A stretch of DNA of 42,570 nucleotides from a virus (lineage: Duplodnaviria; Heunggongvirae; Uroviricota; Caudoviricetes). The notes under the pieces are model-generated. The model was not told where the DNA came from, did no database searches, and saw nothing but the letters and a program-made list of their open reading frames with translations. The stretch spans positions 1-42,570 of IMG/VR virus record IMGVR_UViG_2687453563_000006. One strand, written 5' to 3'. The position numbers and the translations under genes are program-made. This document shows positions 1 to 42,570 of this stretch, piece by piece (position 1 is the first letter of the stretch; each line of letters starts with the position of its first letter).

Positions 1-9445: not shown

Positions 9446-10812
9446 TGCACTGGCACCTTCAGAGGGATCACCGGCACAAAGCCGGGATGCGTAATGGCAT
9501 TACGCCGGATAATGTCCGCGTCACGCGCCGCGTTATCAAACCAGGTCGCCGCCAGCACCAGCGCGGGTAAAACCTCATCCGGTGTGCGCTGAATGATCCG
9601 TGCAGACTGTTCAAGGCGCGTGTTGATATCCGCATTCAGATCTGCTTTCACCCGGCGCAGCGCCAGAAACAGCGCATCACTGGTTGTACGGGACAACTCC
9701 TTATCAATTGCCGTATTCAGTGTGTCGCGAATGTCAGTCAGTTCTTCCCACGTCGGCAGTTCAACCGTGTTTTTCACCGCCGGTGCATTGTTCAGTGCCG
9801 GATGCGTGACGGAAGGCCAGCCAGTGCTCTGCGCAGGTGTTGTTGCCTGCCCCACTGCGGAATTCTGCATCACCGCGGAAGTTGTTGGCGCAGGCAATCG
9901 GGTGACGGCATACGCCGCTTCGCTGATTGCGGTCGTACGAAGGGTGCTGGCAACCACGTTACGCTGCTGCGTCGCCGTGGCGGTGGTTTTACTGTCCGTT
10001 TTCCAGACGCCGCGCGGTTGCAGATCGCTGCCGAGGCTGACACCGGAAAGCGTTTTGATCATGGTGACCAGGTCACTGGCGTTACCATAAAGGCGTTTCC
10101 CGGTACGCCACATTTTCTGCACCTGCTCAACGAAATTTTTGCCTGACGATGGCGGCGGCAGAAGTACCGAGATATCCCCCTGCAACAGCCTGGCGGCATC
10201 CGATACGGCAGAATCCACCACTTTCATCGCATCAGAAACATACCCCAGCATTATGCTGGCATTACCGATAACGTCGTTCTGCACGAAATCCGCCACACCA
10301 TCGATACTGAAACCGCTGAAGCTGTCACTGATGCAGTCATCCAGTGCAGAACAGGATGACATCAGCGTCTGCGCCGTCGCCGCACCTGATGTGGGGTAAG
10401 AGAGTTCTCCTGCTTCGACAAACTTCAGGTCAAAGCGGACAATACGCCCTTCACTTTTCGATGTGCTGACCCGAACTTCCCCGTCAACACAGACTTTCAG
10501 CTCACCATATGTCGGGTGGACAAGCGTGCCGGGACCGGGTTTATTCAGCGCGTCAATCAGGCGATCGCGCTGGTCAAAGCAGTCATCTCCCACCACATAA
10601 GCCGTGATGGACGGGCGGAAAGTGATTTTCCCCAGGTCTTCGGTATAGGGTTTGTCGCGGTTCGGGTATTCATGTGTTTCCACACGACGACCGGTTCCCG
10701 CACTTTCTTCTTCAACCTTAAACGGCACACCGCGAAATGACGCGTCCTGAAGTCTGTCTTTCCACGTCATATAAACTCCGTACATAAAAAATCCCACCGG
10801 AGTGGGACTCAT
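9442..10812 (-). CDS. Mu gpN-like tail protein (DNA circulation family)
   Basis: 456 aa immediately downstream of tape measure gene. Confidence 0.6.
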   Translation of the reverse strand: MSPTPVGFFMYGVYMTWKDRLQDASFRGVPFKVEEESAGTGRRVETHEYPNRDKPYTEDLGKITFRPSITAYVVGDDCFDQRDRLIDALNKPGPGTLVHPTYGELKVCVDGEVRVSTSKSEGRIVRFDLKFVEAGELSYPTSGAATAQTLMSSCSALDDCISDSFSGFSIDGVADFVQNDVIGNASIMLGYVSDAMKVVDSAVSDAARLLQGDISVLLPPPSSGKNFVEQVQKMWRTGKRLYGNASDLVTMIKTLSGVSLGSDLQPRGVWKTDSKTTATATQQRNVVASTLRTTAISEAAYAVTRLPAPTTSAVMQNSAVGQATTPAQSTGWPSVTHPALNNAPAVKNTVELPTWEELTDIRDTLNTAIDKELSRTTSDALFLALRRVKADLNADINTRLEQSARIIQRTPDEVLPALVLAATWFDNAARDADIIRRNAITHPGFVPVIPLKVPVQ

Positions 10813-10830
10813 TAACAGATTAATTTTTCA

Positions 10831-12666
10831 TTACCTGCCAAAGCGCGTATAGCCAACATCATGGCTGACATCAAAACCGCTGGATCGCGTTTCCATAACC
10901 CGCATACCCGGAGGCGAATTCACAAAAGAGACCTTGATCTCACCATCAACTTTTGGCGCAGAAGCTTTGTTAATCATGAAGGGATTCGGGCCTGTGGCAC
11001 CGGAGGCGTTGTTTGACTGAGCCGGATCTACCGCCTGATAAGGTGTGTATCCCCGTGCCGGTATTCCCGTCCCATAAGCATCATAAGCACCCGCGCCCCA
11101 CTGCGCAGAGTTAATGGCATCGACCGTGTCACCGGAACTGTCGGTAAACCACTCAATAATTGGCTTCAGTTTGTCCCACATATCCTGAAACCACTTAACA
11201 ACCGGTCCCCAGTTATTGATTACCATCCCCAGCGGCGACCAGGCAAAAACCTTCTTCAGAAGTTCCCAGCCAGCCTCAAAATAAGGACCAATGGTTTCCC
11301 AGAGCTTCTTGAAATAAGGTCCGACAACATCCCAGTTAGTGATAATTAATCCCGCAGCCAGGGCTATCGCCGTCGCAATCATTCCAATCGGCGTCATCGA
11401 CATGATCCTGCTGACAATACTGATGGCACCGCCAACGCCCATCAATCCCAGTTTCAGAATCGCAAGACCGGCAGCAAGCCCGACGACGCCGCGAATAACC
11501 CGGGGATTTTCATCCGCAAACTTCGTGAATTTTTCCCCTAACTCCCCCAGCCATTGCGTGATATTTTTGGCGTCACCAGAAAATGCTCCGCCAATAGCCG
11601 CAAGGCCGTTAGTTGCGGTCCCCGTCATTGCCTCCCACAGGTTGGACAGCGTACCAAGCTGGGCCTGAACACGTTTATTCAGGCTGGCCTGTTTATTCAT
11701 CTTCTGCTGGATCTGATCGTAGCCATCCTTTCCTTTATCGATTAGTGCATTGACCACCTGAAGGGTTTCGGCATCATCACCAAATATTGCCTTAAGTACA
11801 CCTGTTCGCTTAACGTCGGTCAGTTTTCGCAGCTTTGCCAGTTGCCTGAACATGTTATCAAGACCGCCAAAACTTCCTTTGCCGTCAGTAAAATCGAGCT
11901 GTACCCCGAGTTTCTGGCGGGCCATGATTTTATTGACGTCCCTGATTTTCTTAACGCTTAATCCGGACTGAATAACTTTTCGCAGGGCGTTACCTGCCGA
12001 CTCCCCGTTCATCCCCATCTGATCCATCATGACGCTGATGGGGGCAAGGCTCTGTGCAGCCTGAAGACCGTCCTTGTTCACCATCTTCAGAACAGAGCTG
12101 GTTTTAGTGAAGAAGGACAACATGTTGGTATCATCAACACCCAGATAAAACGCCTTCTGGATAGTGTCGAACAGCCCCATCATGTCTTCTGACGCCGTTC
12201 CGGTAGCATCCTGCATCTTTGCAGCAAACTCAGCAGCCGCTTCCGGTGTTTTTTTCAGTTGTACCGCAAGATAAGCTGTCGCTTTACCCACACCGCCAAG
12301 AATGTTTTCTGCCGGGATCCCCTGACGCACCAGCATCTGCATCATGTTCTGGAAATCAGCCGTTGTACCGGGTAGCTGGTTACCCAGGCCAATAGCCAGT
12401 TTATTGATGTCCTGAAAGCTCTTTCCAACCTCGCCGTTCGCATCCATCATGGCGACTTTCAGCCCGGTGGCGGCGTTTTCCTGATCGGCATAAGATTTCA
12501 GGGAAAGCGTCAGACCCGCTGCCAGTCCGCCACCAAGCGCCAGCCCACCCTGTGACGCTTCTTCCGCCTGGCGTTTAAATCCCCGGATTTTCTTTTGCAT
12601 TTTCGACAGCGCGGGAGAAAGCCTGTCGACACCGGTGATCAACGCCTTAAGCTCAAATTCCGCCAT
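10831..12666 (-). CDS. Tail tape measure protein
   Basis: 611 aa with Ala/Gly-rich and hydrophobic segments; follows frameshifted chaperone pair. Confidence 0.8.
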   Translation of the reverse strand: MAEFELKALITGVDRLSPALSKMQKKIRGFKRQAEEASQGGLALGGGLAAGLTLSLKSYADQENAATGLKVAMMDANGEVGKSFQDINKLAIGLGNQLPGTTADFQNMMQMLVRQGIPAENILGGVGKATAYLAVQLKKTPEAAAEFAAKMQDATGTASEDMMGLFDTIQKAFYLGVDDTNMLSFFTKTSSVLKMVNKDGLQAAQSLAPISVMMDQMGMNGESAGNALRKVIQSGLSVKKIRDVNKIMARQKLGVQLDFTDGKGSFGGLDNMFRQLAKLRKLTDVKRTGVLKAIFGDDAETLQVVNALIDKGKDGYDQIQQKMNKQASLNKRVQAQLGTLSNLWEAMTGTATNGLAAIGGAFSGDAKNITQWLGELGEKFTKFADENPRVIRGVVGLAAGLAILKLGLMGVGGAISIVSRIMSMTPIGMIATAIALAAGLIITNWDVVGPYFKKLWETIGPYFEAGWELLKKVFAWSPLGMVINNWGPVVKWFQDMWDKLKPIIEWFTDSSGDTVDAINSAQWGAGAYDAYGTGIPARGYTPYQAVDPAQSNNASGATGPNPFMINKASAPKVDGEIKVSFVNSPPGMRVMETRSSGFDVSHDVGYTRFGR

Positions 12667-12841
12667 GTGTGCGTTTCTCCTGCTCTATCCTGTTTGCCTG
12701 ACTGACCAGCAAGGGAATTTCACTGATCGGCATATTCAGCAATTCGAAAGGATTAATGCGCCAGTAGCTGGCGCAGTCAAAGAAGCGATCAGTGAGGTAT
12801 TCAGCCGTCAGGCCTGGAGGAAAAAACCGGCCACAAGCCAC
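12653..12841 (-). CDS. Tail assembly chaperone -1 frameshift extension (GT-like)
   Basis: Overlapping -1 frame ORF continuing ...GRFFPPGLTAEY...; heptamer U UUU UUC (plus 12820-12826). Confidence 0.65.
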   Translation of the reverse strand: MACGRFFPPGLTAEYLTDRFFDCASYWRINPFELLNMPISEIPLLVSQANRIEQEKRTHGGI

Positions 12842-13077
12842 GCCGCTGCATTCAGGTCTGCCGGAGACATCTGGTCGACAGAGCTTTGCGGCACTTTCGC
12901 CAGCCGCACAATGTATTTCGACACCACATGCGCCAGAAGTCTGACTGACTCATCCTGATTCATCTGGTAGGGATACCCCAGCTCGCGGACATCCTTCCCG
13001 GTGGGTTCATCAAACTCCAGTACGGAGAGTGTCTCGCCATGAGCAGTAATCGGTTTCTTTAACTCAAGCTCTTTCAT
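12808..13077 (-). CDS. Tail assembly chaperone (G-like, frame 0)
   Basis: 89 aa ORF between tube and tape measure; ends ...AGFFLQA just after slippery heptamer. Confidence 0.7.
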   Translation of the reverse strand: MKELELKKPITAHGETLSVLEFDEPTGKDVRELGYPYQMNQDESVRLLAHVVSKYIVRLAKVPQSSVDQMSPADLNAAAWLVAGFFLQA

Positions 13078-13433
13078 TACTGGTAATCCCCTTCTTCACC
13101 GTGGAACTCAAGATCAACCGTGCCTTCTTCGGCATTATGGTTCGCTTCGCCGTGCAGCCAGGCAGACGACAATACATAGACCTGACCGTTCGCCAGCTCG
13201 GCAGTGATGGTCATCTCATCAGACGAGGTGATTTTGCTCACCGGAAAATTCTTCGGTACCTTGAAGGTCCCTTTGACATAAGGCGCACGGTGAGTTTCCT
13301 TGCGGTCCACTGAACCGTCCAGGCCGATGATGTCATCATTGACCGTCCTGTTCATGGGCACCTCAATGCCGCCGGTCAGCGATAGCTGTTGACCGTCAAT
13401 TTTGAAATAACAGGTTCCCCCGATACGGGCCAT
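13077..13433 (-). CDS. Tail tube protein
   Basis: 118 aa directly after sheath gene. Confidence 0.75.
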   Translation of the reverse strand: MARIGGTCYFKIDGQQLSLTGGIEVPMNRTVNDDIIGLDGSVDRKETHRAPYVKGTFKVPKNFPVSKITSSDEMTITAELANGQVYVLSSAWLHGEANHNAEEGTVDLEFHGEEGDYQ

Positions 13434-14929
13434 TATGCAGACTCCTCTGAATACTGAAGACGGAACTGGTTAACCACGGCAAAGACACGCAACTGGTTAA
13501 CATAGTCAGGCGGGAACAGCGTGTTCAGGCGGTTCGGATCGCTGGCATCACGCTCCACAACCAGGTACTGCTTAAACAGTTCGTAGTTTTCCACGATCCC
13601 CGCACGCTCAAGCTGACGGTAGGTTGTCAGCAGTTCCCCTTTGATCACCGCCGGTGTGACAATCGCCTGACCGGGACCAAAGCGGGTACCGTCGCTGGCA
13701 AGCTTGTGACGCCCGTACTTACTGGTAATGACGGATTTCAGTTTGCGCAGCACATACGCGCTGGTATGCAGCGTCTCGCTGTCGAGGTAGCTGTTATCCG
13801 CAACACCGTAAGCATTTTTCCTGTACGTGGTGACATCACGCTGAATGCGCAGCACCCCGCTTTCGACATACGCCGTTGCCACGCCATGCGACAGCAGGGT
13901 CTGTTGTTCGGTCATCGTGAACCGTTTCCCCTTCGGCGCAGGCAGCATACCCACCAGCTCACCGGTCTGCGTGGGACGTGCCGGATCGTTGCGAATAAAC
14001 ACTGCTGCGCGGGCGGTACGGCTTGCCGCCAGCTCGTCGGCAGGCGTCTGGGTCTCTTTTTCGTATCCCGCCAGGGTAATGTGCTGCTGGTTAAACTGGT
14101 CACCTGCGGTCACCAGTTCTGACAGCGTGCCGATCTTTGCCGTATACACATGACCATACAGCTGACGCGCATAGCTCCAGCGACCGCTGGTATCGTTCAT
14201 CTCGGTCACCAGCGTGTTAACGGAGGCCGTGTCGTTGAACGGCAGGCCGATATAATCAAACGGCTCATCCGCCATTGCAGCCACCGCGCCGGTGAGAACC
14301 GGAGCACCCGTTCCGGCGGTCCCCGTCGCCACGGCAATCTGTACGCCCGCTGGCAGCACTTCGCCCCCACCAAAGCCGTAGTAATTGAGGCTGACAGGAA
14401 TTTCATTCCCGCAAAGCCCCTTATGACGCGCGGTCAGTGTGACCACGCCTGCCGAAGATGAAGCCGTAAACGGCATGGCCGGAACGGCATTGATGGCATC
14501 CTGGATACTGCTGGCAATCGTCGTGACGTTATCGCCGTTGGTCACTGGAGCCTGCACGCGGGTACGTCCCACATAGACATTCACCGTGCCGGTTTCGGTT
14601 GCCTCCCCGGTCACCGTCAGCGTAACCGTTGCCGCCGCGCCCGTGGATTCAGGAACGGCAATTACATACAGTTCACCAAACGGGTCGGTCTGGCGATAAG
14701 CCTCGACCATACGCGCCAGCTGACTTCCCGCACCACAAATCTGGCGTGCATAGTCTGCCGACGGCATCAGTACCAGACTGTTGGCAACAATCTCTGCACC
14801 GTTATTGGCATGACCAATCAGCAGCGATGCTCCGCTGTCCTGTGCAGTATTCGCCGCCTGGTTATCCATTTCCGCATAAAACAGCGGAACCAGCGTATTC
14901 GACGGAATGGTGTTAAAGCTTATCGTCAT
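13433..14929 (-). CDS. Contractile tail sheath protein
   Basis: 498 aa; Mu L-type position. Confidence 0.85.
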   Translation of the reverse strand: MTISFNTIPSNTLVPLFYAEMDNQAANTAQDSGASLLIGHANNGAEIVANSLVLMPSADYARQICGAGSQLARMVEAYRQTDPFGELYVIAVPESTGAAATVTLTVTGEATETGTVNVYVGRTRVQAPVTNGDNVTTIASSIQDAINAVPAMPFTASSSAGVVTLTARHKGLCGNEIPVSLNYYGFGGGEVLPAGVQIAVATGTAGTGAPVLTGAVAAMADEPFDYIGLPFNDTASVNTLVTEMNDTSGRWSYARQLYGHVYTAKIGTLSELVTAGDQFNQQHITLAGYEKETQTPADELAASRTARAAVFIRNDPARPTQTGELVGMLPAPKGKRFTMTEQQTLLSHGVATAYVESGVLRIQRDVTTYRKNAYGVADNSYLDSETLHTSAYVLRKLKSVITSKYGRHKLASDGTRFGPGQAIVTPAVIKGELLTTYRQLERAGIVENYELFKQYLVVERDASDPNRLNTLFPPDYVNQLRVFAVVNQFRLQYSEESA

Positions 14930-15083
14930 CGGTGTTCACCTTTTTATTCACGCGCCGGATATCACCCGCGGCTTCACGGCGCAGCCAGTAGTTGTTCTCG
15001 TCAACATTTCGCCCTTCGGCGGGCAAAAGGTCGCCGCGGGCAGGGTCAGGCACTGACCGCCCTTTAACAGGTTTGACAAACAT
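14910..15083 (-). CDS. Small hypothetical protein (57 aa) between head-tail genes and sheath
   Basis: ATG with gagga SD; not in the ORF track (under 60 aa); overlaps sheath start. Confidence 0.35.
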
Positions 15084-15091
15084 GAGGATCC

Positions 15092-15652
15092 TCAGGAAGG
15101 AAGGGTTATTTCGGTGTGATGTTCGATATCGCCGTCAGGCCCGTTACCGGGCTCGAGATAATCAACATCAATCGCCAGCGTTTGCAGTTCATCCAGACTG
15201 TTCAGATCATCCTGCTGGCGGGTATCGTCTTCAGTCAGCTCGCTGATGACCGAAAAATCGAACTGATAAATCAGCTCATGACGATTCAGATCCAGCAGCG
15301 TGCCGCCGTCATAGGTAATCGGGTTACCGCACGCTTCCGGGTTCCAGCCCAGCAGGGCCTTAAAGAGCATCTGCCGGACATCGTCCACCACATCATACGA
15401 GGCAAACTGACCGCGCTCATCACGCCCGTTACTCAGTATGACAACCACGGAGAAGCCCTCTTTCAGCTCCTGCCAGTAGTCGGTCTGGCTTTTGTTTTCT
15501 CCCGGAGAGTCATCACCCGGTACCACATACGCCGCCGGGAGTCTCAGCTTTCCGACCTCCGGCAGATTTTTGAACTGTGCCGCGCCTGCCACCCGGTTTT
15601 CAAAATACGGGCAGCGGGCACGCAGCGCAGCAATAACAGGCGTCAGTTTCAT
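15092..15652 (-). CDS. Tail completion / virion protein (Mu gp37-like)
   Basis: 186 aa acidic protein; synteny. Confidence 0.5.
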   Translation of the reverse strand: MKLTPVIAALRARCPYFENRVAGAAQFKNLPEVGKLRLPAAYVVPGDDSPGENKSQTDYWQELKEGFSVVVILSNGRDERGQFASYDVVDDVRQMLFKALLGWNPEACGNPITYDGGTLLDLNRHELIYQFDFSVISELTEDDTRQQDDLNSLDELQTLAIDVDYLEPGNGPDGDIEHHTEITLPS

Positions 15653-16155
15653 CTGCGTCGTCGCTCCGGCTTCAGTGATTTACGTAATTCCCGCGCCAGA
15701 AAATAGCGTGTCCAGCTGCGGTTCTTTTCAAGCGTTTCCACCATGAAGTTATTACGTGGAGCCAGTCGCCAGCCGCTGCCACCGGATGCACCACGATGAT
15801 GACTACGACGACGTTTTGCTCCTCCCCGGACACCAAAAAACAGAAACGCCGGATAGAAGTCACCAGAGATCATCCGGTTCCCCTTCCCGTTGCGCTGGTT
15901 AGGGGCAATGCGTGTCATAAAACCGGCTCGTTTTTTACTGGCTCTCGGCACCATATAACCAATCGAACGAGCCAGGCGTCCGGTCTGATAACCGGGGTTT
16001 TCACCCGGTGCCGACCGCGCACGGCGCATCACCAGCCGACGGGCATCACGCATATGACGCTGCCCAATCGTGACAAACGCCCGCCGGACACGGGCGCGGT
16101 TAAAGCGCATCTCGGCGGGCTGCTGAACATCAACGTGAAAAAAGGGAGTCGCCAT
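15649..16155 (-). CDS. Head-tail joining / virion morphogenesis protein
   Basis: 168 aa basic protein; synteny. Confidence 0.5.
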   Translation of the reverse strand: MATPFFHVDVQQPAEMRFNRARVRRAFVTIGQRHMRDARRLVMRRARSAPGENPGYQTGRLARSIGYMVPRASKKRAGFMTRIAPNQRNGKGNRMISGDFYPAFLFFGVRGGAKRRRSHHRGASGGSGWRLAPRNNFMVETLEKNRSWTRYFLARELRKSLKPERRRR

Positions 16156-16540
16156 TGCTGCCTCCGTGACTCTGCCTACATTCGCCCAGCTCCGTACACT
16201 CCAGCAGCAGAAAGCGCCGCGCCCCGTTCAGATCACGCTGACGTTTCACCCGGTACACACTGTCATCACAGACCACCTCATAATCAGCAGTGATCCCCCG
16301 GCGGTAACGAATGGTGATGTAATGGGTGATGGCGTCCCCGGTCTGCGCGGTTTCCTGCCAGGTGGTGGCACTGGTCTGGATAACCTTCGCCCATGTCCGG
16401 AACGTAACCGGGTATTGAGACTCCACGCCAAAGTTATCCGCGGGCATATCCACCCGCTGGCGGATCAGGACGCGTTTATTCAGTTCGCCGGGGTCCGGCA
16501 GAATGTAGGTTGCGCTGGTCTGCGCCTGACGAATTTTCAT
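16130..16540 (-). CDS. Head completion / head-tail adaptor protein
   Basis: 136 aa; synteny. Confidence 0.5.
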   Translation of the reverse strand: MKIRQAQTSATYILPDPGELNKRVLIRQRVDMPADNFGVESQYPVTFRTWAKVIQTSATTWQETAQTGDAITHYITIRYRRGITADYEVVCDDSVYRVKRQRDLNGARRFLLLECTELGECRQSHGGSNGDSLFSR

Positions 16541-16860
16541 TGCGGAAAGTACCTGTACGGGCCAACAAGCCAGCCAAAACTCTGCGGCATGTCGAGTTTC
16601 TCCACTTCCGTAACCGACGAGCGGTTTTCGTAAAAATGGCTGATAAGCATCAGCATCCCCAGACGAATATCATCCGGCAGGTGTAGCCCGTCCGGGTCGC
16701 TGTCCGGAATGGTTTCATCCGGTGCATAGAGCTTCCGGTTCAGATACGTTTCCGTCCGCTTTTGTGCCGCACAGGCCAGCAGTTGCAGATGGCGGTCATC
16801 AGCATCGAAATCCTCATCCAGCCGGAGTTGGGCTTTAATCTCTTCCATTGTCAGAAGCAT
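16537..16860 (-). CDS. Head-tail connector protein (gp6-like)
   Basis: 107 aa; directly downstream of capsid region. Confidence 0.55.
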   Translation of the reverse strand: MLLTMEEIKAQLRLDEDFDADDRHLQLLACAAQKRTETYLNRKLYAPDETIPDSDPDGLHLPDDIRLGMLMLISHFYENRSSVTEVEKLDMPQSFGWLVGPYRYFPQ

Positions 16861-16862
16861 AC

Positions 16863-17063
16863 TCAGCCCTCTTTACTGGTCGTGGCTTTTTTCTCTTTTG
16901 CCGCTTTACTGCTTTTTGCACTGATTCCGCGCTCTGCTAACCCGGCCTGAAGTGCAATCTCCTGCACCCGGGCAGGAAGTGCCCCGTCGTCATACTCACC
17001 GGCCCGAATGACCTCAACACGCATACCGTCCGGTGACCATTTCAGATCTTGTTTCAGGATCAT
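16863..17063 (-). CDS. Small head-associated hypothetical protein
   Basis: 66 aa, Lys-rich C-terminus. Confidence 0.4.
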   Translation of the reverse strand: MILKQDLKWSPDGMRVEVIRAGEYDDGALPARVQEIALQAGLAERGISAKSSKAAKEKKATTSKEG

Positions 17064-17112
17064 GATTCTTCACCCATCAGAACAGGGGGCGCGGTTCCGC
17101 GCCCCTGAGTGA

Positions 17113-18318
17113 TTACGCCGCTGCAATCTTCAGCAGTTTGATGGCCTGCGAATCGACCAGCATCCCGCCGGTGCGCTTGGTGGTATAAAAACCGACAAAC
17201 GGTTTATTGGTGTACGGGTCACGCAGAATGCGGGTGCCGATACGGTCAACGATGGTGTAACCCCGTTTGAAGTTACCAAATGCAATGGCTTTCGCATCAG
17301 CGGCGATATCCGGCATCTGTTCGTTTTCAGCGATACCGTAACCCGCCAGAGAGGACGGCTGCCCCAGCTCCAGCCCCGGACGCCACAGATAGTTACCCTC
17401 GCTGTCTTTCAGCAGACGGATGGCAAACAGGCTGTTGTTGTTCATCATGAACTTCGCGCCAGTGCGGTGTGCCTTACGCAGCGTGTAAATCAGTTTGATA
17501 ATGGCGTCTGCGGTCACCGCCGTCGCTTCGCCGGATACAATATGCTGAAGTTTGCCGAACGCCCGGACCTTATCGGTTTCATCAGTGGATTCATACGCCA
17601 GGAACCCTTTCGGCTTCTTGGTGCCATCGCCTGAGGTAAAGGCAATTTCTTCCTGTTCGGCAAATTCGGTTGCCAGCTCGCTGTTGATCCATGCTTCCAC
17701 GTTGAAAAAGGCATCATCCAGCATTTTCTGGGTGGCCTGCGGGTTACCGTAGATTTCCCCCATGAAAGGTTCAATCAGGCCCAGTTTTGAGGTGGCAGTC
17801 TGGGAGCGCGCGTCAGTCTCGCCAACCCATCCGGAAGCCGTGCCGCCCAGATTCACCAGTTTTTTGTAGTCGGAACCACCAATGGTGATCACCGTGGCTT
17901 CCTGACGCATCACCACTTCATCTTTCAGCAAGGTCAGAATGTTGCGATCCAGCGCTTCCGGCACGGCATAGCCGCCGTCTTCATCGGTGCCCACCTGTAA
18001 TGCCTTGCGCTCCAGATCGCGCAGACCATCTTCACGGCCTTTACGCAGGAAGCCCACAAACGCTTCTTTATGCTCGGTGGTCAGTTTATTTTGCGCACCA
18101 CCTGCCGGACGTTTCAGCTCAAGCAGCTCTTTTTCAAGATCGCTTTTGAGGTTTTCCAGCTCGCTGAGTTTTCCGTTCAGGGTTTCCACCTGCCCGGCAA
18201 GCTTGCCTTTTTCCTGCTCAATCGCATCCACGCGCTTGTCGTTCTTTGCTTTGAAGTCGTCAAACTTCTGCTGCAGCTCCTGCGCGACCTGTTCGACATC
18301 TTTAATATCAACCGCCAT
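17113..18318 (-). CDS. Major capsid protein, HK97 family
   Basis: 401 aa with N-terminal coiled-coil delta-like region; follows prohead protease. Confidence 0.85.
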   Translation of the reverse strand: MAVDIKDVEQVAQELQQKFDDFKAKNDKRVDAIEQEKGKLAGQVETLNGKLSELENLKSDLEKELLELKRPAGGAQNKLTTEHKEAFVGFLRKGREDGLRDLERKALQVGTDEDGGYAVPEALDRNILTLLKDEVVMRQEATVITIGGSDYKKLVNLGGTASGWVGETDARSQTATSKLGLIEPFMGEIYGNPQATQKMLDDAFFNVEAWINSELATEFAEQEEIAFTSGDGTKKPKGFLAYESTDETDKVRAFGKLQHIVSGEATAVTADAIIKLIYTLRKAHRTGAKFMMNNNSLFAIRLLKDSEGNYLWRPGLELGQPSSLAGYGIAENEQMPDIAADAKAIAFGNFKRGYTIVDRIGTRILRDPYTNKPFVGFYTTKRTGGMLVDSQAIKLLKIAAA

Positions 18319-18332
18319 CGTATTTCTCCTGA

Positions 18333-19019
18333 TTAGAAATTCAGATTTTTCAGTGCATTCAGTGCAGAGCCCACATCCTCAGCGTCGCGCAGGGACAGTG
18401 CGCCATAGCCCCCGGCCATGAATGCTTTGGCCTGGGAACGGGAGAGTCCGACATCACGCAGGACTCTTTCGATTTTTTTCTGTTCGGGGATTTCCCCGCG
18501 GGCCAGTGCGTTCTTGACGTCGCTGATCCGCGCCTCGTCGTTAGACGGAAACGTCACCAGACTGACTTCCCAGAGGTCGATTTCTTTCAGCAGAAAGGCT
18601 TCTTTGCTCCGGTCATATTCCCAGTCTTTCAGGACGTACCCAATAGAAAGGCCGGTTAACGAACCGGCCTTCATGTGTGCATGTGCGCGTTTTGCCAGGG
18701 GATCATCATCAATGAGCAATCGCCCCCTGACGTAAAGCCCGACATCGTCTTCCTTCATTTCGGTGTAAACACCGATGGGCTCATCCATGCGGTGCTGCCA
18801 GAGCAGCGCAGGTAACGCTTTTCTGTCACTCCACGCCCGCAGGGAAGCAGCAAATGCCCCGGACATCACCACATCATCGTGGCTGTCCTTTACACCAAAG
18901 ACGGAGCCATACCCTTCAAACTCACCGGAGTCACTGACAGATTTCAGACTCAGCGGTACATCAAGACGTTGTTTCGTCTGCATTGGCGTTATCCTTCTGC
19001 TTACCGGCTTTACTGCCAT
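18333..19019 (-). CDS. Prohead protease, HK97 family
   Basis: 228 aa; between portal and capsid. Confidence 0.8.
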   Translation of the reverse strand: MAVKPVSRRITPMQTKQRLDVPLSLKSVSDSGEFEGYGSVFGVKDSHDDVVMSGAFAASLRAWSDRKALPALLWQHRMDEPIGVYTEMKEDDVGLYVRGRLLIDDDPLAKRAHAHMKAGSLTGLSIGYVLKDWEYDRSKEAFLLKEIDLWEVSLVTFPSNDEARISDVKNALARGEIPEQKKIERVLRDVGLSRSQAKAFMAGGYGALSLRDAEDVGSALNALKNLNF

Positions 19020-20202
19020 CGGAGGGTTTCGTGGTCATATTCATCGGTGTGAGATAGACATCCCCACCGGGACGCGGATTCATATCTTCCAGGTCGCGGC
19101 AGTCATTGGGAGAGTAAATTCCCCAGTTGATACCGGTGGCGTAGGCTTCAAAACGGGACTTCATATCCCCGCGCAGTAACGCCCCGGCGTTAAATTTGGC
19201 GTAATAAACGCCCTGCTTACTTTTTCGTACCAGTCCGGTGTTGATCCGCTGCTCAATGCGGGTCAGATACGGCACCAGTGAATAGTTGATAAATCCCAGC
19301 CCCAGCTCTTCGATATTGTTGAAGGTGGCGCGATCGGTGTTCTGCACCATGTGCAATGGCACCCGGAACAGACGACAGATTTCTTCAAGCTGAAACTTGC
19401 GGGTTTCCAGGAACTGGCTGTCCTCGGCGTTCAGCGCCATCGACTTCCAGTCCAGCCCCATCTCAAGGATCATCGGGCGGTGAGCATTGCCAAGCCCGGT
19501 GTGACGCTCCTCAAAATCTTTCTTCAGGCGCTCATAAGCCTGATCTGACAGCGTCTGCTCTGTACGCAACACACCCGACGTCACCGCGCCATTGCTGAAC
19601 AGTCTGGCCCCGTGCTCTTCGGTCGCTGCCGCCAGCGATATTGCCTCGCGGGCATAGGCGATGGGATTCAGCCCCACCAGTCCGTCCAGCGTCAGCGTGC
19701 GCACATGCCAGATATCCTCCTGGCTCAGTACATCCGTGGAGCCATCCGGGAATGTGACCTGATAGACCGGCTCCCAGCTACTGTTAAGCTTCGGTACCAC
19801 GCAGCCGGGATCGACGGGCAGCAGTTCAGCCACTTCGCCAAATGCTTTCACTTTGTAGGCGTAAAAGTTTCCCCGCAGGCACAGACAGGTGACCACCAGC
19901 TCCCAGAACTCCTGCGGCGTCATATAGCCATTGGGATGCGTGGAGATCAGCTTATGCAGACGTTCACCAGTGGCTCTCTGCTTCAGGCTGCCGTTCAGGT
20001 GATACAGGTTGCAGGGCAACATCCCGACCGACTCCGCCAGCACCCTGACACAGGAAAAAACCGCCGTCAGTCGCATGGCCCGCTGGCTGCTGATCTGCTT
20101 TCCGGTATAGGTGTCGTAGGACAACCCGATAGCATCCGCCAGCTCTGCTGGCGTGGTCACCGGTGCGTCACTTTTTCGTTGAAATAATCCCGAAAAGAAC
20201 AC
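18961..20202 (-). CDS. Portal protein, HK97 family
   Basis: 413 aa; GTG start in track. Confidence 0.8.
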   Translation of the reverse strand: MFFSGLFQRKSDAPVTTPAELADAIGLSYDTYTGKQISSQRAMRLTAVFSCVRVLAESVGMLPCNLYHLNGSLKQRATGERLHKLISTHPNGYMTPQEFWELVVTCLCLRGNFYAYKVKAFGEVAELLPVDPGCVVPKLNSSWEPVYQVTFPDGSTDVLSQEDIWHVRTLTLDGLVGLNPIAYAREAISLAAATEEHGARLFSNGAVTSGVLRTEQTLSDQAYERLKKDFEERHTGLGNAHRPMILEMGLDWKSMALNAEDSQFLETRKFQLEEICRLFRVPLHMVQNTDRATFNNIEELGLGFINYSLVPYLTRIEQRINTGLVRKSKQGVYYAKFNAGALLRGDMKSRFEAYATGINWGIYSPNDCRDLEDMNPRPGGDVYLTPMNMTTKPSDGSKAGKQKDNANADETTS

Positions 20203-20384
20203 TATTTACCTCCGCCGACAGACGACTGTGTACGGTCGAGATATCGCGCCACCAGCCACGACCAGAACAGGCACAACGCCCCGGCAACAACAAACCCCGC
20301 CGGGGGATAAATCAGCCAGGCACCATACGCCAGCAAAAGCGCCCCCAGCACGCCCACCAGAGGCGCGAGAATCAGCATGATCAT
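20202..20384 (-). CDS. Small two-helix membrane protein between terminase and portal
   Basis: 60 aa, two hydrophobic segments. Confidence 0.4.
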
Positions 20385-20395
20385 AATTACCTCAG

Positions 20396-22129
20396 TTAAA
20401 GCGAGCGGATCCCATAGGACTCAATGTGGTCAGACAGCGTGTCTTCTTTCTCGTACAGCATGGCTCTGCCAACCGCCATAATCAGCGCAACTGCACCATC
20501 GATTTTGTTTTCCGCCTGCTCTTTGACGGGCTTCACCACATCATCGTTACCCGGAATGGTTTTGCCGACCACGTTACCGATACACCAGGTCATGATGGGA
20601 TTGCCATCATGATGAAAGCGCCCCGATTCAATTGCCGCTTCCAGCTCTTTCATCGGGTCGGACATGTTGGTGTAGTTCTGAATGATAGTGATGGGGTTCA
20701 GGTCTTCATCAGCAAGGTCATGTGACAACCCGGTCGCCCCGAAGGGGTCGATGGGTGACTCACTGACCGGGCTGATTTTGTTCGCCGCTTTGGCCTCCTC
20801 GAGGATGTAGCGATAATCCACCTCCGCACCATCGGTAACGGTCAGGACGCCCATTTCCACCCATTTCTGAAAGCGTTCGGCTGTCCGGCGATCTTCATTT
20901 TTCTCGACGCTGTACACCGTGTCATACGGTACCCAGAAACGCGGGGCCACACTGTAGTAATGCGTTTTACCGTCAATCTCGCGGGTATAAAGTCGCGCCA
21001 TGCTGTTCATATCCAGCTTACGCGCCAGGTCAAAGGCCAGAATGCACGGCTGCCCCTCGAACTGCTCAAGGGTCAGTGATTTATCCTCGCAGCTCTGCCA
21101 GCTCACCAGGTTGAAATAAGCCGAACGCGCCGACACCCAGATATTGAGGTGTTTTGTTTTAAAGACGTTTGCCAGACGGGCGTTATTTTTCGCACGCTGC
21201 TGCTGACTTAACAAAAATTCGCGATAAACCGACACGCCAATATTCGGGTTAGCTTTTTCCAGCACCTGCGGGTCGGTCCAGTCATCGCCTTCGTCAACGG
21301 TATAGATGATCCCGAACAGTTCATCGTTGGGTACCGACCCGTTGAGCATCTCGATAACTTCCCTTCGCTTGTCGTAGCACGGCCCCTCAATGTTGTACCC
21401 GGCAGTAGTAATGGCCCACATCAGTGGCTGACGTCGCGCCCCCATCCCGGTAAGCATCGTGGTGTAAAGCGCATCGGTGGCGTGCTCGTGATATTCATCC
21501 ACCACCGCACAGTGGGGTGATGAACCATCACCGGGGTTACCGATCAGCGGTTCAAACCGCGCGCCATCCTCCGGACGATTCATGTTTGAGGCGTTAACCT
21601 CAATCCCGAACGCTTCCGTCAGCATGGGTGTGCGTTTACACATCAGTCGCGCCGGGCGAAAGACTTCCCACGCCTGTTTCTCTGTCGTGGCACCGGAATA
21701 CACTTCCGCGCCAAACTCGTTATCACAGGCAAAACAATACAGGGCAACACCGGCAGAGATTGCAGATTTGCCGTTCTTACGGGGGATTTCGGTATACACC
21801 TCCCGGAAGCGGCGCAGCCGGGACCCTTTATTGACCCAGCCAAACGCACAGCAGACCACAAATAGCTGCCACGGCTCCAGCGTGATGGGCATCCTCTTGA
21901 ATGCCCACTCACCCTTGGTGTGCGGCAACAGCTGAATAAATTTGGCGGCCCGTTCAGCCAGGTCCTTGTCGAAGCGGTAACGAAACGACTTACTTTTTTC
22001 CGCCATCAGGTCATCAAGATGGCGCTGGCAGGCCTGAATCACAAACTGGCAGGCCACAATCTTTCCGCGCACAACATCACGGGCATACTGATTGGCAGCA
22101 TTTACGTTGGGGTAAGATTTCCGGCTCAT
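20396..22129 (-). CDS. Terminase large subunit
   Basis: 577 aa; Walker A-like PRKNGKS; C-terminal nuclease-like region. Confidence 0.9.
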
Positions 22130-22629
22130 GACTCGATGATTTTCAGAAACGGGTTAGTGGCTTTCTTCTGCCCCGCCAGGCCAATCAGACGCTGGCGGCT
22201 GCTGGGGTCGAGTCCGAGCATTGCCCCCGTGCTGCTCATCTCGGACTCCTGTTCTTTTTTGGCGGTCAGCTCCGGATTTTTGACCCTGCCGCCCATTGCA
22301 CCGGTGATGGTGTTGCCCTGTATGGCAATATTTTTCACGGCACGTCGCCAGAACTCATAGGCCACGCACCACCGCTCAAGCACCGCGAGGTCAGTCACGC
22401 ACAACAGGCCCTGACCGCAGAGTTCTTTGGTTGTCAGTTGCCACATGATCGTGGCGAGAGGGAGATCTTCTTCAGCGAACCACTCTGGTGGCTCAACACC
22501 TTTGATGGGCGTAAAAACAGGTTCATCTTTGTTCAGGGCTCGCTTGCCGGGGTTTCCGGCCAGCGCCTTGCGCGCCGTTGGCTTGGGGCGACGCCCGGAA
22601 CGCCCCGCCGTTCCAGCCATATGCGGCAC
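22126..22629 (-). CDS. Terminase small subunit (P27-like)
   Basis: 167 aa; overlaps large subunit start. Confidence 0.75.
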
Positions 22630-22664
22630 TCCTGGTTAAATTTCATTTTTCGCGGGTATAAAAA

Positions 22665-22725
22665 AACGATGGGGCGGGCAGTCCGGAAGACGTCAGGTCA
22701 CAGGGATTTGACCCGCCCCTCCCCT
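22665..22725. other. Candidate cos region (GC-rich inverted repeat GGGGCGGG / CCCGCCCC)
   Basis: Located between HNH and terS where HK97-type cos sites lie; GGGCGGGCAG resembles lambda cohesive-end sequence. Confidence 0.35.
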
Positions 22726-22745
22726 CAGACAGTTGAGAATTATTA

Positions 22746-23096
22746 TCACTTTAACCGTTCACGGGCCGTCTTCGCCTTATGGCAGGGCCAGCACAGACTC
22801 TGCAGATTACTGTCGGCATCAGTGCCGCCATGCGCTTTAGGAATGATGTGGTCAACGGTTTTCGCCTCACGCACCACACCAGCACGCAGACATAACTGAC
22901 ACAGGCCTTTGTCACGCTTCAATATGCGCACGCGGATACTGTCCCACTTCGAACCGTAGCCGCGCTGATGACGGGATTGTCCAGGTTTGTATTGCTTCCA
23001 GCCTTCGCTTTTGTGGCTTTCACAATAGCCTGACGGATCTGTGGTGGTATGGCGGCAACCGCGAACACGGCAGGCTTTTGGGATTCGTGGCGGCAT
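22746..23096 (-). CDS. HNH endonuclease (packaging-associated)
   Basis: Cys-rich zinc motifs and HNH-like CQLCLRAG...VDHIIPKAHGG...N. Confidence 0.85.
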   Translation of the reverse strand: MPPRIPKACRVRGCRHTTTDPSGYCESHKSEGWKQYKPGQSRHQRGYGSKWDSIRVRILKRDKGLCQLCLRAGVVREAKTVDHIIPKAHGGTDADSNLQSLCWPCHKAKTARERLK

Positions 23097-23411
23097 ATGT
23101 ACTAATCTCCGATTTATCCAAATTTCACTGCCATAATGCCGACATTCTCTGCCATTATTGGCTCCGTTTATCCGTTAAAAGGGATATCAGTTAAGTTATC
23201 CCGTGCAGGGTATAAGCCATTGTCGAGACCACTCATTGAATGGCCTCTGCAATAACCGATGTCTTTCCATCAGTCCGCCACCACAAAGAATCTTTTTTGC
23301 CATAAGGCTGGAGGTTCATCTTTCAGTGGCTGCCAGTGTTATTTCCCCACTTACTGGCTTGGGTTGTTTCGCTGTACTGCCGTAATGCAAAAACTGGATT
23401 AACCTGCGAAA

Positions 23412-23942
23412 TCACACCATTCCGGGCAAATACATTTGCACTTCATTTGCCGCTCTCTCACGTGCAACATGAAGCAATCTTTTTCGCCCACCAACGCCCC
23501 ACTTAGCCATTTGGCTTGCGCACTGGCTTATCGCTTTGGTTTCAGTATTGATGATGTGATCGATTCTATTCAGACGGGACATTGCGCCAACGCCGAGACG
23601 GACAACCGTTTTGAAAACTTCATAAACTTCGATTTCAAATTCCGGCTTAATCCATGCTGCATATCTGATTGCCAGAAGTTCAACACCCCACACACCTGGT
23701 TCTGCACCACCTTTGATTATTTTAAGTGGCTGAATTTGTTCCAAAGTGCTTTTTTGCACTTTGGCCTCCAGTGCTTTTATGAAGCGTTTTATCTGCGCGC
23801 TACGCAAAAACTGGCTTGGGCGCTGTTGCTCTGTAGCCTCTCCATTTGCAACTGCTGCTGCATGGAGATCGTTTAAGTTGTAGCGTCCATCCTCATCAAC
23901 ACGAACGGACACACCATTGACAATAACTGTTGGGTACTTCAT
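23412..23942 (-). CDS. KilA-N domain protein (moron between lysis and packaging)
   Basis: N-terminal NGVSVRVDEDGRYNLNDLH motif; flanked by non-coding DNA on both sides. Confidence 0.6.
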   Translation of the reverse strand: MKYPTVIVNGVSVRVDEDGRYNLNDLHAAAVANGEATEQQRPSQFLRSAQIKRFIKALEAKVQKSTLEQIQPLKIIKGGAEPGVWGVELLAIRYAAWIKPEFEIEVYEVFKTVVRLGVGAMSRLNRIDHIINTETKAISQCASQMAKWGVGGRKRLLHVARERAANEVQMYLPGMV

Positions 23943-24087
23943 CAGTAATTACCTTTTAGTGATGAACCTTGTCACACAGGATTCCGGCCCACAGAAAGGT
24001 ACCGATCACCAAACCGGCATCCTCAAGGGTCATCCTGAAAGGTTCTGTGTTCATAAGTCGCGCGTGTGAAGCGCGTTTACTGCGGAC

Positions 24088-24112
24088 ATAAAAAAGCCCC
24101 GCATCGCGAGGC
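24088..24112 (-). terminator. Intrinsic terminator after lysis cassette
   Basis: GCCUCGC-GAU-GCGGGGC hairpin followed by U6. Confidence 0.6.
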
Positions 24113-24144
24113 TCATTAAATGGACTTTGTGATTTGCAAAAAAA

Positions 24145-24606
24145 TTATTTCAGGCACTGAGCCCTGATGTACTCCTGCAGGTAGTTAACCTGCGCGGTTA
24201 TCCTGTCTATTCCACTTCGGAGACGGTAATAATTGAGTTCAGCATCTGCTGTAAGTCTTGGGCTTTCTCCATCGCCCATGCTGCTGGCTCCGGTCGTTGA
24301 CTTTGCACAGGTGGCGGAGACTTGCAGGCGCTTACGACCAGCAGAAACATCAGCACGGAGACTTTCGATAGTGGCGTTAGCATCAGCAAGCTCCTTTGTA
24401 TATCTGGCATCGAGTTCTGCTACGTCACGTTGACGCTTCTGCATATCAGAGATCGTCGCCATAGCCGAATCTAATGCCATAGCGTTTTCATCGCGCTGTT
24501 TTTTGTATTCAATGGCTTTATTGTGGTAATGATTAGCTGACCAGACAAGACCACCAGCAATACAAGCAATAAACGTTAAAATGAGCGCCCAATAACTCGT
24601 CTTCAT
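24145..24606 (-). CDS. Rz-like i-spanin
   Basis: 153 aa with N-terminal TM and coiled coil; follows endolysin. Confidence 0.75.
   Translation of the reverse strand: MKTSYWALILTFIACIAGGLVWSANHYHNKAIEYKKQRDENAMALDSAMATISDMQKRQRDVAELDARYTKELADANATIESLRADVSAGRKRLQVSATCAKSTTGASSMGDGESPRLTADAELNYYRLRSGIDRITAQVNYLQEYIRAQCLK
24207..24410 (-). CDS. Rz1-like o-spanin lipoprotein embedded in Rz (+1 frame)
   Basis: Signal peptide with lipobox VVSAC then Pro-rich KSPPPVQSQRPEP; true start probably internal (MLTPL...). Confidence 0.65.
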   Translation of the reverse strand: MPDIQRSLLMLTPLSKVSVLMFLLVVSACKSPPPVQSQRPEPAAWAMEKAQDLQQMLNSIITVSEVE

Positions 24607-25217
24607 ACCAGCAGCGCCGCCCGCGCCTTGTTGTATCGAATCTTACGATCCTCAATACCGTTCAGACCGCCGTTAATGATGCGCGTAACACGATTAATAT
24701 CGGCACCGTAGACCATGCAGCCTTTAGATGTGTAGAACCATGCAGCTGAGCGCGCGGCCTGTAGATCCTGCTCCAGTTGTTCAGGTGAAGTCACCAGATC
24801 TAACTTCAGCGCCGCGCCACAGATGCGATAATTATGGAGGCCAGTGATTTGAATTAATCCTCTACCGCGATATTTCCAGCCATCACCGGGTGCTTTGTTA
24901 CCCAGCCGGTTGCTATACACAAGATTGGCAATAGCATCCTGACGAGCTGCATGTCCGGATGTTCTGCCAAGGGCATCAGCCTGCTGCTGTGTGATCCTCT
25001 TTCCGAACGTCGCCACAAGCGCAGATGGTGTGTAGTTAAAATTTTCAACTACGGCGCTAAACCCCATCGACTCATGGCCTACCTGAGCAATAAACATTGC
25101 CTGATCCGCTGGTGCTGTAATGCCGAATTCCTTCATCGCCGCATCAATGTGCGGAAACCAGCGCGCAGCCAGCCCGGCGCTAATACCAGCCGCCTTTTGA
25201 AATAATTGTTGGTTCAT
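24603..25217 (-). CDS. Endolysin (GH19 chitinase-like lysozyme)
   Basis: 204 aa; position after holin-like genes. Confidence 0.75.
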   Translation of the reverse strand: MNQQLFQKAAGISAGLAARWFPHIDAAMKEFGITAPADQAMFIAQVGHESMGFSAVVENFNYTPSALVATFGKRITQQQADALGRTSGHAARQDAIANLVYSNRLGNKAPGDGWKYRGRGLIQITGLHNYRICGAALKLDLVTSPEQLEQDLQAARSAAWFYTSKGCMVYGADINRVTRIINGGLNGIEDRKIRYNKARAALLV

Positions 25218-25498
25218 TAGTGCCTCAGATGATCAACCAGACGTGCAACGTTGCCTCTTACGGCCACCAGCACGGAAAGAAAAATAGTGTTCGCCACGAT
25301 AATGGGCCATGAGGAATGGGGATAAATCCCACAGAGATAGGCCAACGGAACAGCACTGTATGTAACAGTAATCAGCCAGGCTAAACGTGAAACCCAAGGA
25401 CGATGCCGCGAATCACCACGACGATAAAACATCAGAGTAATAACAACACAAGCACATAACAGCGCATTTATAGTTGCTGTCGGGTCATTTAGCTCCAC
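25217..25498 (-). CDS. Membrane protein (holin/antiholin-like)
   Basis: 93 aa, hydrophobic helices. Confidence 0.5.
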   Translation of the reverse strand: MELNDPTATINALLCACVVITLMFYRRGDSRHRPWVSRLAWLITVTYSAVPLAYLCGIYPHSSWPIIVANTIFLSVLVAVRGNVARLVDHLRH

Positions 25499-25871
25499 CT
25501 GAACCTCCCCGGCGCGTTATGAGCGCCACCAGCGAGCCGATATCCTGATTATTCAGGAACGTCAGGATTTTAACGGCTAAAGCAGAGACGATTACGGCAC
25601 CAATAGCATCCAGAGGTTTATCACTGTATCCGGTCAAGTTCGCCAGCTTGGAGCCAACCAACCCAGAGCAAAGAATCCCGGCAATATATGACACGATAAA
25701 ATATGCCAGTCGGCGCGATGCACTCAGATCTGCTGCTGTTGCTATGTAGAATACAGCCCCTGCAAATGCGCCAAATACAACGCCGTAATCAGTTCCGGTC
25801 AGCAGTCCATAAACACTGGCCCCCGTCAGGGCACCACCAGCCAGCCCAGTACCGGAAATCGGATCGGACAT
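25485..25871 (-). CDS. Putative holin
   Basis: 128 aa Gly/Ala-rich multi-TM protein at start of lysis cassette. Confidence 0.55.
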   Translation of the reverse strand: MSDPISGTGLAGGALTGASVYGLLTGTDYGVVFGAFAGAVFYIATAADLSASRRLAYFIVSYIAGILCSGLVGSKLANLTGYSDKPLDAIGAVIVSALAVKILTFLNNQDIGSLVALITRRGGSGGAK

Positions 25872-25950
25872 TTAGCCCCCTCTTAATTGCTGTTGGTCCT
25901 CTCAGATATGAGGGGAAGGGATCTTAATGACATTCTGTTTATTATTTCAG

Positions 25951-26208
25951 TCAAACACTACCCTGTTGATGATTTCTCAGAAGCGAACTTGACTCCCAAG
26001 GGAAACTCAACTTTCCGTTAAAACCACCAGCAGACATTCGTTCAATTTCCACAGAAATATCACTGAGCCGTTCTTCAAGCTCTGCTTTTTCTTTTACCAG
26101 ACGGTTATAGCGGCTTAGATGAAGCTTTTGCTGCTCCAGCCAGTCTTCAAGCTGTTCAACAGTCATACCAGGGTTAAAAAAATATGGCTGCTGCTTTTCG
26201 CCCTGCAT
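25951..26208 (-). CDS. Hypothetical protein, first gene of late operon (86 aa)
   Basis: ATG with ggagg SD just downstream of tR'; track ORF extends upstream through the terminator. Confidence 0.5.
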   Translation of the reverse strand: MQGEKQQPYFFNPGMTVEQLEDWLEQQKLHLSRYNRLVKEKAELEERLSDISVEIERMSAGGFNGKLSFPWESSSLLRNHQQGSV

Positions 26209-26221
26209 TATTGACCTCCAG

Positions 26222-26248
26222 AAAAGCAAAAACCCCGCCGAAGCGAGG
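26222..26248 (-). terminator. tR'-like intrinsic terminator of the late leader RNA
   Basis: CCUCGC-UUCG-GCGGGG hairpin plus UUUUUGCUUUU, about 110 nt downstream of Q. Confidence 0.7.
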
Positions 26249-26277
26249 TTTGTTATGATTTCGTTAACGGCAGACAT

Positions 26278-26358
26278 ACAAAGCCCATCGTTAGGAAAAT
26301 CCTAACCAGATTTTTTGAAAAATGCAAGAATCATGTCGCCATCTTCGGCGAAAATCAT
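26278..26358 (-). promoter_or_regulatory. pR'-like late promoter / qut region
   Basis: TTGCAT-17-TAGGAT candidate between Q stop and terminator. Confidence 0.4.
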
Positions 26359-27111
26359 TTATCTCGTCACTTTTCTTAATTGCGCCTCAGCATATGCTTC
26401 TTCCTGCCAGCACTTTGTCACCAGTTTATCAATGACATCTGCATATCCTTTGTACCACTGATAATCCGTCAGATCCGGTACCAGCTTCTGGACATGATGC
26501 CGCGCCAGTGTGGTTGGTAAACGGCTAAACCGGTTGCCATTGCAACGCCCACAAATCTTATAAACAGGCACACCATGAAGCCGGGTTCTTTTTTCATCCA
26601 GGACAATACCTTTACCCTTACACCCTCTGCACGCTGTGCTGACTTCTCCCTTACCATGGCAATGCTGACATAGTTCCTTCACCCACTCTTCCTTGATAAC
26701 AGATTCCCCGCTTCTGGAGTGTTTCACCACTTCGCGCAATACATTATGAAATCCAGTACCAGCACAATGCTCACAGCGAGCCTTACTTGCCGCAGACCTG
26801 GAATAATCAGCAAAGGCAAAATTCACAAGGTAATGGATGATCTGTAACCGGGTTTCTTCACTCAATTTGTTCAATGTCGGGTTATCCAGTGCCATCGCGT
26901 AATTGAGCAGACCTTCAATCGCAAACTGAGGATCCTGAACACCAACTTTTGCCAGAAATAAGGCAAACCCAAGCGGTGCTTTCGACTGCACCATCCCCTG
27001 CGCAGCCATCACATCCGTAATCGTTAAACCACTCGAGCCTGTCGCCGGTGCCTCATCGCTCAATTTGGGAGATTTTGGGGAGTAATATTTTGGTAAGGCT
27101 TCAAGGTTCAT
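26359..27111 (-). CDS. Late antiterminator Q-like protein
   Basis: 250 aa with four CxxC zinc-finger pairs; position before pR'/tR' and lysis. Confidence 0.65.
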   Translation of the reverse strand: MNLEALPKYYSPKSPKLSDEAPATGSSGLTITDVMAAQGMVQSKAPLGFALFLAKVGVQDPQFAIEGLLNYAMALDNPTLNKLSEETRLQIIHYLVNFAFADYSRSAASKARCEHCAGTGFHNVLREVVKHSRSGESVIKEEWVKELCQHCHGKGEVSTACRGCKGKGIVLDEKRTRLHGVPVYKICGRCNGNRFSRLPTTLARHHVQKLVPDLTDYQWYKGYADVIDKLVTKCWQEEAYAEAQLRKVTR

Positions 27112-27124
27112 GCTCGTTCTCCAC

Positions 27125-28120
27125 TTACGCCAGTACGCCTATTGCCAGCGCACGATCGATAAAACGAAATATCAGCTCCAACTGGGAGCCATACTTCTCT
27201 TCAAATGCCACGGTATCCGCATGCAGCTCGTCGTGATGCTTTCTGCACAAAGGCAACACAAAGAGGTCATGCGCTTTTGTACCCATTCCCCCCTGACCGT
27301 GGCCTATCAGGTGGTGGGGATCATCAGCGGGCTTTCCACAACATGCACACGGCTGTGTCTTAACCCAGCGCGTGTACTTTTCATTAACCCAGCGGCGACG
27401 TTTTGGGCGTAACATAAAAGACTCTGGCGACTCCGGATCCACTTTCAGCGCCAGCACCTTTTTCGCCTTATCCTGGATGATGCTGGTGGCAGGAACCGAA
27501 GGCACAAGGTCACTTTCCCGGGTGGCAGACGGCACAACAGGCTTCGGTAATCTCAGTGCCTTACGGGCTGCACTTTCCGGTAAGGCATCCGCCAGGTCAT
27601 TACGAACCAGCCACCAGCACAGTTCCGGCATTGTCACAACGTGACTATCATCAAAACCGAGATCCCGACGCACAACAGACAATACCCAGCGGGCACAGTT
27701 ATCCGTTGCCATTGATTCCAGCCGTTCCGTGAACTGATCGCGCAACTGGTTATCGCAGTGCCAGCACAGACGGATTGCGCCCGGCGCGTGCCGCATTGTG
27801 GTCATGTTCTCGCTGTGCCAGTCGGAATGAGGCCACTGACAGCCCTTTTCACGAAGTAACCAGCTTTCAAGACATTCCACGCCACCAGCACGACGGATCA
27901 CTGCCTCATTGCGGAACACGCCCCGAACGGCAGGATCATCCGCCAGCGGTTGTGATACCGCCGGAACGGCACCACTGGCAAAAGATGAATAACGTTCCGG
28001 CTCAGGCTCCAACAGGACACGCCCCTGCATAAACAGGGGCATCAGCTCTGAACCTGGCCTGAACAATACGATCCCCATACGCGGGGCAATTTCAGGAGTC
28101 AGTAGTGCTCTCACGGTCAC
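27125..28120 (-). CDS. DUF968-like protein
   Basis: C-terminal CACCGKPADDPHHL...PLCRKHHDELH motif. Confidence 0.6.
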   Translation of the reverse strand: MTVRALLTPEIAPRMGIVLFRPGSELMPLFMQGRVLLEPEPERYSSFASGAVPAVSQPLADDPAVRGVFRNEAVIRRAGGVECLESWLLREKGCQWPHSDWHSENMTTMRHAPGAIRLCWHCDNQLRDQFTERLESMATDNCARWVLSVVRRDLGFDDSHVVTMPELCWWLVRNDLADALPESAARKALRLPKPVVPSATRESDLVPSVPATSIIQDKAKKVLALKVDPESPESFMLRPKRRRWVNEKYTRWVKTQPCACCGKPADDPHHLIGHGQGGMGTKAHDLFVLPLCRKHHDELHADTVAFEEKYGSQLELIFRFIDRALAIGVLA

Positions 28121-28121
28121 C

Positions 28122-28931
28122 TCAATGAACGGTATCGAGCAGCTTTAACAGCTCAGGGAATCGGGATTCGAAGAAATGCGGCTGCGTCTCGCGCGGATTT
28201 GCGGGACTGGTGATGTTCTTGCCGAACATGCAGCCTTTCGCTGTCAGCGACCAGAATTTTTTGATGTTGTTAATCGCAGTGCGGCTGTATCGTTCACGTT
28301 GTTCAACGATCCCCAGCTTCGCCATCTGGTGATATGCCTGATTAGCTGTCAGGCGGATACCATACTGCTTCAGCAGTGCACTCAATGATAGCGTGGGGCG
28401 GCTTGAGCCATCAGGCGCGTCAGCAGGAGCATCAATGGCATAGCGCGGTGCCAGATTCGGTAAGCCAACAGCCTCCTGGAGTTTCTGACAGGCACCAAGC
28501 ACTGAAGAGTTAGACAGGTTTAACTCCCGGCGCATAAAGTCCAGCAGAATCACTCCAGCCTGCATCTTGTCAGCAGCCTGTCCGGATAATTTTTCCGGTG
28601 CGCTGGTTACCATGTCGAAAGTACGGATCACCTTCAGATGGAATGACGGGCTGATCCACATTGCATAGGCATACACCAGTTCTTTGCAGACATACGTCCC
28701 CTGGTTATTTCCGCCATTAATGACGCTAACTGGTTGATTTTGTTCCAGAGGCGGAATTCCACCCTCGGTGAAAAGTTGTTCAATCAATTCACAGGTTTGC
28801 TTATTGGAGAGCCAGTATTTCGGGCGGTTTTTTTGTTCTCCCCCGGCTGCCCTATGCAGATCGTTCAGGCTGTAACGACCATAAGCATCACGACGAACTT
28901 CAATACCATCAATGACCATCAGATTATTCAT
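28122..28931 (-). CDS. KilA-N domain protein (antirepressor-like)
   Basis: N-terminal IDGIEVRRDAYGRYSLNDLH. Confidence 0.6.
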   Translation of the reverse strand: MNNLMVIDGIEVRRDAYGRYSLNDLHRAAGGEQKNRPKYWLSNKQTCELIEQLFTEGGIPPLEQNQPVSVINGGNNQGTYVCKELVYAYAMWISPSFHLKVIRTFDMVTSAPEKLSGQAADKMQAGVILLDFMRRELNLSNSSVLGACQKLQEAVGLPNLAPRYAIDAPADAPDGSSRPTLSLSALLKQYGIRLTANQAYHQMAKLGIVEQRERYSRTAINNIKKFWSLTAKGCMFGKNITSPANPRETQPHFFESRFPELLKLLDTVH

Positions 28932-28950
28932 ACTTCGTTTCTCCTCTTAA

Positions 28951-29340
28951 TCAGGCGGCTGCACCCGCCGTTTTCTTGTACTTACTGATAGTGATCTCGA
29001 CCTTCCCTTTCGGGATAACTGGTCCCCACTCCACCAGCATTCTTTTCACCTGTCTGTCGTCTTCCCACACACCCGCGTGGGTCAGGGCGTCAAACAGCGC
29101 CTTGTTATAGTTGTCCAGATCGCGGATCCGGTTATCCGGAGGAAACAACACGATCTCCACTGAAGCAGGTGCCGACGTCGGTTTCGGCAGGCGACGTAAC
29201 TGCTCAACTATTGCTGCGCACGCCGCGCTCTGGAATTTGCGCCCCGCTGCGCTTATCAGACTCTTACCAGCAAACGCCCCTTTGTTGGGGTGTCGCCAGT
29301 ACGTGTTCACGCTGGGCGGGAAAGGCAAGATCAGCTTCAT
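28951..29340 (-). CDS. rusA: RusA Holliday-junction resolvase
   Basis: 129 aa with PPSVNxYW and acidic catalytic residues DLDN. Confidence 0.8.
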   Translation of the reverse strand: MKLILPFPPSVNTYWRHPNKGAFAGKSLISAAGRKFQSAACAAIVEQLRRLPKPTSAPASVEIVLFPPDNRIRDLDNYNKALFDALTHAGVWEDDRQVKRMLVEWGPVIPKGKVEITISKYKKTAGAAA

Positions 29341-29663
29341 ACTTTCAGGCCCCTCTCATGTAACCAGTGGGCTGCACGTAGCCTGGCGTTTTCCTCACCG
29401 GCAAGCAGTGCGCGGATAATCCCGACCGCCTCGCTGTCGTCGTCCTTCACCGCGGTATGAAGCGTTATCCCCCGGGCCACGCCACGCTTTATCGTGATGA
29501 CGCCTTTTTTCTCCAGTGCGCGAAGATGCTCCACCGCTGCATTCACTGAACGGTATCCCAGCATGGTTGCCACCTCCTGATTGGTTGGCGGAAAGCCACG
29601 CTCTTGCTGGTAAGAAATCAGCATATCCAGCACCTGCTGCTGGCATTGAGTTAACGTCGTCAT
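29337..29663 (-). CDS. LexA-type DNA-binding domain protein lacking peptidase domain
   Basis: 108 aa; QQQVLDMLISYQQERGFPPTNQEVATMLGYRSVNAAVEHLRALEKKGVI parallels LexA N-terminal wHTH. Confidence 0.6.
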   Translation of the reverse strand: MTTLTQCQQQVLDMLISYQQERGFPPTNQEVATMLGYRSVNAAVEHLRALEKKGVITIKRGVARGITLHTAVKDDDSEAVGIIRALLAGEENARLRAAHWLHERGLKV

Positions 29664-30313
29664 GCCGCCATCTCCCTGACAAGTTTTTCTGCCTGCTGGC
29701 GAACCTGCGCCAGAAACGCCTCACCACATGCCTCAAGTTCATCGCGCCCGATGTAGCTGATTGCCGGTCCCTTCCAGGTCTTGTCGAAAACAGCAATAGC
29801 ACCAGCGAAGAAAGCGCCTGTCGGCACCTGCTTCTCATCCTTCGGGATAAACCAGGCAGGCAGTTCAAAACCAATACGCCCGCGAATAAAAGCAATATGG
29901 TCCGCATCTTCCGGCCACCACACTTCGCTGGTGGCAGCTTTGATCAGGAAAACATAGCGCCCGCCCTTATCACGCATGGCACTGGCATGTTTCATGATGT
30001 AACGCATGCCGGTGATGTATTGCCCCTCATGCTGACTGGCGCGGCTGTATGGGGGATTACCAAAGGCAGCACCTTTAAGCTCCGCAAGACGTTCTGACCA
30101 GTCATGCGCCAGCGCGTTGTCTTCCGCCGTGTAATACGCGGCACATTTGGCGTTATCACCGTCAGTGAACAGATCCAGAACAAACGGACCAAACAAGGTG
30201 TTAATTCCCCAGAAAATGTTGTCCGGCGTGCGCCACTGATCGCCCACTTCCTTCAGTTCATGGGCTGGTTTGTTCCGCAGTTCTACCAGCGCCTGGCAAT
30301 ATTTATTACTCAT
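29660..30313 (-). CDS. Phage DNA N6-adenine methyltransferase (Dam family)
   Basis: 217 aa; NPPY-type motif GNPPYS. Confidence 0.75.
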   Translation of the reverse strand: MSNKYCQALVELRNKPAHELKEVGDQWRTPDNIFWGINTLFGPFVLDLFTDGDNAKCAAYYTAEDNALAHDWSERLAELKGAAFGNPPYSRASQHEGQYITGMRYIMKHASAMRDKGGRYVFLIKAATSEVWWPEDADHIAFIRGRIGFELPAWFIPKDEKQVPTGAFFAGAIAVFDKTWKGPAISYIGRDELEACGEAFLAQVRQQAEKLVREMAA

Positions 30314-30407
30314 TAAGCCCCCACGTAAAAAGCATCCGCAATGTCTCCGGAAGTACAGCCCGGATGGGCTTCAATGAATTTCTGAACGTCATTTAACAGA
30401 CTCATGA

Positions 30408-31400
30408 TCACCCCCTGAATCCTGCCGGGATCTGGCTGTAGTCCACGTTGTCGTAACTGGCTTTGAAGTACGGGTCTTCACGTTTTTCTGTGTGCGTGCT
30501 GACGGACGGCGATAAGCGCAGGGAAAGCTCATCCCATTTTTCCCGCAACTTCGACGGGCTGAGCACGTTACGGCACCAGAACGGATCGCGGCTGACGCGG
30601 CTGTACATCTCGCAGATTTGTTTGTGAGTACGACCATCCTGCACACACATCAGGCGAATTTCGTTTGCCCATGCTGTCCAGTTCGGTTCTTTGGGACGAA
30701 CCACCTCGCCGTCACATTCGGCAGCCTGCTCGTACAGGGCGATGATTTTTTTCCAGAGCCACTGTGCGCAGGTCAAATCATCCTGCGTCCCCCACTGGCG
30801 CTTTTTAGGGCTGAATACAACCGCATCAGGATGGCGAGTTAAAAACTCCTGTTCAGCCGTTTGCGTGTCCGGTTGCGAAGCGTCCGGACGAGAAGAGGTT
30901 TTATTCTCTGTAGTAATCTCTGTTGTATTCTCTGTAAGATCATTGGGCCATTTTGACCCGATGACAGCGTGTCGTTTTGAACCAATGGATCGTGTCATTT
31001 TGCGCCCATCCATCAGGTCACTTTGACACGATGGAGAAGTGCATTTTGACCTGATGGATTCGTTCACTTTGACCTCTTCTAAAAGCTCACTTTCATAGTT
31101 GATCGTGTAGAAGTTGGTCATGTCACGCTTCGATTTATTGAGTTGCTCGCGACGCAAAACCCCAAGTGATTTCAGGCTTGCAAATGTGCGTTTCAGAGTG
31201 GACTCTGACCAGAACGGAAACTGCTCCAGCCACTGTTCTGTCGTGTTATAAACCCAGCGAATTCCGCCATGCTCAGTGCCTGAATTCGTTTCATTCAGCC
31301 AGTAATGAAGCTGCTGCAACACAATTGCCTCATTCAGACCAATACGGCATGCAAGATCACGATTTATCACAATGGGCTGGGATGTCATTAACAGGCTCAT
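30408..31400 (-). CDS. Replication initiation protein (O-like; contains ori iterons)
   Basis: 330 aa, N-terminal HTH-like region; internal iteron array. Confidence 0.65.
   Translation of the reverse strand: MSLLMTSQPIVINRDLACRIGLNEAIVLQQLHYWLNETNSGTEHGGIRWVYNTTEQWLEQFPFWSESTLKRTFASLKSLGVLRREQLNKSKRDMTNFYTINYESELLEEVKVNESIRSKCTSPSCQSDLMDGRKMTRSIGSKRHAVIGSKWPNDLTENTTEITTENKTSSRPDASQPDTQTAEQEFLTRHPDAVVFSPKKRQWGTQDDLTCAQWLWKKIIALYEQAAECDGEVVRPKEPNWTAWANEIRLMCVQDGRTHKQICEMYSRVSRDPFWCRNVLSPSKLREKWDELSLRLSPSVSTHTEKREDPYFKASYDNVDYSQIPAGFRG
30947..31083. repeat. Origin iterons inside replication gene (about 6 x ~20 bp, consensus tCAyTTTGACCnGATGGA)
   Basis: Direct repeats ccattttgacccgatgaca / tcgttttgaaccaatggatc / tcactttgacacgatggag / gcattttgacctgatggatt / tcactttgacc, with tctctgt triplets just upstream. 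Confidence 0.7.
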
Positions 31401-31748
31401 GACCGACCTCTATTTCCCTGAATTTACGACGAAACTGTTCGAGCGGACTGAAGCATTCATGTTCATAGCCTTCACGGAGGTAGATAACCCGTTGTGTTTC
31501 CGGCTCCCAACGAATGACTCTGACGGGCACTCCGTAGTGATCTTTGAACCAGCGGTTAACTTGTCGCAAAGGACTGTCTCCTTCTGCCGGTTGAAATCAC
31601 CCACAGCCCACTCTGCAAAGCTGTGGGTTACAATTTCCCTGTCACCTGGTACATTCACTGCATAGCAATACTCCACCTTCGCTTTTCCACCCGGTACAGG
31701 AAGCGCAATCAGTTGCGAGCGACGGTAGTGTGTTGTTAAACTGTTCAT
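31357..31748 (-). CDS. Hypothetical early protein split across two frames (possible frameshift)
   Basis: ORFs 31410..31748 and 31357..31569 overlap; protein-like sequence switches frame near 31570-31600; downstream ORF has only a TTG start. Confidence 0.4.
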
Positions 31749-32329
31749 GCGTTAGTTTCTCCACAACCAGAAGCAATCGACGCCACGACGCCCGGAGCTG
31801 CACACTCGCGGGCGTTACTCTTTTCCGGTGCACAAAAAACACGAAATAACAGTGTTAAATGCTCCTGCCACTTCGCCATTACTTGGTAGCTGTTCTCTTC
31901 GATTTGCTCACGCTCAGCCTGGTCAATAACTCCATCAGCAGTTGCCTTGCGTAAGTACTGGGAATGCTTGCCAATCCATTCTATTGACTCCATCAGCCGC
32001 TGATTAATGTCACCATTGTCAATGTCATCAATGACCACCAGCGGCACAAACACCCCATTACTACGACGGGCTATTGCATCTGTTACATGCCTGGTACCAC
32101 TGGCATCCTGTAAAACCATGGCCCACTCAAGTGGAAAAATTTGATCCCCACCGCTACGCAGTCTGTTATGCAATTGATCTTTTGCTGGGGTGATATCATC
32201 AGATTTATACAAACCAAGAATTTCTGCTGCTTCCTCATAGCCATGAGGTAAATCAGCAATCGTTCTTCGTATTGCTGCCACCAGCCATGCTGGTTGTTTA
32301 TCAACTTTCCATTCAGGTTCTTTACCCAC
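31745..32329 (-). CDS. YdaT/CII-like early regulatory protein
   Basis: 194 aa immediately downstream of YdaS-like Cro; GTG start. Confidence 0.45.
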
Positions 32330-32356
32330 GGTTAATTCCTCATTTCTGTGGTGTTT

Positions 32357-32554
32357 TTATGCCGCAGCACTGTTAGTCTTTTGATATAAAGACACGTCAA
32401 CTTTCAGTTTCCCGTTAGTAATTTTTTCTAACTGGTACGCTCGGCCTTCAGGAATAATCTCAGGCCACTCTGAAACAGACGGATGCTTAATACCTAGGGC
32501 TTCGGCGGTTTTACAAACTCCGCCGAAATAATTAATCACGTCGGATTTCCGCAT
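32357..32554 (-). CDS. Cro-like repressor (YdaS family)
   Basis: 65 aa HTH protein divergent from cI. Confidence 0.7.
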   Translation of the reverse strand: MRKSDVINYFGGVCKTAEALGIKHPSVSEWPEIIPEGRAYQLEKITNGKLKVDVSLYQKTNSAAA

Positions 32555-32649
32555 TTCTGTCTCCCGTTAAATTACGTTAAGCAGAAATGTAGGATATCCA
32601 ACATGCCAATGTCAAGAATCCTACATGGACATGTGGTAGGATTGCCTAC
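32555..32649. promoter_or_regulatory. OR operator / PR-PRM region
   Basis: ATGTAGGATATCCAACAT site plus TCCTAC/GTAGGA half-site repeats; TTGACA -35 for minus-strand PR. Confidence 0.7.
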
Positions 32650-33303
32650 ATGATGAACATGAGTGATCGTATTCGCCAAAGGCGAAAAGAACTGAACCTG
32701 ACACAACAAGCACTGGCTGATTTGACTGGTGTGAACCGTGTCACGGTTACTGGATGGGAAAAGGACGACTACCAACCAAATGGAGCCAACCTTCAAGCCC
32801 TAGCCAACGCACTTAAATGCGATCCTCTGTGGCTTGTTAGCGGAAAAGGCTCGCCTGAACCAAAGATAAATCTAAAACCTGAAATATTCGCAGTTAAAAA
32901 AGTCCCCCTCATCTCGTGGGTTCAGGCGGGTTCATGGACAATGACGGAGCCTGGTGTCAGGAAAGAAGATGCTGAAGAGTGGGTTTATACTACCGCCCTT
33001 GTATCAGAAATGGCATTTGCACTACGGGTCCGTGGTGATTCAATGACCAATCCCCTCGGCTCACCATCGATACCAGAAGGTTCTATCGTTATCGTAGAGC
33101 CAGATATTATTGATACAGAGTGTATTAACGGAAAAATCGTTGTTGCCCATATCAATGGTGGGCAAGAAGCGACACTCAAAAAATTTGTTGAGGACTGGCC
33201 GAACAGGTATCTCGTCCCACTAAATCCTAACTATAAAACTATTGAATGCGGTGAGAACTGCAGAATAGTTGGTCTTGTCAAACAAGTAATAATGGATTTT
33301 TGA
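32650..33303 (+). CDS. CI-like repressor (HTH plus S24 LexA-like peptidase)
   Basis: N-terminal HTH (LTQQALADLTGVNRVTVTGWE), C-terminal RVRGDSM...K motif. Confidence 0.9.
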   Translation: MMNMSDRIRQRRKELNLTQQALADLTGVNRVTVTGWEKDDYQPNGANLQALANALKCDPLWLVSGKGSPEPKINLKPEIFAVKKVPLISWVQAGSWTMTEPGVRKEDAEEWVYTTALVSEMAFALRVRGDSMTNPLGSPSIPEGSIVIVEPDIIDTECINGKIVVAHINGGQEATLKKFVEDWPNRYLVPLNPNYKTIECGENCRIVGLVKQVIMDF

Positions 33304-33323
33304 CACATCTTCCTCACTATCGC

Positions 33324-33350
33324 AAAACCGGGGTATCCCCGGTTTTTTTA
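33324..33350 (+). terminator. Intrinsic terminator after cI
   Basis: AAAACCGGGGTATCCCCGGTTTTTTT perfect hairpin plus T7. Confidence 0.8.
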
Positions 33351-33365
33351 TGAGCCTATCTTTTT

Positions 33366-33420
33366 ATGTAGGATAACCAACATAAACTCTTGACACTCAC
33401 ATGTTGGATATCCTACATTT
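33366..33420 (+). promoter_or_regulatory. OL operators / PL promoter
   Basis: Two copies of the OR site (atgtaggataaccaacat, atgttggatatcctacat) around TTGACA -35. Confidence 0.7.
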
Positions 33421-33424
33421 GTTT

Positions 33425-33444
33425 TTAGAGTTGTGGTGAATGCG
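33425..33444 (+). repeat. 20 bp direct repeat copy A (ttagagttgtggtgaatgcg), followed by hairpin
   Basis: 19/20 identical to copy B at 34080; lies at the predicted 5' end of the PL transcript. Confidence 0.6.
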
Positions 33445-33536
33445 CAGGCTGATGCGCGAAAGACATTGCAGCTATTGCGGAAAAGAGCTGTTCGGCGGGG
33501 CAATTAAACGCCCGTATCTGGAGGTTAAAGAACAAA

Positions 33537-33812
33537 ATGAAAGTCCAGATTTTAAACAATAGTGGTGAAGTCGTTTGGTCATACGACATAGCCGCTCCTG
33601 TAGATCAGAGCGGCGATAGCTGGACCAATGGGAAACATCAGATTATGGCTGGAGTTGTATTCTCTTTACGCCGTGCTTTGGAACAGGCTGAAGTATTTCC
33701 ATCAGACCCTGAATGGAAATGGCCTTTTTCTATTTGTCCAAATTCGGAGAGTACATTTCAGAAAATTGGTCAGAAAGTCGCACTCGAAGAGCATCAGCCA
33801 ACTGTTTCCTGA
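33537..33812 (+). CDS. Hypothetical early protein (first PL gene)
   Basis: 91 aa, strong ggagg SD. Confidence 0.55.
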   Translation: MKVQILNNSGEVVWSYDIAAPVDQSGDSWTNGKHQIMAGVVFSLRRALEQAEVFPSDPEWKWPFSICPNSESTFQKIGQKVALEEHQPTVS

Positions 33813-33975
33813 TTTTTTCAGGTAGCTCGTCGGCATCGCAGAAACAACAACGCTCGATCATGTTGAAAGCCGATTCGTAGAACTGTTTCTGCTGAGTGTC
33901 GCTGAGACAGGAAAAGAGCGACGTTACGATGATTTTATTAATTGCATTATCAAGTTCTTTTTCATCAAAAGTCAT
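33730..33975 (-). CDS. Hypothetical Cys-containing protein, antisense to PL operon
   Basis: 81 aa with aagga SD; 3' end overlaps the convergent 33537..33812 gene by 83 nt. Confidence 0.45.
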   Translation of the reverse strand: MTFDEKELDNAINKIIVTSLFSCLSDTQQKQFYESAFNMIERCCFCDADELPEKIRKQLADALRVRLSDQFSEMYSPNLDK

Positions 33976-34079
33976 TTGATTTTCCTTTTATGTATACGGA
34001 CTTAAAAGGATACCACCGAGCCTGAAGTGGTGAAAAGACAGGCACATAACAGCTAAGTATTTTCAACCAGAGAGAATCC

Positions 34080-34099
34080 TTAGCGTTGTGGTGAATGCG
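34080..34099 (+). repeat. 20 bp direct repeat copy B (ttagcgttgtggtgaatgcg)
   Basis: See copy A. Confidence 0.6.
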
Positions 34100-34230
34100 G
34101 CTCAGCGCACGCGGGTTAAGGTTGAGGCTGACAGTCGACCTTCTGTGGATACCCACCCGCCTGGTGTGCAACCTTCGCCAGGCACCGGGAGGCACCCGGC
34201 ACCACAACTTTATGCTGTGTGTAGTCCTGG

Positions 34231-34275
34231 CGGTACCAGCTTGTACCATTGCTTCCGGCTGGTACCGTCCTTTTT
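34231..34275 (+). terminator. Intrinsic terminator-like hairpin inside early-left operon
   Basis: cggtaccagc...gctggtaccg 10 bp stem followed by tcctttttac. Confidence 0.5.
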
Positions 34276-34363
34276 ACAAAACAGAGAAGAGCATCACCGG
34301 ACGACGGGCTCATAACCCAATCCATCCGGGCGGCAGCCACCGCAGGTGTTCTTCTCTGTTTTG
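34276..34363 (+). ncRNA. Long-range inverted repeat (14 bp arms caaaacagagaaga / tcttctctgttttg around a 54 nt GC-rich loop); candidate structured RNA
   Basis: Perfect 14 bp arms; no protein-like ORF across 33976-34422. Confidence 0.3.
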
Positions 34364-34422
34364 TGGAGAAACCAACCGACCTTGCAGGGTCGATATGATG
34401 AGGAGCAGCAAAATGGTTAGCG

Positions 34423-34775
34423 AACGCAGTACTGATGTGCAGGCATTTATCGGGGAGCTGGACGGCGGCGTATTTGAAACCAAAATCGGCGCAGTTCTCA
34501 GTGAAGTCGCTTCCGGTGTGATGAACACGAAAACCAAAGGGAAGGTCTCACTCAACCTGGAAATCGAACCATTTGATGAGAACCGTGTGAAAATCAAACA
34601 CAAACTCTCATATGTTCGCCCGACTAACCGCGGGAAAATTTCCGAAGAAGACACCACCGAAACGCCGATGTATGTCAATCGCGGTGGTCGCCTGACTATT
34701 CTGCAGGAAGACCAGGGACAGTTACTGACTCTTGCCGGTGAACCTGACGGAAAACTCCGCGCAGCAGGTCGTTAA
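34423..34775 (+). CDS. Hypothetical protein (YfdP-like by position and size)
   Basis: 117 aa from internal ATG with gaggag SD; the upstream part of track ORF 34095..34775 is structured non-coding sequence. Confidence 0.5.
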
Positions 34776-34840
34776 TATCGTTTTTAATTAACTGATTATT
34801 TATCTCATCACTGAATATCTTTATATAGTGAGGATTTATT

Positions 34841-35665
34841 ATGTCTCAGAACTTAGACGCAACCGCAATTAATCAAATCCATGCCCTTATTTCTGCTCAG
34901 GGTGTTAATGAAATTATCAGTAAGATTGGTGCCGATGCTGTGGCATTGCCTGAGAATTTCCGCATTCATGATCTGGAAAAATTTAATTTAAATCGCTTCC
35001 GTTTCCGTGGTGCGCTTTCCACTGCCAGCATCGATGACTTTACCCGTTATTCTAAAGATCTTGCAGATGAAGGCACCCGCTGCTTTATCGATGCTGATAA
35101 TATGCGTGCCGTCAGTGTGCTTAACCTGGGTACTATTGATGAACCAGGTCACGCAGATAACACCGCCACACTCAAACTGAAAAAGACAGCACCGTTCTCT
35201 GCTCTGTTGTCTGTTAACGGCGAGCGTAACTCCCAGAAGTCACTGGCAGAATGGATTGAAGACTGGGCCGACTATCTTGTGGGCTTTGATGCTAATGGTG
35301 ACGCTATTCAGGCAACAAAAGCGGCTGCGGCTGTCCGTAAAATCACGATTGAAGCAAACCAGACCGCTGATTTTGAAGATAATGACTTCAGCGGAAAACG
35401 CTCCCTGATGGAGTCTGTCGAAGCGAAGACCAAAGACATTATGCCAGTGGCATTTGAATTTAAATGCGTTCCGTTTGAAGGTCTGAAAGAACGTCCATTT
35501 AAATTACGCCTCAGCATTATCACTGGCGATCGTCCTGTACTGGTTCTGCGCATTATTCAGCTGGAAGCAGTGCAGGAAGAAATGGCTAACGAATTTCGTG
35601 ATCTGCTTGTTGAGAAATTCAAAGACAGCAAAGTAGAAACCTTTATTGGTACTTTCACCGCCTGA
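34841..35665 (+). CDS. YfdQ-like protein (DUF2303-type)
   Basis: 274 aa; recognised by size and gene order relative to the HD-domain gene. Confidence 0.5.
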
Positions 35666-35793
35666 TTTCATTACTGCAAATGCCCCTGCGGGGGCATTTA
35701 TGGAAACGTAATTAACTCAATAATCGCCGGATGGTGAGGGCTTCCTTTTACCCGAATTCAGCGCGGTGCAGCGCATATAACGTGGAGAACAAA

Positions 35794-36330
35794 ATGTCAT
35801 TTATTAAAACTTTTTCCGGGAAGCATTTTTATTATGACAGGATAAATAAAGACAACATCGATATTAACGATATCGCGGTTTCCCTTTCAAATATCTGTCG
35901 CTTTGCCGGTCATCTTTCACACTTCTACAGCGTCGCCCAACATGCGGTGCTTTGCAGCCAGCTGGTGCCGCAGGAATTTGCTTTTGAAGCGTTAATGCAT
36001 GATGCAACAGAAGCGTATTGCCAGGACATCCCCGCGCCACTGAAACGCCTTCTTCCTGACTATAAACGGATGGAAGAAAAAATAGACGCCGTAATCCGTG
36101 AGAAATACGGGTTACCCCCGGTTATGAGTACGCCCGTGAAATATGCCGATCTCATCATGCTGGCAACCGAACGCCGTGATCTCGGGCTTGATGATGGCTC
36201 TTTCTGGCCTGTACTGGAAGGCATCCCGGCAACAGAGATGTTCAACGTGATTCCACTGGCACCGGGCCATGCCTACGGGATATTTATGGAACGCTTCAAC
36301 GAGTTATCGGAATTACGCAAATGTGCATAA
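35794..36330 (+). CDS. HD-domain phosphohydrolase (YfdR-like 5'-deoxynucleotidase)
   Basis: 178 aa from internal ATG with ggaga SD; His/Asp metal-binding motifs (FAGH...HD). Confidence 0.6.
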   Translation: MSFIKTFSGKHFYYDRINKDNIDINDIAVSLSNICRFAGHLSHFYSVAQHAVLCSQLVPQEFAFEALMHDATEAYCQDIPAPLKRLLPDYKRMEEKIDAVIREKYGLPPVMSTPVKYADLIMLATERRDLGLDDGSFWPVLEGIPATEMFNVIPLAPGHAYGIFMERFNELSELRKCA

Positions 36331-37199
36331 CTCATGTAGTTAGTTTTTCTGGCGGGAGAACATCTGCATATCTTGTTCACCTGATGGAAGAACAAAGAAA
36401 GGCTGGCAATAACGTCTGCTACATCTTTATGGATACCGGTTGCGAACATCCGCTGACATACCGCTTTATTCGGGAGGTTGTGAAGTTCTGGGGCATACCG
36501 CTAACTGTGTTGCAGGTCGATATAAATCCAGAGCTTGGGCAGCCAAATGGTTATACGGAATGGGAACCAAAGGATATTCAGACACGAATGCCGGTGCTTA
36601 AACCGTTTATGGACATGGTAAAAAAATATGGCACGCCATACATCGGCGGCGCGTTCTGCACTGACAGATTAAAACTCACCCCCTTCACAAAATACTGCGA
36701 TGACCATTTCGGACGAGGGAATTACATCACATGGCTGGGTATTCGTGCAGACGAACCTCGTAGGCTGAAACCGAAATCGGGCGTCCGGTATCTTGCCGAG
36801 CTATCTGATTTTGATAAGTCGGATGTTATCCGGTGGTGGCATAAACAACCTTTTGATTTGCAAATCCCGGAGCACCTCGGGAACTGTGTTTTCTGCATCA
36901 AAAAGTCCACGCAAAAGCTGGGGCTTGCATGTAAAGACGAACCTGGTCTGATGCGAGTTTTTAATGAGCTGGTTACAGGCAAACACGTCCGGGATGGTCA
37001 CCGAAAGACAAATAAAGACGTTATGTACCGTGGTCATCTGAGCCTTGACGGGATTGCCAGAATGTATGCCGACAGCGACTACAGAAATTTGTATCAGGCG
37101 ATGGTGCAAGCCAGGCGATTCGATACCGGCTCGTGTTCAGAGTCATGTGAAATCTGGGGTGATCAATTGGAATTGAAATTCGAAGAGGTGGTGGCATGA
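36321..37199 (+). CDS. PAPS-reductase-like PP-loop protein
   Basis: SFSGGRTS PP-loop and FMDTGCEHPLTYRFI resembling CysH; start overlaps the upstream stop. Confidence 0.65.
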   Translation: MCITHVVSFSGGRTSAYLVHLMEEQRKAGNNVCYIFMDTGCEHPLTYRFIREVVKFWGIPLTVLQVDINPELGQPNGYTEWEPKDIQTRMPVLKPFMDMVKKYGTPYIGGAFCTDRLKLTPFTKYCDDHFGRGNYITWLGIRADEPRRLKPKSGVRYLAELSDFDKSDVIRWWHKQPFDLQIPEHLGNCVFCIKKSTQKLGLACKDEPGLMRVFNELVTGKHVRDGHRKTNKDVMYRGHLSLDGIARMYADSDYRNLYQAMVQARRFDTGSCSESCEIWGDQLELKFEEVVA

Positions 37200-37399
37200 C
37201 AATCGTAAAAACCCATACCGGCATTGTGATCACCAAAGACGGCCCGCAGGTAAAAAAACTTCACCAGACAGAGCGGATGTGGGTCGTCGGCAAAAACGAG
37301 TTTTACCACAAAGAAACCGGACGCCGCCACTTTGCAGAAAATACGCGCCGCCGACTACTGATCGACACCATCAAGCCTATCGAGGTGAAGCATGTTTAA
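37196..37399 (+). CDS. Hypothetical protein
   Basis: 67 aa, translationally coupled. Confidence 0.4.
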   Translation: MTIVKTHTGIVITKDGPQVKKLHQTERMWVVGKNEFYHKETGRRHFAENTRRRLLIDTIKPIEVKHV

Positions 37400-37631
37400 A
37401 CAGAACGAAAAATCTATCGCTCAAATTGCTGAGTATATCCCGCGTGCGTGCCGGGGTATGCAGTTGCAGGAAGCCAAAGCACGCCTGGAGAAAAAAATTG
37501 CGCTCTATATCGATGACGGCTGTGATGCTGCCGTTCTTAACGCGGCGTTCGCGCCAGCTCTTAACAGTCATACGCGAGAGTCTTTTTTTTCGTGCATCGC
37601 TGCGCAGATCCGTAAAGGAGGCAACCAGTGA
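37392..37631 (+). CDS. Hypothetical protein
   Basis: 79 aa, translationally coupled. Confidence 0.4.
   Translation: MFKQNEKSIAQIAEYIPRACRGMQLQEAKARLEKKIALYIDDGCDAAVLNAAFAPALNSHTRESFFSCIAAQIRKGGNQ

Positions 37632-42570: not shown

Follow-up and report, generated by a model that had tools for sequence, protein, structure and literature searches.

An Rz1-type lipoprotein gene predicted within the +1 frame of the Rz gene in the lysis cassette of an Escherichia coli prophage

The DNA that we analysed, a stretch of 42,570 nucleotides from the viral record IMGVR_UViG_2687453563_000006 (hereafter the window), very probably carries, as part of an E. coli prophage, a lambdoid-style lysis cassette in whose spanin pair an Rz-type inner-membrane spanin (i-spanin) gene contains, wholly inside it and in its +1 frame, the gene for an Rz1-type outer-membrane spanin (o-spanin). 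The elements of the locus that bear on this prediction are the following.

24145..24606, minus strand: Rz-type i-spanin gene, 153 aa (from the list of ORFs, PF03245 and PHROG 13)
24524..24550, minus strand: recombination junction inside the 5′ end of Rz, coding for LVWSANHYH (the overlap of two match ranges in a three-way alignment)
24391..24396, minus strand: Shine–Dalgarno sequence AAGGAG of Rz1, with a 7-nt spacer to the ATG at 24383
24207..24383, minus strand: Rz1-type o-spanin gene, embedded in Rz in its +1 frame, precursor of 58 aa (PF06085 and PHROG 3198)

The product of the enclosing gene is predicted to be an Rz-family inner-membrane spanin subunit, and this assignment is supported by profile matches as well as by the layout of the protein. 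The translation of Rz starts MKTSYWALILTFIACIAGGLVWS, with the start codon overlapping the stop codon of the endolysin gene (ATGA). In a Pfam profile search the protein matched PF03245 (Bacteriophage Rz lysis protein) at 136.5 bits, the cut-off being 25.4, and it matched PHROG 13, which is named ‘Rz-like spanin’ and belongs to the category ‘lysis’, with E = 4.8e-68. It is 49% identical to λ Rz over 147 aa, an alignment that spans the regions defined as CC1 and CC2 (PMC5295617). The best hydrophobic 19-mer places an N-terminal transmembrane segment at approximately residues 6–24, and the periplasmic domain contains Cys100 and Cys151. The RefSeq entry for the protein is WP_000858463.1 (‘lysis protein’), and a PDB sequence search with Rz returned no match at E ≤ 0.1, leaving no solved homologue for comparison.

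A sequence-only reading of this DNA had assigned positions 24145–24606 to the embedded gene; that interval is in fact the enclosing Rz gene, with Rz1 itself occupying 24207–24383 and everything lying on the minus strand. The same reading’s placement of a +1-frame ORF inside the i-spanin gene was borne out. In particular, the ORF that opens at the first ATG extends over 24207–24410 (minus strand; 67 aa, MPDIQRSLLMLTPLSKVSVLMFLLVVSACKSPPPVQSQRPEPAAWAMEKAQDLQQMLNSIITVSEVE), terminates at a TAG at 24207–24209 (minus strand), lies wholly inside Rz and, (24606-24410) mod 3 being 1, is in the +1 frame of that gene. When counted from the ATG at 24383, Rz1 corresponds to nt 224–400 of the 462-nt Rz gene, that is, to 0.48–0.87 of its length. 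Embedded o-spanin genes typically start at 0.4–0.5 and end at 0.9–1 of the i-spanin length (PMC6139136), and the position found here is near that typical range, as expected of the embedded architecture.

The embedded frame matched PF06085 (Lipoprotein Rz1 precursor) at 72.6 bits (gathering score 27.9; E = 2.1e-20), with the match taking in profile positions 1–41 of 41, and it matched PHROG 3198 (category ‘lysis’, named ‘Rz-like spanin’) with E = 4.6e-26; its identity to λ Rz1 is 41%. These matches, those of the enclosing gene to PF03245 and the existence of homologues that are 93–98% identical uphold the nested two-component spanin arrangement that had been proposed from the sequence alone.

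The precursor, which begins MLTPLSKVSVLMFLLVVSAC, contains a predicted signal peptide of 19 residues, MLTPLSKVSVLMFLLVVSA, followed by Cys20. The n-region, MLTPLSK, includes Lys7 and is followed by VSVLMFLLVV and then by VSA immediately before the Cys; residues 8–19 have a mean Kyte–Doolittle value of 2.76. The lipobox, VSAC, spans residues 17–20 and was identified with a regular expression that applies the consensus rule only, [LVI][ASTVI][GAS]C (PMC6139136). The earlier description of a signal peptide with the lipobox VVSAC is therefore sound as far as the motif goes, LLVVSAC being present and VSAC fitting the consensus. In a rule-based test, the charged n-region, hydrophobic h-region and lipobox of Rz1 are those of a substrate of signal peptidase II. 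The lipoprotein signal is kept whether translation starts at 24383 or at 24410, and its survival at the true start was the point on which the sequence-only reading had made its proposal depend; the start at 24383 gives the 19-residue signal peptide and then Cys20. Residue +2 after the lipobox Cys is Lys and residue +3 is Ser, so that there is no Asp at +2. In sorting by the Lol pathway, lipoproteins that do not carry Asp at +2 go to the outer membrane. Taken as a prediction, the identification of the product of 24207–24383 as an Rz1-family outer-membrane lipoprotein, that is, an o-spanin, is supported.

Mature Rz1 would consist of 39 aa, of which 5 are Pro (13%), with a PPP stretch at mature residues 4–6, and it is without Cys apart from the predicted lipidated Cys20. 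It has the short (approximately 40 aa), proline-containing form of mature peptide looked for in this class. The claim that the mature region is proline-rich stands in that the PPP stretch and the other prolines do follow the Cys, but Rz1 here is less proline-rich than its λ counterpart, in which 10 of the 40 mature residues are Pro (25%), with a penta-proline stretch, and which has in addition a periplasmic Cys29 that forms an intermolecular disulfide (PMC5295617). None of Rz, Rz1, the endolysin and the two holins had a match in an NCBIfam scan, and the lack of a match for Rz1 may be the reason that PGAP leaves it unnamed here.

The true start of Rz1 is probably the ATG at 24383, giving 58 aa, rather than the ATG at 24410. 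We favour it because of the Shine–Dalgarno sequence, the Met that is shared across homologues, the start of the PHROG profile and the presence of the 58-aa form in databases. AAGGAG coincides with the codons for Lys-Glu in the conserved KELADA motif of Rz, and the ATG at 24383 also falls within the codons of that motif. A purine-rich Shine–Dalgarno motif and an ATG are found at the homologous place in epsilon34, HK106, λ, phi80 and VT2-Sakai, and the Met at 24383 is common to these same five phages and a Pseudomonas phage. Position 1 of the PHROG 3198 profile aligns with this Met, and the exact 58-aa sequence is present at NCBI as GAB0791885.1, a ‘hypothetical protein’. Translation from the upstream ATG, which would produce a 67-aa precursor with a 28-residue signal peptide and leave the mature product and its function unchanged, is in our judgement unlikely. 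Although 24410 is the first ATG in the open frame, and rz1 of UAB_Phi20 is annotated from the equivalent codon, no Shine–Dalgarno motif lies upstream of it, the equivalent codon in epsilon34 is ACG (Thr), and Rz1 of λ, phi80 and VT2-Sakai starts at the homologous second ATG. Furthermore, the PHROG 3198 profile begins at the second Met and not at the Met of 24410, and a collection of 15 billion proteins contains the exact 58-aa sequence but not the 67-aa one.

With a start at 24383, the o-spanin has close relatives in well-known phages. Using tblastn with the 58-aa Rz1 against 50,697 phage records we obtained matches in 473, of which 161 were at least 80% identical and the remainder less than 60% identical; among those listed, the records of low identity were mostly Stx-converting phages. 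Over all 58 residues, Rz1 is 93–98% identical to the Rz1 frame inside Rz of P22-like and HK97-like phages, with near-identical copies in the P22-like phages PS3 (gene 15), epsilon34, UAB_Phi20, Phi75 and Sf101 and in the HK97-like phages HK106 and HK633. The frame is annotated as Rz1, lipoprotein precursor or spanin in epsilon34 (66A), Sf101, UAB_Phi20 (rz1, ‘lipoprotein Rz1 precursor’), Stx2a_WGPS6 (‘Rz1 protein’) and phi80.

Kongari et al. (2018) assigned HK97, HK106, HK633, P22, epsilon34, phi80, Sf6, Sf101 and others to the ‘HK97’ embedded o-spanin family (PMC6139136), and, judged by its sequence, the Rz1 described here falls in that family. The VSAC lipobox, the KSPPPVQSQRPEPAAWAMEKAQDLQQMLNSIITVSEVE mature sequence, the embedded position in the +1 frame, the Shine–Dalgarno sequence and the ATG are all the same in the family as here, the proline content of mature Rz1 is identical, and in both Rz1 is without a periplasmic Cys and Rz has two. 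The differences are that our Rz1 has Pro4 instead of Arg4 in the n-region of the signal peptide and that the last three residues of the family members (STG) are missing. The architecture is also that of λ, where Rz likewise has 153 aa and harbours Rz1, again in the +1 frame, at a similar relative position, and Cys100 and Cys151 of Rz here are equivalent to C99 and C152 of the λ protein. We inspected seven homologues (those of HK106, epsilon34, λ, phi80, VT2-Sakai, Flyfo siphovirus Tbat2_3 and Pseudomonas phage UFJF_PfPro). Six of them, with Rz1 identity down to 36%, have an open +1 frame, a lipobox-like motif before a Cys, AAW.M and a C-terminal LN.II..SE; Rz1 of VT2-Sakai, which is outside this comparison, is annotated and begins at the same ATG. 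The lipobox-like motif of Flyfo siphovirus Tbat2_3 is SVGC and lies outside the strict consensus.

The enclosing gene is a recombinant, and its chimeric origin is well supported by DNA alignments. From the endolysin gene through approximately nt 80 of Rz, the DNA is 97.6–98.2% identical to that of Escherichia phage SKA5 and Salmonella phage 118970_sal3, phages in which the holins, the glycoside hydrolase family 19 (GH19) endolysin and the first approximately 80 nt of Rz (the transmembrane segment) match those here. From approximately nt 57 of Rz to past the terminator, the DNA is instead 96.3–96.7% identical to that of HK106 and HK633. The i-spanin of SKA5 has 130 aa and a periplasmic domain unrelated to that of Rz here, and the SKA5 lipoprotein ORF (MMIVLHVLCLLPLLTGC...) runs beyond the i-spanin stop codon, and is thus overlapped rather than embedded. 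The spanin genes here stand behind a GH19 endolysin and a two-holin module, whereas those of λ/P22-type cassettes stand behind a holin and a lysozyme or transglycosylase. The chimeric Rz protein is common, being found on at least 1000 contigs. We give little credence to a more ambitious reading of the locus, according to which it represents a natural domain-swap, joined at VWSANHYH, between an anchor from the SKA5-type overlapped architecture and an HK97-type periplasmic domain with its embedded o-spanin, together with a recurrent short Rz1 allele. If this were true, with the short allele being selectively maintained and altering the behaviour of the spanins (for example, the timing of lysis), the locus would amount to a small natural experiment on spanin modularity.

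The short allele arises from a single codon. Rz1 here ends in SEVE followed by the stop codon (58 aa), whereas Rz1 of HK106, epsilon34, phi80 and most database members ends in SEVESTG (61 aa); the cause is a change of TCG to TAG in the Rz1 frame, which in the Rz frame is a synonymous change of ATC to ATA (Ile). Among IMG/VR contigs, 20 carry the TAG allele and at least 120 the TCG allele, and all 13 of the other named cluster members listed have 61 aa. The TAG allele occurs on at least two backgrounds, namely the Rz N-terminus found here (7 contigs) and P22/epsilon34-type N-termini (13 contigs). By analogy with λ, loss of STG is probably harmless, because λ Rz1 ends at the same alignment column and tolerates truncation to residue 55 of its 60 without a lysis defect (PMC5295617), and a functional consequence of the truncation is unlikely. 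We consider it very unlikely, too, that the gene is a genuine Rz1 homologue that is impaired or decaying, such that the premature TAG and a possibly defective prophage leave a spanin pair that may no longer work. The dominance of the 61-aa form among contigs and named cluster members would fit such decay, as would the IS2 element that adjoins a truncated tail-protein gene in the prophage and the remnants of a truncated recombinase and an S24-peptidase gene. Set against this are not only the end point and tolerance of λ Rz1, but also the presence of the truncated allele on at least two Rz backgrounds, which argues for tolerance, the intactness of all the other lysis genes, and the occurrence of an identical (100%) 2-kb cassette in at least seven E. 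coli genomes.

That the predicted Rz1 frame is a real gene and not a product of chance was assessed with 5000 synonymous-codon shuffles of Rz. An alternative-frame ATG-initiated ORF of at least 58 aa appeared in 37% of the shuffles; the length of the Rz1 ORF by itself is within chance expectation, and we left it out as evidence for this reason. An ORF of lipoprotein-like form (Met followed by 13–28 residues, then a lipobox and no fewer than 20 further residues) arose in 0.5%. The decisive evidence that the frame beats chance is homology, as judged from sequence comparison. Where two Rz codons encode the same amino acid, their third bases agree more often inside the overlap than outside it in 22 of 25 divergent pairs, the pairs being non-independent and the counts small. 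Since the third base of the Rz codon is the second codon position of Rz1, the synonymous-site pattern appears to fit a dual-coding constraint, as weak and supporting evidence only. The notion that the ORF is unexpressed and open by chance only, owing to a composition of Rz that promotes long ORFs in alternative frames, is effectively refuted by homology and deserves next to no weight: the frequency of long ORFs among the shuffles, the long and open antisense frames of Rz and the absence of the ORF from the RefSeq annotation speak for it, but the Pfam Rz1 match, the retention of the frame, of a Cys-containing lipobox-like motif and of the C-terminal motifs as far as the Pseudomonas phage at 36% identity, the conserved Shine–Dalgarno sequence and ATG, the rarity of lipoprotein-like ORFs among the shuffles and the genetic essentiality of the homologous λ gene for lysis with divalent cations present (PMC5295617) all speak against it.

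One of the antisense frames, an ORF of 66 aa with a TTG start at 24233–24433 (plus strand) that is antisense to Rz/Rz1, was considered as a gene and rejected as a shadow ORF because in λ the corresponding frame remains open for just 41 codons. It matched phrog_35444 (unknown function) with E = 3.1e-11 and had no match in Pfam. Flyfo siphovirus Tbat2_3 has a comparable antisense CDS, annotated there as ‘DUF5971’, and ORFs of this type are probably a family of shadow-ORF miscalls. No match was found for the other small ORFs, at 24258–24371 and 24322–24474 on the plus strand and 24471–24569 and 24533–24655 on the minus strand.

How an Rz–Rz1 pair of this kind might act can be proposed from the λ paradigm (PMC5295617, PMC6139136) and from the Young laboratory’s earlier work. 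Rz and Rz1 would be transcribed from a Q-dependent late operon, with Rz1 being translated from its own internal ribosome-binding site. Rz would be anchored in the inner membrane by residues ~6–24 and reach into the periplasm with two coiled-coil segments, forming a coiled-coil homodimer that is covalently linked through Cys100 and/or Cys151. Rz1 would be lipidated on Cys20, cut by signal peptidase II and, as it lacks Asp at +2, routed to the outer membrane. Binding of the C-terminal parts of Rz and Rz1 to one another would then create a complex that bridges the periplasm, with the homodimers locked by intermolecular disulfides. The spanin complex would collapse after holin triggering and removal of the peptidoglycan by the endolysin, fusing the inner and outer membranes as the last step of lysis.

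Disulfides matter to this scheme in that spanin function in λ needs at least one of them, formed by Rz C152 or Rz1 C29 (PMC5295617), and two-component spanins are recognized in part by one or more periplasmic cysteines, in either subunit, from which an intermolecular disulfide can form (PMC6139136). Here the periplasmic cysteines are Cys100 and Cys151 of Rz, with none in mature Rz1 beyond the lipidated one. Because Rz1 is without a periplasmic Cys and Rz keeps both of its own, Rz would presumably be the sole provider of the disulfide, as it is for the other members of the HK97 family.

The predicted spanin genes lie at the downstream end of a cluster of genes on the minus strand, the other members of which are listed in the order of transcription.

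26359..27111, minus strand: antitermination protein (Q-like), upstream of the lysis cassette (annotated in RefSeq as WP_001569329.1)
26230-26251, minus strand: terminator-like hairpin followed by a T-run, located after the antitermination gene and before the first holin gene (terminator scan)
25951-26208, minus strand: 85-aa protein of unknown function, PHROG 3501, after the hairpin at 26230-26251
25485..25871, minus strand: first holin-family gene, 128 aa, Phage_holin_8 (PF16931, 119.4 bits; PHROG 198, holin, E = 5.4e-43)
25217..25498, minus strand: second holin-family gene, 93 aa, Phage_holin_3_7, putative 3-TMD (PF05449, 71.2 bits; PHROG 217, holin, E = 6.3e-32)
24603..25217, minus strand: endolysin, glycoside hydrolase family 19, 204 aa (PF00182, 31.5 bits; PHROG 181, endolysin, E = 2.7e-87)
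24094..24114, minus strand: strong intrinsic terminator, a hairpin of 9 pairs (6 of them G-C) and a following T-run, 30 nt past the Rz stop codon (terminator scan)

The sequence-only reading had spoken of a full lysis cassette, and we concur: two holin-family genes (PF16931 and PF05449), the GH19 endolysin gene, Rz/Rz1 and a terminator are all present. That the cassette is complete, with holins, endolysin and Rz/Rz1 clustered on the minus strand, the antitermination gene upstream and the terminator downstream, is supported by these sequence-based assignments. The terminator at 24094..24114 marks the end of the cassette, and in HK106 the homologous sequence is annotated as a rho-independent terminator. 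Neighbouring genes of the cassette share 14, 1 and 4 nt, an arrangement suggestive of translational coupling. The 14-nt overlap is that between the PF16931 and PF05449 genes (each a putative holin, one of them possibly an antiholin), ahead of the endolysin gene. Against PDB 4OK7, an endolysin of SPN1S type, the endolysin aligned from residue 4 with E = 1.6e-78. We considered whether it might be a signal-anchor-release (SAR) endolysin and rejected this, as its N-terminus has no hydrophobic stretch of sufficient length and the alignment to 4OK7 starts at residue 4. The hairpin at 26230–26251 (minus strand) is reminiscent of λ tR′ downstream of pR′.

A 2-kb query spanning the cassette was 100% identical to the chromosome of E. 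coli APEC O78 (NC_020163.1) and to several other E. coli. As placed from the cassette, the window corresponds to positions 627846–670415 of NC_020163.1 in reverse orientation and is a prophage of E. coli APEC O78. The prophage is flanked by yjjG and prfC and has head genes of HK97 type together with a contractile tail; its tail-fibre functions are probably defective, and, given the IS2 element and the gene remnants, its genes may no longer be under selection.

NC_020163.1 in RefSeq and HK106 in GenBank (JQ086369.1) both have Rz annotated and Rz1 missing. Kongari et al. (2018) found that 196 of 528 o-spanins had no CDS and described a systematic omission of embedded o-spanin genes by gene callers (PMC6139136), and the missing annotation here matches that documented bias. 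On sequence grounds the feature is already known, being near-identical to catalogued members of an experimentally characterised kind, and it is nothing new in kind. Its value is for annotation only, in that adding Rz1 completes the prophage lysis cassette; it opens no new biological question.

Several other features of the window concern the prophage at large. Scans of the whole window for tRNA genes and Rfam families found nothing. The IS2 element lies at ~2619–3847 and adjoins the truncated tail-protein gene at ~3910–4371 (coordinates converted from RefSeq), and on its other side are the remnants of a truncated recombinase/invertase gene (~2167–2511) and an S24-peptidase gene (~1992–2165). 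The prophage has two genes for proteins with a KilA-N domain, at 23412–23942 and 28122–28931 (both minus strand). One KilA-N gene (176 aa; PF04383; PHROG 129, ‘transcriptional regulator’) is situated between the lysis terminator and the HNH endonuclease/terminase genes.

Follow-up and report, generated by a model that had tools for sequence, protein, structure and literature searches.

A LexA-type winged-helix protein without a protease domain in the early-right operon of enterobacterial prophages: a candidate RecA-proof repressor

The only characterized stand-alone LexA domain of a phage is gp6 from GIL01, a tectivirus of Bacillus thuringiensis, which is a truncated homolog of LexA (PMC6182141). 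With 44% identity to the LexA protein of its host, gp6 does not bind the LexA box, but the palindrome GaCACAC/GTGTGaC at position -43.5, over the -35 element, from where it activates the late promoter. Other phage proteins are involved in shutting LexA-controlled or rival-prophage promoters by different means: GIL01 gp7 acts by binding LexA, Listeria AriS uses other routes, and the prophage interference described for phi1720a-02 has been assigned to cross-binding by Cro. A phage protein with a winged helix-turn-helix is also known in PNB-2 from Stx phages, which forms a holoenzyme together with an MT-A70 methyltransferase (M.EcoPA8orf6770P-PNB-2).

The gene described here lies on the minus strand (29337-29663) of a window of 42,570 nucleotides, the whole stretch of DNA that was analyzed (IMG/VR record IMGVR_UViG_2687453563_000006), and encodes a 12-kDa protein of 108 amino acids. 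Like gp6, which is made after SOS induction, it represents the LexA DNA-binding domain alone, encoded in the early region of a temperate phage. The two proteins differ in what follows this domain, since in gp6 there is no more than a short extension of the wing, whereas the 108-aa protein carries a two-helix hairpin. Kinship between them, as judged by the organism names of tblastn matches among 50,697 phage records (E<=1e-5), was not found: the matches came only from phages named after enterobacterial genera, and no Bacillus-named phage was among them. For either protein, the nearest LexA is the one found in its own host group, which suggests that the captures by GIL01 and by the enterobacterial family were probably independent.

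The first-pass annotation had described this protein as a LexA-type winged helix-turn-helix without an S24 domain and hence non-cleavable, and profile searches, phmmer and structure prediction all bear this out. The PF01726 profile (LexA_DNA_bind) is matched with E=2.6e-19 and 69.2 bits (cut-off 23.7), with residues 1-65 covering the whole domain (profile positions 1-65 of 65). The other winged-helix families matched, HTH_Crp_2 and Rrf2, stay below their cut-offs, and the unrelated family that the annotation had allowed for did not emerge. The LexA equivalog TIGR00498 is not reached either (70.3 bits, cut-off 110.95), as only positions 1-91 of its 203 are aligned. No match to Peptidase_S24 (PF00717) was obtained in the profile search, and the protein, ending at residue 108, has no space for such a domain; both the Ser119/Lys156 dyad and the LexA dimer interface are missing. 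Lacking the S24 autocleavage domain, it is incapable of cleaving itself.

In a phmmer search against the PDB sequences, E. coli LexA came out on top (1lea/3jso, E about 1e-15), and an ungapped alignment to its residues 2-70 gives 34 identical positions out of 69 (49%); overall, the identity to the N-terminal domain of LexA is 49-51%. AlphaFold2 (AF2) predictions reached a pLDDT of 57.9 without an alignment and of 83.8 with a 40-sequence alignment, the latter being the model used. Superposed as a monomer on the LexA-DNA complex (3jso_A), this model fits with an rmsd of 0.9 A over 67 residues, and its top Foldseek matches are all LexA. The winged helix-turn-helix domain spans residues 1-68 (29460-29663, minus strand), with predicted helices at 6-22, 28-35 and 40-52 and strands at 56-58 and 66-68. 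The fold is thus that of the N-terminal domain of E. coli LexA, from which the protein differs in being phage-encoded and placed in a lytic early operon.

The recognition helix comprises residues 40-52 (29508-29546, minus strand, from the LexA alignment), with S39 just before it. In LexA, the DNA-contact residues of helix 3 are S39, N41, A42, E44 and E45 (PMC3091678), and all of these are kept in the 108-aa protein except E44, which is replaced by V. Across 40 members of the LexA-like family, S39, N41, K53, R64, G65 and I66 are invariant and shared with E. coli LexA, while positions 42-45 vary among relatives (AAAE, AATD, SVFE, AVLL, TVFI). To our knowledge, host LexA is essentially invariant across enterobacteria, and set against this the variation at positions 42-45 speaks against a family-wide commitment to the SOS box.

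Beyond the winged helix, the protein carries a conserved hairpin that LexA does not have (residues 75-103; 29355-29441, minus strand), modeled as two helices at 75-88 and 93-103 with block-mean pLDDT values of 87-89 over residues 81-100. Within the family alignment, A97 and L101 never vary, and A79 and A93 hardly do. A profile built from this tail only found no homolog among the PDB sequences, LexA included, even at E<=10. The HMMER alignment places the LLAGE motif of the tail opposite VAAGE of LexA, where AF2 predicts a helix; the tail-only profile, which recovers no LexA, gives no support to reading the tail as a vestige of the Ala-Gly cleavage-site region. From the model, the hairpin is possibly a dimerization or interaction module, and a dimer interface other than that of LexA could alter the spacing between half-sites.

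The gene belongs to an early-right operon that reads, in order, PR, cro, cII, replication genes, dam, the LexA-like gene, rusA, kilA-N, DUF968 and Q, putting it after the replication genes and before Q. The PR-like promoter (TTGACA-18-TACATT, 32586-32615, minus strand, 10 of 12 matches in a consensus scan) has CI-type palindromic operators on its flanks. Close to it, at 32650-33303, lies the prophage cI, which combines HTH_3 with S24 (PF00717); cro has also been identified. The operon ends with the antiterminator gene Q (26359-27111, minus strand; PF03589, E=2.2e-54). Within it, on the same strand, no strong terminator-like hairpin and only weak consensus matches were seen, and the consensus scan of the sequence found no promoter of its own for the LexA-like gene.

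Directly upstream, at 29660-30313 on the minus strand, is dam, encoding a 217-aa phage N6-adenine DNA methyltransferase of the Dam family, as had been proposed earlier (PF05869, E=9.7e-46, 156 bits, cut-off 28.1; TIGR01712 phage_N6A_met, 255.6 bits, cut-off 97.05). The overlap of the two genes is the reverse of that described in the first-pass annotation, where the stop of the small gene overlapped the start of the methyltransferase: it is the TGA stop of dam (29662-29660) that overlaps the ATG of the LexA-like gene (29663-29661), forming an ATGA at 29660-29663 on the minus strand. A Shine-Dalgarno sequence, GGGAGA (29671-29676, minus strand), lies within the dam coding sequence with the ATG following 7 nt on, which fits translational coupling of the LexA-like gene to dam. 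A second ATGA (29337-29340) joins the stop of the LexA-like gene (29339-29337) to the ATG (29340-29338) of rusA, which encodes a Holliday-junction resolvase (28951-29340, minus strand; PF05866, E=1.3e-14).

This prophage gene is very common and not new, thousands of genomes already having an annotation for it. The protein is PHROG 362 (phrog_362, E=2.6e-59, residues 1-108 spanning all 106 profile positions), the same as orf42 of SfV and orf48 of cdtI, and is 100% identical in phages cdtI, PhiR29 and PhiR40; phage phi1720a-02 also has the gene. A profile scan of genome contigs with the family alignment returned almost exclusively genuine lexA genes of other Gammaproteobacteria, a locus from Atlantibacter (L009) being the sole family member. 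Database labels for the family include "transcriptional repressor", "LexA family transcriptional regulator", "SOS-response repressor and protease LexA" and "RecA-mediated autopeptidases", some of which are mistaken, since the protein has no protease domain. PADLOC assigned the small LexA-like protein to no defense system. Literature searches found no functional study of the gene; its one appearance there is as "pham 237, pfam01726", in a survey of Stx phages.

The candidate in-window targets of the protein are two canonical SOS boxes, CTGTTTATCCATACAG and CTGTATACAAACACAG, on the plus strand at 3-46. They are the only exact matches to CTGT-N8-ACAG in the window, where 0.48 would be expected by chance, and no other site qualifies as a candidate. 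The earlier proposal of boxes at 1-48 holds as regards their canonical sequence, but the gene they front is a dinI-like open reading frame truncated by IS1. Phage cdtI has this double box in front of its dinI as well. Allowing one mismatch, 23 sites are found in the window against 13.7 expected. One of these sites, CTGAAATAATAAACAG (25935-25950), overlaps a promoter-like -10 element upstream of the holin gene, and was rejected as a target on finding it identical in only 6 of 89 related loci. There is also a sister clade of longer proteins (118-135 aa), with members in Klebsiella, Enterobacter, a Salmonella-labelled genome and a metagenome contig. Here orf80 and the LexA-like gene form a unit that is preceded in every case, at a distance of about 140-640 nt, by a canonical SOS box and that adjoins a dinI homolog or a phage recA homolog. 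Judged from these sequences, the link between the LexA-like family and the SOS response is circumstantial.

The reading tentatively preferred here, at less than even confidence, is that the 108-aa protein acts as a RecA-proof LexA-like repressor, made while the LexA of the host is being destroyed. Its main rival, by analogy with gp6, is that of a regulator specific to the phage, whose LexA-derived domain would have drifted to an operator of its own and would activate or repress a phage promoter instead of SOS boxes; this view may be right, but is likewise held at less than even confidence. That is what gp6 does, and the specificity positions 42-45 differ between the clades of the family, with E44V in the present one. 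Against it, the search for palindromes between 25400 and 34200 returned only the CI/Cro operators, so that the early region holds no other conserved palindrome. Across the whole window, CTGT-Nk-ACAG with spacings of 0-20 shows no enrichment beyond the two N8 boxes at 3-46, and no non-LexA palindrome of the gp6 type was seen near Q or the late region. Moreover, the late genes are already served by the Q antiterminator, and the LexA-like gene lacks a promoter through which it might regulate itself. At the other extreme, the truncated look of the protein, with its partial and subthreshold match to TIGR00498, might point to a functionless, decaying remnant of a captured lexA. This explanation is close to refuted: the 80 loci examined (picked by protein identity) yield 51 distinct alleles, every one intact, with a pN/pS of 0.054, so that purifying selection is apparent; the hairpin is kept down to 40% identity in at least 8 genera; and of 5426 complete E. 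coli genomes, 2232 (41%) have the gene.

The neighboring genes raise two more explanations. The overlap of the dam stop with the start of the LexA-like gene, together with the precedent of PNB-2 as winged-helix partner of a phage methyltransferase, would by analogy be consistent with a subunit that assists or targets the upstream methyltransferase, or with a factor that controls it. A methyltransferase does occupy this position in several lineages, belonging to PF05869 in E. coli, Cronobacter and Atlantibacter, to PF00145 in Salmonella and an unassigned contig, and to PF02086 in Kosakonia; these three families are unrelated, however, which makes a conserved physical complex unlikely. The pairing expected in related prophages turned out to be frequent but not obligatory: Dam is directly upstream in 58 of 80 near-identical IMG/VR loci and another gene in the remaining 22, relatives in Klebsiella and Enterobacter have no methyltransferase upstream, and Dam is absent from Citrobacter, where PerC/YfdN fills the slot, as it also does in E. 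coli genome annotations. Conversely, this Dam family occurs in 262 phage records, the majority of which (Chi-like phages and others) list no LexA-like neighbor. A Dam-dependent two-part system was rejected on these co-occurrence counts, which set the pair apart from M.EcoPA8orf6770P-PNB-2, and a role as methyltransferase subunit or controller seems improbable. As part of the preferred reading, and with the same reserve, the adjacency of Dam is taken as a shared position in a nin-like region. The other neighbor, rusA, is directly adjacent, with overlapping codons, in all 80 close IMG/VR loci and next to the gene in most other lineages too. This, and the dinI or recA homologs beside the sister-clade unit, might speak for a protein-protein or DNA-structure factor for RusA or for RecA/LexA, such as a modulator of junction resolution or a decoy. 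Yet nothing in the protein is conserved as well as the DNA-contact residues of its winged helix, rusA is absent from the Klebsiella loci and stands apart from the gene in those of Cronobacter and Enterobacter, and the tail-only profile detects neither the cleavage-site region of LexA nor anything else; this explanation seems about as improbable as the previous one.

The RecA-proof repressor is favored by the exclusive match to LexA_DNA_bind, the 49% identity to LexA, the 0.9 A fit and the contact residues kept, as well as by the lack of palindromic operators in the early region besides those of CI. The apparent purifying selection, the prevalence in E. coli and the place of the gene in the operon also count in its favor. 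The SOS boxes of the sister clade and the precedents for SOS damping (GIL01 gp7) or for blocking rival prophages (Listeria AriS) point in the same direction. It is weakened by E44V, by the variety at positions 42-45, by the loss of LexA's own dimerization domain, by the retargeting of gp6, and by the fact that the window offers only two boxes, at a gene disrupted by IS1.

According to this repressor model, a LexA N-terminal domain of phage derivation, joined to the hairpin and devoid of the domain by which RecA* inactivates LexA, would be translated in coupling with the upstream gene. From its place in the early-right operon, the protein would be produced only once the S24-type CI has been cleaved, that is, at the time when LexA is destroyed. 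It would most likely dimerize through the hairpin, as the model suggests, and the four contact residues kept suggest that it would bind CTGT-type, LexA-like operators. A repressor of this kind could not be removed by RecA*, and would re-silence LexA-controlled promoters during lytic growth; the candidate targets are host SOS genes, prophage genes with SOS boxes such as dinI, and the LexA-controlled antirepressors of rival prophages. The fullest version of this scenario is rather doubtful: upon induction, or in the sister clade upon firing of the SOS-boxed promoter, the surrogate would re-occupy the SOS boxes, close the host SOS regulon, and block the LexA-dependent antirepressors, colicins and toxins of competitors. 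The proposed outcome is the same as for GIL01 gp7, AriS and the Cro of phi1720a-02, but those three are not DNA-binding domains derived from LexA.

The SOS response governs mutagenesis, persistence, the induction of Shiga-toxin phages, and competition between prophages. If the protein binds SOS boxes, a large proportion of the strains of E. coli, Shigella, Salmonella and Klebsiella have an uncleavable substitute for LexA, whose expression during prophage induction would reshape this response. If the surrogate reading is true, about 40% of E. coli genomes have one, on lambdoid or SfV-like prophages, and it would constitute a new, DNA-level route for phage takeover of the SOS switch. If the protein instead has its own operator, it would join GIL01 gp6 as a second example, independent of the first, of a host LexA DNA-binding domain captured and retargeted by a phage.

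Positions 29337-30313 of the window hold two overlapping genes on the minus strand. The upstream gene (30313..29660) encodes a Dam-family N6-adenine methyltransferase of 217 aa (PF05869, E=9.7e-46; TIGR01712, 255.6 bits, cut-off 97.05), and the downstream one (29663..29337) a LexA-like protein of 108 aa that spans the entire PF01726 LexA_DNA_bind profile (69.2 bits, cut-off 23.7). Profile searches gave no Peptidase_S24 match for this protein and left other winged-helix families below their own cut-offs, which agrees with the first-pass annotation of a LexA-type winged helix lacking the S24 domain and gives no placement in an unrelated family. That annotation had the LexA-like stop overlapping the methyltransferase start; in the sequence, it is the methyltransferase stop that overlaps the LexA-like start, through an ATGA at 29663-29660 (minus). 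A second ATGA at 29340-29337 (minus) joins the LexA-like stop to the start of rusA, the downstream Holliday-junction resolvase gene, and a ribosome-binding site, GGGAGA, lies 7 nt 5' of the LexA-like start. Overlap direction aside, the two-gene observation is real and far beyond chance. RefSeq phage records name this Dam-family methyltransferase (29660-30313) 'phosphoadenosine phosphosulfate reductase', a transfer error, since the phrog_33262 profile describes a fusion family and, of its 495 positions, the window's Dam aligns only to 283-492, where the Dam part lies.

E. coli LexA is the top match of the LexA-like protein among PDB sequences (E about 1e-15), with 34 of 69 residues identical in a gap-free alignment of residues 2-70. 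An AlphaFold2 model built from 40 family sequences (pLDDT 83.8) has the LexA winged helix, with helices 6-22, 28-35 and 40-52 and strands 56-58 and 66-68, and its top Foldseek match is the LexA-DNA complex 3jso_A (rmsd 0.9 A, 67 columns, 51% identity). The LexA dimer domain is absent; the modelled winged helix is followed by a short, low-confidence linker and a confident two-helix hairpin (75-88 and 93-103), which is kept family-wide, with A97 and L101 invariant in the family alignment. A hairpin-only profile found no homologues among PDB sequences. A hairpin of two helices lacks a core by itself, so it is reasonable to infer that it would dimerise into a four-helix bundle. Tandem LexA-type DNA-binding domains in one chain, again without S24, occur in P0128, P0135, P0141 and others of a 50%-identity representative library, and are an alternative way to a two-headed LexA-like binder.

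LexA contacts DNA through the helix-3 residues S39, N41, A42, E44 and E45 (PMC3091678); at positions 39, 41, 42, 44 and 45 the LexA-like protein carries S, N, A, V and E. Because S39, N41, K53, R64, G65 and I66 are invariant in its family, DNA binding as such is very likely on alignment grounds. Positions 42-45 vary by clade, with AAVE here and AAAE, AATD, SVFE, AVLL, TVFI or AALT elsewhere.

The LexA-like gene is an already annotated and extremely common prophage gene. Its product matches PHROG 362 ('transcriptional repressor') at full length (E=2.6e-59), and in NCBI annotation it goes by 'LexA family transcriptional regulator', with cluster sizes of 2527, 782 and 374 sequences. The gene, which equals orf42 of SfV and orf48 of cdtI, is present in 2232 of 5426 complete E. 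coli genomes, with a maximum of 4 copies per genome. The block of dam, LexA-like gene and rusA recurs at 95-99% identity in 50 deposited phage records, including SfII, cdtI and Stx2a/Stx2c phages; tblastn with the LexA-like protein as sole query added SfV and mEp460, and gave 100% identity in cdtI and the PhiR29/PhiR40 phages. Relatives with 40-65% identity and the same hairpin are found in Citrobacter, Salmonella, Cronobacter, Klebsiella, Enterobacter, Kosakonia, Atlantibacter and Hafnia. All 51 distinct alleles among 80 close IMG/VR loci are intact, with a pN/pS of 0.054 that is biased low by the selection of these loci on protein identity. Literature searches found no functional study of the gene; an Stx phage survey, the sole mention, lists it as 'pham 237, pfam01726'. 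Phage phi1720a-02 also carries it, and the interference of this phage with a rival prophage has been attributed to Cro.

The pairing with Dam recurs in related prophages only in part: Dam lies directly upstream in 58 of the 80 near-identical loci and is absent from 22, and rusA lies directly downstream in all 80. E. coli genome annotations show PerC/YfdN as the alternative upstream gene. In distant lineages the slot is taken by a PF05869 Dam (Cronobacter, Atlantibacter), a PF00145 C5 methyltransferase (Salmonella and one unassigned contig), a PF02086 D12 methyltransferase (Kosakonia), PerC (Citrobacter) or a small ORF without known family (Klebsiella, Enterobacter). The stop/start overlap is found in the PF05869, PF00145 and PerC cases, and a 9-nt gap in Kosakonia. 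The window's Dam family occurs in 262 phage records, most of which list no LexA-like neighbour. Since the slot gene varies and most Dam records list no such neighbour, the two genes are often adjacent by position within the nin-like region but do not form an obligatory two-gene system. In the relatives L001, L006, L170, L173 and L174 (5' of position 4001), the slot holds methyltransferases of three unrelated Pfam families or a PerC/YfdN-like gene; this curious range of methyltransferases is more readily explained by cassettes exchanged at one conserved position than by a physical complex.

Regarding expression, the LexA-like gene belongs to the early-right operon of a lambdoid prophage of SfV type. 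There, cI (HTH_3 + S24; 32650-33303, plus) lies beside a PR-like promoter (32615-32586, minus), which is followed by cro, cII, the replication protein gene, a 30-aa ORF, dam, the LexA-like gene, rusA, kilA-N, DUF968 and Q (27111-26359, minus); beyond Q come a terminator-like hairpin and holin. The 30-aa ORF (MSLLNDVQKFIEAHPGCTSGDIADAFYVGA; 30313-30405) takes up the space from the replication gene to dam, with an ATG 2 nt after the upstream stop and a stop that overlaps the dam ATG; it has no assigned family. As the operon is tightly packed and contains no strong terminator-like hairpins on its own strand, only weak consensus matches, its layout suggests that the LexA-like protein should appear after CI cleavage, when activated RecA (RecA*) is present and host LexA is being destroyed. 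Repeated palindromes of type ATGTAGGATATCCAACAT flank cI at 32587-32626 and 33363-33421, are unrelated to LexA boxes and are likely the OR and OL operators of the CI/Cro switch; no other operator-like palindromes were found in the early region.

The window contains exact CTGT-N8-ACAG sites at just two places, 3-18 and 31-46. Both precede a dinI-like ORF (ATG at 62, MRIEICIAKEK...) interrupted after about 11 codons by an IS1, whose end begins near 95 and whose transposase ORF lies at 112-615; phage cdtI has an intact dinI preceded by the same double box (26458-26765). Besides these, CTGAAATAATAAACAG at 25935-25950 (minus) differs from an SOS box by a single mismatch and overlaps a promoter-like -10 located about 60 nt 5' of the holin gene; of 89 related loci, only 6 share this exact sequence. 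A near-perfect SOS box, TACTGTAAAAATAAACAGTG, occurs in SfV (34170-34189), cdtI (44083-44102) and 22 of the 80 IMG/VR loci, where it coincides with codons 3-9 of a gene for an N6_N4-type DNA methyltransferase. This gene, absent from the window, sits between Q and holin. Twenty of these 80 loci have a perfect box inside the cI-like repressor coding sequence, in the linker after the HTH (e.g., L092, 546-565). Its commonest variant, TACTGTATATAAAAACAGTA on the coding strand, is identical to the umuDC box, and the window's cI has no such internal box.

A sister clade of the family, with proteins of 118-135 aa and an N-terminal extension, is encoded in a conserved unit of orf80, LexA-like gene and orf67 (L002, 3385-4593; L169, 3560-4608; L175, 3561-4357; L176, 2511-4599; L177, 3560-4608); neither orf80 nor orf67 has a homologue in the window. 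Upstream of the unit, all four lineages examined (five loci) carry a canonical SOS box, with one mismatch in L176: TACTGTTTATTTATACAGTA in Klebsiella, 5' of dinI; CTGTACATTCATACAG in two Enterobacter loci; TACTGTTTATATATACAGTG in a Salmonella-labelled genome; and the mismatched box in the metagenome contig L176, 5' of a phage recA homologue. The arms of these boxes are conserved and their spacers differ. The unit is downstream of dinI once (Klebsiella) and of the recA homologue once (L176). Gene position thus suggests that the LexA-like protein would be made under DNA damage in both clades, via CI cleavage or LexA cleavage, which, together with the DinI or RecA homologues beside the gene in one of them, lends circumstantial support to a role in the SOS circuit.

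The LexA-like protein belongs with the phage stand-alone LexA DNA-binding domains, of which gp6 from the Bacillus thuringiensis tectivirus GIL01, a truncated LexA homologue, binds GaCACAC/GTGTGaC and activates a late promoter (PMC6182141). As the only characterised precedent, with a different palindrome and late-promoter activation, gp6 backs the main rival reading, a real, if doubtful, possibility, in which the LexA-like protein would likewise have an operator of its own; unlike gp6, this protein has a conserved helical hairpin and an enterobacterial lambdoid setting. A methyltransferase accessory factor, conceivable by analogy with the PNB-2/MT-A70 holoenzyme, is very unlikely and contradicted by the co-occurrence counts of the two genes. 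Little probability also attaches to a protein-interaction factor linked to RusA or RecA, and a dead remnant, contradicted by conservation, is hardly credible.

The non-cleavable SOS-box binder proposed in the first-pass annotation is plausible, and the best-supported reading, held tentatively, is a RecA-insensitive LexA-like repressor. Such a protein would dimerise through its C-terminal hairpin and, once host LexA is gone, would occupy CTGT-type operators. SOS genes would then be silenced again, as would SOS-boxed genes of the prophage and the functions that LexA controls in rival elements.
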